In this document: positions 1 to 64,000 of the stretch, piece by piece | How the letters are laid out: the number at the start of each line of letters is the position of its first letter | How positions within the stretch are numbered: the first letter of the stretch is position 1 | From: Fistulifera solaris | Taxonomy: Eukaryota | Length of the DNA stretch: 64,000 bases | Assembly: GCA_030295235.1 (NCBI GenBank) | Contig: AP026153.1 | Coordinates: 124,001 to 188,000, forward strand | Direction: 5' to 3' | Position numbers and translations under genes: made by a program | Notes under the pieces: model-generated | Database searches by the model: none | The model's input: the letters and a program-made list of their open reading frames with translations, nothing else | Told to the model about the DNA's origin: nothing

Positions 1-69
1 GAAGAGGAAGACTGGCTAGGTAGTGCCCTAGACACCATCAAATGGATGAGATCATTACGTCCTGAATGA
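1..69 (+). CDS. possible 3' end of an upstream gene (EEEDWLGSALDTIKWMRSLRPE*)
   Basis: Open frame from base 1 to TGA at 67-69, followed by AT-rich sequence. Too short to identify. Confidence 0.25.
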   Translation, partial: EEEDWLGSALDTIKWMRSLRPE

Positions 70-464
70 AGAATCGACGTTAGTCTGCTGCGGGGCTTGA
101 AAACCTTGTTCATTACTTCAACGCCGTCGCACCTAGAAAGGTTTGCATCCCTTTTGTTCTTACACAAAATCATAACTGACGTCAAGGATAGTCTATTTTA
201 TATAATAAGTTTGCTGACAAACTATAAGGACAAAAGAGCCATCGTCAAAACTTCCTTCCGATTGATCAGAACTTGCGGGAAGGGTACACTCTGTACCACA
301 CTGCTTTATATCGAGAATACGAACAGTTTTCTTGTCGTCTTCTTTGGATCTGACCCTCATTCATTTTGCTCTTCCGCCCATTTCTTTTATCTTTGAAGGA
401 AGCGCACACGCAATAACACCTATCCACGTTACTTGGTTATTTGCGGACTGAAATTACAAATATA

Positions 465-2387
465 ATGGGAGCCTTTATCGATTCGATCGACGAAGCGGTC
501 AACGAATCACCCATTGGGCGATTCTTTGATCTCAAAGAACGAGGCAGCAAGTTATCGATCGAGTTTCGTGGAGCATTGGCCACTTTCATGAGCATGGCCT
601 ACATTCTTGCCGTCAATCCGCGCATTATTTCCGATAGTGGCGGCCCCTGTCCCTTTCCGGAAAGTGGTAACTTGTTTGAACCTGAATATTCCGCGTGCAT
701 TGAGGGCGTCAAAAGGAATTGATTACATCTACAGCTCTCGCTAGTATGTTCGGGTGCTTCGCCATGGGACTCGGTGCAAACTTGCCAGTGGCTTTAGCAC
801 CGGGTATGGGTATGAATGGTATGTACATTTTTGATTCCTCTTTTCCATCGGCATTTCTATACTCACTGGTAATCGCGATGTATCTTTCAGCTTACTTCAC
901 GTATAGGTGAGAAGAATTTGCGTGTTCATGTCGTTATAGCTCGCTTTCACTGACAAAGCTGCTTCATTTTCATAATTACAGTGTGGTTGGATTCCGCGGA
1001 ACAGGCAACATTTCGTATGAATCCGCGTGCACCGCTGTCTTGATTGAAGGCTTTATCTTCCTTTTCCTTGCAGTGACTGGTATTCGTTACTGGATCATCA
1101 AATTCATTCCTGAACCGGTTCGTTTGGCTACGCCGGCGGCCATCGGGGCGTTTCTGGCGCATTTGGGATTGCAGACAGCGGAAGGCATCGGATTGGTGGT
1201 CTCGGACATAGCGACGGCTGTGACTTTAGGAGCGTGTCCCCTTTCGAAACGGACCCCGATTGTGGCGCTCACACCGGATTGTGCCGCCAATACCAACTTT
1301 TGTGTGACGAGCGATGCTTACACTTGTGACGACGAAGGAGGGGTCATGACATCAGCCATGACATGGCTTGGGCTTCTGGGTATGGCCATTATGCTCATCT
1401 TGCTTGCATACAGGTAAGAGAAGCAACATGTATCTGAATCTGTCGGACAGTCAAGGTAATAGTCTCACTTTTCGTCACTTCATTCTCTGCAATCACAAGA
1501 TGGCGCTCGGCTTTTATTGTTGGCATCTCGTTTGTCACGTTTATATCGTGGTTCCGTGACACTGCTGTTACATATTTCCCGAATGACGACATCGGCGACG
1601 CACGCTTCGAGTATTTCAAACAGGTTGTCTCGATAGAGCCCTTGGATAAAGTCTTAGCACCCTTCACCAACGAACTGAGCGACGCCGGCGTGGCTCTATT
1701 CACGTTTCTTTACGTTGACTTTCTTGATACCAGTGTAAGGCTTATGTTTGTTTCAATTCGATCTGTATACAAACACTCATCGTGGTTTATTTTTCAGGGA
1801 ACTCTCTTAGGAATTGTGTCAGCAATGGGCTACGTAAACGAGGAAGGAGATTTTCCCAAATCGTATTTTGCTTACAGCGCCGATGCTCTTGCCACCATTT
1901 TTGGCAGTATTTTCGGCCTTAGCCCTGTAACATCGTACATTGAAAGTGGAAGTGGTGTGGAAGCTGGCAGTCGTACAGGTTTGACTGCTGTATTTTGTGG
2001 CTTTTTCTTCTTTCTGAGTCTATTCTTTGCGCCGATCATTGCCAGCATTCCCGCCTGGGCCATCGGAGGTGCCTTGATCATTGTAGGCTCCTTAGTGGCA
2101 CGCAGTTTGGCCAAGGTCAAATGGTATGATTAACTGACGCAGCGACGGCTTTCATCACGGTGATGGTGATGCCCTTGACGTACTCTATTGCGTACGGACT
2201 TATTGCCGGCATCGGAACTTATGTCGTCTTGCACGGAACCTTTCATTTTCTTGCTCTATTCGGTATTGAGAAGCCTGTCTTCGAGGACCCCGAGCTTGCG
2301 CAACAAGAGAAAGTGATCGATCAGACGAACTCGACCAGGAAAGACGAGAAAAGCGACGAGGACGATGATGATGATGAACATGCATGA
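465..2387 (+). CDS. AzgA/NCS2-family purine (adenine/guanine/hypoxanthine) permease
   Basis: Motifs [59 protein letters not shown] and [10 protein letters not shown]. Introns at 819-890, 907-981, 1414-1499 and 1735-1797. Single-base frameshifts near 719 and 2130. Confidence 0.9.
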
Positions 2388-2827
2388 GATACATGTACTA
2401 CGTATTTGGTAGCGAAGATTAAGTTCATTGTTTTTATTTTGTATATATTTCAGACGTTTGTGCATAATGACTGGTGATTTGATGAAAGATGAATGACGAA
2501 GCAAAAGTGAGGATGCGGGGGACCAAAGAGCCAAGAAGGCACTTTCAATACTGTATTTCAACGTCAGTTGATTGGAAAATTGCTTGTTATCCGTTGAAAT
2601 TTCCGTATAAGGTCCTATGTACTACTAAGCCGTCTGGCGCGCCAATGTGGTTTCTGGTTTCATAAAACGATATTCATTCATTTCATGACTTTTTGAGATT
2701 TCCTATCACAACGTCAACGTCTTTTCAAAAACGATGCACACTGCTGTTTTGATCCGTAAGCCATTTTCAACAAGATAGACGAACGTAGAAGAAAGAGAAT
2801 CTAAGACGAGAGAAGGCAGCATGCAGA

Positions 2828-4519
2828 ATGAACCAACTGCGAGACGAGGAGACAGTAAGTCTCACCGCCAATCAAAAGCCATCATCGCCCTACGTTCGAG
2901 GGCGACGCCGTGCCTCTTTAGCACTGATTGCTTCGCTTCTTGGCTTTTCTGCCATCGTTTTTCGTACCTCTACAAGACTGGATCCGCGGGTTGACTCGGT
3001 TGTGTCAAGAAATAAGAAATCAAACTCTGACCATGAGGATTCGTTCTGTTACATAGCTGGCAAGGCACCACTTGATCGAGCGCTTGATATACTCGAGCTC
3101 AGGCGACGCGCTGAAGTAGGTCTCAATCAATCGAATCCGCAACAAGCCGTTACTTCGTTGAATCGAACAGCTGCAGCATTCCCACAGTCACCGGCGAAGT
3201 TCATGGAAAAGTTGTCGAGAGACCACAATAATTGGTTCTTTGGGGTGACATTTGATTTTTCAGCAATCGATACTGCCGGACACCCGATGACTGTAGGAGG
3301 GGATGAGTTTGTATTAACTCTTCAGGGCTGGTCGTTGGAGTATTCATTCAAAACATCCGTGTATGCGACGGATCTTCATAATGGAACGTATAAATTTACA
3401 GCCACTTTACCGAGACATCGTATTGAGCACATGAATGTCACGCTGATGCATTATTATACGGCTTACGAGGGATTTGGCTACTACGGTATTCAAGGCAGTA
3501 AATATAGAGGCATATCAGTTGATTTAGATCACGGTCCTCTCATGGTTGAATTGCCGAAAAACGTTCTTGACTATCTGGATAACGTCCAGGATACGACAAG
3601 TCTACAATCTGCGTTAGAAGCTCGTCCTCCTTGCCAGTCGACACAAGAAGGTGTTGACCAGCTCATGGCCGGCATCTGGATTGAGCAAGGATTGCCTGTT
3701 TATAATGATTTGTCGCTCGAAGCTAAGTGGGAACCCTTTTGCTGTCGACCTCCGAAGGTCAGAAAGTCGGACGAAATACAATTTTTCCGGATTGGATCGT
3801 CTACAATGCCTTTGCCGTCCGTGCACGTGGGTGATGCATACGATCTCCAGCGTCCGTTTCATGAGCGATGGGTTGATGCTTTGTTGAATACTCTTCCGCG
3901 CTCCACAGTCAATGATACAGTTTTATTTTCGGCTGGTCTTCATCAACTTCTATACGGGTATAATCCAGAGACAGCGGCCGTGCTCGTAAAACGTATGATA
4001 TGTCAGATTGCTGCCGTTTTTCCGGGTAAAATTATTTATGTTGGACCGTGCCCTATCCAGCAACAGCTTTTTCGCAAGATTGACATGACGGATCAGCACG
4101 TGCTTCTTTTAAATGCAATGCTTCGAAAAGAAGTAGTAAATGATCTTGGCGGTCAATTACACTCGTTTTGTCACGGTGTCGACTTGGCTCTTATGGTTTC
4201 CTACCCAGACACTGAAAGCGGTGCTCTTTTGAATCCAGAGAAGACACGAGATGCAGTAGAGAGGCAGCGGAAACGTGTACCCGAGACGGAATCGGAACTT
4301 GCATTGATTAACAAACTTCGCTTATCACAGACAGATAATTCCAACCGCACTCTTTACTTCGCTGAGATTAACGATTTTTTGCGTCCTAGACCCGAAACCT
4401 ACCGCGAAAACGACAAAGTCCACGATATTCGCCAATTCGACAAGGGCATGCTATTCTTTGGTGCTCATTCGACGGTAATAGAACACTTGATGATTCTGAG
4501 GAATCTAGGCGATTTTTAG
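2828..4519 (+). CDS. type II membrane protein, NXPE/PC-esterase (SGNH)-like O-acyltransferase/esterase
   Basis: 563-aa intronless ORF with an N-terminal TM anchor. Ig/filamin-like motifs AIDTAGHPMTVGGDEF and DLHNGTY, then WEPFCC, IGSSTM (GDS-like), LFSAGLH and a C-terminal DKVH (DxxH). Confidence 0.6.
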   Translation: MNQLRDEETVSLTANQKPSSPYVRGRRRASLALIASLLGFSAIVFRTSTRLDPRVDSVVSRNKKSNSDHEDSFCYIAGKAPLDRALDILELRRRAEVGLNQSNPQQAVTSLNRTAAAFPQSPAKFMEKLSRDHNNWFFGVTFDFSAIDTAGHPMTVGGDEFVLTLQGWSLEYSFKTSVYATDLHNGTYKFTATLPRHRIEHMNVTLMHYYTAYEGFGYYGIQGSKYRGISVDLDHGPLMVELPKNVLDYLDNVQDTTSLQSALEARPPCQSTQEGVDQLMAGIWIEQGLPVYNDLSLEAKWEPFCCRPPKVRKSDEIQFFRIGSSTMPLPSVHVGDAYDLQRPFHERWVDALLNTLPRSTVNDTVLFSAGLHQLLYGYNPETAAVLVKRMICQIAAVFPGKIIYVGPCPIQQQLFRKIDMTDQHVLLLNAMLRKEVVNDLGGQLHSFCHGVDLALMVSYPDTESGALLNPEKTRDAVERQRKRVPETESELALINKLRLSQTDNSNRTLYFAEINDFLRPRPETYRENDKVHDIRQFDKGMLFFGAHSTVIEHLMILRNLGDF

Positions 4520-4883
4520 AAACCAAGAGCCTGTAACGCTCTGTTGTTGTGTTCGCCTATTGGTAAGAAAGACTAGTTTGGATGACTGGAATACTAGCCT
4601 GGGTGAGAAGAGAAAAAATAATTACTCGGAGGATCCGCCAACGATGAGTTATCCCGTAGCCATAGTACCTCTAGTGACCAGAACTTGTAGTGTCTGGCCG
4701 TCGTAAACATCTTTTACCACGATCCGCACGCAGTCAGAGCCAGAGGAGACGATGATGATAATATTATCATCATCGTCTCCTCTGGCTCTGCAATATTTCG
4801 CTATCAGTATCATATTAGTCTTAACACTTCATTGCCTCCCAATTCAACTCGTTTCACCATCATTTGCCTGCAATCTTTCAACA

Positions 4884-5354
4884 ATGAGTTCATTAAAGAA
4901 GCTTCCTCCGGAAGTCGTGCGCGAGCTATTGCGGCACGTGAATAAGGCGCCGAAAAAAGGCCCGCCTCAGCCACAACAAACGTCTTCCACGATGAAATGG
5001 GTCCTTGGAGGTTGTCTTACTTTGACAGCAGCTGCGGGCTCATTTCCACTCGTAGCACATTGGTGGATAGGAAATTTGAACGAAAAAGATGAAGCACTGA
5101 CGGCGCCTCAAGTGCGAAGGGGAGCATTTATGAATTCGGGCTCCAAAGATGTCGGCAAGGACCCGAACTGGGATTTTCGAACAGGACAGTATAAGAAAGA
5201 TGCAGGATATTATGCAATTTACCAAGAGGATGAGGAACAAAAGAAGAAGAAAAAGCTTTCTGCTGAGTTTTATGCTGCTTCCAATTTGGATAAACATCAA
5301 GAGGCCATGGAAGCTTTTGCGAAAGGAGAGCGACGAAGAAACCAACTCGGTTGA
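4884..5354 (+). CDS. small single-TM hypothetical protein, possibly mitochondrial
   Basis: ATG in acaATG context, one hydrophobic segment, and a conserved-looking motif RRGAFMNSGSKDVGKDPNWD. Confidence 0.6.
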   Translation: MSSLKKLPPEVVRELLRHVNKAPKKGPPQPQQTSSTMKWVLGGCLTLTAAAGSFPLVAHWWIGNLNEKDEALTAPQVRRGAFMNSGSKDVGKDPNWDFRTGQYKKDAGYYAIYQEDEEQKKKKKLSAEFYAASNLDKHQEAMEAFAKGERRRNQLG

Positions 5355-5804
5355 TTGGTTGCGTTGCTGCTTATTCAAAGCGTCAGCGTAGTCTATGCAA
5401 AGCAAGAATATCTCGCAACTAGTTCCATCCGCCACATATCAATATAGGGAGCAAACGAAGCATAGAGTTAAAGAAAGAGAAGACTATAGAGCGGCTACTC
5501 TCTTCCTGGTTTATTTTAGTAACAATTTTTCGTAAAACTATCATTTTTCTTTTCATGACTTCTTTAGTTGGACTAGACGTATCGATTGATAGTTACGCCG
5601 AAGGCCTTTAATCGGCACTGCGAACGTTCTCCACGATGTTCTAAAACTTAGCGTGACTGACTGTGTGACGTGGAGTGGAAAAACCGAACCCTTATTTCGT
5701 TCGAAGGCGAAGCCTCATCTCAAAGTTGACACTTCCGAGATTTCTGTCGGACGCTCTCACATTCACATCTCATTAGTCATTTTCAAATACTTGAATGAAC
5801 CAAC

Positions 5805-7755
5805 ATGAACCTCAAACATCTTCTTTTACTACTCTCAGTCTCTTATGTTAGTCCTTTCGTTGTGCTGAATCGAGAACGAAGTCGCACAAGCACCTTTACT
5901 CTCAGGAGTAGCACCAAATTACCTCCTGTCAAAAATGAAACAAAAACTTCTATAGACGACAACTTGCTATCCAGTCCTTCTGGTAAACTTGACTTTCAAG
6001 AACCGAGCTTTCCTCAAAGTTTAGAAACAACGAAAGTCAAATCCGGACGAAAAGAGTTGTGGTTTGATGAAAATTCGGGACGCTTCTACGAAGCTGGAGG
6101 AAACGAGAAAATACCGATTGCAACCTTGTTTGAAAGGACATTAGACACCATCGAAGATGCCGCTATTCATGCTCGACGTATACCCTATGATAAAGGCTGG
6201 ATTGATCCTCCGGAACTGGAACAAATGAGTCGGAAAACAGTCGTGGTTCTCGGAAGCGGATGGGCGTCTCACGCCCTGATGAAAGTAGCAGACACTTACA
6301 AGATTCGTCTCATTGTCGTGTCGCCGACCAATCACTTTGTCTTCACACCAAGTAAGTCTTTCTAGGAATTGTTGCTTAATTCTTCTTTCATAACTCTGAC
6401 GAAAACTTTCTGTGCTCCTTCAGTGTTGGCTTCGGCGTCGGTCGGCACCATCGAATACCGAAGCATGACCGAAGCCGTTCGTGCTTCCAATCCTCTAATG
6501 GATAACTACATCGAAGGCAAAGCTATCGATGTCGATGTAGAAAACAAATTGCTTACGGTCCAATTGAAAGACTTGCTCAAGGATACTCGCAAAGGTGAAG
6601 CGCCGATTCAACAGATTCCCTACGATCATCTGGTAGTGGCAGTGGGGTGTCGCGTTGCGAATACCATCGTTCCCGGTGCGAAAGAATATAGTTATAAGCT
6701 AAAGACCTGCGAAGATGCTCGGAAGCTTCGGTTGGCGGTAGGAGAGTGTTTGGAATACGCCAGTCGACCCAATGTGGCACCGGATAAGTTCCTACCGGAA
6801 GCAATCGCCCTCGCCCGAGAACAAGACCGACGGAAGCGATTGACCTGGGTCATTGTAGGTGGCGGGCCCACGGGGGTCGAGCTCGCTGGAGAGCTTTCGG
6901 ATTTTGTACGGGACATTACGCGTGATCGAGTTGGTCCGTATCACAGACTTCTTGGTGAAATTCAGATCATTTTGGTTCATGGTGGAGACAGACTCGTGCA
7001 GGCGTTCGAAGAGGAACTGAGTACACATGCGTTATCATCACTCGAAAAGCAAGGCGTTCAAGTTCGATTAAATACTCGTGTCAAAGAAGTAGGAGACGGT
7101 TGGATTCGCCTTATCTCTAAGGACTCCGGAGACGAGGAAGAAATCCCGATTAGTCTCTCCGTGTGGGCTGCGGGAATCGCACCGGTTCCTTTCATTGAAA
7201 CGCTGTTATCCAAATTACCACCCGAGGCTAGAGGAGCGAATGGTCGTGTGAGTGTGGATAAGTGGTTGCGCTGTCCAACCTATTCACCCGAGACTTTTGG
7301 AAGTATTCTCGTTGTGGGAGATGCAGCAGCCTTCACTCGTGAACGACGACGAATCTGATCTATTGCCTCAAACCGCTCAAGTTGCTGGTCAGCAGGGAGC
7401 TTACGGGCGCCGAATGCTAGACAGGGGATATGATCTATCAATAACACCTCCGGTAATTCCTTCTCACCACAAGCACGAGGTTCTGGTGGATGCATGGCTC
7501 CGTGCACGTGGTTTGCAGGAAGCAGCCGGCTTTTCATTTCTCAACTTGGGTTTGTTGGCGTACCTTGGCCAAGGACAAGCTCTAAGTCAAGTCCAGTTGG
7601 GTGACGTACCTCTTTTTAGCTACGCAGGTAGCGTTTCCTTTATTTTGTGGAGATCAGTTTATCTTGTCAAACAGGTTGCTACGCGAAATCGAGTCTTAGT
7701 CTTGTTCGATTGGTTCAAATGCAAGATTTTTGGACGAGATATCACCAGGTTTTGA
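5805..7755 (+). CDS. type II NAD(P)H:quinone oxidoreductase (NDH-2), probably plastid-targeted
   Basis: [60 protein letters not shown] and WRSVYL. Signal peptide ends VSP-F. Intron at 6352-6423, frameshift near 7335. Confidence 0.9.
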
Positions 7756-8479
7756 TAAATTGCATCAAGTGGCATCATAGTCTCTTGCAATTCTATAGTA
7801 AGACAAACATCATCAAATGGTATCGTGACAAGCAGTAACGAAGCACACACTACGAATGCAAATTTATCATTGAACAGGACCGAAACTTACTAAGCACAAA
7901 ATAATCAATCGTTTCGATTCTTCGTATACTATATTGACTCTTCAAGAGTGTTAACTAAGAAATATATTGATAATCAAACCGAAAGCTTCGCGGTACTCGA
8001 TTCACTGTTGTGTCAAACAAATTCCTTAGCAAGCACTGTCAAAAAAGCAAGTTGTTTTTAGATACCTGACAAAAACTTAATCGTCAACGTCACAGCCGAA
8101 GAACATGAATCATTTGATTAGATAAAATCTTTCCATATTTCATCCCGCAAGCTGCCTGAAAACGAGCACTCTCACACTTTACACTTGAACTATTGAATTT
8201 TGTCAGTCGGGTTTTGCAGACAAGCAAAGATGTACTCAAACGAGGCCGTGTGTGGTAACAATTCATTTTCAGTTTCAATCACCCATAGACCAAAGCGTTG
8301 TCCTCATGAACAAAAAATTGTTGTTTAGCTGTAAACATATGTCGTGCGATGTCAAAATATGACCTTTAAGAACAAGCAATGGGAACCAAAATGCCAATTT
8401 GATGTAAACGTGGCAAGGATAAAAGAGTAGGAAGCGTAGTTTCATTAACGGCATTTTATAAAATCTGGTTTGACTAACA

Positions 8480-9320
8480 AAATTGAAAACGATGGATTCG
8501 GTAAACGATTTGCGGCAAAACAGTGGATAGTTCAGTGCAATGTCAAAAAATATGGTGAACACCCATAAACAAATGTACGCCGGAACGAGAAATGCATGCT
8601 TTTGTGGATTGGATTCTGAGGATAACATCCCTTCGACAAAACATAATAAGTGGATAACCTCAAAGATTATCATTATACTTAACAACTTTACTGATATGAC
8701 GAAGGTCAAGCACGTTGCGCCAAGTGAAAACTAGCATTGGGAACTGGAAAAATAGGTGGAGATGGTTTAGACTTGGACTAAGCACGGTTCGTATCTAAAT
8801 TCAAGTTGGTTATCGATATATCGAGGACGTGAGGGTTTGTGACTACCGTTGCTGTTTCTTGAGTGTTGGCACAGGCATCGACTTCATCCATGTAGACGGG
8901 TTGGTAATCTTCTCCCGTTGCTTAGAAGCGTCGCGCGATACCGAGAAATCCTACTTTACAACATTCCTTTTAAAGCGGTTTCACTTACCAACATAAAAAC
9001 GATTGAATCGTTAAACGAAAAAGAATAAAAATGTACGCCGGAAGAAAAATAGCATGCTTTTGTGGACTGAGTTCTAAGGATCGCATCCTTTCAACGAAAA
9101 CATAATACGTGGATTCCTTCAAAGATAAATATATTGAATGTATAAAAACTAAAACCGACGTGTAGATCCTCTTGTATTTTGCCTATCTTCAAAGTACCAT
9201 GAGGAAATAGATATTGAGGTGGAGATGGGGAGGACCTTGACCTAGCAGGGTTCGTATCTAGGGCCAAGTTGGGTATCGATAACGCGAGAGCAGACGTTGT
9301 CACAACGACTGGAACCAATA
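8480..9320 (+). repeat. degenerate tandem duplication (~460-bp offset), likely a pseudogene relic
   Basis: ATGTACGCCGGA...GCATGCTTTTGTGGA...AAAACATAATA at 8573 and 9031. GGTTCGTATCTA...CAAGTTGG.TATCGATA at 8786 and 9249. Both copies contain stops or frameshifts. Confidence 0.7.
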
Positions 9321-10857
9321 ACTAGGAAGAAAAGCGTCGCACGTGCATGAGTTTTATTGGTCTTTCAACCAAAGCGAGTTAACCACATCGGTTTTATAAG
9401 ACAAGGCAACGAATCCTGTCAAAATGGTTGCAATTATTGGCTTCTCTATCTTTATCTTTATATTCAGTGGATAATTGATCTCGAGGAGATTTGCCGCTAC
9501 AAGTGAACAAGCTATTATTTGGTCTTCGACGTATAAAATCAATACTTTTTTCGTTTTGCCGCAACAGCCTACCATTATGTCAGCTATGTGCGAAAAAATA
9601 TCCGTATTTCTTTATCCTCAATGTCTTTTAAACTTTGCCTAAAATTAAGCTGCTACGTATTTTTCTAACCTGTTATCTGAAAACTCTAAGCATCCTTTCG
9701 AAAGCCTGGCCGTCAGAATTACTTTGACCTTCATTCAGTGTCCCGAAAAGAATTGTAGATTTTGATAGATTTTCGAAATTTTATATTTTGCCCTATGTTT
9801 GATCCTTAAGTTACGCTATTGCTCTGTTCGGTAAGCCTGTAAAAACCAATGTGGGGAATATGGTTTAGTTCGATGGATATTAGCCCTCTTACCAACTAAA
9901 CCTTAACAAGATCACAGGATGGAAAGTCTATTCCGTTGATAGAGCCACGAAATTTACATAATGGTTCTATGTTCCGCCGATAAGTCATAAGATTGCTGTG
10001 GACGTTGCTTCACTCGATAAGCCTGTGAAAAACAGTTTTAAGTGGCTGAAACAGTGAAAAGCGGTCTTGTTAGTAACACAAAGAATCCATGTATTTTATT
10101 TTTAAGGTTTAAGTCATGCCTCGACTATCAAACTTCAGCAAGCGGCGACGGAATTGACTTGCTAAGGCAACAATAAGGTGAACGGTTCGTACTTCCTGAG
10201 TATCGTTGCTCCGCTTAACATCTCTTTAAAAATTTAAAGTTATGTGGCTTCTGGTGATTCATTGAAACCGTTAGCGTTCATGAAGGTTCTCGCCAAAGAT
10301 TTTTTTGTGGTCTCAATAGCGGCAAAGGACTTTTTCAGCCATCTCTACATATGTCCCTTCTTTCCGTCTCGATCTTGTTTATGAGTTTTTAGTATTGGGT
10401 TTTTCGCAAGTACTTTCTACTCATGAAACGACGGTAGCCCCTAAGGTTGCACGGTTTGCCAGGTAAACCAATTTTAACGGTGGAGCGCGATTTTTAGCAT
10501 TTTGAATCGGATTTTACTCGGTGTCGAGAGACGAGACAATGGCAACATTGAAGCCGCTCTTTAAAGGGACTCATGATCTTTCCTGGAGGACTTTTTAGTT
10601 TTCTATGATTACGGCGGTCATGATTCATTCAATGATAGATGAAGACGAATGTGGAAGGTCCAGCCATGAGCCATGAGCTCACTTAGTTTCTTATACTTAA
10701 CCCTAATTACGTTTTGAAAAAAGTCAAGTCCAGTCCCGTTTGAGATGCCGAAACGGCGAGTTTATTTTCTTCAACGTTAGGACCATGGGACGAGCTACTG
10801 GTATGAAGCCCGTTCGTTCAGCAAGGGAGGTAAGGAATTCACGAGGAAAACACAATA

Positions 10858-12291
10858 ATGCGTGATTTGACAGCAAAGATCACTTTAAGATTTGGACGGC
10901 GCTTTCTACGTCAACATTCGGACAAAAGTTTGGGCCGACCCGTGCAACTGTCAAATTTCACTGCATGGCGGAGACAGACCACTGCTGCTCACTCCAAGTC
11001 ATTATTAGAAGTTTACGATGACATGATCGCAAAGGGGAATATTCTGTCGGATCCTCATCAAGTGGTTGCGCTCAAAGAGCTAGAACGATTACGAAAAAAT
11101 TTAATGCAGCACAAACCACCCAAGTTCACGAAAGCTGCGCTTAACACGCCTCCTTCCATCAATAATACATCGTCGTGGTGCGGGTTTGGAGCGTTATCGA
11201 CAGAAGTCTTCGCACAAAAGAGTTCTCTCCATGGGATATACTTACACGGGGGTGTCGGCTGTGGCAAGACTTTCTGTATGAATTTATTCTTCGATTCGAT
11301 CGACAGCAATTGCTCCTGGTCAAAACAAAAGGTTCACTTCCACAAATTCATGCTACGCGTACATCAAGAAATGCATGCGGCAAGAGGTAAGGGCAACGCT
11401 GACGCTATTATGCCCACTGTCGTTGATTCGGTGGCGGCACGTGGGGCGCTGATATGTCTCGATGAGTTTCAGGTAACCGATGTTGCGGATGCGCTCATCT
11501 TACAGCGATTATTCACGGGCCTATGGGACAAGGGATGTGTCCTCGTAGCAACATCAAACCGGCCTCCACAGGATCTATATTTGAATGGCTTGCAGCGTGC
11601 AAGGTTCCTGCCATTCATTGATCTTCTTCGAGAAGAGTGCAACGTGGTTAGCATGGACGAGAGCGAAACGGACTATCGGTTGGTGCAAAATTAGAATCCG
11701 GAAGTATACCGGTATATTTCACCAGTGAGGCTTCCGAAAAGAAAGCGTTTGACAAACTGTTTTATGACTTGGTGGGAAGCAGTGCCGTCGCCCCTACCCA
11801 ACTAGAAACAAATGGACGAAAAATTGTTGTTCCACAAGCCACGCTGAAGAAAGGCATCTGCAGGTTTGACTTTGCAGATTTATGTAAAAAAAGCTATGGG
11901 TGCAGCAGATTATTTAGTAATTGGGCAGTCCTTCGACACAGTGTTTGTGGAAAATGTACCGACTCTGACTCTCAACGAAATTAACTGGATACGTCGCTTC
12001 ATTATCTTTGTCGACGCCATGTACGAAAGTAATGTGAAGCTGATTCTTCAAGGCGCTAAAGCAGCACATGAGCTGGTGCAAGTAGATAAATCTGAAACGG
12101 GAACAAGTCACGATGAAATTTTTGCGTTTGATCGAACAGTTAGCCGACTAATGGAGATGTCCAGCGCTTCGTACTTGAAGCGCAAATGGAAATCACACAC
12201 ACCAGACAATCCTGCTGCCATGCTCTCCCAATCTCGCGCGACAGTCAGCGTTCAACCTAGTTTGGGGGATTCTAAAGAGCGCAGACAATGA
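10858..12291 (+). CDS. AFG1: AFG1/LACE1 (ZapE-like) mitochondrial ATPase
   Basis: GIYLHGGVGCGKT (Walker A), VHFHKFM, LICLDEFQVTDVADA, VATSNRPPQDLY, DYR, RRFIIFVDAMYE and FAFDRTVSRLMEM. A-run frameshifts near 11690 and 11890. Confidence 0.92.
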
Positions 12292-12364
12292 GTTATTAAG
12301 TTGTTTGTAATGACAACGATGTTGAAACAACAATGAGAGAAAGACGCTAGATTTGTCGGCGAGA

Positions 12365-12895
12365 TTATTGATGAAAAACTTCATTTTCTTGTAGCAATAG
12401 CAGCTTCTCTGACAAAACTAACATGGACCTTTCGTAGTGTTCCAACATTTGATCAAGGCGCGCCGTTAATCGTCTGGTACGCTGCTGGGTGTCGTTTAGT
12501 GTAGCTTCGAGCACTTCCAAGCCAACCGGATATTCGTCAGTTGGCTCCAGCAAAGGCGAAGCTAGTATATTGCTGTGATTGGGATCACTAATGACCAATT
12601 GTGAGATCATTTGCAAGTGCTCCAGAACTGCCTTGTAGTCTTGAGCAGATGCTAGAATTTCTTGTTGCCGGTAAAGCAGCGGGGCGATCCCTCCCGACGC
12701 ATTGTGAGTTAAAGCCGTTTTCGGGTCTAGCTCTTCCATCAGTGACGCAATGAGACTTCCTTCTTCGGAGTCCTTTAAAATATTAGTTTCCAGCCCTTGC
12801 AAACGTTCCTCGAGTGCGGCATCGTTGTTAGAGAAACCTGCCGCCGCCTCCAACTGTGCAATGCGATGTTCCAGCTTCATCAACCTTTCTGTCAT
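12365..12895 (-). CDS. coiled-coil protein, dynactin subunit 3 (p22/p24)-like
   Basis: N-terminal LEHRIAQLE, central QQEILAS and C-terminal MLEHYERSMLVLSEKLL resemble the DCTN3 pattern. 176 aa. Confidence 0.55.
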   Translation of the reverse strand: MTERLMKLEHRIAQLEAAAGFSNNDAALEERLQGLETNILKDSEEGSLIASLMEELDPKTALTHNASGGIAPLLYRQQEILASAQDYKAVLEHLQMISQLVISDPNHSNILASPLLEPTDEYPVGLEVLEATLNDTQQRTRRLTARLDQMLEHYERSMLVLSEKLLLLQENEVFHQ

Positions 12896-13150
12896 GTTTC
12901 TTGCCGAATGATGATTGTTAGATGATACGGAGAACTCGGGTAAAATCAGTGATTAAGACGAATGCAAATAAGTAGAAGCAGAAGGAGGGAGCGAAGCAAC
13001 AACATCGTGACGCGAAATCTGAAGCTTCTCGAGTCACGAGGAGTCATGGAAGAACTATCTATTATTTCGTATGGCACAATCAAAGTGTGTCGCATTTGTT
13101 AGTCAAAACGCTTCGATAGGCTAAGGATTTTCAATAATGTTGTATGTTAC

Positions 13151-14962
13151 TTAACGTGATACCAGTCTTTGCTCTACGTACGCTGTCTGGAATGCGGAGA
13201 CCCGAGATGCAATAAGCTCATTCCAAAAGTTTAACAAATTTTCGGACGGTTCGTGTTGGCCGCCCTCAAGTGGTTGTCGCCGGTTGACGCCCGCAGAGAA
13301 ATCCCACAAACACTGTTTCAGTACTGATGGTAATTGTGAAGAAGAAACCGCCAAGGGCTCATTAAGCTTGAGTAAGTCTAAACATAACTCACGAAACGGT
13401 TCATCGCTGAGCAAATGTTCGATAATTGAAGAACAGTGAAAATCAATCCCCTGTACGGAAATATCCTTCAGCGTCAGTTGATGAAGCCTGTTTCGACAAA
13501 GTTCAGAAACAAGCTGATGGGCTCGATTTCTTGTCCGCTCGTGTATGGTAGCTGGCACAAGGGCCCAATTCAAATTCAATTTTGGGCACTGATCACCGCT
13601 TTCAAATCTAGTTCTCCATACTGTTGCAAAAGAACGCAGCATCTGGATATCGCCTTTCATACCTCCGTATTCGGCGCGAGCCAGCATTGCCCAGATGAGC
13701 GATGACGAGTGAGAAGGCAGCTCGTGTGTGACGAACTCTTCATGCAGTGATGTTAATGAGGCAGTAGAAGGGGAATTTCCTATGTCTTTCGGTGGGTCGT
13801 CTACCTCGGGCGTGACGGACGAGCAACTATCAACCCACGGGCAACTGCAGATTTCAAAAATGATTTCAAATACGCGAGGTAATATGGACGGTGGAATTGA
13901 ATATTCTTTGGAATGTGCCATCATAAGCCACACCAGCAGGTCAAAGTCGGGGTGCAAAGTCGAATCTTCGAGTACAATGATGGGAAGACGCCGCAGCAGC
14001 TCTCCTAAGGACTTATCCGCAAGTTCCATTGCGACCTTTACTGAAGGCAGCGGACGTCTTCGGCGAATAGATTTTTGAAGAATCGACTTTAATACAGGAA
14101 CAGATAAACGAGAATGACGTTGGACCCAGCGCGATGATTCGGTTAGTTCATTGTGGCTGGGCAACGCTGAAGATAAAGTGATGAGAAACTCGGTGGGTGG
14201 CCTGTCCGGAGACAAAGAGCGGTCTTTCACAGTGATTTGTGTTTGCCACGCGAACTGCTGGTGCGAAGGGGCTGTTGCGAAAATACTAACTGTCCCATTG
14301 TCGTGGAGATGAAAGCATTGTTCCTTGGGAGCCCTCTCTTTGGCTGAAAACATAACTTTCGATTGCGACAACATTCGAGCGAAAGCATTCTTTTCTTCCG
14401 GAAGTGACTCGAAACAGGCTTTCTCATTGTTGCAGTCTAAGGAAGATGGTTCTGTGACATGGTCCTCGCTGGCGATGGACCGTCTTTTACTTAAATCATC
14501 ATTGCTTTCATGGGCCTTCGCATGCGACTGCGATTGAGAGATGCTCTTTATTGGCTGTGAAATCATATTTGTCTCGCTACTAAAGGCGACCTCACCGTCA
14601 TCAATTTCTGAAATATTCTTTCCGTGAAACTGCTTTTCGTGAGAAACGACAGCGGCCGGCTCACCCAAAACAAGCTCTTCGACGGAATCGCTATTAGGCT
14701 TGAGCGGCGTTCGAATGTCAGTGCTAGCATTCACAGTTGTACACTCCAATATATCATGTATCCTGTTTTCAGCTGTATCCTGGTTGTTCTTCTCTTGCTG
14801 CAGCAAGCACTGGTCAATATGACGATTGATATCCTTTTCGGCAAAGTGTTGCAAACAGCCCACAGGACACTGCACAAAGCGGCTAGCTCTTGGTCGCTTA
14901 CGACTCGGAGCTGACATGAGCAGTGCGAAAGCGTCGTTAGGCTGCGTCTTTTTATCTGGCAT
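13151..14962 (-). CDS. UBZ4 (Rad18-type) zinc-finger protein with a RarA/WRNIP1-like helical domain
   Basis: VQCPVGC...INRHIDQCL zinc finger, then LKSILQKSIRRRR...LLRRLPIIVLED and GIDFHCS. No Walker A motif is visible. Confidence 0.65.
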   Translation of the reverse strand: MPDKKTQPNDAFALLMSAPSRKRPRASRFVQCPVGCLQHFAEKDINRHIDQCLLQQEKNNQDTAENRIHDILECTTVNASTDIRTPLKPNSDSVEELVLGEPAAVVSHEKQFHGKNISEIDDGEVAFSSETNMISQPIKSISQSQSHAKAHESNDDLSKRRSIASEDHVTEPSSLDCNNEKACFESLPEEKNAFARMLSQSKVMFSAKERAPKEQCFHLHDNGTVSIFATAPSHQQFAWQTQITVKDRSLSPDRPPTEFLITLSSALPSHNELTESSRWVQRHSRLSVPVLKSILQKSIRRRRPLPSVKVAMELADKSLGELLRRLPIIVLEDSTLHPDFDLLVWLMMAHSKEYSIPPSILPRVFEIIFEICSCPWVDSCSSVTPEVDDPPKDIGNSPSTASLTSLHEEFVTHELPSHSSSLIWAMLARAEYGGMKGDIQMLRSFATVWRTRFESGDQCPKLNLNWALVPATIHERTRNRAHQLVSELCRNRLHQLTLKDISVQGIDFHCSSIIEHLLSDEPFRELCLDLLKLNEPLAVSSSQLPSVLKQCLWDFSAGVNRRQPLEGGQHEPSENLLNFWNELIASRVSAFQTAYVEQRLVSR

Positions 14963-16284
14963 TTCTTTTCTTTCTACGTGAAAGCCAATCCAGTAAGAAA
15001 CAAACTCTTCGGTGTTGGTGCTAACAGTGCGAAATGTTTATGCGTTTGAGTGCATGTTTTTGCGGTTTCATCAAAACATTTTGGGCAGCTAAATTTAGAT
15101 ACCGGTACGACCTTAGACCATGCCTTGCTAGAGCGCCTACCTTTGTCACAATTGCATGAATCCCTATCAACTTTATTGGTATGTCTGATAGGATTTTCCC
15201 CGCCAAGAACTGTCGATGTTACCGTCGATTAATGTGATATAACATAGTAAGGTTGACCTCTATGGTTACGCTTAAACTGAAGTAGAAAAACGATTATCAG
15301 GTCCTCGGGCACAGCCATTTTTGAACGTAAAGATCTTTCTTCTTTGAATGTGTTAGGGAACACTCTCAACGAAAGGAAAACAGGCACCAAGCTTTGTTCT
15401 ATAGTGGTTTTCAACATGGGTCGACGTCGCTAAAGATCAAGTCTTATCGGTAATTAATAGAGTCCTATTTTAGGTAGTGAATAACGAGCGGATGAATGGA
15501 TGTTTCATAAACAAGCTGGTTGGGGAAGGATTACTGTAGTTCGCTCAAAACGCCCAACAAGGTTGTTCGAAGTTGTTCACGCGATAAAGCACGGCAAAAA
15601 GGGGTAGATCATAGAAGTTAAAATTGGACGAAGGGGTAGATCATAGAAAGTATGCAGTCGTACGGGATTGATTAGAGTACGATTTGTTGGTCCCAACACA
15701 TATTCATAGAACAATTGCGAGGTCAAAGTTATCGTCAAATCTTGAGGTGGAAAAAACTTGGAAACGTAGATTCTAGAAATTGTCCCAGTAGTTATTAGGA
15801 GGCCCCCACGACGACTCTCTCTAGAGAGACCAAGAGTGCAAACTAATTTTAAAAGGTGCTTGTCCGTCCATTTGGTCAGTAAAACATTCATTTGATAAGA
15901 TACAATCCTACTATGAAATCATGGATAGCAACTGAAAATAATTTTCTTCGGGCTGGATAAACCTGCCCCGTTCCCCAATCCACGCCTAACCGCATTCAAT
16001 CAAGTTTTTCTGCTTGCATTGAGCGGAGATATGAATTGTAAGGCTTGTCTTTGGGTGGAATGCATGGAGACCGAGCTTATCAAGTAATCACCTCGACGCT
16101 ACGCTCTTTCTCCCTCACCAAGGACAAAGCTCATCTGTTCCAACTTTATCTTAATTTTGTGTTCAAACCGATTTTGTTACAAAGTATTTGTCATTTTTTG
16201 TCCGGAGTATCACTATTATCGGCTTTCAAGCTTTGAACGAAGCTCGCCTCTTGCAAAGATATTTCCTAGCATAACCAAGGACTC

Positions 16285-17135
16285 GATACTCAGGACTCAG
16301 GACTGCCAACTTCCAACAAAGAATATACAGCCGGTAAGTAGTGACAAGTGATATAAGGTAAAACACACATTCTTCATTCTTCTAGGTCCACTTTCCACAG
16401 CAAGTGGCAAGTGATAAGTGATAAGTGATCCGAGATCTCGGACCTCTCGTTTCTCGTTTTTCGTTTCTCGTCTCTCGTCTCTCAACTCTCGTACTCATAC
16501 CATGGTTTTTGTGCGTTGTGCGTTGTTGTCCTTTATCCTTTGCTCTCTAGTGTCCCTAGTTTGGAAATGACTCACTGACTTATTGAGTCTCCAGTCTCCA
16601 GTCTCCGCTCTCCAGTTGTTCCACGACGATGAAAAGGAAGATCGTAGATCGTACACATTGCCAGATTGTCTACAGTAGGGTCTATCTTCCTTCTTCCTTC
16701 TTCCTAGTCTACAGTAGAAAGTGAATGATAAACGGAAAACGAGCTTTTGGACGGAATTACTTGTATTGGTAAATTTACTCCGTGTTCCTTCGTCTTGGAT
16801 CTTGGATCTTGGATCCGACATCCGACATCCGGCACGGGACTTGGTTTCACTTACTCCGGAGTAGTACTTTTCACCGCTACTATCAAGATATAAAACTACA
16901 GTTCAACGCTATACTACTTTATGGAAAGCCAACAGACTACCGGCTACCCGTCCGGAATTATTTCTTTCTCCGTCGCAGCTCAGAACTTGGAAGTCGGAAA
17001 TAGGAAATACGAGTTCGTGGTTCGTGGTTCGTGAGTTCGTGTTTTTCTTTTCAGAACCGCCAAAGTACTGACTGTATAGTCAAAAGTATGTAGTACATTA
17101 GTACATTAGAACGTAGAACACGTAACACGTACGCA
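16285..17135. repeat. cluster of short period-7 tandem microrepeats with different units
   Basis: (AAGTGAT)3 at 16409, (TCTCGTY)n at 16445, (AGTCTCC)3 at 16586, (TCTTGGA)3(TCCGACA)2 at 16793 and (GTTCGTG)3 near 17013. Confidence 0.8.
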
Positions 17136-17382
17136 TTATACAGGTCCACGTACGTTCCTTAGAAGATTCACAGATTTTGCTTCCCGAAGTTATTTCTGGA
17201 ATGACGGACCCATCAAAACATCAGTTCAAAGCTTAAAAGTGACTTCTCCTCGCGGTTCGGGCATTCTGCGCTTTTCCTTCTTTCTCCGCCGCCTCGAACA
17301 TAAAACGCTGAAGCAAGCTCTTGTTTTCAAAAGCACATAATTTTGCGTTCTAATTTGTTTTGTTTTTTAACGACTGAGAACA

Positions 17383-18195
17383 ATGGAGTCAACTGTTGCC
17401 TACCAGCAGATCATTTCCTGCAACAATGAGGGAGTGCGCTTCATGCTCCAGGCCGACGACTCACAACGGGCAGTAAATTGCTTCAAGGCCGGAATCACTC
17501 TAATACGTTCCAAGCTATCCGCTGAAGATCAACCATCAGATCCTCACTACCGAGAAGTGGTAACGGATACTGTGCTACGTGGAAAGATTGTTGCAAGTAT
17601 TCCGTTCGCGGAACATTCTTCAGCGGTTCACGAAAGCGACGCGATCGAAGCGAAGACCCCTACACATGATTTTTCGTCGGACATGAATATGACAAAACCT
17701 TCGCCAGCTCTATCGAAGGACAAGAATGACGACTTTGTTTCATTCTTTGCTCGAGCTTTGGTCATTTCCGACACCGCGATAGCCGAAATCTGCGAGATGG
17801 ACGACCCTTGTTCTTTGCTGTCGGCAGTCATTCTATTCAACATTGCGTTGAGTCATCACCGAGCGGGGCTTCAATCCGCTACGCAATCCTTTCGACTATC
17901 CAAGGCTCTAAGCTTGTATGGTGTTGTCACCAACATTCTCGAGAGATCGCAAGATCAAACAATCTCTACCAAGTTTGGCCTGCTCATTTATCTCGCGAGC
18001 TGTAACAATATGGCGCACATCTACTCAGAAATGTGTGCGTTCCAGGAGTTACGAATCTCGTGGAGGAACTTGTTTGATGTTTGCGTCGCGTACCATCAAA
18101 TCATCGATTTCGCCTTGGACCCTGAAGAACAAGATGTATTTTTGTTGAATGCTTTCTTATTTTCCGACGGAGCCAACATCGCGCCGGCAGCTTAG
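17383..18195 (+). CDS. hypothetical protein of an expanded diatom family (TPR-like helices)
   Basis: Hallmarks CNNEGV, SAVILFNIALSHH, ASCNNMAHI and C-terminal FLLNA...IAPAA. Confidence 0.8.
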   Translation: MESTVAYQQIISCNNEGVRFMLQADDSQRAVNCFKAGITLIRSKLSAEDQPSDPHYREVVTDTVLRGKIVASIPFAEHSSAVHESDAIEAKTPTHDFSSDMNMTKPSPALSKDKNDDFVSFFARALVISDTAIAEICEMDDPCSLLSAVILFNIALSHHRAGLQSATQSFRLSKALSLYGVVTNILERSQDQTISTKFGLLIYLASCNNMAHIYSEMCAFQELRISWRNLFDVCVAYHQIIDFALDPEEQDVFLLNAFLFSDGANIAPAA

Positions 18196-18575
18196 GTTCA
18201 CGCGTGTTTCCTTTTCACACAACATTACTGCGTCTAATAAATATATAATAGCCTTGTATAATTTCATTCAATTGACCTTACAATATTGTTGTTAGATAAA
18301 CTTAGACGAAAGAATCTAGAGTGACTCGGTGTCATTGGCACTTGATTGGCACGAGTCGTCAGAAAGAAAAATAATTAACCTTACACCTATGCCGAACGGC
18401 TCTCTTGAAACCGCTAAGACAGATCTTTTTCAGAAGCGACGCGATCGACGGCAAAACACGCGAAAAATTAATCTTTTGACGTTATAAAAAAGGCTGCGTG
18501 AGATCCAATTTATATGCAAATAATATCTTCTTTTCATCTCTAGCTCAATAAGGAATTTGTTTTTTGAGTCGCAAA

Positions 18576-21500
18576 ATGCCTCACAACAGAGGACACAACC
18601 AGGGCAGGAGGAACCGAGCGAATCGGGGTCGTCACAACCGACAGCCGATTTCCCGAACCCCGCCTTCCTCCGGCGGAGGGCAACCGCTCCTTCAGCGCAT
18701 TCAAAGCGCGCTTCCTACCTTCACAGTAAAACGGCGCCGAATGATGCGTCTCTTGGGAGCATCGGCGGTGGTTATTACGCCTTGTACAAGGAAGCGACGC
18801 TCCGTTTTCACAATTGGATGGCGAACCGGGCCTGTCGCGGAATGAAAATGAAAGCTGTCAACGACTATCGCCGGGGAGTCGATCACATTGTGGAACACAA
18901 TGTACAGGTGTACTTGAAGGAAGTAGAAAATGGTGAACTGATTGTGGCTCCACCAGATATTATGGAGAGCTTGGTGTCGAGCATTCGGTTGCGCGAGCGC
19001 GTTGCAGCGAATCTTTTTGGTTCTATAACGGGCGGTGATCAAGGCCATCAATACATTATCGACGTGCTACACTATTGTCGAAGTGCACTTCGTTTCGGAA
19101 ATCGAGTTGCTGCTGTCTACAATGCGAAGGATGACGAAGAAGTCCGAGCGGAGGATGCTGTGGGTGGACGCTTCAATGCTTTGGCGCTGGATGACGACTC
19201 GGAAGACGAAATGGATTGGGAAGAAATTGACCGTGATATTAAGGATGGAAACCTACCGAAATATGTTGGGGTCCAAGTCGAAGAAGATATTGATATCAAC
19301 GAAGTCCTTTTGAAAGGCGATGATCGCTTCCAAGCGATGGCCCTTCTTTATACCATGGATGATTTGATGCAAGCCGTTCAACAGCACTACCAACTACTCA
19401 AAGACTTCATGAGAAACGCGGGAAATCATGATTCTTCGAGCTGTGTGCAGTTGGTGATGGAGTGTGCGGTTGTTGCGAATGCCGCCACGGAATGTGTGAA
19501 TCGAGCTGAAAACGAGATGGCAATTGATCATCCTCATCTTTCGTCTTTCTACCATGTTCTTGCACTCGTAATTCTGACTGAACCGTTGGCTGATCTCAAT
19601 AAGCTAATTGACAAAACCAGGCTAAAGGCGGATCCTCATATGGCGCTTCAATTTTTGGCAGAGATTGTTGAGTGCTCGTTCCATAATCGTGGTCACGAAA
19701 GGATTCCCCCCATCGTGAAGCGTTTCGTGCAGAAGTCGGGTTTGGACCCACGATACGTGGACGAGACTGCTAACGGCATTCATATGCTTACTTCTTTTGA
19801 AACCCTTTTAAAACTGGAAGAGCGCTCGAATCCACAGCAGACGACCATAATGGCTCAAGCTGGAGTAAAAGCGCATACGTGGCTCCATCAAAGCGAATAC
19901 ATCGGAGGTGATTGCTGCATCTTGAACACTCAAAAAATTGTCCAGATGGTAATGGGACTTCTACAAGACAATCGAAAACTTGTCGGGCGACCAGGATTTT
20001 GGGGACCGCCGTTCGACGAAAACAATAGACCGGCTTGTCGTATACGGGGAGATCTCGACGAACCATTTGCGTCTAGTATCATACCAGAGATCTTAGAGAT
20101 CTGCCGATATGCGCCTTTTCATTGTTTGCCGGACCGAACTCATTTGATCACCGTTCTCGATCTCTTGCAGCGACATGTCAAAGGCGATCGTACGAAGCCA
20201 GTGCCGATTGCTTTATCCTTTGGTCTACATTCGGTTTTGATGTCGGTCTTCGTGCTTCAAGGAGAGGGCGATTTGGGCCGAATCGCCGAGTGTTCGAAGC
20301 AGTCGTATAACCAATTGTTTGAACAAATGCAGACTGCATTAGATCGAAGCAAATCGCCCGAGAACTCTCCTGTTTTCTACAAGAACGTTCAGACGTTTGT
20401 CAATCTCGCGGCCTTTGCCAAGCCGGTCGGTATTAAAACCGATGATCGTCAAACAGTGGATCCGCTTGCAGCTGAAAGACTGGCGTTTTGGAACCCTGTC
20501 ATCGGCGGAGAATATCTACTGTATGCGACCTATATTTGCTCTATCGGTCTTGGGTCTGCAACTGTTGATTCTCTAGGTCAACTGCGCTTTGCACTTCACT
20601 TATACAATGGACTTCGAATCCATGATCCAACCATCAAAGTACCTCTTCTAGAGAGCTCGGACGCAGTATTCTGGCGTACGAAAGCAGTTTGGGTAGGAGG
20701 AAAACCTGAGAAAGGAGCATGTTGCAAGGTTTTCTGGATGTCGTGGGGGATGAGCCCTAGTCATGCTGCACGTGTAGCGTCCGAGAATACAGATAGCAAC
20801 AACGTCTTTTCTTTCAATTCCAGGAGCAGCGCCGATGTGTTGAGGTAAGAGAACCTGTGTAAGCGGATAAATTTGAAAGACCTGCTCGCTTACTTTGTTC
20901 TGCAACGTATTTGCGCAGAGAGCTGGACGAAATTCGCCCGGAGGAATTCAGTCCTTCGTATCGACGTCTCGTTCAAAATGATTTTCGGTCAGAAGACTTG
21001 GAGAATCATTACACGAATCAAAATGCTGACGAGGCAACGGCTGAAGCTAAAAAGCGCTACGGTCCATTGGTCGACCTTTTGACCAGAATCAATATCATTC
21101 GCGATGCCATGGACGACGACGAAGATAATGTCCTTCCGGTGAATTTTACTGCATTGGGGTCTATTCTGCTGGAATATGTGAACGCTTTGTCAGACCACAT
21201 GGGATGGTCGGAAATGATTCAAGATGTTGTACGTGATAATCCAGATATTCGATTTGGTAGAACCATGGGAGGAAGTGACTTGAGGGGGTTCACCGCGTCC
21301 GATCTAAACCTAAAGCACCAAGGTTTGGCCCACATATGGGGACATCTCCTGTCTTGTATTGATAAAGACAGCACTGGAGAATTGTTACCTGTATTCAATA
21401 TTGACAAAGTGGCAGCATTCACCAAGTTGTTCTTCGACAAGGTAGAAAACGAACGCTACAGATTCTTTGTTGAGGTTGAGCAGAGTCCCATTGCAAAAAA

Positions 21501-21987
21501 GCGCAATCCTCTGCAGGGTACCTATCCTCTTGGACGGACTGGAAAGACGCCGCAAGATCCTCTCAGGGCGTACTGGTCTTTCGGTTACAGCAAGCGCCGA
21601 ACGCCGGTGGCTAGACTCATCACCCCTGGACGCCTCACTCCCTTGGAAGGCTTACCGGTGTACGAAGGTGAAAAGAAGTTGAAAAGGGGACCTCGCGGGA
21701 AGTACCGCCACATTGCAAGTTACACGCTTGAAGCATTACTGGATTTGAATTGGGATGGTTCACTTTATGTTTCAACAAAAGGCAGACATGCGGCAATCGG
21801 GTATCACGTTCCATTCATTCCTGGATACGACTCGGACAGTGCGGATGAGTATGAACCGATTGACATTAAGCGTGGAAAGCAACAAGGCACTGTTGGGATC
21901 TCCAACGCGCAAGTTGGCTTGTTCATGTTGGTGCCTGGTGCGGAAGAAGAGCCTCAGTTGGTGCGACTTAACAAGGAAAAGAAGTAA
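18576..21987 (+). CDS. large protein with a DUF6604-like N-terminal domain
   Basis: YALYKEATLRFHNWM, SSIRLRERVA, GHQYIIDVL and GRFNALALDDD resemble the fungal DUF6604 pattern. Start at 18576 with an A-run frameshift near 18728. Phase-2 intron at 20845-20918. Confidence 0.65.
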
Positions 21988-22344
21988 ATAATGATTGAAA
22001 CTGGAGATTGAAGAGCGTAGTTGATAAGAGATAAGTCGACGTATATATTTACTTGTGCAAGTGCGCTAGGTTGAAATTTACTAGAAGACATTTTACTGAA
22101 GGCAATATTAGCAAGCAAGGCAAAAACGAGGCGTGTCAATAAATCAATCACGAGTTGCCCTCGATAATTCAAACCCGCATGCCGACGGCAAAAAAATGTT
22201 TTTGCGTTTTAAATTTTGTTAAGTGTTTGTTTTGTTACACACAGTAATGCCATCAAGACCCAAATCGACAAACTCATCTCAGCAATTTCTCTCTTATGGA
22301 TTCATTTGTTCTACTTCAACAGATTTCCAGTTTCGTCTTTATGT

Positions 22345-23262
22345 ATGATTTCTCGTCAGCGATCGCGCTCACACTCTATTCTGGGCATGACAATGATGAC
22401 GCACCAGTCTAACTTTGCAACAATCAATGACAAGCTGGTCGTGGATGTACACGCTTTTAATTCAAAAAGATTGAAAGAAAGTTCTCGTACGACTAAGATT
22501 CTCCATGTGTGTCGACACGCCGAAGGAGCACACAATGTGAATCAAGAATATCGGCGTATCGCAAATCTGGATGCTCGATTGACACCAAAGGGTTACGCTC
22601 AATGCGATGCATTAGCACAGCGTCTTATTACAGAGAATTTCAGGGGCATTCGGAGCCATCCCTGTGATGATTTGCTACTTGTTAGTAGTCCGTTGACTCG
22701 TTGCTTGCAGACAACACAGCGTTCATTTGCACCGTTGTGGGAAAACCACAAGCTGCATCTTTCTATTGTGGCACACGAATCGATTCGAGAAACTGTGAAC
22801 TATAACTGCGACCGGCGACGAACTATCAGCGAAATCGATCGCGAATTTAACGGAAAGGGTAAAAATATTGTGGATTTTTCGTTCATTGAAACCGATCACG
22901 ACGATCTCTGGGAGGCGTATGAAAAGCGATTGGGCAGTGCCGATGCTTACACAAGTCATCGAGAAAGTGCCGAGCTTTATCGAGTGGCGGAACGTGGTCG
23001 TCAGTTCTTTCACTGGCTATCGCAACGTCCTGAATCGGTCGTAATATTGTGCAGTCATGCGGCCTTCTTACGATGCATTTGGAATTACGGACAAAATGGC
23101 GGTGTTCCCCGACTAATGCCGCAGGATTTAGATGATCGACTCGAAAAATCAGCATATCCGTTATTTCGTTTCGAGCATCCTGCCGTGGAAGATTTTATGA
23201 GAAGGGATTTTGAGAATTGTGAATTGCGACCGGTGGTTTTGTCTTTTAGTTCTGAGTTATGA
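22345..23262 (+). CDS. histidine phosphatase / phosphoglycerate mutase-like protein
   Basis: RHAEGAHN, DARLTPKG, VSSPLTRCLQT, IRE...CDRRR, CSHAAFL and FENCELR. Confidence 0.9.
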   Translation: MISRQRSRSHSILGMTMMTHQSNFATINDKLVVDVHAFNSKRLKESSRTTKILHVCRHAEGAHNVNQEYRRIANLDARLTPKGYAQCDALAQRLITENFRGIRSHPCDDLLLVSSPLTRCLQTTQRSFAPLWENHKLHLSIVAHESIRETVNYNCDRRRTISEIDREFNGKGKNIVDFSFIETDHDDLWEAYEKRLGSADAYTSHRESAELYRVAERGRQFFHWLSQRPESVVILCSHAAFLRCIWNYGQNGGVPRLMPQDLDDRLEKSAYPLFRFEHPAVEDFMRRDFENCELRPVVLSFSSEL

Positions 23263-23595
23263 TCCCCCTTTGTCGCCAAAGAAAGATACAGGAAGAATGA
23301 AGGTTAATCCTATGCTGTGATGCTGATGCTGATTGCTGGAGGGCGAAAACAATCTTTCAAAAGCAAGTCTTGCTGCGCAGCATTAGCTGAATCCTGAGTC
23401 GTACGTCGTACCGCTAGTAAAGTCAGTCCCGAGATTCCCGTCGGCTGCAGATGAGTACCGGTTTGAATCTCCCCACTCCCCGCCGCAGATTGCAATGCAA
23501 AAGTGACGATGAAAGAAGTGTTTTCATTCTTTCCTTCACAATCTCTTTCTTTCTCACTTCAATAAACCTTAGAAAGACGTCTCAACTCCTGCAAC

Positions 23596-24831
23596 ATGGC
23601 GCGTTCGTTTCCCAGCAGCAGCGCGCACCAGTCATTCGGAAATCGAGCTCTGACCTTTGCGGTCCGAGCGGGGGTTGGGATGCTTGTTCTGTTGTCTGCA
23701 CTGTGTCTGCTGATTTGGAATGAAGTGAATGTTGTTGCGCAACATCAATCCCTCGACTCGGGAAAACGGCACACCGTTTCTTTGGGCGTCAACATGATAG
23801 AGCCTATTCGAGAAGGAACACCGGTGCATATCACAGGCGATGCTCTGGCCGTAAATTCGGCTCGTGACATCCTTTTGGGTGTGACACCCTCGCAAGCGCT
23901 ACGCTTAGCGCGTCACGTTGAAATGTATCAGTGGATCGAAGAGGTGTCTTCTTCGAGCAACGACGCTGGAGGCACGGCGTTTACCTACAGTCAAGGATGG
24001 CAGACGATGTTGCACCCATCGGATGAGTTTCATGATCCGGAGGGCCACCAAAATCCTACCGTTATGCTCTTTACATCTGAGCAGTTTGTAGCGGCACCAA
24101 TTCAACTAGGGGCCTTTGTGTTAAGCGATAGCGATGCTATCGTTCAAAAGTTCAGTTGGTTTGAAGATATGGAGGAGGGCGTGAGTGTCGATCAAATTCC
24201 TAATGAAACAATACGCAATCGAATGCAGTTGTATGGTTCAAAGGGCTTGTATTATGGTGATGATCCTTCAGCTCCTCAAGTTGGAGATCTACGAATCACT
24301 TATCAGATAGTAACTTCGCCGCAAACGGTTTCCATCATCGCTGCTCAAGTGGGAAACACATTAGCGCCGTATCAAACCTTCCGTTCTGGCTATCCCATAC
24401 TGCTCTTCGAGCGCGGTAGTTTTTCTGCGTTCGATATGTATGACAATGCGCAAGGTACTATCATTTTCCAAGCATGGAAGAATCGTATGGTCGGAATTTT
24501 GATTACCTTTGCCGCTCTGCTAATCTTGGCGCAACCCTTCCTCTTTGTTGGCACTTGGTTCCCGTTGGTGCGCGATGTTATTGGCACTGCAGATCCTTGT
24601 GTTATGCTCCCAATCGCCATTATGATCGAAGTGGTGGTGATTGCCGTTACATGGTTAGCCTATCAGCCCTTCTTGGGACTGATGCTGCTGGCAATTGTCG
24701 TTGGCTATTTTAACAATCGGTTACAGGAGGCCCGCAACGCACCAACGGCGGAAGGTTACGTTGTCGGTAATGCAGATGAAAATGAGGCGGATGAAGAAGA
24801 AGTTGAAATGCACGCCGTTTTTAAAGACTGA
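23596..24831 (+). CDS. TMEM43/LUMA (DUF1625) family membrane protein
   Basis: N-terminal TM ending IWNE, LARHVEMYQWIE, GHQNP, PQVGDLRITY, VSIIAAQVG and three C-terminal TM segments. Confidence 0.88.
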   Translation: MARSFPSSSAHQSFGNRALTFAVRAGVGMLVLLSALCLLIWNEVNVVAQHQSLDSGKRHTVSLGVNMIEPIREGTPVHITGDALAVNSARDILLGVTPSQALRLARHVEMYQWIEEVSSSSNDAGGTAFTYSQGWQTMLHPSDEFHDPEGHQNPTVMLFTSEQFVAAPIQLGAFVLSDSDAIVQKFSWFEDMEEGVSVDQIPNETIRNRMQLYGSKGLYYGDDPSAPQVGDLRITYQIVTSPQTVSIIAAQVGNTLAPYQTFRSGYPILLFERGSFSAFDMYDNAQGTIIFQAWKNRMVGILITFAALLILAQPFLFVGTWFPLVRDVIGTADPCVMLPIAIMIEVVVIAVTWLAYQPFLGLMLLAIVVGYFNNRLQEARNAPTAEGYVVGNADENEADEEEVEMHAVFKD

Positions 24832-25532
24832 TAAACGAGAGCGTGCCGATACCCGTTGACGTGACTATACTGCAACCCACATTTTCCACCAGGTTTTGCT
24901 TCTGTGAATAGGACTGCTCGTTGATTTCAGATTCAACGGGGTGAATCTTGAGAAAGCTATGATAAGAAAAGGGGTGCAGACTGCTGCAGTCCTCGACTGA
25001 AATTGCCTACCCTAAAGCTAATGAAGTTTGTTTGAGTAATTCTGTAAGTTGTAATTTATTGCTCATTCCTTTACAAGGAGACTGAGAACATGAATCTATG
25101 AAATTATCGATAATGCCCAGAAGGTCGACTTTAGCTAAGATTAGGTTTGTTTTACTGTACGACTTAAAATCTGCAGCGTCTGCTTGACTTCTCGATCGTG
25201 AAATTTGGCGCCGACTTTTTCGTCCGCGAAGCTTAGATCTATTCTAGAGAGGTGTGACCAGTAGCAATGTGTGTGTGTCAACTACAGTGGGAATTTTCCA
25301 AGTATGATAATTTCGGTGCCGCTTCAAAGTCTAGAGGTCTACATTGCACTACCGTACCAGCTTGCTCCACCAGGTTTCAAGTGTCAAGAGTCAAGAAGGA
25401 TTTTCGAGAAAAGAAAAATTTAAACCGAAATGACCTGCCCCTTTCGAAACACAAAAACAGCCTCGTGCATCAAAGAGCACAAGGATTTTATTTTACTTTC
25501 ATTGGTCTGTCTAAGCTGACTACAAGAGTAAA

Positions 25533-26173
25533 ATGCCGGACTATTTGAAGCTTCTTATCTATTCATTGGCATCCAGTGGTACGTGCAGCGTTGGGCTTTG
25601 GAGCTGGCACCGATGATATTACTGCTGTTATTCTTGCTTCGCAAGATAAATGTCGTGTGACATCCGACGCAATGTACAAGTCAGATGCATGCTACCTCTA
25701 ATGTCATCTAATAGCTTTGCGTTCTCTTTGTAGCTTTGTGGCTGGCTGAAGCCGCCGACGAGAACGATCGACATCTTTTTCAACGAAGTCTGCAGCTGAC
25801 AGGAGTATGCGACCCCATTCCTCCTGGTACCAACCCCAGAGTGTGTCGAACAGTTATTGGTACTGGAATCTGTCTAGATGCTAACGGAGAAAACTTTAAT
25901 GCGTGCTTCAAATATGGAGGACTACATGGTTTCACGAAAACGGATTGTCGAGATGTTGCTGAAGCGAGTGGCAAGGCTGTAGGCTGGCAGTACGGCGCTG
26001 TAGGATTGATACCCAGAGTGTGTGTGCTTTTCTTTGACGAAGCTGATGTCGATGGCCGCGTGACAAATCTTTGCCCGAGCGACTTTAGTCAATTTGGGCT
26101 TTCGGGTCGACTTGGGACGGGTTTTCCCAAACAGACGGCGGATGGTATCTTTGAGTGTTATAGCTGCGAATAA
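25533..26173 (+). CDS. secreted 9-Cys protein, family copy 1
   Basis: Exon 25533-25578, intron 25579-25733 (phase 1), exon 25734-26173. Sequence MPDYLKLLIYSLASSALWLAEA|ADENDRHLFQRSLQ...CYSCE. Confidence 0.85.
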
Positions 26174-26877
26174 ACATGTAAGCAATAATGATTTACATAC
26201 GAGTGCCAAGACAGCGGCATCGCTGAATGATTACTTCTGCTCTTGCACTGCGTGATTACGCAGGCACCGCTATCGAGGGCAAACTTGAGTAATAAAGATT
26301 GCCTATTGTTATTCCTTGCTATCTCTAGAATGGCGTTCACCTCGAGGAGAATCGGTTACGATGTTTGGTTTCGGGTAGTCGTTGGCTTGGGATAGACTTT
26401 AAGGCGTAATGTGTGAAAAAGTGAAGGCCGTCGGAGGAATGCACTAATCTATCGGCGTCGTACGTAAGGTTTAGTAATCTTAGTTGTTGGAGAGAGGAGC
26501 TTTCACCTCACATCATGACTACCGGTACCAGGTACTGTAAGGGGTAAGGTTACTACGTAATCTGCATCCGCCGATAACTTGCCTATGTATTTCGTCACAA
26601 CCGATAATAAAGAAAACAGAACAGTTTTCACGATTAAGGCGTACAATAAAACATTTACAGCTAGTTTCCGGCGGTAGTCCTATGTAAAAAATTGGAAGAA
26701 CATTACGATCAGAACGCAAAAAATCCATGACACCACGTTGCGACGATAAAGCAAACCGATCATCTATCGTGACAGAGACAGCAACACAAAAAATCTTTCT
26801 TTGATCAACAGATCGAACAACGATTCAACTCACATCGGTATCATAGCCGCTAACAGTGTATTCAAAAGACCGTCATA

Positions 26878-27499
26878 ATGGCCGGAAAGCTCACCAGCGC
26901 TCTACTTTTCTTTGGTCGTAAGTCTGTTGTCCCCATCGTCGAATTTTCGTATTGACCCCGCCAACCCTGCATCCTCCTGTCATCTGACCTCGTTTCCTCG
27001 AATTCAATGACAAGTAGTGGGGGGATGTTCTGCACATGATTGGAATTTACCTCTCTTTGAAAGAAATGTTCAAATCTTAGGATTATGCCCGGATATCGGC
27101 AATGACGATCCGCCTACGCCACCCTCCCCAGCTCCATCACAGGCTCCTACTTTTGTTCCGAGAAATTGTAACTCGAATGTGGGCTCTGGAATTTGCTTGG
27201 ATGCCAACGGCAATGCTTTCGACTCTTGCACCAAAATCGTTAATCCGCTGAATTACTCTCGAGGAAAATGCCAAAAGGCGGCGGAATCCGTGCCGAACTC
27301 TGTGGGTTGGCAATATGGTTTGTCTGGAAGTATTCCCTTGGCCTGTATTATCTATTTTGACGACGTTGACTCGCAAAATGATGTAAAACCACTCTGTCCT
27401 GAAGGTTTCGGAATCCTTACAACGTCCAGCAATACAGGAACCGGGTTCCCACAGTCGGGTGGCGAAGGATTTTTGGGATGCTATTCTTGTGAGGACTGA
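26878..27499 (+). CDS. secreted 9-Cys protein, family copy 2 (Pro/Thr linker)
   Basis: Exon 26878-26917, phase-1 intron from 26918 to 27014 or 27017 (NAGNAG acceptor). Sequence MAGKLTSALLFFGL(V)GGCSA|HDWNLPLFERNVQ...CYSCED. Confidence 0.85.
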
Positions 27500-28215
27500 T
27501 CTAGCTGCAAAATGTCGTTGCACTCTAGATAGATGCAGTATAGGCTGTTATTCTGATTTCAAAATTTAAAAGAGGATGCGCTTTCAAACGAGAAGTAATT
27601 GTCAAAAATACAAGCTAGAAGATGGGCCTCTCTAGGGCTAGATATCCTATTACCTAGAATATTAGCTTGATTCTACGTTTACCGAGATTATTTTGGCTGC
27701 TCTTATTCACGACCTTAGTTCACTCGTCACATCTCTCTAGCTCCGAGACGACACCGACACAGGACAGGAGACAGGACGAACCCGGACACCTATTGCCGGA
27801 CAAATAATGAGAGTTGCGACGTTGCGACAGTAGGTAGAAATGTACACGTTTGAAATTTATTTAGACCTAATAAATTGATGTCTATCAGGTATAGTGTACC
27901 CTACCTTACTTCGTTGAAAGCGAATAAAGTCGCAAGGGCCTGTTATTTTGGTGAGAAAATCATCTGAAAAGCCCCTGGAAGGTTCGGGAAAAAGTGTACA
28001 CTCACGTAGGCCCCCCGTAGAAAAATGTACCAAGCAGAGGTGCGTTCCCGTGTCTCCCTGGCCTTTGTGACCATTATTTTTACGTTTTGAATCTCGGAAG
28101 ACGAGAACGCGTGCTTCTCTTTTGCTGCCAGCTTTTGCTGCCTCTCATTCATCTTGCAAAAGAGCACTAAACCACAGCTTTTAATAACTTGCATAACACC
28201 AGATTCTTGACTACA

Positions 28216-28840
28216 ATGAAGTTCACCGGATCTGCCTTGACACTTGCCGTTACAACCAGTAAGTGCTTTCCGATCACGAAAGGTTGCTCTAGGGTTTCAA
28301 TGAGATGACCGACACATTCTCACCATTCGGCCTTTGTTTACAGGTTTGGTTGCTGCTCAGATGGGCCTTTTTGAGCGTTCTCTCGACTCGCACATCAGAA
28401 CCATTTGCGGTATCGACATTATCTCTCCCACGCCTCCTCCGACGACGTCTCCTTCGTCCGCCCCAAGTGCTGCTCCTAGTATCTCTACGGCTCCTACGAT
28501 TCTTGTGAAAGCCTGTGACGACAACATCGGGCAAGGTCAATGCTTAGACAGTACGGGTGAACCCTTCGATTATTGCACTTTGAATCTCGGAGAAGTGACA
28601 CCGGAGACATGTCAATCAATTGCGGAAGCGTCCGAGAAGTCCGTGGGATGGCAATTCGTAGGGTTCAAATTTGTTCCTGGAGTGTGCACAATTTACTTCT
28701 CTGAAGACGACTCGGGTGACGATGTGCGTGATTTGTGTCCGGAGAACTTTGCGGGCTTTTCCATCCGCAAAGGTACAGGATTTCCAGTTTCCACTGGCGA
28801 TGGGCTAGGCGCATGCTTTGCCTGCAATAAGAGGGACTAA
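28216..28840 (+). CDS. secreted 9-Cys protein, family copy 3 (PSxAPS linker)
   Basis: Exon 28216-28258, intron 28259-28343. Sequence MKFTGSALTLAVTTSLVAA|QMGLFERSLD...CFACNKRD. Confidence 0.85.
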
Positions 28841-29353
28841 GTGATGCCTTTCGAGTAAGATTCTTGATCCACAATGTTAGGTTCAAAAAATTGATTACTT
28901 TTTTATTGTTAAAAATTGTAAAAAAAACCAGGTCATATCAACTTGTTGTTATAAGTTGCTCACGTCGTGAAGAGCAATGAGGTGATATCAGAGATCTAGT
29001 TTAATCTCTAAGAGTCAATCATCGTGAACATAGATGCATCTCAGATCTCAGTCCCGATCCTTTTTTTGTCCATCGAAGCACACGTTTACACATTCAAATT
29101 TCCGTTGTGTTCGTGAGGTGCGCGGGATGTGTTTTTACTCCGTATGTCATGATAGTGACTATAGCGTATAATGTAGCTGTTTGAATAGGCAATATTTTGA
29201 TTCTTTGTTGTATCCAAGTTCCCCTTCTCCGCCTCCTGCCTTGCGCATGAAGTCCGAAGGCCGCGAAGCACCTTTTTCCTTAGAACGCTGTTTGTATTAT
29301 TTATAGACCGTCACAATCTATTGATAATATTGTGAAAACTTTGCTTCACGAAG

Positions 29354-29976
29354 ATGATCATCAACAAATCTTTGCTGGCTCTTGTTGCAACATCGAGTAA
29401 GTGAATCCCGATCGCACGACGATCTTGCACAATTGCACATGGATGAGGAGGAACTTGTGATATCGGTGTTCTCATTCCACGTAATTCAATGATTTTCTTT
29501 CAGGTTCGGTTGCTGCTCAGATGGGTCTTTTCGAGCGTTCCCTCGATTCGCACATCCGAACAATTTGTGGTATTGACTTTATCGGCCCCACCCCTCCTCC
29601 AAGTGTTTCTCCCACCGCTTCGCCGGCTCCCACGCCCGTTCCCAAGTCATGTGGCACCAATATTGGACGCGGTGATTGCGTAGACAAGGCAGGAAATGGC
29701 TACGATTACTGTGTATCGGCTCCTCTGGCATATTCACCCAGTGAATGCCGAGCCATGGCCGAATCTTTGGAGTTGTCCGTGGGCTGGCAAATGGGCCCCT
29801 TCAACTTACCGGCTTTTTCCTGCACGATTTATTTTGATAACGCGGACTCTGGTAGCTTTGTGAACCCTCTATGCCCTGACGGCTTCACGGGGCTCTCGAT
29901 CCGCGAAGGAACGGGTCTTCCTGTTGGCGTGAACGACCAGGTGATCCCCCTTGTCGCGTGCTTCGTTTGTGACTAA
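29354..29976 (+). CDS. secreted 9-Cys protein, family copy 4
   Basis: Exon 29354-29396, intron 29397-29503. Sequence MIINKSLLALVATSSSVAA|QMGLFERSLD...CFVCD. Confidence 0.85.
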
Positions 29977-31299
29977 ATATTGAAAGGCAGTTTAGGATTT
30001 GATGAAGGGTTTTCAAGCATCTTGGGATGGGATGTTTTTCTTTTGTGTCTTCGATTTAACGTTAATTTTAAAAGTAAAACACAAGTGTGTACGTAGTTCC
30101 AGATGATTCATGCCCGAAGATGGGACTGAGCAACTAACTCGAGCCGTTCAAGTAAATCTAAAGCATTCTACCCATGCAGATGGGGTGTTCGTAAATATAA
30201 GGAATTTGAAGCTCAGACTAACTTGATAACGCGTGCAGTCGGCCAATCATGGATCGTCGAAACCAAATTCTTGTACGATGCTTCCATAGTTCCAGCCCTT
30301 CAAATTTTCTATCAAGGAAGCAGTCAGCGATAATTTCTCTAGTAGAATGCATCGAAGCAGATCTCGAGCAAGGCGGCTTCGTGACGCCTGACACTTGAAA
30401 ACAGGGTCAAGGTTTGTCAAGCTGTTCAACAGCAGAGCTTTCTTTGGAAAGGCCACACATTCCCTAACGCCTGCTGCCCAAGCTAAAAAGTTAACGAGCA
30501 GATTGATATAATCAAACATGTCATGTGACTCTTGATGCAACTATTTCAGTCTCGGGACGAGGGACTCTCTAGCTAAGGCCACTTCTGGACGCCTCAACAC
30601 GATTCAGGACTCAGGAGTCAGTAGTCAGGACGACTCCTCGAGACACATGACACATGACACATGACTAAGGTCTTGGGGTTTGAAAAAGGCCCGGCCAAAA
30701 ATCTCCACCTACAAGTAATTGCGTTCAACGTTCAACGTTCAAATTACTCCGTGTTTGAATCGATGTCTTTAACATTTTTCGACACCTTGCTTTCAAGTAT
30801 TTAGGCGAATCTTCCATTTATTTAACCTTAAGCTGACGCGCGAAATTCTCAAAATCGCTCCTCTTATTACACTCTCAATCACACTAATCTCCGAAAAGTC
30901 TTCAACAGCGAAAACGCTATGATAGGGAGTTTGAATACTATGCAATCCACATGTTGCGCACGCGCGCTAGCAGCTAAGTAAAAACCATGATGTCGTAATT
31001 AATGACTGCGTCAAGCACGAACCACGTGGTCCTTATGCCATAATATTCGTGACCAAAAGCAGATTACTACTGGAGGACTTTGATCTGCCCCTCGGCAAGA
31101 CTGGAAATCCGAACTTGGCGGAGGTTTCGCGCATGCTAAAAACTCAAACGGAAAGCATTCACATGGCTTTGCAACGCCAACGGTTGAACAGGTTGCGAAC
31201 CGAGGACGAAAATTGTCAAACTCCTTTTGCGCTTCGTCTCTCTGAGGCATGCATAATTCAAATACTCACCATAAACAGAAGCAAAGACGATCTGTAAGG

Positions 31300-34200
31300 A
31301 TGCGGCAATCTTGTCTATCGTTGTCGTCCTTTGTCTTAGCCCTCGGCTGTTTGCTCTGTATTGTGGGCTCCAAGGTGCGAGCCGATACAGGAGAAGTCAC
31401 TGTAGCGCAACAACAACTAATATTTCTACAAAACGCTTGCCCACAAGAACTTCGCTGCCCTGGAGGGACCCGGCGGAGACCCAACTTTATCTTATGCCAT
31501 CCGACTCGCAATCAAGAAATTTGCTCGGCCTTTTCGCTGATCCGAAGAAGCATGGGATATCAATGCGGGAAATGTCCTCCGACGCCACAGTGTTCCCCTC
31601 AAACCGGAGTCGTCGCCGTGCCGACAATCCCCGAAATAGCCGGACGCCGACAAATCAGTTTAAACGCCGTTCCTCATTTGTGTATCTTGTGGAAAGTCAC
31701 CAACCGCAGTCGGCAACCTGTCGCCCGATCGTATCAAGGATTCGATTGGGAGTTGTATGGTCCGGACGCCAGCTCCAACTCCTTAACGTGTGCGGCCGGC
31801 AACTGTACCATCGCGATGCCACCTTCGGCCGACAATGTTCGTTACGAACTGCTTACCGTGGTGGCTCGACATGACGATACTCCAGCGCGTTTCTTAGAGC
31901 AAGCTACCTTTGGAGCTACACGGAGTGACTTATCTTCTTTCCCTGTCAACTATACACGATGGTTACGAAATCAAATCAACAACGTGCCTCCTTCGTATCA
32001 TCGCGAGTATTACCGGCGTCGCTTGAATCACCGTTTTGAACACGCGTCACCGCAGGGCATCGTCACGCATCCGTGTCAAGTCGGCACCCGGTATCGGCGG
32101 TACGCATTTAGTGACAAAGATCGAAACGATCAGTTGCAAATACGGACTGTCGGAAGTAACAAAGTATTTTTGGTGGATGGTCAGATTCGGACCGTACTCC
32201 CTGCAGAAACTACCGCAACGCTCTGGGATGGAGCCAATCGAGCGATTGCGGATGGCGTGTACACAATGTGCCGCAAGATTGACAACTACATCGGCACCGC
32301 GTGGAGAATAATACACCGAGGGTCATGTACCGAAGTCTTTCATACATCGCCCTCGCAGAACACCGCCGCGAATAAGAGAGTTTTGGGAGTACCTCCCGTC
32401 TTTTTTTACAAGCAATATTCCGCCTGATTTGCCGGTGGTGTCCTTGGATGGGAATGTTGTCGAATGGGATAACTTTTTGTACGCTTCGACTGATCGACCA
32501 CAGGAATTGATGGTAGTGAAACAAATGAATCAGCCCGTCTGTTCGAGCATCCCCGAGACAGTCACCCGTGATGTTGAAACAGTCGTCGGAATATACAAAG
32601 GTCGATATTATCTGCACGACAGTCGCTTTATTCTCGAAGAAAACACTTTACAAGTACCGTATGCGGACGGAGGTAGTGCGCTCGTTCAACAATCCTTGTC
32701 GCAAACAGATGATGAACGATTTCATGTGTCCTGCGGCAATGTGGCACCTACGATCGATAATGAACAATACTGCCGAATGGTACCGGTTGAGCAGTTGGCA
32801 AACAACGTTTGCACCTCCGGCGACACTATCTCGACTGAAAGCATCACTTTGACTCAGGAAACTTTGGAAGAAGTCTACATGGCCGGAGGGCGCTATTTGT
32901 ATGTTGTGACGGGATTGCGTCAAGATGAGTTTTTGTTGCATGATCCTCCGTGCTCTCCAGGCACAACATCGCGTTGGCTCAAACTACAAACATGCCCGAC
33001 TACGACGACCCCACTTCAAAGCGATACGATTACCGTGTTGCGACAGCTTTTGACTAGCAGCACTGACTTGCATCCCTTTTTGAGAGACGTTCTGTTCCCT
33101 ACTCTAGGCTCAGCATGCCATTCAAATGATCGAAATACGTACGACATGGTTGTACGATTGACAAATGGCGAGTGTTGGCAAAATATACATCCTGCTAATT
33201 ACCAAGTTTACGATTTCACCAATTGGGTAACAAATCATCCGGGAGGACCTGCTGCCATTGAGCATTTTTTTGACGGAAAGCTTCACCCTTTTCTATCCAG
33301 GCAACCACGAAATGATGCGATGGAATGAGAATTCACCAGTCCATCTAGTGGAAATAGGACGTTTTATGGACACTATAGATGTTCAAGAAGGCAGTCCCGT
33401 GGCTGACTCACTGTCCACGTTACTGCTTCAAGATGATCTGGAAGGCTCCACTCTGCTTTGCGGTAGTCCATCAGAAGTTGCCAACGATCTTACTTTGGGC
33501 GGGAGCATGTATCGAGGAGCTTTCGACGCGATGACAAATTACAATCGGACCACCCTCACAGAAGACTTAGAACGCCAGCGAACGAGTATCTGGTTGGAAA
33601 TGGCATTACGCGCACCTGATACGCTCCGACAGAAGGTCGCATGGATCTTGTCACAAATTCTTGTGGTAAGTCCAGACGCGATCGAAACGTACTGGAATAC
33701 TGAGCAGTTTCTGCACTATTACGACATATTTGTGAGGAACGCTTTCGGCAACTATCGAGATGTCCTGAAGCAAGTAGCATACAGCCCTCTCATGGCAGAA
33801 ATGCTCAGGTGAGTGAGAATTGTTGTGAAATGAGCTTCATTAGCCTCATCTGCTAACACCCCTGTTTCTGTCTCGCAATGCTAGTTACCAAAATGGTCAT
33901 TCTACGCAATATGTGTATCATACCAAACGACGCCTAGAGTACGCTGATGAGAACTTTGCTCGCGAGCTCGCCCAGTTGTTTAGCACCGGACTCGTGCCCT
34001 TGCGCCTAGATGGAAGTGTTGTACCGGCTGGTTCGACAACGTATACTAACGATGATATCGCGGAATATGCTCGACTGTGGACGGGCCTGGTCCGTCAACG
34101 TCGTCGAGGAAACATCGAAGATTCCGTGCAGGCGGGGCGCAATCAAATTGATCCCATGCGCATCAACGTTCAAGTAAAAGACGTCTTTCCTAAAATGGGC

Positions 34201-37200
34201 TTGCAGAGGCAGTATGTTGGTGATGGCATTGCTCGATGTGTCGATTTACCTTCTCAGCACCATCTCCAAAAAGGAGCTGTATACCGCTTACTTGGAACCA
34301 CGCCGAGTCCACGGCTGTTGCACCAACCTGCCTCGTGGTCGAGTGATCATTCAGTATCTAGAATACGACTGAGTCGTGCATCTCCTCTTTTACGGCTTTG
34401 TGTCAAGTCGGTGCCAACTCAACTTGCTCGTATCCTGCTGTTGTGGTCTTGCCGCGAACTTTGCCATGCAGCGACGAAAACTACTGCAATATTGTCCCCC
34501 GCATTTTGGAAGTCGATGCCGGCATTTACTATGAGTACACTCAACCTTCATGTGTGCAAATGGCATTTTACAACAACGGTGTCGTTCAATCATCCTTGAC
34601 ATCAACCCATTGCGCCGATCCGTTAATGGCGAACGGCGCAGTAGCATGCTGCCGTACTGGGAGCGATGCTGTCGATTGAGTCGCTCCAGATTCGCGGGCG
34701 AACTCCTCACACGTAATGCTGCGCGACAGCTTTGCCAAAATGCTGGACTCGATCTGTGTGACCGACCAAAATGCACTTCTGCTTTCAAAGAGAACAAAGC
34801 ATGCGATGACACTTTGGGATACTGGACGAATACTCCTTGCAGAGGATTAGCTGCGAAGGTTGATGTTGAGGGGCGTGTAGCCATTGTTCATAGTACTGTT
34901 GGCGACGCAGCTATCTATTATTCTGTCGAAGACGACACCAAGACATTTTTCCGTGTGGATTGGAATCGCCTTGATTTCGTTAGCGCATACGCAAGCACTT
35001 GTACCCAAGCCGGGTGTGTTCGGGAAGCCTCAGATAATATGTGCGTGTGCCCTGTGACTGTTGAAGAGCGTGTCGTCTTTCTAGATCCGGTGACGAATCC
35101 TCCCAACAAAAATGATATTCTCGATAAATTAAAGATCGGTGCCTTTGCTCCGATGTCAGCTAGCGTTACACTAGCAAATGGCGTCGTATGGTATCCCAAT
35201 GAACGTGTGTTCGAGCTCACCGACGACGTGGGGCGAAAGCAGTATCGAGCAAACCTGGAGTCTCGCGTTAAAGTGGGAAGCAGCACGTTGTGGTTTCGCA
35301 ATCCTCCCCATTTCATGTCGCTTACATTGCCTGAGAAACGTGATGCGGTCTATGAAATAGAGGCTGGATTGGATCATTTCTTTGTAAGTGCGATCGTTGC
35401 GTCCATATCAAATGCATAATCACCGCCCACTTACCTTCTCTGGAACACCACTTGCATCCATAGTATCACCCGAATACAGCACCATTTTTAGCGCTTCGTT
35501 TTTTACAGCGTTTCGGATTTTCCAACCCGTCACCCAGCTTCATCGAGTCAGTAGCAAAAGCATTTATTGCGGGTCGCTATACTACTACTGATGGTACTGT
35601 CTTTGGTAGCGGCTCATACGGTGACTTGAGTGCAATGGTAACATCTATCTTATTAGATCGGGAGAGCCGATCTCCCATCTTGGACTATGACCCTACATTC
35701 GGCTCAGTGCTTGAACCCTTTGGAAAGTATGTAAAAGTTTTGCGGGCACTAGAGTGGCAAGCCGATCGAGACGATCCACATATTCGTCTCCGGGCTGATC
35801 TCCAAGACTGGATCGGACAAGAAGCACATCGATTGCCCAGCGTGTTTTCCTTCTTCCTTCCAGAGTACTCGCCTCCCGGCCCCTTGGGGAGTGCTGGAAT
35901 GGTGTGCCCCGAATGCCAAGTAATGACAGGGCCGAAATCATTGGCTTTGATGAATGGATTGGCCAGTTTGATCAAATACGGACACGATAATGCTTACGGC
36001 GGATTCGGCTTTGGGCGAGGTGGTGATGAGCATCGGCGATCTCTAGGAAACTTTGCTCAATATTCAAATGGCCGATTAACATACGCTCCATCTACAGGAA
36101 TGACTTCTGCAAACATCGTTGAGGAATTGTCGACATTATTGACGGCGGGGCGGCTTTGGAAAGAAAAGGGTCAAGAATTAGTTCAAATATATGATGAACT
36201 CATGGCTAAAACTAGTTCTCGACAACAAAGTGTCATTTTGCTTCAGCAAATCATGACATCCACACCAGAATTTCATACCAATACAGTTGCGCGCCGCACA
36301 GCTACGAATAGCCGGCCTGGCGGCGCACGGGCGCCTTCTTCTTCCTCCGACTACAAAGCAGTGATTTACATACAGTTGAATGGAGGCTATGATTCATTTA
36401 ACTTGCTAGTGCCAAATCAATGTTCCGGCAAAAATGCTGCCGGGGTTCCGGTTCATACTCAGTATGATGAAGAACGTGGTATCCTGGCCTTAAATGCAGG
36501 AGAGCGTTCCCTAAAGATTCAAGTGAATGTGACGAAGAATACCAAATGGCCACAACCTTGCAGTGAGTTTGTAATCCACGATGAGATGCGACTTTTGAGA
36601 CAATTGTATCAGAGCGGTGAATTAATCTTTTGGCAAACACGGGGATGTTGGACGCGAAAAGCACTACGCCTTCCAATTATCGTTCTACACGCATGCAGCT
36701 ATTTGCTCATAACGCTATGATCCGCGAAAACCAAGCCGTTGATGCACGGGCACAAGCGCCTGGGTCTGGTGTGCTCGGACGACTGGCATCACGACTATCT
36801 TCCAAAGGTCTATCCACGAATTCTATCTCAATTGACAGTCCGTCGGTTGTAACGGAACCTCGACGTGGCCAAGTTCCTGCACCTTTGGTTATTAGTCGAA
36901 ATGGGGTGTCGGTCTTGGATCGAAAGCCCTCGGCTGAAGCGTCCATTAATGTGACGAAATACATGGAATCAGTCAATCGTTACAATCTTGACGAATACAA
37001 CTCGTACTTTGCCCAAACGTGGTCGCAACAGCTAATGGATGGTGCACGACAAGCAGAAGAATGGAAGGACTATTTGGACAGCGTTACCCTCGGTAGTCAT
37101 TGGCCCAGCTTGTTGCCAGAATACGGTTTGAAGTTCGCTGTCACGTCCAAAGTCATTGCGAGCCGAGCGGAACGCAAGGTGAACAGGGAGTTTTTCTTCG

Positions 37201-37688
37201 TTGATTGGTCCGGATGGGATCACCACGCTGACATGAAAGAGCGCATCCGTCCTATGTTTCAAGATCTCAACGAAGGACTGAGATGGCTTGTAGACGAATT
37301 AAAGTTACAAGGCGCATGGGAGGATGTTGCTATTGTAATCAGCTCCGATTTCGGTAGAACAATAACGGGCAACAGTGGACAAGGATCAGATCACGCATGG
37401 GGCGGTAATTACTGGATAATGGGAGGTGACATTGATGGTGGCAAGATTGTGGGCCGTTACCCGGATGATTTGACTCGTAATGGTCCGCTAAATATTGGTC
37501 GCGGTCGTCTTATTCCGACGACGAGTTGGGACGCGGTGTGGAATGGGGTAGCGGAATGGATGGGTGCAACGTCTCCGGAAGACTTAGACTTTTGCCTTCC
37601 CAACCGCAATTCCGTAGACGGAGGGACTGCAAGTGAATTTACCCCATTGTTAGGAGCAACTGACTTGTTCCATAAAGCAGCGGCTTGA
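31300..37688 (+). CDS. very large secreted DUF1800-DUF1501 fusion protein
   Basis: Signal peptide. DUF1800 motifs ARFLEQATFG, DTLRQKVAWILSQILVVS, YYDIFVRNAFGNYRDVLK, DENFARELAQLF, YHPNTAPF and LPSVFSFF. DUF1501 motifs LNGGYDSFNLLVP, LFAHN, GWDHH, SDFGRT and GSDHAWGG. Introns at 33809-33884 and 35384-35463. Frameshifts near 32405, 33268, 34390, 34675 and 36628. Confidence 0.88.
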
Positions 37689-38304
37689 TGAAGCGCTCAC
37701 GGGTTCCGCTCGTCATAGCCTGCCCAATTTTTTCATAGTTTAAAGCATAACGAATTAAGAGTAAAGAAATACTAGGCTTTCTTCAGATCTTTTGAGCGTT
37801 GATACTTCGAACTTCAGTAGACATTTCTATTCGATTACCCAAAGCGCTTTTCTTGCTCGGCTCTTGGAACACTCCACTTAGCGTATCCGTTTTTATCAAG
37901 GTTGAGCTGGAGGCGCAGTAAACTCGTGATCAAATGTGTCGATGTGTTATTACTCCGGAGTATTTCATTTTTCGTGACTGGATTTTTCAAGACTTTCTAA
38001 GTAACTTTACCAACGGATTGTTGGAGAGCATCGAGACAGTAGTTTGTACAAAACTGATGTATGCCTGATACTGTACCGTCTCCTAACGATGTTTTTTTTT
38101 ATATAGCAAGAAAATTCATCAGTACTGATACAATCTATCATTCAGACTAAGTGTAAAGTGTAGACTACGCAGCGCGCCGAGACTTCCATTTTCCATTTAT
38201 TTCTTTGAATTTAGCGATCGCTTTCACAAATTTTGACATCATTCTTTTTCTACAATCGCCACAACAAAGCTTCCATTCTCAGCAAAACAAAACCGATTTA
38301 AGCA

Positions 38305-39547
38305 ATGGAGATTAACGAAGCGAATCTGTTGAAGCTGAAGCAAGCGACGGGAGCGCTTAATGCACCGCCAATGCGCGCGTCGTCGCGTCGGTCTTCCTAT
38401 TCATCGTATTGGATGCCTACCTTTTCGGACGACGAAGACGAAAAGAAGTCTAACAAATTGAACTCATGGAAACCCGACAATCAAAAGGAGCGTAATTTGA
38501 GAGAATGGAACAACAAGGGTAGCTTTCAGAGTGCAAAGGATAGCATTCGTGGAAGTGGAAACTTCGATGGCCCTGAAAACATCCGACCGCAACGCTCCTT
38601 CGGCAACGAGCCTGATAATGACGAAGACCAGACAATTCTCACCAAGAGCAGTCGTCCGACAACAATTCACATTCCCAAGGACGCGCTTCGAGAACACCTG
38701 AACGACACGGCTACGTACCACACCAAAAAGACGATCGCCTCGGGTAAATCGTCAAACTCAAAAGTATCCAAGAACTCCAAGACATCGAAAACATCTCAGA
38801 CTTCTCATCAGATGTCCAAAGCTTCAGCCAATTACTCCAAGTCAGCTTCGACGCAGCAGATTGCGCTGTTCGGCGCCAACACGAAGACTGGGCACTGCTT
38901 TCTGCGCTTGGCATTGGACGCGGGCTACCGTGTCCGCACCATGGATGCGACCGACATTTCGCAATCATCTTTGCGTAAATGCAAGACAATGCAACACGCT
39001 CTGCGTAATGCTACATTTGTAGTTTGTTTTTGTCCCGACATTCTTCCAAAGCTCTATCCTTTGATGAAGAAAGAAGAGGGAATTCAGGTATTTCTGTACC
39101 AGGTCAGTTCCATGAGTAGTATTTTCGGTTGAAGTCGATGAAATGTGTTACTAACACCTTTCATTTTAGGCTTCCTCACTTTGCACGGATGTGAGCGGTG
39201 ATATTCCTATTCTTGCTAAGGTACTGAATGCCGTGTCGCAAGTTCGACGAAGAAAAGATCTGCACAACGATGCCGTAAATTTCATTGGCCGAGAGCACGG
39301 CATGTTAGCTCCTACACACGATGACGACAATGTCTCGGAAGAAAAGCTCCCGCATTTTTCTTTCATTGTGACCCGTCCCACCGTGTTGCTCAGAGACGGA
39401 CCTTCATCGCGCAAATTGGCACCCTCAAAATCGCAGCCTGGTCCTTTGCCTATTTCCTACATTGACTTGGCGGAATTTAGTCTGAATGCATTGCGGAACG
39501 AAAAGCTTTACAACACTTGTCCCTACGTTGTAGCCGATAGCTTCTGA
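38305..39547 (+). CDS. degenerate NAD(P)-binding (flavin/biliverdin reductase-like) domain with a Ser-rich N-terminal extension
   Basis: IALFGANTKTG...ALDAGYRVR, FLYQA, FIVTRP...LRDGPS, ISYIDLAEF and LYNTCPYV. Intron at 39103-39169. Confidence 0.7.
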
Positions 39548-39742
39548 GTCAAGAGTACCTTCCACCCTACGCGCCACAGCCTCATCTCATGTTTTCACCG
39601 CATGCACCCTCCAAACTACGACTATACCACGGCAGCGAAAGAGCATCAACAAAATATATACACAATTGCTCAGTACTAATCAAATTTATCAAACCTTTTA
39701 CTTTTTACGTAGTTTCACATCTTTCACAAATAATAGTGACGA

Positions 39743-40582
39743 TTACGTGCATGTCACGCTTACACCTTCCGTTGGTTTGGTGGCAGCGATTTGAACATTG
39801 ACAATGGTTCCGACGGACTGTGATACTTTGCAGCTCTCCTCCACTGACCCTGCTTGATTCGCAAAGCAAGTCTCCGTGGACGGCTGTGGAGGAACATTTC
39901 CTACATCACCAAACGCCACCCACAAGGACAAGTCTCCTCCTGCGACGGCGGCCGTCTTGCACTCCACTTCCTGACCACTTGCCACCGCAATACAATAGTT
40001 CTGAATCTCTCCAAAGGCCAAATCGAACGTATCACTAGCAACCCCCTTTGTGAGAGTGTCGCCACTGCATGCCGTGCTTCCATCCTGAACGCACATGATT
40101 TGGACACGGTTGGCCTGACTGTCGGAGCTGGCCACGTTAGCGACGATGGTATCGGTCGTGGAGGTGACCACGCACGCAATGCGACCATTTTTCTGATTGG
40201 CGACACAGAGTTCTGTGCCTTCGGCGTCTTTGATGGACAGGGTCAATTTGCCCAAATTGTTGCGACTCGTCACGGCACACTGTACAATGGCTTCCGGTTC
40301 CGAGTCGGTGTTGCCCTCCAACAATCCGCTCAAACAAAAGTTTTGAGAAGTTCCCGGATTCAGATCTAAGCGACGGCTACTAATAACGCCGTCTTGCAAC
40401 TGAATGCCTCCGAATTCGACACATTTCTCGGCTCTCCTTCCGCCATCACACAGATCTATTCGGGAAATCAAGGAAAAAATTTGCAAGTCACGGGGTTCCT
40501 CGACGATTTCGCCGGTGCTGCTTCGCGCCAAGAAGATGCTTGCCGTGATGGCCGTGGTAAGGATAGAAAGAGCACGATGCAT
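39743..40582 (-). CDS. secreted protein with two Cys-rich PPC (pre-peptidase C-terminal)-like domains
   Basis: Signal peptide and PRDLQ propeptide motif. The repeats LQDGV...DLNPGTSQNFCL and LTKGV...DLAFGEIQNYCI...VECKT..GDLSLWVAFG...EESC match the PPC pattern. Confidence 0.6.
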   Translation of the reverse strand: MHRALSILTTAITASIFLARSSTGEIVEEPRDLQIFSLISRIDLCDGGRRAEKCVEFGGIQLQDGVISSRRLDLNPGTSQNFCLSGLLEGNTDSEPEAIVQCAVTSRNNLGKLTLSIKDAEGTELCVANQKNGRIACVVTSTTDTIVANVASSDSQANRVQIMCVQDGSTACSGDTLTKGVASDTFDLAFGEIQNYCIAVASGQEVECKTAAVAGGDLSLWVAFGDVGNVPPQPSTETCFANQAGSVEESCKVSQSVGTIVNVQIAATKPTEGVSVTCT

Positions 40583-41058
40583 ATTGTTGTAATGTTAGGA
40601 TACAAGAAGCTCAATGGAGGAGTTTATTGCAGTGATTCAAGTTTACAAAATGTCGAGCCGACGAAGAAGCCCTTTTCCCTTTTCTCTTTCCGCTCGCTCA
40701 ATTTCTCAACGGCTGATCTCCATAACCATGAGGCCCTTTGTACAATAATGACTAAAAGAATATCACTATAAGCAAGAAAGTAAAAGAAACAGTTAACGCA
40801 TTTTGCTTTACCAGTACAGTTACAGTAGTATCGTGGTCATTTTAAGGGTCATTACTCTTCAACAATTTGTTGGAGTGTGCCAGGGGCCAGGGTGCCGTTG
40901 CACTTTTTATTTAACCTCAACCTTAAACCTATTGGAGCTTGTGTATGACTTTTTCGCTCGCACGACGACGCACGACGCGACGACGATAGAACAAACAACA
41001 GAGCACACAACGTCCTTTATGTTTCTTGTTGCATTGCGTATAGTAATATGATTCGACG

Positions 41059-42222
41059 ATGAATCGATTTTCACTTTGTCGACATTCGTTGTTTCTTTCA
41101 ATCTGCCTGCTGTTGTGGAATGGGAGCGCACAGTCGCAAAGTGTCACTCAAAAAACTACCACCTGGCCTATGCCTCGGTTCACCTTAAAGTTTATTGCCA
41201 TTGATGATGCCTTGAATCTGACCGAAACGGAATTTTACCTAAAATCAACATTAGAAATTCATCTACAAAATGATTTGATGAAATTCAAAGACTTGGCGGC
41301 GTTGTGGGAATTGGTCGAACTAGCACTACAAACGCCGTCGCTCGATCGTACGTTCCTGGGAAATGAATCGGGCATCCCGGTCTCGCTGTTGCGAACCGAT
41401 TGGAGTGGTTCGATGTTGATGACACTCAAAAATGACACGATTGACAATGAGTTGTTGTCGGAAGCCGATCGCACGGATCAGGCGCGGTGGACCGAAAGCG
41501 TTTACATGGCGTTGCAGGGCGAATCCTTGTTTGAACTGCTGCGCACGTGGGGCAATCATCCCGTCTTGCAAAATGTCATTGCCAAAGTACAAGTGGAAAA
41601 CGCGGATGGCACAATATTGGACGAAGCAAACATTGCCGATGCCTTTCCGCCGCCCCCGCCGCCTCCGAAAAAACGTCTTTTTACGAAGCAAAGTATTATT
41701 ATGACAGTCATTATTATGGCCGTCATGGCGGTAATCATGCTGTTGTGTTGGCTGTGCAAGAAACGACGGGCAAAGAAATTAGAAGAGAAGCAACGTCTCG
41801 AACGCCGCGAAAAGTGGAATAAATTGAAAGAACGCCGCGATCGAGAACGCGCCGAAAAGAAAGCGAAGGAACTGGCGCAACAACAACCCGGTACGGAAGA
41901 ATGGATGGATGAAATGACCAAGTCTTTAACCAGTATTCCTGTACGAGATACTTCGCATCTATCAAAACAAAGTTCGATGGGTAAATTGAATCGGCAATCG
42001 AGTTTGCATCGATCTGGAGATTTTTTACAAGGCAGTATGGATAGTTTATACGCCATTCCGGAATCGGAGGAGAGTTCCTCACAATTTACAACGCCCATGA
42101 CGAGTCCTATGTCGAGCCCACGGAAAAGACCCGTACTGCGATTCGACGAAGAAGATTTCAGCGTCGATGAAGGAGACGAGGATGAAGATGATTCTATCTC
42201 CGCAAACGCCATGTATATGTAA
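41059..42222 (+). CDS. type I single-pass membrane protein, unknown function
   Basis: Signal peptide, ectodomain, poly-Pro run, TM IIMTVIIMAVMAVIMLLCWLC, basic coiled coil and a Ser-rich/acidic tail. Confidence 0.75.
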   Translation: MNRFSLCRHSLFLSICLLLWNGSAQSQSVTQKTTTWPMPRFTLKFIAIDDALNLTETEFYLKSTLEIHLQNDLMKFKDLAALWELVELALQTPSLDRTFLGNESGIPVSLLRTDWSGSMLMTLKNDTIDNELLSEADRTDQARWTESVYMALQGESLFELLRTWGNHPVLQNVIAKVQVENADGTILDEANIADAFPPPPPPPKKRLFTKQSIIMTVIIMAVMAVIMLLCWLCKKRRAKKLEEKQRLERREKWNKLKERRDRERAEKKAKELAQQQPGTEEWMDEMTKSLTSIPVRDTSHLSKQSSMGKLNRQSSLHRSGDFLQGSMDSLYAIPESEESSSQFTTPMTSPMSSPRKRPVLRFDEEDFSVDEGDEDEDDSISANAMYM

Positions 42223-42347
42223 TGAATCCTATTTAGAAATGTAATATATGGAATAGTATTCCTAGATCTACCGTTACATTGGATTAAGTAGCTTATTAGC
42301 TCAGTTTGAAAGCGTGACTCTACTTATCAAAAAGAAAGAGCGCTCTC

Positions 42348-42644
42348 TTAGGCATCCAGTCCTTCAGCTTCCCACAAATCTTGTAAAATATCCACCATTT
42401 GCGGTAACGGCACCGGTTGTGGAAAAAATCGTGGCTCTGCCATTTGTGTATGAGTGAATATCACGTCAATGATTTCATCTACATTCAACGAAGTCGCTTG
42501 TCGTTGGGGCAGTTGCTCGGCGGTTTTCTTGTGGCACCATTGTTGTCGATTGCTTTCCCATAATTGTAGCCCTTTATTTTGAAAGCGATTTCTCTCTTCT
42601 CTGTCGTTACTTTGAATACTACTAGGACTGGCTGGTGAAGACAT
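42348..42644 (-). CDS. DUF4050 (Gag1-like clamp) small protein
   Basis: NKGLQLWESNRQQW and FPQPVPLPQMVDILQDLWEAEGL. Confidence 0.8.
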   Translation of the reverse strand: MSSPASPSSIQSNDREERNRFQNKGLQLWESNRQQWCHKKTAEQLPQRQATSLNVDEIIDVIFTHTQMAEPRFFPQPVPLPQMVDILQDLWEAEGLDA

Positions 42645-43044
42645 GTTGATAAATGGTACTCCGTATTTGAATGATTATGAAATGAAACACTTTGGTGAAA
42701 GATGAACGAGAAAGGCGGTCATCGCAGCGCGTGCGTCGCGACGGACTCTCCTTTTTATTGGACGTGCTGATGCGACAGTGCGTAGTCTCTAGTTGAAGAG
42801 AAGCTGATGCCGTTTTTCTCTCGCTACCAGTAGTTCGTGTTTCCTAAGCGACTATACGTAGATAAATTTACTTTAGTACCGGTGCGTTTCTCATCCCTCT
42901 CATTCATTTTTCGCTTTTATCGTTGACCATATTATGGCCTTCAAAAAAATGACAGGCGAAACATTCAACAGAACGCAAACGTAGTCCACGTACTAATGCG
43001 AGGTTTTTATCTTTTCTTGCTCGGATCTTTTTAGCGACGAAAGA

Positions 43045-44315
43045 ATGGAACGAAGGAAAGTTAACGGACAAATTTCGAGCAGTCGAAGGTTGCTTTCACG
43101 GCCGCCATGGCGGAGAGTACTTTATCGGTACCTCTCATGATCGTTCCTACGTTGCTTCATCTTTGGAAGACCTCCACCGCAATTCAAGACGCACGTACTA
43201 CTTGGCCGATCAACGACGGTAGTAACACCAACCGTACGTGTCTGCAACATCCCCCGTTGCGCGCCCATCAATCAAAATTGAATGATTTAAAGTCAACAAC
43301 CACCAATTACACTATTCTACAACAACCTACACCGCTTCGCTGCGGCAATTTACGGCGTTCCTGGACGAATGTGACATCCTTATCACCACTCGCGCAAGAG
43401 TTGCTCGAATGGCAAGCCGATTGTTCGATACCTACGGCTACATTTCATTTAGACAATTCGTTTGGATTCGGTTCGCATCTGTACTTGTTCAGTCAGGCAT
43501 TGTGCAATGCTATAGAGATGAAAATCAGAGTCCGTACAGTTCTAGTTGACGACGAACCGTGGTTGTGGTGGGATCAGTACCATTGTGGGCAAACTGATTC
43601 GAACAAGGCCATTGTACAGTCACCGTGGGATTGCTATTTTCCACTCGCCGAGCCATCGTGTCCTATTTCCTCGGTTTCGAATGTGAATATCACCAATCCA
43701 CGGAATCCTCGACTGCGATGTCAGCGTTTGCGGAACAACGAAACAGCGGTACAGGAATTTCGAGCCGCCACGATCGAATACCTGTTTCATGCAGTATCGC
43801 CATTGGTGCTTGAAGAAGCCTCCCGACAAATTGGTTTGCTCTTTCCCAACGGTCAAGCTCCACCCGATCTCATTACGGTGCACATTCGCTGGGGCGATAA
43901 GTTCTGGGAAATGGACCTGGTTCCCATTGCTGAATACATTCAAGCCGTCGAACAACTGGTCGCATCGTCAACGGATGTTCACATTTACTTGGCGACCGAA
44001 GATCCGCGGGCGACAGAAGAGTTTGTCACGAGCGCTCCTTTGCACTGGAACATTTACATCGACCGCACCTTGGTGGAATTGAAAGATGTTCGACCCAACA
44101 AAGGGAACCGCGCGTCGTGGATGACCAAGAATACTGAGGGACGTGCCGGTCTCATGAATGTAGCGAGTTGGTTAATCGCTTTGGAAGCTAATCGATTTGT
44201 GCTGACAACAGCTAGTAATTGGAGTCGAATCGTGAATGATTTACGCAAGAACGTGATTGATCCGCGGTGTGGCAATTGTACACAAGTGATTGACCTGCGG
44301 CCGGGTATCTGGTAA
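43045..44315 (+). CDS. GT23 / alpha-1,6-fucosyltransferase-like glycosyltransferase
   Basis: FGFGSHL, VHIRWGDK, IYLATED and LEANRFVLTTASNWSR. Likely start at 43045 with a T-run frameshift near 43122, which gives a type II TM anchor. Confidence 0.78.
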
Positions 44316-44632
44316 AGGGAAGCGTGTGCGGTGCCTTCGGCAAACCCTTCGTCGTAAGTATCATCAAAGCAAGCGGTCGATGTTTTAGTTATAGAATATA
44401 TAGAATAACGAAGAGAAGAGATAAAAATAGATCCCGTCACTGCATTTGCTGTGGATGCGTCTTTTGTTTCGTAAAAAAACTAAAATAGCCTTAACCTTAC
44501 CGATTTATGGTTTATTCTCATCGCATCGCAGAAAATAAACAAGATGATCGCATCGCGCTGAGCCGTTGTATTAAAAAGGATCGTTCTTTTGATATAATTC
44601 TACCACTTCTTTAAGCTTTGAATTACTTGACA

Positions 44633-45280
44633 ATGAAATTCCTTACTGCAACACCGCTATTGCTACTGGTCTCTTCAACTCATGCATTTACGGCTCCACG
44701 AAGCGTGCAACGATCCGTATCGCTCTATGCTGCCGAAGGCGAGGAGAAGGCCGTTGCCATGGTGTCTGGAGAAGATCTGGAATTGCTGCTGCAAAATATG
44801 GAACAGCCGTTGGTAGTAGATGCTTATGCAACTTGGTGGTACGTGACGAAAGTGTGGGGCGGCGTCGATCGCTTTGAACACCTTCAGGCTATTTGCATCG
44901 CGAACGCCCATTTTCTCGTTCTTGTGTTTCGTCGTCCCTCTGCACAATAATACAACGACAATGTATCTCAGTTTTCTCTCTTTCGTCCTCACAGTGGACC
45001 CTGCCTACTCATGGCACCCGAATTCGAGCAAGCCGCTCAAGAATTGAAAGGCAAGGTGAAATTCGTCAAACTCGATACCGATCAAGAAGAAGAAATGGCG
45101 TCGCGATTGAATATTATGGGCTTGCCGACGCTATTGTTTCTGGACAAGTACCAAGACGATGAGAATCCGGATGCACGAGCCGTATTGAAGGGTCGTATTG
45201 AAGGTGCTATGCAAAAGAAGAGTATTCTGGATTTGGTGGAACATTACTTTTTTGATGGACCGGCTCCGCAATTGTTTTGA
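44633..45280 (+). CDS. plastid-targeted thioredoxin, z-type-like
   Basis: THA-F presequence. DAYATWC|GPCLLMAPE (WCGPC split by the intron at 44839-44994), VKLDTDQE and GLPTLLF. Confidence 0.85.
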
Positions 45281-45359
45281 AACAATTTAAAAAACAGTAA
45301 AGACAAATGCTATCGATTCGAACTGAGCTTGTTTTCTAGCTCTGTAAAAATTTACTTGT

Positions 45360-46201
45360 CTATTTCGTTCCTGCGGCGAGACCTCCGTCAACCACCAAGT
45401 TGATGCCCGTTGTGTAGCTCGACTCGGAACTCAGCAAAAGGCAGTACTTTGCAATACTTCCTCCACAGAACCAACTCGTTGCATAGGCACCGCATTGATT
45501 TTAGCTTCTCCGACTTTTTCGGCTGTATCTGCATAATACGGAGGACCTAACTCGGCATGCAACGCGTTTTGCCGATCCCACATGTAACCCGGACCGATAA
45601 GCGCCGGTGAGATCGAATTGACCCGAATGTGAAAACGTGCCAGTTCCTTGGCAGCATTCACCGTCATGGTTAAAATAGCGGCTTTGCTACTCGCATACGC
45701 GATCATTCCTGGTGTACCACGCATTCCGGCGACAGATGCAGTATTTACAATCACACCGCCGCCTTGTTGCTTCATTTTTCGAGCAACCGCCTGCAAAACA
45801 ATAAACATACCAGTGACATTAATATTCATGACATTCGCAAAATCGATTGGATCATAATCTAAACATGATTGAATCTTTCCTTGATACCCAGCATTGTTCC
45901 ACAGCAGATCGATTCGACCAAATCGTTCTACAATACGCTCCACGACAGACGCCACCTGAGAGGCATTCGTCACGTCGCAAACAAATCCTTTGCTGTCGAA
46001 CTCGTCCGACAGCTCGGCAAACGTTCCTTCGAGACCTTCCGCATTCTGATCGAGGGCCGCAATCCGAGCTCCTCGTTCACCAAAGTACCGACATGCGGCC
46101 CGTCCGAATTGTCCGCCCGCGCCAGTGATCACCAGAACCTTCCCGACAAAGCGTTGGTCGGTAGCAACTTGTGATTGAGGATTTTGACATATTTTCTCCA
46201 T
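45360..46201 (-). CDS. short-chain dehydrogenase/reductase, xylitol/polyol dehydrogenase-like
   Basis: TGAGGQFG, NNAGYQG, IVNTASVAG, YASSK and SPALIGPGYMWDRQ. The C-terminus FLLSSESSYTTGINLVVDGG is restored by +1 T near 45438. Confidence 0.88.
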
Positions 46202-47065
46202 GTTCTATTGCATTGATTATTCAACAGACGTTGCAAATGAAAAGGAAAGAGGAAAATGCGGCCAATGCGGCGGGTTATTGTGGCATTTTTCATCGCTAAT
46301 TTTTCCATTCCCGTTTTGGGCGTCACCAAGTTTCTTCGCAGACACGGTTGTCGGATTGGCGATGACGTCGTTAGTGAGTCGTGCTTGATGGTGATTCGTG
46401 ATGTCGACATCAGCATGCAGCATCCAGTCTACCGTATGTAAGGTTACTTGTACGCCGTATGCCGTGCACCGCATACCGCATGCAGAAATCCGGAGCCCAG
46501 CATAAAGAATCATGTTCCTTATTGTACACTACGAAAGATACTCCACATCGATGTTGAAGATGGTCATCGCTAAAAAATCCGAAATCTTAGCCCCACTGGA
46601 AGAAAGCAGAGAACACCACGGAATGCCATCTGCTACTTTCTGTAACAGTCGACCGTTTGTTCTTTATGTAAAACGGTCGCCGTGTGCGGTCACGGACATA
46701 GTACTGTAAGGTTTAATGTAGCGACTCCGTCATTAAGCTTTTCATGTATATTATCACGTTTCGTATATAACCAAATGGAATCGATTGGACATTCTTATGC
46801 TAAGTGAGGTTTCTCTTCTTTTTAACCGCTATGGAAATTTCGTACTGTTTTGGATCTTGCTTTTTCGATGGCATGTTCTGCAAACCGCGAAAACATTGTT
46901 GACATCTACGATCTGCGCGGTGTTCTTTATCGAAAAAGCCGAAAATTCGATACGATCCATTAACAGTTCTTGACGTCTCGAAAGATCTTGATCGCTGTTG
47001 TGAAAGACTCTCCTTCACAACCCATTCTCATTCATTCATAACATTCAATTATAGAGACTACAAAG

Positions 47066-48694
47066 ATGACTTCATCCGTAAACAGCATGACGGCTGCCGG
47101 CTGGGACGACCAGATGGGCAGTGATGTCGAACAGTTGTTCTTCGTCACAAGCTACAGGTGAGTTCAACTTGGTTTTTGAGAACGCTTTTCTTTATCGCCA
47201 GTGAACGATCTTCTCATCAAGGTTGCCGTCTTCAGTGACTTTGATCGCCTCGCCCATGGACCCCGTGGAAGCCCCGCCAAGAAACCCATCTACGTGTATC
47301 GATTTCACTCCAACGATGGGAGCCTGGTGCTTCTCAACATTCAAGGAGACGCCAGTCAAGTTGTTAACCCGGCTTTTTCACGCTATCACCCTCGTCTCAA
47401 TGTCGTCTACACTTGCACGGAAGATATCGAAAACAACGGCAAAATCTTTGCGTACCAAGTCGGAGAACATGGTGAGTTGACGCAAATGGGCGAGCCCGTC
47501 GACGCCGGTGGCACCAGCACTTGTTATCTTACCATCGATAAGGCGTGCAAGCATATGCTTTGCGTCAACTACTGGAATAGTACTTTATGCGTTATTCCGA
47601 TCGACCCTGAAACAGGTGCCTTTACGGGCCCCATTCAAAGCATGTACGACCCAAAGGGAGGGATAGAAATGGTCGCTTGTGGACGCGTCAAGGGAGGTGT
47701 CAATCATTCAAATAACGATGGATCGACGATTCGAATGCGTCAAGCGGATCCGCACTCACATGCCCTTGTCCTTGACCCATTTGTCGGATGCGTTGCTTAC
47801 GTTCCTGACCTGGGCAAGGACTTGGTTCGTGAATTCTTCTATGACCCTGTTTTGGGAAACATTGAGCTGGAGTTGAATGTATTGCCTTCGGGAATGTGCA
47901 CCGGTATGCCCGATGGTCCTCGCTACCTGGAATTTCATCCTCGATACCCCATTTGCTACGTTATCAACGAATTGAGCTCCACCGTGGCCGTGTTTGAGGT
48001 CGATCGACGTTTGTTGCAAGAGTTGAAAGAGGCTTCCTCCCGCGGCGAGGACATGTCGAAATTCAAAGGTCGATCATCGCTTCGACTCATCCAGTCTATC
48101 AAGACTCTTCCTTCTGCGTTTCCTACGGACATGAACACCTGCGGCCGTATCTGCGTGCACAAGAGTGGCCGTTTCGTTGTCGTCAGTAACCGCGGACACC
48201 AGTCGATCGCGATCTTCCGCGTGAAAACAAAAGCGCCAAATACGGGAGAATTGAGTACGGTAGGATATTTCCACACGCGCGGGGAAACGCCTCGGCACTT
48301 TCAGTTTGATGCCAGTGGCCAGTATCTGTTGGTGGCCAACCAAGATACGGACTCGCTGACGGTATTCCATTTCAACTTGAGCAGCGGAGAGATTCGCTAC
48401 ACGGGCAATGAATACCGTGTCCCTTCTCCCAACTTTGTTTGCTGCTGCCCCACCTATTCCGAGAGTGAGCCGGAAGTCGTAGTCAACACTTCCTCTGCCA
48501 TGAACAAGCAAATCTCTGGGATCAGCGCCGATCTGAGCGACTCAGAGAGCTCGTGTGTCTCGAAAGGGCCAGATGACAATAAGAACTTGGCGCAAGCCTT
48601 GGAAAATGCGCAACGTGAAATAGCATACTTGAAGCAGCAGCTGTTGATGCAACAAGACCGAGCCATCATGGATGTGAACACGATCATCAATTAG
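47066..48694 (+). CDS. 6-phosphogluconolactonase / lactonase, YbhE (cycloisomerase 2) beta-propeller family
   Basis: NPAF, CVNYW, RQADPHSH, VPDLGKD, GPRYLEFHP, YVINELSSTV, SNRGHQSIA, GETPRHF and LLVANQD. Intron at 47158-47235. C-terminal coiled coil. Confidence 0.9.
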
Positions 48695-49052
48695 AGAGAG
48701 AGCGACCTACATTTAAATTGGAATTTGTTTAGTTAGAAGAAGGCAGTGATCCTTCTTTCATTTTAGTTAGTTTAGGATTTTCTTATCATTAAACATAGTT
48801 TTTACGTTTTTCAGTTCTCCCACCGTGACTGACTTTGCAACACTTTTGTCTATAGTAAAGTTTGTGGCCGCGAGATTCATTCGCTCACATGACGACGCGA
48901 CGCCGCACGCAAAAGAAAAATCGAATTTCTCGTTTCGGCGACCACCATGGACCATGGTCGTCATTCCTTTGCATTCTTTGATTGTTGCGGCTAACAATAC
49001 TAGAGTAAAATTGATTTTCGCTAGTTTGAATTAAGGGTAAAACATAGCAAAA

Positions 49053-49999
49053 ATGAAGTCTTATAGCGCGGCTATTTTGAGTCTGCTCGCCTTGCCGCAT
49101 GGCAGTGATTCCTTCACTCCTTCGATTCTTCATCTTCCCTCCCGCAATGCGCAACCATCCCTTCTGCACATGGCAAAAAGCAAAAGTCTCAACAAGCAGG
49201 CCGATTTGCGTCGTAAATTGGAACGTGTAAAACAGCAGAAGGAAGAAGAGATTGTGCAATCGGGCATCACTATCGAACTCACGGCGCAGGAAATCAAAGA
49301 TAGAAATGATCGATTGCGTTTCGAAGAATTGCTCAAAAAGAGGCAGGAAATGTTCTCAATGATTACGGATCCGACAGCTATCTGAGCAAGCAACAAGAAG
49401 AAGAAGAAATTACCGCTGCACGTAAGTAGACAAGGGTACGCGAGACTTTTTTGTGTGGTGAAGTCGGATTCTGAATACTCACTTTTTTCTTTTATTCAGG
49501 AAAAGGAGTCGACCGAATTTTTGAAGGAGACCCAGCACCCACCGAATGCTTTGAAGATCTTGTTTCGGTTCAAACGGGCACAGCTATAGGTGTCCCCGGC
49601 AAAAAGCAATTAGTTCCTTGGCTCAGCGACAAAGGCAACCCGTCGGACTACCTGATTATCGTCTCCGATCCGAGACCTCAATCATCCGAGTTACAAGAAA
49701 CGGTAAAACAATTTCAGTCAGACTTGCCCGAAGATCTGAAAAAACGACTCATCGTGATTAATGCGGATACACCTTCCGAAAACAAACGTTGGTTGAAAAA
49801 GACCAGCCTCGATGTTCGCGTGTACTCGGACGAAAAACTGTCTTGGATGCGTGCGTACACGGCTCTGGGCGAAAAACGATGGAGTATGACCATGTTCATT
49901 ATTGCAAATGAGCAAGTTCAAAAGCTGGCTCGAGAGATGGATCAGTATGGTGCTTCAAAGGCCATTTGCAACGCTGTGAAGACACTGGGCAACCGATAA
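49053..49999 (+). CDS. plastid-targeted protein with a C-terminal AhpC/PrxQ-like fold lacking the catalytic Cys
   Basis: SDS-F presequence and coiled coil, then LIVINADTPSENKRWLKK..VYSDEKLSWMRAY. Frameshift near 49338, intron at 49422-49499. Confidence 0.6.
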
Positions 50000-50119
50000 C
50001 TGGATCCTCTGCAATTGAGGAGTACGCAAACTACTAAGGCTACTAACACAAAATTATACACATTATCGTGTTTCGACATGAATGTTGTAGTAAAACGGAA
50101 CCATTAGCATCCATTTCTT

Positions 50120-51444
50120 TTATAATCCCACTGTGGGCATTTCGGTCAAAAACGCATCGCGAATGTCATTTTGTGCGGAACCACAAAGTTGTTGTAATGG
50201 TAAAAGTGCAAATGCATTTTCTATCTCCATGCCTACTTCGTCGATTCCGATCAAAACATACGCACCCAATGTGGTTGTCAGAGCCACTGTAATCGTCGGA
50301 AGGCCCGAGGCAATCAGTGACATTGGCGTCACCAAGAGCCACGTCGTAAGAACACGGCTTAAATGGCGACTATAGGTGGGAGGAATCGGACTTGTAAAGA
50401 TCCGTTGACATGCGCCGTAAACGGTTTCCAGCTCACGAATACGCTCTTCGATCATTAGAGCCACTCCGGCATCGACGAACGGAGACTGGTGCAACGCTAC
50501 ACTACATAACTGACGGAGGCGCGAAGTCAATGCCACCGGAAGTTTATTTTGTGCGACGGCCCATTTGTAGTCCTCCGACGATTCTCCCAGCATGATTTTT
50601 AGCACTTCCAGGCTTCGATCCGGATTTTCTCCACGAAGCGTCACTTTGATGACCCACGGAAAGGCCGCCATGTGACGGATTGCCAACGTACACGCGTAGG
50701 GATTCGAATCAAAGAGATATATTTTCAGTATATTGGCAAGTCCACGGGCATGCAGAACCTATCCCGAGATGAGTCGTCGACCAAGGCGCACTATAACAAA
50801 TAGAACTAGATTGCGAGATGACTTACCATGCGACCCATCTGAAGTCGCGACTCCAATAATCGAGTCATGCTGGCATTCGCTCGCAAGGTCAACAGAAGCG
50901 CCAATGGCGCCGAAAGAATCGACAAGACCGAAGTAGAGCCGATACCGGCTAAAACCGTCCCCGTCCACCCGAAGCGCCGACAGAGAACACACAACACGGT
51001 GGCGTAAGCCGTCGCGATCAGGACCGCCGGCAAGATGACGCGTGCGGTACTACTGGACCACCATCGGAGGACGTGTCGTGCATAACGAATGTGCGGCGGT
51101 CGAGAATGCGACTGCCACGTGCTGTGCGTCCAAAGTCTCGTGTAACTTGAACCGGCCGACACGAGGACCGGCGACATGGAATCGTCCGCCGAAGGCGTCG
51201 GCGGCCGCGCCTCGGCGAGACGAGCAAAATCGCGAGCCAGATTCTCTAGTAACTGTTGCTTGCTGGGTTTCACAAACGTCGACGTGTTTTCGGAGTCGAG
51301 TGATGTTGGTCCATCTACGGAAAATCGGCGATATCTCAAATTTCGTTCGGTAAGAATAGGATGCAAGCGAGTCGTCGGCGCGTAGCAACGCACACTGCTA
51401 AGCCACTGGATTGCGAGCCACAGAGTAAGATATCCAGAACCCAT
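50120..51444 (-). CDS. bestrophin-like anion channel (bacterial/VCCN/BST type), probably plastid
   Basis: LALLLTLRANASMTRLLESR, CQRIFTSPIPPTYSRHLSR and GIDEVGMEIENAF. Signal peptide. Intron at 50759-50826. Confidence 0.88.
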
Positions 51445-51912
51445 GGTCTTTGTTGTAACATAATGAACAATACGCAACATCTCTTTTTCCGGTTGCTGGT
51501 CAACTATTATATTAACACGGAAATATTCCGATGAATTTGGACGAAGTTGATGTTCGTGACTGGAATGAAATCAACACCCGATGAGCCGATGAGTGTTCGG
51601 GTTTTAGCTAAGTGACAAAACTAGCTATCTCACACAAGATCACACAAGTAAGCTTAGCAGCTAATTATCTTGGGCTATCGGTTAGAATGTAGATAAGTAA
51701 CGCAGGATTCTTCGAGTTTAGTTTACTCTTCATTCTATTTTAGTTTGAAAACCTAATTTAAATTTCAAATTTTTGAACCGCCGATTGCCAAGATCCAAAG
51801 ATCCCCCAGAACCAAAATATGTGAACCAGCTTTAATGACCTGCTATCCTTGACATCCTGCCAAATATTTGCGATCTGCGACAGTCTGTCAATATTTTGCT
51901 TTGAAGGCCGTT

Positions 51913-52483
51913 ATGAGTAAAGTTGTGAAGTTTCTCATCTGCCTTGTTGCATGCAGTTGTACGTGCTGTATCGTAAGCCGGCATGGTGGCTTCATGCCGC
52001 GCAGGCGACCATCTCGCTTAAGCTAGCCATCGAATCCTCACGCTTTTGTTTTTAAGGTCTGCAGTCGGTGGAGCCGGTAGAAGACGCCGACAGCAATTTG
52101 TTTCAACGCGGCCTATTGTGCGAATACGTTCCTCCCAACAGTTGCCGAACGAATATTGGTAGAGGAACTTGCCTCGACGCCGATGGCGAAAAGTTCGATG
52201 CTTGTTTCAAGGCCGGCGCCGGGCACGTCTTCTTTAAGTCAGATTGTCGGGATGCCGCCGAGTCAACCAGCAATTCAGTGGGATGGCAGTACGGGGCGTT
52301 GAGAGCGATTCCTAGGGTCTGTGTGATCTTCTTTGACCACGCGGTTGTTGGTGACGATGTGGATATTTACTGCCCGGGGGGCTTCAGCCGATTTGAAATC
52401 TCGGGTCGTATTGGAACTGGTTTCCCGAATCGAACCGGCGACGGGCTTTTGATTGCTACAGTTGCATAGGTGGAATTGATTGA
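51913..52483 (+). CDS. secreted 9-Cys protein, family copy 5 (dispersed)
   Basis: Exon 51913-51958, phase-1 intron 51959-52056. Sequence MSKVVKFLICLVACSCLQS...NLFQRGLLC. The C-terminal FDCYSCIGGID* is restored by +1 T near 52450. Confidence 0.8.
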
Positions 52484-52613
52484 AAACTGGTAATGCGTTG
52501 TTAGTTTTCATTATTCAAGAGAGCCCCTTTAAGGGGGTCGTAAATACAGGAACAAAGATAGCAAACACAACTAATCATTTAACCTAACCCGTACAAGTGC
52601 CTCTTCACATCAC

Positions 52614-53568
52614 CTAGAACCAAATAGTTACAGCGCTGACCCAACTGACAACCAATGCACAAATCGTAAAAGTTCCAATCGCCGTTGCACTGGAACTTTC
52701 TCCATCTTCACCATTCGTAGGATCTCCCGTTTCTTCGGATGACGCTTCGAGTGTTCCATCCTCTGTGGGTGCTTGCGTTGCCAAAATAACATCTTCACAC
52801 CCCGGAATGGTAGCATCACCGATACCGAATCCATAAGCACTGCAAGCCAAATCAGGGTTGGCGGCTCCCAATTCTTGTATCATAGCTTCCAATTCGGCAC
52901 ATTCGGTAGTGGTTACGTCGTTCTGCAGCTCCTCACAAAGGCGAATGCGTACCGTACTTTGTTCCAACTGTAGATTGACACGATTTTTATTTTCCAAAGT
53001 TTCGCAAACCTGTTCCATTTCCGCGTGTCCGGGTGCCCCGACTTCAAAATAAGCTTTCAATGCATTCCAGCAATCGGTTGGGTCGTCCGAACAATCGTAT
53101 GCTGTTCCAGAAACCGTTATGGAATCTTTCAATTTAGGAATGTTGTTGTTCGATGGATCTTGCTCAAAGAAGAATCCTTCACTAGCGCCCAACCCAAGAG
53201 CGCTGGGATTATAGAACGGGCGGTTAGGATCGTTTGGTTGTGAGTAACAGAAGCAGATGAACGGTCATTTCAAACATCTTGGCAATTACTTACGCATCGG
53301 AAGATTGCATGTCACCCACGCGAAATGCATTGACAAAGGCACTGGCATAAGTACAAATAGAGGCCACATTTTGCTGTGCAACTTTGATTTGATACACATC
53401 CAAGCACTCTTGACTGGCACGTGGCCAGGCGACCAATTCACCGCCCAGTTGACCGTAATCCTTGCAATCGGTGGCATCATCGGCTGTGTAGAGGCACGCA
53501 TCGCACTGAGCGTAGGCTCGTGTTGCGAGGAGACTGATTGCGAGTGGGAGGACGATAACCGACTTCAT
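52614..53568 (-). CDS. Cys-rich secreted protein with a predicted GPI-anchor signal
   Basis: Signal peptide ending RAYA|Q. The intron at 53203-53293 joins the two ORFs in frame. Acidic S/T linker, then ESSSA followed by a hydrophobic C-terminus. Confidence 0.8.
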
Positions 53569-54252
53569 TTTAGAGTAAATGAGACCAAGACTAGGTATAA
53601 TGTGCGGTAGCGCGACTATTCAAGTATAACTGCTATAACTGCCGGTCAAAAGTCAAAACAACAGATTGTGTCACAAAAGGTTTGCGCGAGTGTGATGACA
53701 AAAAGCGCGACTTTTGTTGAGGTCCGAAAAACGACATCTTCGGAGAAACCTACAGTCTGGCCCAGTGCAGATTGCGGAATGACAACGGTACTGTAATCCA
53801 CAGTAATGACTAATGACTGTCAGTCATCCTCGTGACTCGTGACTGATATTTGTGACTGAAGTACAGGATATTCTTGATATATTTTCATTCTTGTGCTGAT
53901 AGAAGTAATGAACTGAAAGCTGAAAGGCAATGTCTTGCGTGCCCAGAGGGAGTCTAGACTGGACTAGTGTTACAAAAGACAAACAGAAACAAATACGTCT
54001 CAAGTGAGAAAACATCATCTAATCTAAACCTACTCCAGCTTCGGTTCTCGCTTGATATAACATTTCAGGCAAAGACATGCCTTGCATGTTGCTAGCTTCC
54101 GCATTTTTTTAAACAGCAAAATCCGCAAGCGCATAGCGAGCGCTAGCCTCATAGCCAATCCAGATGAGCTGAACAAAAGAAACGGTCGATGCAGAAGAAA
54201 GCGCATCCAGGCAGAAGATGGTGTATCTGGCTCCAAGATTACTGGTATTGCT

Positions 54253-54474
54253 TCATGGCCGCGTTTGCGGATTGCGTTCATGGCATTGCCGGAACGCTTG
54301 CCATTGTGCCGCACATGGAACAATCTGCCCTTGATGTTCTTTCATGCAAATGGTGACTTGCTCGTACACATCGGCACAAACCCCTGTCGCCGGCGATACG
54401 AAAGCTTCCTCCACTGGTTTTTGCGTGCTCCTAGCGCAATCGACGCATTCTTTATTTTCTGTCATTTGCGCCAA
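54253..54474 (-). CDS. twin CX9C (CHCH) mitochondrial intermembrane-space protein, COA4/CMC-like
   Basis: CADVYEQVTIC-x10-CAAQWQAFRQC. Confidence 0.7.
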   Translation of the reverse strand: MAQMTENKECVDCARSTQKPVEEAFVSPATGVCADVYEQVTICMKEHQGQIVPCAAQWQAFRQCHERNPQTRP

Positions 54475-54882
54475 ATATCATTGTCAACATAAACTGGTAT
54501 ATTGTTAGTTTTTCCGAAGGGAACAGATTGGCGTAAAAAAAGGAGCACAATACGAATGAACGGAAGAATGAAAATGACGACAAGAGAAACTAAATTGGGG
54601 TGCAGACGGGCAGACGGGAGACGGGTGAATGAAGAGGTGCGACTTTAAGTACCGCTTCGACTCGAGGAGGGGATTCAATACTGTATCTAACATAGTACTT
54701 CTGCGATATTCTTCATGTTCGCTGCATCAATCCGCTTCTACAATTTCGCCCATAGCGTTTTGTTGAAGCCTTCTGCTTTTTTCTTTGTTCGCCATCATGA
54801 TTTTTCTTCAAAATCTGCAAAATCTTTTGATGGCAAACTTACTTGACGCTCTTTCCTCTCTTGCGATACAAATCATCATAAC

Positions 54883-55503
54883 ATGACAAAATTAGTGGCA
54901 CTGATTTGTCTGCTCGTCTCAGTGACGACGACGGCGGCCTTTTCCATTCCACCAGCCGTTGCCAAGACCACGGCACGTTGCGCCGTGGCAAGTGGCGACT
55001 ACTATCGACGAACCCTCGAGCAAGCTCGTCACGTCGCTTTTGCCCCCACTAGTTCTCCTCAGGAAGCCCGCAAGTACTTGTTTGAAGTACTTCATCTCCA
55101 GACGGGGTGTTCGACGGGTGTCTTGGAGGATGATGGAGTCTGTGACAATGTGCAAGAAATGGCGGACCTGGTCGCTCATTTGCGTGTCAAGGCGAACGAG
55201 AAAGTGTTGCGCCGTGAAGTAGTCTTAATGGCATCGCTCATGATGAGTGCCTCCGCTGTGACACTGATGGCGTGGTTCATGGGCAGAAGTCATGTCGTCC
55301 CGTTTACTCCACAAGAATGGATGTGGGCCGTCCGAGATGGTTATCTTCCGACTCTGTTGGAGCAGAATTTCAAATATGGAGGTTTTCTTGTAGATGACCC
55401 AAGTGATTTTCAGCCTTTTCTATGGACGGAGTGGGGCTGGTCCCTTCGTGACGGGTATGTGCCCACCATGATGGCCGATTGGTTCCGAAATGGCGGATTG
55501 TAG
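54883..55503 (+). CDS. plastid-targeted hypothetical protein with a duplicated PFxxxEWxWxxRDGY motif
   Basis: TAA-F presequence, one hydrophobic segment and two internal repeats. Confidence 0.8.
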   Translation: MTKLVALICLLVSVTTTAAFSIPPAVAKTTARCAVASGDYYRRTLEQARHVAFAPTSSPQEARKYLFEVLHLQTGCSTGVLEDDGVCDNVQEMADLVAHLRVKANEKVLRREVVLMASLMMSASAVTLMAWFMGRSHVVPFTPQEWMWAVRDGYLPTLLEQNFKYGGFLVDDPSDFQPFLWTEWGWSLRDGYVPTMMADWFRNGGL

Positions 55504-56046
55504 ATGTCTTTCGCAATGGAGAATTCACTTTGCTTGGATACAAGCAGAGAGTAGATATTGCATGATATCAATCATAGTTTGTTTTTAGTCGATAGAAGAA
55601 TTCAAATTATCGTCATACCAGGTATTTGTTCAACAAGTTTGATCACATGCAATGCAAAGAAGGATCTTGTTTCGTTTGATGTTGACGTACCGGTACTAAA
55701 GTGTACTATGACCATAAGTCATGAGTCCCGCGTCTTCTATACAGAATAAGCCACACTTCACGTAACCGTACTCGACGACTCTGAGCGCTAGAGTAGTATC
55801 GAGTCACTGAATGACCGATGAACCAACCAAAATGAATGACCCTTTTTCGGGGCGGAAATAACCGCGTTTTTGCCATCGAAACGTTTTAGGTTTGTTGATT
55901 CTCTTGTTCGCATCGAGAATCTCGAGAAGTAGAACAAAATAGGCAGCAGCGACATACTTCAATTGAAAACTTAAAGCAAGCGCACCTGGAAAGCCAAAAC
56001 GAGGGAGACATTCGTCGGAAAAGCGCTATTTTTGAAGAACATCAAG

Positions 56047-58542
56047 ATGCGTCCCGAACAACCCATCTCGAATTTAAACGATCTGAAGGGATCACTAGAC
56101 AACGACGACGACGACATTGTGTACCGTCCGTCCTTTCTAGCCGATATTCCGTTACCACCGCCTTTACCGAACGATGAATCCGAAGCAGCACATGATCAAT
56201 TACCGAATATTGAAGAATACAAAGCACAAGTCGGTCCTACTTCCACCGACAACAATCGTTGTTTGCGAATTTGTCTCATTACATCTTTATTTGTTGTCGC
56301 TATTGTTGTTTCCTTGACCGTCGGATTGGTGGTAGGAATTGAAGAGGGAATCGAATTGGAAGAAGACACGATCGAACGGACCCCTACTACGCCAGTAGCT
56401 TCCCCCGTTGAACCTCCGGTCGCATCCCCCGTCGCTCCGCCCGTCGCAGAACTTCCCACCTTGCATCCCGATGTCGCGAACCGCAAATACGAAATGGAAG
56501 AAATCGCCTTGGCGGAAGGGTGGTCCGATCTGTATTCCTTGTCGACACCGGGGACGCCGCAGAATCGGGCCTGTACGTTCATCGCCGAAGACGATCGTCA
56601 ATTGCCCATTGAACCCACGCTCGAATTGAAAGAACGTTACGCACTGGCCGTCTTGTATTATGCGTGGAATGGGGATCAATGGCGAGACAATTTGTTTTGG
56701 ATGCAGTACAATCATCATTGTGATTGGATGGCGTCCTTGCAAGACGATGAAGGACAGCCCGTGTCCGTGGGTGTCGTGTGTGACATGGATCAAAGTGTGA
56801 CTTCGCTGTATTTGGCGGGCAACGAAATGAGAGGTACGATTCCTCGAGAAATTGGACTTTTGCGGAACTTGTTTGAATTGGATCTGTCGGGTGCCCAGCA
56901 TTTGGAATCGGGGGAAGATGGGATTCCGTGGCAAGACATGGCGCAACTCACCAAACTCCAAACACTCAATTTGGCGAACAACAACTTTACTGGAATGATT
57001 GACCCACGTCTAAATGCACTGAAAACGCTGACCACGTTGAATTTGTCCAACAATCGATTCTACGGAATCATTCCCGCGGCAATTGCGGCGAATTTGCGAG
57101 AATTGTCGGTATTGAATTTGGAATACAATCAGTTGGGTGGTACATTAGATTCATTGCAAGACTGTGTGGCAGTAGCCATCTTGTTGGGGGGAAATAATAT
57201 CACGGGTACTCTCAAAAATGAGATTTATTCATCCTGGCCGCGTTTGGAAACGTTGGATCTGTCAGACAACCAACTGGAAGGAGATTTGCCCGCGGGTCTG
57301 TTTGCCATGGAAACGCTCACGGTAGTAGATCTGCACGGCAACCAATTTTCGGGTCCGCTGCCCGATGTCATTTCGACCAACTCACAAATTAAATTTTTGG
57401 CATTGCAAGAGAATCAATTGTCGGGAAGCATTGGTGATAAGTTACGGTATATGACAAGACTGGAGCATCTCGATTTATCGAACAACGCGTTGACTGGCCC
57501 TCTCCCAGAAGACTTTTCGATGATGTCGGACTTGCGATACTTGTTCATGGCGTTCAATGACCAATTCACACCGGGTCCTATCCCCGCATCGTACGGGAGT
57601 TTGATGAATTTGGTAGATCTATCGTTGCAACAAACCAATCGCAACGGCAAGATTCCTACGGAATTGGGACAGCTGACCGCGTTACAGCTTCTGGATCTGG
57701 CCGACAACGATTTGAGCGGCGCCATACCGAGTGAGTTCGGTACCATGGAAAAGTTACAATTCATATTGCTCAAAGACAACATGCTCACCGGTACGCTTCC
57801 GGCGAGTTTGTTGGAATTGACCCGACTGGCGATCTTGGTCATCAACGATAATTCGTTCTCGGGAACCACCAATGAGCTCTGTTTGGAAGGTGGCAAATTC
57901 GCCATTGAAACGATGGACGTGATCGTATCGGATTGTGGTGACTTGGCGTGCGAATGCTGTGTTTGTTGTAACACGGCCGAAGGCAACCGAACATCCGAGT
58001 GTGTCCTCTCGGTCTGGTTCAATGACGTGGATCCAGTGTATTCTCCCTTCTATCGGTACCAGAGAGGATTTTATGCGTTTCAACAAACCGAAGTGGAGTA
58101 CCCTTCGTTCGAGGATGAAGGAGAAGATCTTATTCTATGGATCGATGATCCGGCCGCTCCGATTGATATTGATGGAGATGGTACCGTGAATGCGGAGGAT
58201 TCCGATGCCGACGGAGACGGTATTGCGAATGACGCCGACGGTGATAAAGATGGAGATGGAACTGCCGATTTCCAGGATGAGTTCGACAGCAATCCGCTAG
58301 AGACTGTGGACAATGATGGAGATGGAATCGGCGACAACGCCGATAGTGACGCGACCGATGCAACGGTGGGCGACGCGGACGGCGACGGCATTGGAGACAA
58401 TGCCGATGGGGCGCCAGAAGATGGTGATTTGGGCGACACGGATGGTGACGGTGTCGGAGACAACGCTGACGAATTCCCCGATGACCCCACTCAATACGAT
58501 ACCGATCCTGGTGATGATGCCGGCGGTATACGAAAAGATTGA
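56047..58542 (+). CDS. type II membrane LRR protein with C-terminal thrombospondin type-3-like Ca-binding repeats
   Basis: TM helix, PVASP linker, LRRNT (ERYALAVLYY...HHCDW), many plant-type LRRs (LDLSNNALTGPLP), a DC..C.CC.CC cap and DxDGDG repeats. Confidence 0.88.
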   Translation: MRPEQPISNLNDLKGSLDNDDDDIVYRPSFLADIPLPPPLPNDESEAAHDQLPNIEEYKAQVGPTSTDNNRCLRICLITSLFVVAIVVSLTVGLVVGIEEGIELEEDTIERTPTTPVASPVEPPVASPVAPPVAELPTLHPDVANRKYEMEEIALAEGWSDLYSLSTPGTPQNRACTFIAEDDRQLPIEPTLELKERYALAVLYYAWNGDQWRDNLFWMQYNHHCDWMASLQDDEGQPVSVGVVCDMDQSVTSLYLAGNEMRGTIPREIGLLRNLFELDLSGAQHLESGEDGIPWQDMAQLTKLQTLNLANNNFTGMIDPRLNALKTLTTLNLSNNRFYGIIPAAIAANLRELSVLNLEYNQLGGTLDSLQDCVAVAILLGGNNITGTLKNEIYSSWPRLETLDLSDNQLEGDLPAGLFAMETLTVVDLHGNQFSGPLPDVISTNSQIKFLALQENQLSGSIGDKLRYMTRLEHLDLSNNALTGPLPEDFSMMSDLRYLFMAFNDQFTPGPIPASYGSLMNLVDLSLQQTNRNGKIPTELGQLTALQLLDLADNDLSGAIPSEFGTMEKLQFILLKDNMLTGTLPASLLELTRLAILVINDNSFSGTTNELCLEGGKFAIETMDVIVSDCGDLACECCVCCNTAEGNRTSECVLSVWFNDVDPVYSPFYRYQRGFYAFQQTEVEYPSFEDEGEDLILWIDDPAAPIDIDGDGTVNAEDSDADGDGIANDADGDKDGDGTADFQDEFDSNPLETVDNDGDGIGDNADSDATDATVGDADGDGIGDNADGAPEDGDLGDTDGDGVGDNADEFPDDPTQYDTDPGDDAGGIRKD

Positions 58543-59030
58543 CAGACTGAAAGCTGTTGCATAAGCATAATGAAGTTACGTGTTAATTAACTACAAAACA
58601 TTATTTCGTCAACAGGATCTCTATCTGGATTTCTTGCGACCTAGTTGCTCGACGGAGTGAATCATTCATTACGTATGTTTTTTGAAGCGGGATGCTACCA
58701 CTCGTCGTCATAGGCAGATCACGTTTCCAGCTCCCGAATGAAGGCATCGCGACATATTCTTTGCACACGTCAGCGCAAAAAGTCCTCTCTCTGATAAATC
58801 GATTACCGAAACGACTCTGGCACCTAAATACATAGTCCATGGATGTGATTCTTCTTCGACGACACTTGGGAGGAAAAAAGTGAGAGAGAAGGCCAAACAG
58901 AATTTTGCGCCACAATTCTCACAAAAGTTCGAATCTTGCTGTCGAGAACTACTTTCAATCATAATCCGTCCAAGCAAACAAAGAACTCTCTTTCTTTTTT
59001 TCTTCTAATAAAACAAGCTCTATCATCACT

Positions 59031-59267
59031 ATGATCTCAAGCACGATCGACTCCTCCAAGCCCCGACGACACGAAACTGTCTATCATCCCGTCATTAGTT
59101 CCATGGTGCAGCAACCCAATATTATGAAGAATTGCACGCAAGTCCTCGACATGCATTCCCGCTGTGAAGCGTTACGGCGCAGTACGCAATACGAAAGTGA
59201 AGAAACCTTTGTTTGTCGGACGGCGCAGCGTTATCACGACTTGTGTTTGCAAGGGCACGAGTTTTAA
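59031..59267 (+). CDS. small twin CX9C-type protein
   Basis: CTQVLDMHSRC...CRTAQRYHDLC. ATG follows a pyrimidine/A-rich leader. Confidence 0.55.
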   Translation: MISSTIDSSKPRRHETVYHPVISSMVQQPNIMKNCTQVLDMHSRCEALRRSTQYESEETFVCRTAQRYHDLCLQGHEF

Positions 59268-59521
59268 CAGCCGCAGCAGCTGGGAAGCTTTGCTCTCTTT
59301 TTCTGTTTCCAGTGAAGGTTTGTACTAATTGCAACTCATTTTTGTCGTAGATATCCGTAACATTTTGTTAATAGTAGCATTTGAGTGGCAAAATTTAAAT
59401 ACTCAATTCCTGATAAGTAACCATCTTACTCGTAGAAACAAACCGAATCTGATTACTTGAACGATCGGCATTAACTTTTAAATACAAGTCTTAATCATGG
59501 CGCCCTCGATTTTCGGTTGTT

Positions 59522-60751
59522 TCAAGACCCCGCAATACTCAAACTATCATTGTCTGATTCCATGGGAGCAGCGGCGGCCCCACACGCCAAATCCCGCATC
59601 GCCAGGAGTCGACGTTCAAAATTCATCAATACCGAAGATGGTTGCTGATTCAACCACTCCAACGTATCGCGGGTTTGTTGCACCAACGGATCTTGTTCCG
59701 ACAAGACACATTCTTGCACCAACAGTACTTCTTCCAATAGCACGGCGGCATCGTCGTAGGCCCCTTGCGACAGTTGCAAGGACGCCAAATTCCATTGCGT
59801 CGCCGCAATCCCCAATAGAGGGGCTTCCGACGCTGAGCTTTTCAGTGCGACCCGTTGGATTTTAAGAGCTTCTTCCCAAGCGACTTTCGCCATTTCCAAT
59901 TCGTTCAATTCGTACAAGGCACAACCAATGTTATGAAGAATCTTGGCGACTTTAAGATGATCGTTGCCGTACCATTGACGCCGTAGGTGCAGTGCTTCGC
60001 GAAAGGCCACGAGGGCTTTCCGCGGTTGGTGCTGTTCCAAATGCGCCACTCCCAATTGCGCCAAACTCGTGGCCACATCGGCGTGATCATCACCCAAGGT
60101 GGTCTTCCGGATCCGAATTGCTTGTTGATATGACTGAGTGGCGGCGTCATACTGCCCCAAACGCATCTGTACAATTCCTCGATTGTGATAGGCCGTCCCG
60201 ACGCGTGGATGCGAATCGCCGTATCTCGTCAATAAACCGCGCACAATTTCTTCAAACACTTCCAAGGCTTCGTCATATTCGCCTTGTCGCAAATGTTCCG
60301 TAGCCATGTCATGAATCGCTTGTAAATTTTGTTCGACTTGTAGGGGTTCTCGTTTATAACACTTTTTTTGATCCTCACAAGTCTCAAAGTGATTTGACAT
60401 GGCATTTCGAATGTCATCGAGCGAAGAGTTATCATCCTTCTCGTGAAGAACAGTCGTTTTGGGTGATAATTGTTCGTAAGATTTCGTTTCTATAGACTCT
60501 ACGGGCAAAAATCGATCCACATAATGCGGGCGTTTGCGATGGGGACTCCTGGTTTGTTGTGTTTCATTACAGTTTTCTACGACATCCTTGTTCAAGATTC
60601 TCCAACGCATCTTTCGTCGCACTTTGCCATTTTTCATTTTGATCGACTTTCCTTTCGGTGGTTCGTACGTTTTCAACGGAGCAATGGAAAAATCGTCCGT
60701 TTCGTCAAACGATGTGCGATCGATCCGCAGATGAATCGCTGGAGGTCGCAT
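59522..60751 (-). CDS. TPR protein (kinesin light chain-like repeats)
   Basis: Repeats GEYDEALEVFEE, HPRVGTAYHNRG, LGDDHADVATSLAQLG and HLKVAKILHNIG. Confidence 0.88.
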   Translation of the reverse strand: MRPPAIHLRIDRTSFDETDDFSIAPLKTYEPPKGKSIKMKNGKVRRKMRWRILNKDVVENCNETQQTRSPHRKRPHYVDRFLPVESIETKSYEQLSPKTTVLHEKDDNSSLDDIRNAMSNHFETCEDQKKCYKREPLQVEQNLQAIHDMATEHLRQGEYDEALEVFEEIVRGLLTRYGDSHPRVGTAYHNRGIVQMRLGQYDAATQSYQQAIRIRKTTLGDDHADVATSLAQLGVAHLEQHQPRKALVAFREALHLRRQWYGNDHLKVAKILHNIGCALYELNELEMAKVAWEEALKIQRVALKSSASEAPLLGIAATQWNLASLQLSQGAYDDAAVLLEEVLLVQECVLSEQDPLVQQTRDTLEWLNQQPSSVLMNFERRLLAMRDLACGAAAAPMESDNDSLSIAGS

Positions 60752-61288
60752 CGTAAGGTGCTGTATCTCTATATTGCTTTCATATAATCTTTTAGGTCAT
60801 TACAAAAAGAGATTTCAAAGCAACGAGAGTATAATCGGAAAGGGTTGTATTTTTTATTTTTGTTGTTGCGCAGCAATAGGCCGCGTTATGCGTGTTCCGC
60901 CGCCTGTGTTTTCCGTTGAAGGCATAAGTCACAATTCAAACTTATGAAAGGTTTATAGTGGATTGTAGGGAACGACGTCGTTCTCTGCGAACCAACGGAA
61001 ATATTACTATCAATGTTTGAATACCGTTGTAATAAATCAAAGGAGCTATTCATTATTTCACAATGAACTGAAGTGCACTAAGAGTGTGACAACTCATTCC
61101 GGACTGAACGATACTGCTTTACGCACGACTGATGTGCTTTCTCCGCCCACGTGCCGAGATCGACGGAACGGCCGTTGTGAAAAAAGTCTGAAACAAACCG
61201 AATCATAATCATGAGAATGAATAATGCTATAAACATCCATCCTTCCTTCATTTCACTCTTTTTCTTTACACATTAATAGCTTCTGATA

Positions 61289-62033
61289 ATGCATCGAATA
61301 AATTGCTTCACAATTATCTTTTGTTCGTGGCTCTCTTGGTTCGCTTTCGCGCGAGACGTTCCCATGAAAAAAGCCATGCCTCCGCAAATGGACCCCATTC
61401 CGTACGTTCCATAAGTAATCGTGCTTGTGCACCTCTATCGTTGTCTCACCTTTTTCTTTCCGCAGAACACTCCCGGAAATCACGCAGCGGGTTTATTTTC
61501 AAATTTCGATTGACGGAGCAACACCGCAAAAAGTCGTCTTTGGATTGTTTGGGAACATTGCTCCGAAAACCGTCGAGAATTTTGTTGCCTTATCGACCTG
61601 CCGGATTCAAGAACCCGGAATATTGACGGGAAAATCACTCTGTTACCGAAATACAATCTTTCATCGCATTATACCGCATTTTGCCTTGCAGGGTGGAGAT
61701 TTCTCGCACGGCGATGGCACCGGTGGTGAATCGATTTATGGGGGACGATTCGAAGATGAATCCTTTGCCGTGAAATTCAATCGTCCCTACCTATTGGCCA
61801 TGTCCAATGCCGGACGAAACAGCAATGGCTCCCAATTCTTTATAACGGTCGTCAAAGCGCAATGGCTCGACAATCAACATGTCGTGTTTGGGACAGTGTT
61901 AGAGGGACGAGCGTTCATTGATGAATTGGAAGGATGGGGGACGTATGGTGGAATGACGCAGGGGAAAATTGAAATTGTCGAGTGTGGGGAAGAGCCATTG
62001 CAACCCGAAGACAAGGAACCTCATTACGGCTAA
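61289..62033 (+). CDS. cyclophilin-type peptidyl-prolyl isomerase with a signal peptide
   Basis: Exon 61289-61401, intron 61402-61465. Motifs PKTVENF, FHRIIPHFALQGGDF, NGSQFFIT and WLDNQHVVFG. Confidence 0.92.
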
Positions 62034-62200
62034 CGAGAGGATTTTAATGGAAGGGTTGCTACAAAACTACCGAACGGAGAAACAAATTCTCTCCTGTCGA
62101 TGTACGCTTGCAAGTAATTAAGCAATCAATGTTTCACTGTTTCTGTTTTTATACTTTTTAAAATCCACCAAACTACTTTTTTTCCTTTGATTCTTTTGCA

Positions 62201-63924
62201 TTAAATCAAATCGGCCACGTCCATGGGCATTTCGGTAATTTCCGTATTGTAGAATTGCTCAATATCACGCAAATAGCGGACATCATCTTCGGCCAAAAAG
62301 TTAATGGCCACACCCTTACGACCAAAACGACCCGAACGACCGATGCGGTGAATGTAGTTCTCACGGTTCGTGGGCAAGTCAAAGTTGATGACCAAAGACA
62401 CTTGCTGCACATCAATACCACGAGCCAACAAATCCGTCGTGATCAGGACACGCGAAGAACCGGTACGGAACTCTCGCATAATAATGTCACGCTCGCGCTG
62501 GTCCATGTCTCCGTGCATGCACGAGACGGTGAAATCGCGCTTCTGCATCTCTTCTTGCAACCAGTCGACCTTGCGTCGGGTGTTGCAGTAAATAATGGCT
62601 TGCGTGATAGTCAGCGTCTCGTACAAATCACACAAGGTATCCAACTTCCACTCCTCCTTGTCTACGGCAATGTAGAATTGCTTGATACCTTCAAGGGTCA
62701 ACTCGTCCTTCTTGACCAAGATGCGGACGGGTTCGCGCATGAATCGCTCCGTCACTTCCAAGACGTCCAACGGCATGGTCGCGGAAAAGAGACACACTTG
62801 CACCGATTCGGGCAAGAACTTGAAGATATCATAAATTTGATCTTTGAAACCACGCGACAGCATCTCATCGGCCTCATCCAAAAAAAAACTGTTTAATGTG
62901 GTCGAGACGGAGGGCCCGACGGTTGATCATGTCGTATACACGTCCGGGAGTACCGACTACCACGTGCACACCGGCTTGCAAGGTGCGAATGTCATCGCGG
63001 ACGGCGGTTCCACCGACACAGGCGTGCACGGCAATGTCCATGTAATCCCCCAAGGCCAAAACGACCTTTTGAATTTGCTGGGCCAATTCACGTGTGGGGG
63101 CCAAAATGAGTGCTTGACATTCCTTGACTTTTGGGTCAACCTTGGCAAGAGTACCAATGGCGAATGTAGCCGTTTTGCCCTGTGAAAGAGAGGAAAAGTA
63201 GTGAGAGTGTGTAGGGGGGGATGCATCGACACTTTCACAGGAACAAACAAACGAATGAAGGAACCATCAAGGTGAAAGAATAGGTCCGTTTTCGAGTTAA
63301 TTGATTGTTATCAGACACATCGAGGGTAACTCTTTTCAGACTCGAAAGATGGTGTATAACAGAATTCATCATCCCTATTTATTCTAACAAGAGCATATAC
63401 ACAAGAATAGCACGTACCGTTCCCGACTGCGCCTGCGCAATCAAATCCCGTCCCAACATGGTGGGCTTGATCGCTCGTTGCTGAATTGCCGAAGGTTTCT
63501 CGAAACCGTAGGAATAAATTCCGCGCAACAATTCTTCCGGAATCTCCATGGCATCAAACGTTTCAATGGCTTCATCCCAATTCGAATCGAAATCGGCATC
63601 CGTCAATCCGCCGGGAGGAGCGGCCGCGGCTTCGCCCCCTTCATTTACTGGTTCATCTCTATCAAAGTAGTATTAGTATTAAAGTGTTGAATAGAGGAAA
63701 AATTGACAGAAAATGAGACTTGGACGGGCAGGAATACAGCAACGACAGCGGGCGCGCAGCGAGAAAAAATGAAACCTATTCAAACGAGTTCCCGACGATA
63801 AAGACACGTTTTGAGCGCCCCTCGCTCGGCCCTGGAAGTCCTCGTGCGACGCTTTCCTGTGAAGCCCTTTCAACGATTCAGCATCGATTGCTACAACCAA
63901 CACGTACCGTGGATCTTCGCTCAT
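62201..63924 (-). CDS. eIF4A: translation initiation factor eIF4A (DEAD-box helicase)
   Basis: [36 protein letters not shown] and [13 protein letters not shown]. Exons 63908-63924, 63418-63658 and 62201-63179. One extra base in the A-run at 62880-62888. Confidence 0.97.
63305..63378 (-). ncRNA. intronic box C/D snoRNA, snR39B/SNORD2-like
   Basis: Box C ATGATGA (63372-63366), guide CACCATCTTTCG complementary to LSU rRNA CGAAAGAUGGUG, box D' CTGA (63339-63336) and box D CTGA (63314-63311). Lies inside the 238-nt eIF4A intron. Confidence 0.8.
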
Positions 63925-64000
63925 GGTGCAATGCACACTTATGAGAGAGGAGAGCGAACGTAAAACAAGGCGCGCATTATTGTGTGGATAGGTGCATTGA

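Follow-up and report, generated by a model that had tools for sequence, protein, structure and literature searches.

Intron 2 of an eIF4A gene in the diatom Fistulifera solaris contains a predicted single-guide box C/D snoRNA that would correspond in function to yeast snR39B, vertebrate SNORD2 and plant snoR39BY. The gene lies on the reverse strand of the window, by which we mean the whole 64,000-nt stretch of contig AP026153.1 that was analysed; coordinates below refer to this strand unless marked otherwise. We judge it probable that the RNA is an ordinary C/D guide with an old address in eIF4A among ochrophytes, and that the vertebrate match to the same host family came about by a separate arrival.

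Host gene and anatomy of the snoRNA

Positions 63924-62201 encode eIF4A, with matches to the Pfam DEAD and Helicase_C domains. In a tree of 43 rows the window protein groups with diatom eIF4A and is of the eIF4A-I/II type, not eIF4AIII, while a paralogue in the same genome (L029, 71% identical to the window eIF4A) groups with yeast FAL1 and is of the eIF4AIII type. A putative exon 1 (63908..63924, coding for MSEDP plus 2 nt) was assigned from its GT donor and its conservation in a diverged second copy of the locus, found on contig C37 of the same assembly, and is followed by a putative intron 1 of 249 nt (63659..63907). Exon 2 (63418..63658), which ends in AQAQSGT, is supported by the sequence, the second copy and transcript contigs. 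Intron 2 (63180..63417, GT..AG, phase 0, between Thr86 and Gly87) is the snoRNA host. A contig from run X2 joins the flanking exons across exactly 238 nt, in agreement with the intron of that length given in the preliminary description; one contig from run X5 has the identical join, and runs X5 and X6 were small shares that were not used. Run X2 is of poly(A) type, has no intron cover and says nothing either way on the presence of the snoRNA. The preliminary description had also taken the length of this intron as an argument for a snoRNA. The 238 nt stand, while the argument is weak, since the putative intron 1 of the same gene is 249 nt long and poorly conserved between the two genomic copies.

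Exon 3 (62201..63179) extends to the stop codon, carries the Pfam DEAD and Helicase_C matches and seems to shift frame within a run of nine T at 62880-62888. Both genomic copies are affected in the same T run, the window by one additional base and the C37 copy (L041) by one missing base. Because contigs from runs X1 and X2 are one T shorter than the window and four other diatom eIF4A loci read through this run, the frameshift is an assembly error. Downstream of the snoRNA, a 10-bp inverted repeat (63241-63232 with 63188-63179) would fold over the 3' splice site of intron 2; the second copy does not keep it. The neighbouring genes are a cyclophilin tail to tail with eIF4A (61419-62033, forward strand), a TPR protein (59522-60796, reverse strand) and an LRR protein (55975-58542, forward strand), and no tie between these three and the snoRNA was seen.

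The whole predicted snoRNA with its terminal stem spans 63279..63379. In 5' to 3' order it comprises the 5' arm of the stem, AATAGG (63374..63379, 6 bp with 63284-63279); box C, ATGATGA (63366..63372), in which TGATGA is invariant in 9/9 copies; the D' guide CACCATCTTTCGAGT (63340..63354); box D', CTGA (63336..63339), invariant among the copies; a probable degenerate box C', TGTCTGA (63311..63317); a conserved element ACTCGAAA (63290..63297); box D, CGGA (63285..63288); and the 3' arm of the stem, CCTATT (63279..63284). The distance from box C to box D is 88 nt, compared with 81-93 nt in the other copies. A RUGAUGA box C and a GA-bearing box D thus stand with a terminal stem in kink-turn geometry, and the antisense beside D' exceeds the 10 nt expected of a C/D guide (12 contiguous pairs plus 2, with one mismatch).

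These boundaries differ from those first drawn. The preliminary description had the snoRNA end at 63305 (63305..63378), with box C at 63372-63366, box D' at 63339-63336 and box D at the CTGA of 63314-63311. Boxes C and D' were placed correctly. Alignment of the introns of the two genomic copies gave 74/74 identical columns in the core, then 5/11 and then 18/19, with 28/42 and 75/118 identical columns in the flanks of the snoRNA, which speaks for selection on it; the second conserved block led us to the corrected box D, which it contains. The inner CTGA (window 63314-63311) forms 0-1 closing bp wherever it is present at that place, and wherever the 5' flank is present (9/9 copies) a D box located 37-52 nt past D' has the longest terminal stem (3-11 bp). 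Since the inner CTGA has no closing stem and the downstream D box has one throughout, we place box D at CGGA (63288-63285), which would make the snoRNA run to about 63279. CGGA is a CUGA variant that keeps the GA; the homologues have CTGA (5), TTGA (1) or CAGA (1). The CTGA formerly called box D is probably part of C', as its position suggests, and this motif is kept in most diatom copies, without a closing stem.

Comparison of nine copies supports the stem, five of its six pairs having changed on both sides. Pairing in the stem is 86%, against 25-52% for slid controls, which are lenient because the structure was derived from the same sequences. The folding z-score of the snoRNA alone (-0.02) is uninformative.

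Could the motifs be a chance match, with no RNA made? An Rfam search, proposed in the preliminary description as a check on its snR39B/SNORD2 assignment, gave no match at gathering in the window; the best sub-threshold match was RF00055 (clan CL00072) with 21.4 bits against a threshold of 43 (E 0.74), and RF00535 (snoMe28S-Am982) scores 19.2 bits at the locus. The search pattern that we used also gives 22 matches in prokaryote genomes; these, together with about eight listed loci that have bacterial-type domains, are chance hits. However, only 4 of 200,000 Markov-1 controls of the intron combine a box C with CTGA and a 12-nt complement to rRNA, and no second site of this kind occurs on either strand of the window. 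The terminal stem is found in 9/9 copies with compensatory changes, and nine other algal eIF4A loci carry the guide, so that the boxes and guide are kept in related diatoms, where their absence had been named as grounds for rejection. We therefore give practically no credence to a chance match. The snoRNA is predicted to work like SNORD2, yet it falls outside the Rfam family by score. Diatom snoRNAs are nearly unannotated, and the window snoRNA is one that lies below the Rfam threshold.

Pairing with the large-subunit rRNA

The LSU segment facing the guide has 16 matches in the genome, and 9/9 distinct rDNA copies viewed read GGGACCCGAAAGATGGTG. Against its own LSU (737-751) the guide forms 2 pairs, an A:C mismatch and then 12 contiguous pairs, so the match with one mismatch reported earlier holds. 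The mismatch is real: a diatom-specific rRNA change that would remove it was considered and ruled out, the 9/9 viewed rDNA copies all showing it. The rDNA units themselves appear as at least 16 dispersed copies on contigs C15, C16, C45 and C46, spaced by about 80-160 kb on C15 and C16, and not as one tandem array.

The fifth nucleotide from D' falls on the G of CCCGAAAG, which is G741 in the Rfam-bounded LSU of L035. This is the G equivalent to yeast Gm805 and human Gm1509 that characterizes the snR39B/SNORD2/snoR39BY group, as the preliminary description had proposed; the available part of PMC3511168 lists the equivalent site as Gm812 in Arabidopsis, Gm1509 in human and Gm803 in yeast. An Rfam-confirmed SNORD2 on a vertebrate-type locus (L103, 84.7 bits) pairs with the same LSU segment in the same register. 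Among rRNA sites scored for the window guide, the best reached 12.5 and the next 7.9. The A:C mismatch lies three bases ahead of D' and two pairs from the target and weakens the duplex, which has an energy of -20.7 kcal/mol, while the duplex of the SNORD2 guide in L103 has -26.6 kcal/mol.

Additional targets were sought. No convincing second-guide target in 18S, 5.8S or LSU rRNA was found ahead of the inner CTGA or of the true box D. Dual use of the guide for the neighbouring LSU A was considered and is not needed, as a separate guide exists on C13 and C14. This snR39/U51-type guide (C13:35916 and C14:38620; L170 and L171) has ATGACGA as its box C and lies in a GT..AG intron of a transcript without a conserved reading frame. 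Extra rRNA pairing beside the target has been described for human snR39b in the accessible part of PMC3116282. In the window snoRNA we found no support for it: the rank is 31 of 402 sites for the element ahead of box D, and 5, 17 and 19 of 407 near the target for the D'-C' linker, which is missing from three copies.

The conserved mismatch raises the question of whether the RNA, once made, methylates at all. The last 8 nt of the guide, the mismatched A among them, are complementary to the element ACTCGAAA, and a fold-back of the guide onto it might, together with the A:C mismatch, make the RNA a folding chaperone or a regulated guide. The A at D'-3 is present in 9/9 non-animal eIF4A copies, in a scan whose pattern was limited to A or G at that place. 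Over nine copies the 8-bp fold-back has 87.5% of its positions paired, with the mismatched A opposite U in 8/9, and reaches -7 to -9.5 kcal/mol in 5/9; it is, however, weak or absent in the other 4/9. No two-sided changes were seen in it, and it cannot covary because the guide is invariant. Twelve perfect pairs nevertheless span the target, and the 21 pattern matches in this genome include no other guide for this G that is flanked by a box C; the guide stands with an upstream TGATGR box C in the two eIF4A copies only, a count that rests on the pattern. A weak or non-methylating guide is, in our assessment, highly improbable. The conserved A:C mismatch beside the target provides a test of how strict the guide-pairing rule is.

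On the preferred reading the guide is an ordinary one. The snoRNA would be made as part of the eIF4A pre-mRNA and leave within intron 2, for which splicing was observed. By the known pathway, trimming would leave about 90-95 nt, organized on a C/D kink-turn that the 6-bp, covarying stem closes, and a fibrillarin complex would presumably load on the RNA. The D' guide, through the pairing described above, would then direct 2'-O-methylation of the LSU G. Judged from sequence, the guide is a real, ordinary C/D guide that appears new for this lineage and longer than first drawn.

Distribution in eIF4A and in other host genes

Metagenome contigs were scanned with a pattern of box C, gap, guide core and CTGA, which matched at least 121 stretches; the 120 listed loci analysed form 98 clusters, and 41 of these loci have short flanks only. 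Among these 120 matches, at least 11 guide loci lie in eIF4A, compared with none in a reversed-sequence control: seven diatom loci (six distinct), two chrysophyte-like and two vertebrate-type. Six share the intron position of the window (L056 and its equivalent L063, L059, L064, L073 and L155, the last being outside the tree and called diatom by 91-93% identity). In three others the intron, in phase 1, splits the Gly85 codon behind its first base, 5 nt upstream. These are L044, from a centric diatom (96-97% identical to Thalassiosira/Cyclotella eIF4A); L053, 94% identical to Paraphysomonas, in which only the intron acceptor is on the contig; and L096, which falls with chrysophytes on a long branch and was placed via a proxy protein. 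Since L044, L053 and L096 share the Gly85 position, we infer that the association between eIF4A and the guide predates the diatom-chrysophyte split. The 5-nt shift would then have happened inside diatoms, with the RNA kept, as suggested by one centric and two outgroup loci. The eIF4A address would thus be old within ochrophytes, and the snoRNA marks one intron at two sites 5 nt apart, a good candidate for intron sliding.

In the vertebrate-type locus L103 the intron follows the first base of the Gly75 codon, in phase 1, 30 nt from the Gly85 site and 35 nt from that of the window. The preliminary description had placed SNORD2 in an EIF4A2 intron of vertebrates; the available text of PMC2653536 puts it in intron 3, and it is seen directly in L103. 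The same guide in the same host family is therefore present in a stramenopile, as had been proposed, and the same intron position is not. A SNORD2 (63.2 bits) is also seen at L081:298-367, in a degraded, rearranged eIF4A copy, where the intron follows TTDLL and is not the usual vertebrate one. Viral contigs contain 18 eIF4A-like loci (L190-L207; L190 is 77% identical to diatom eIF4A), each one continuous match and of no use for intron positions; they gave no match to the guide pattern. Among the 120 matches listed, no eIF4A-hosted copy was found outside ochrophytes and vertebrate-type loci, in a sample with no identified oomycete, choanoflagellate, sponge or cnidarian.

The guide is by no means restricted to eIF4A. 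A Pfam scan of 379 stop-free stretches from 89 of the 120 listed loci (10 of the eIF4A loci and 21 redundant loci were set aside) revealed, among the matches listed, at least nine other host families whose coding sequence matches on either side of the guide: NAT10, NSUN5, an ABC transporter, a class II glutamine amidotransferase, a chaperonin, ubiquitin-RPS27a, CBF/Mak21, PLU-1/PHD and an SR protein. These host names are Pfam matches and our interpretation of them. Several further listed loci have a Pfam match on one side, and many have none. In animal-like loci (L098, L147, L148 and L119) the guide sits in an SR-protein gene, in different introns. An A at D'-3 also occurs outside eIF4A, in L043 and L109 (a NAT10 intron) and in L082, L137 and L141 (one ABC transporter intron, two clusters); in L137 an snR39-type guide directly follows the SNORD2-type guide.

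As control guides, the snR39/U51 type and U14 of this genome were compared with their chicken hosts. The former, in its intron without a conserved reading frame, is not in the chicken host gene, EEF1B2. The latter lies in an intron of a WD40+Utp12 gene, which we take to be PWP2-like, and not in the chicken host HSPA8; the U14-type snoRNA is found at C3:1675846 and C4:1789712 (L188 and L189) and is conserved between both copies. For U18, U24, U35 and U15 this genome gave no match or no box C with patterns that may have been too strict.

In the accessible parts of the respective sources, Ostreococcus Ot-CDsno46 is in an intron of a TPR gene (PMC7671301), and the same guide type is monocistronic in yeast, clustered in Arabidopsis and single in Plasmodium (PMC2656528). 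Neurospora Nc CD47 is intronic; its host gene was not found in the literature searched, nor was that of the Drosophila guide.

The preliminary description had left the choice between a very ancient association and convergence. For the former, a Gm805-type guide would have occupied the eIF4A Walker-A region ever since animals and stramenopiles had a common ancestor, its intron having slid by 30 nt in frame and then by 5 nt in diatoms, with the snoRNA moved out in other lineages. One guide type in one host family in two supergroups is in keeping with this, as is the spacing of the vertebrate and basal algal introns, both of phase 1, by a multiple of three. As given in the available part of PMC2891723, 30 nt fits the definition of a near intron pair (<32 nt) and one criterion of sliding. 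The diatom shift is an example of this intron moving together with its RNA, both lineages have long held the pairing (84/109 vertebrates, in the accessible part of PMC13736004), and a 44-genome survey scored both its diatoms 0 for this site, that is, without the guide. However, many independent exits would be needed (green alga, yeast, Arabidopsis, Plasmodium, an arthropod-like SR-gene host and at least nine families), with eIF4A copies confined to ochrophytes and vertebrate-type loci among the 120 matches listed. The available part of PMC3511168 reports 22 shared ancient introns, none with a homologous snoRNA. The SNORD2 of L081, in yet another eIF4A intron, indicates that moves within the gene happen without sliding, and the control guides, only two in number, do not share their chicken hosts. 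We consider ancient inheritance unlikely. If it were true, this snoRNA and its host would be the first such pair to be traced across eukaryotic supergroups, contrary to the published finding, and a snoRNA-marked record of intron sliding.

Shared selection would be another route to the same host. If eIF4A were a favoured host and the snoRNA controlled host splicing, as reported for human SNORD2 in EIF4A2, convergence would have been selected. According to the available part of PMC11028025, human SNORD2 base-pairs to the intron that encodes it, concealing the branch point and leading to exon skipping. Both lineages have kept the arrangement for long. In 9/9 algal copies, by contrast, the snoRNA pairs with the downstream intron no more strongly than shuffled sequence does (in a coarse duplex test, a fraction of 0.065-0.96 of the shuffles was as low), and the 10-bp hairpin spanning the 3' splice site in the window does not persist in the second genomic copy. 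We regard selected convergence as very unlikely.

Because the introns differ and at least nine other host families exist, independent arrival in eIF4A appears likelier than ancient inheritance. We thus lean towards convergence, with intron sites 30 and 35 nt apart and most sampled lineages hosting the guide elsewhere. Most likely, a mobile snoRNA arrived separately in a highly expressed translation gene. The host overlap provides a cheap, concrete test of whether the place of any intronic snoRNA predates the eukaryotic supergroups.

Relation to known snoRNAs

In the literature searched, which did not extend to subscription journals or bioRxiv supplements, we did not find this RNA described in a stramenopile, nor a shared eIF4A host; the accessible part of a Phaeodactylum small-RNA paper (PMC4247016) does not annotate it.

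Listed guides of the equivalent site are yeast snR39B, Arabidopsis snoR39BY (covered by the RF00055 'SNORD96' model), Neurospora Nc CD47, Plasmodium PFS8 and Ostreococcus Ot-CDsno46. Unlike the window snoRNA, these are not hosted by eIF4A where a location is given (monocistronic, clustered, single or in the TPR-gene intron). The snR39/U51/U32A type (RF00535, CL00054) has an antisense element that overlaps the window guide, in a register two bases further.

The intron itself can be compared with the near intron pairs of PMC2891723, the available part of which describes them as lying less than 32 nt apart in orthologous genes and takes internal sequence shared between two introns as sufficient support for sliding. 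For the diatom pair at 5 nt, the snoRNA is such a shared sequence. The 5-nt shift, however, is not a multiple of three, and a mobile snoRNA can give shared sequence without sliding.

The closest counterpart is vertebrate SNORD2/snR39B (RF01299, CL00072), represented by chicken GGgCD34 in EIF4A2 intron 3 (PMC2653536, in its accessible part). By its D' guide it pairs with the same LSU segment, places the same G at D+5, is intronic and has a host of the eIF4A family. It differs in its intron, which follows the first base of the Gly75 codon, 35 nt upstream of the window's and 30 nt upstream of the basal algal one; in the distance from box C to box D, about 70 nt versus 81-93 nt in the algal copies; in its guide, which is perfect whereas the algal copies have the A:C mismatch; and in the pairing with its own intron reported for the human RNA, of which the coarse duplex test gave no sign in 9/9 algal copies.
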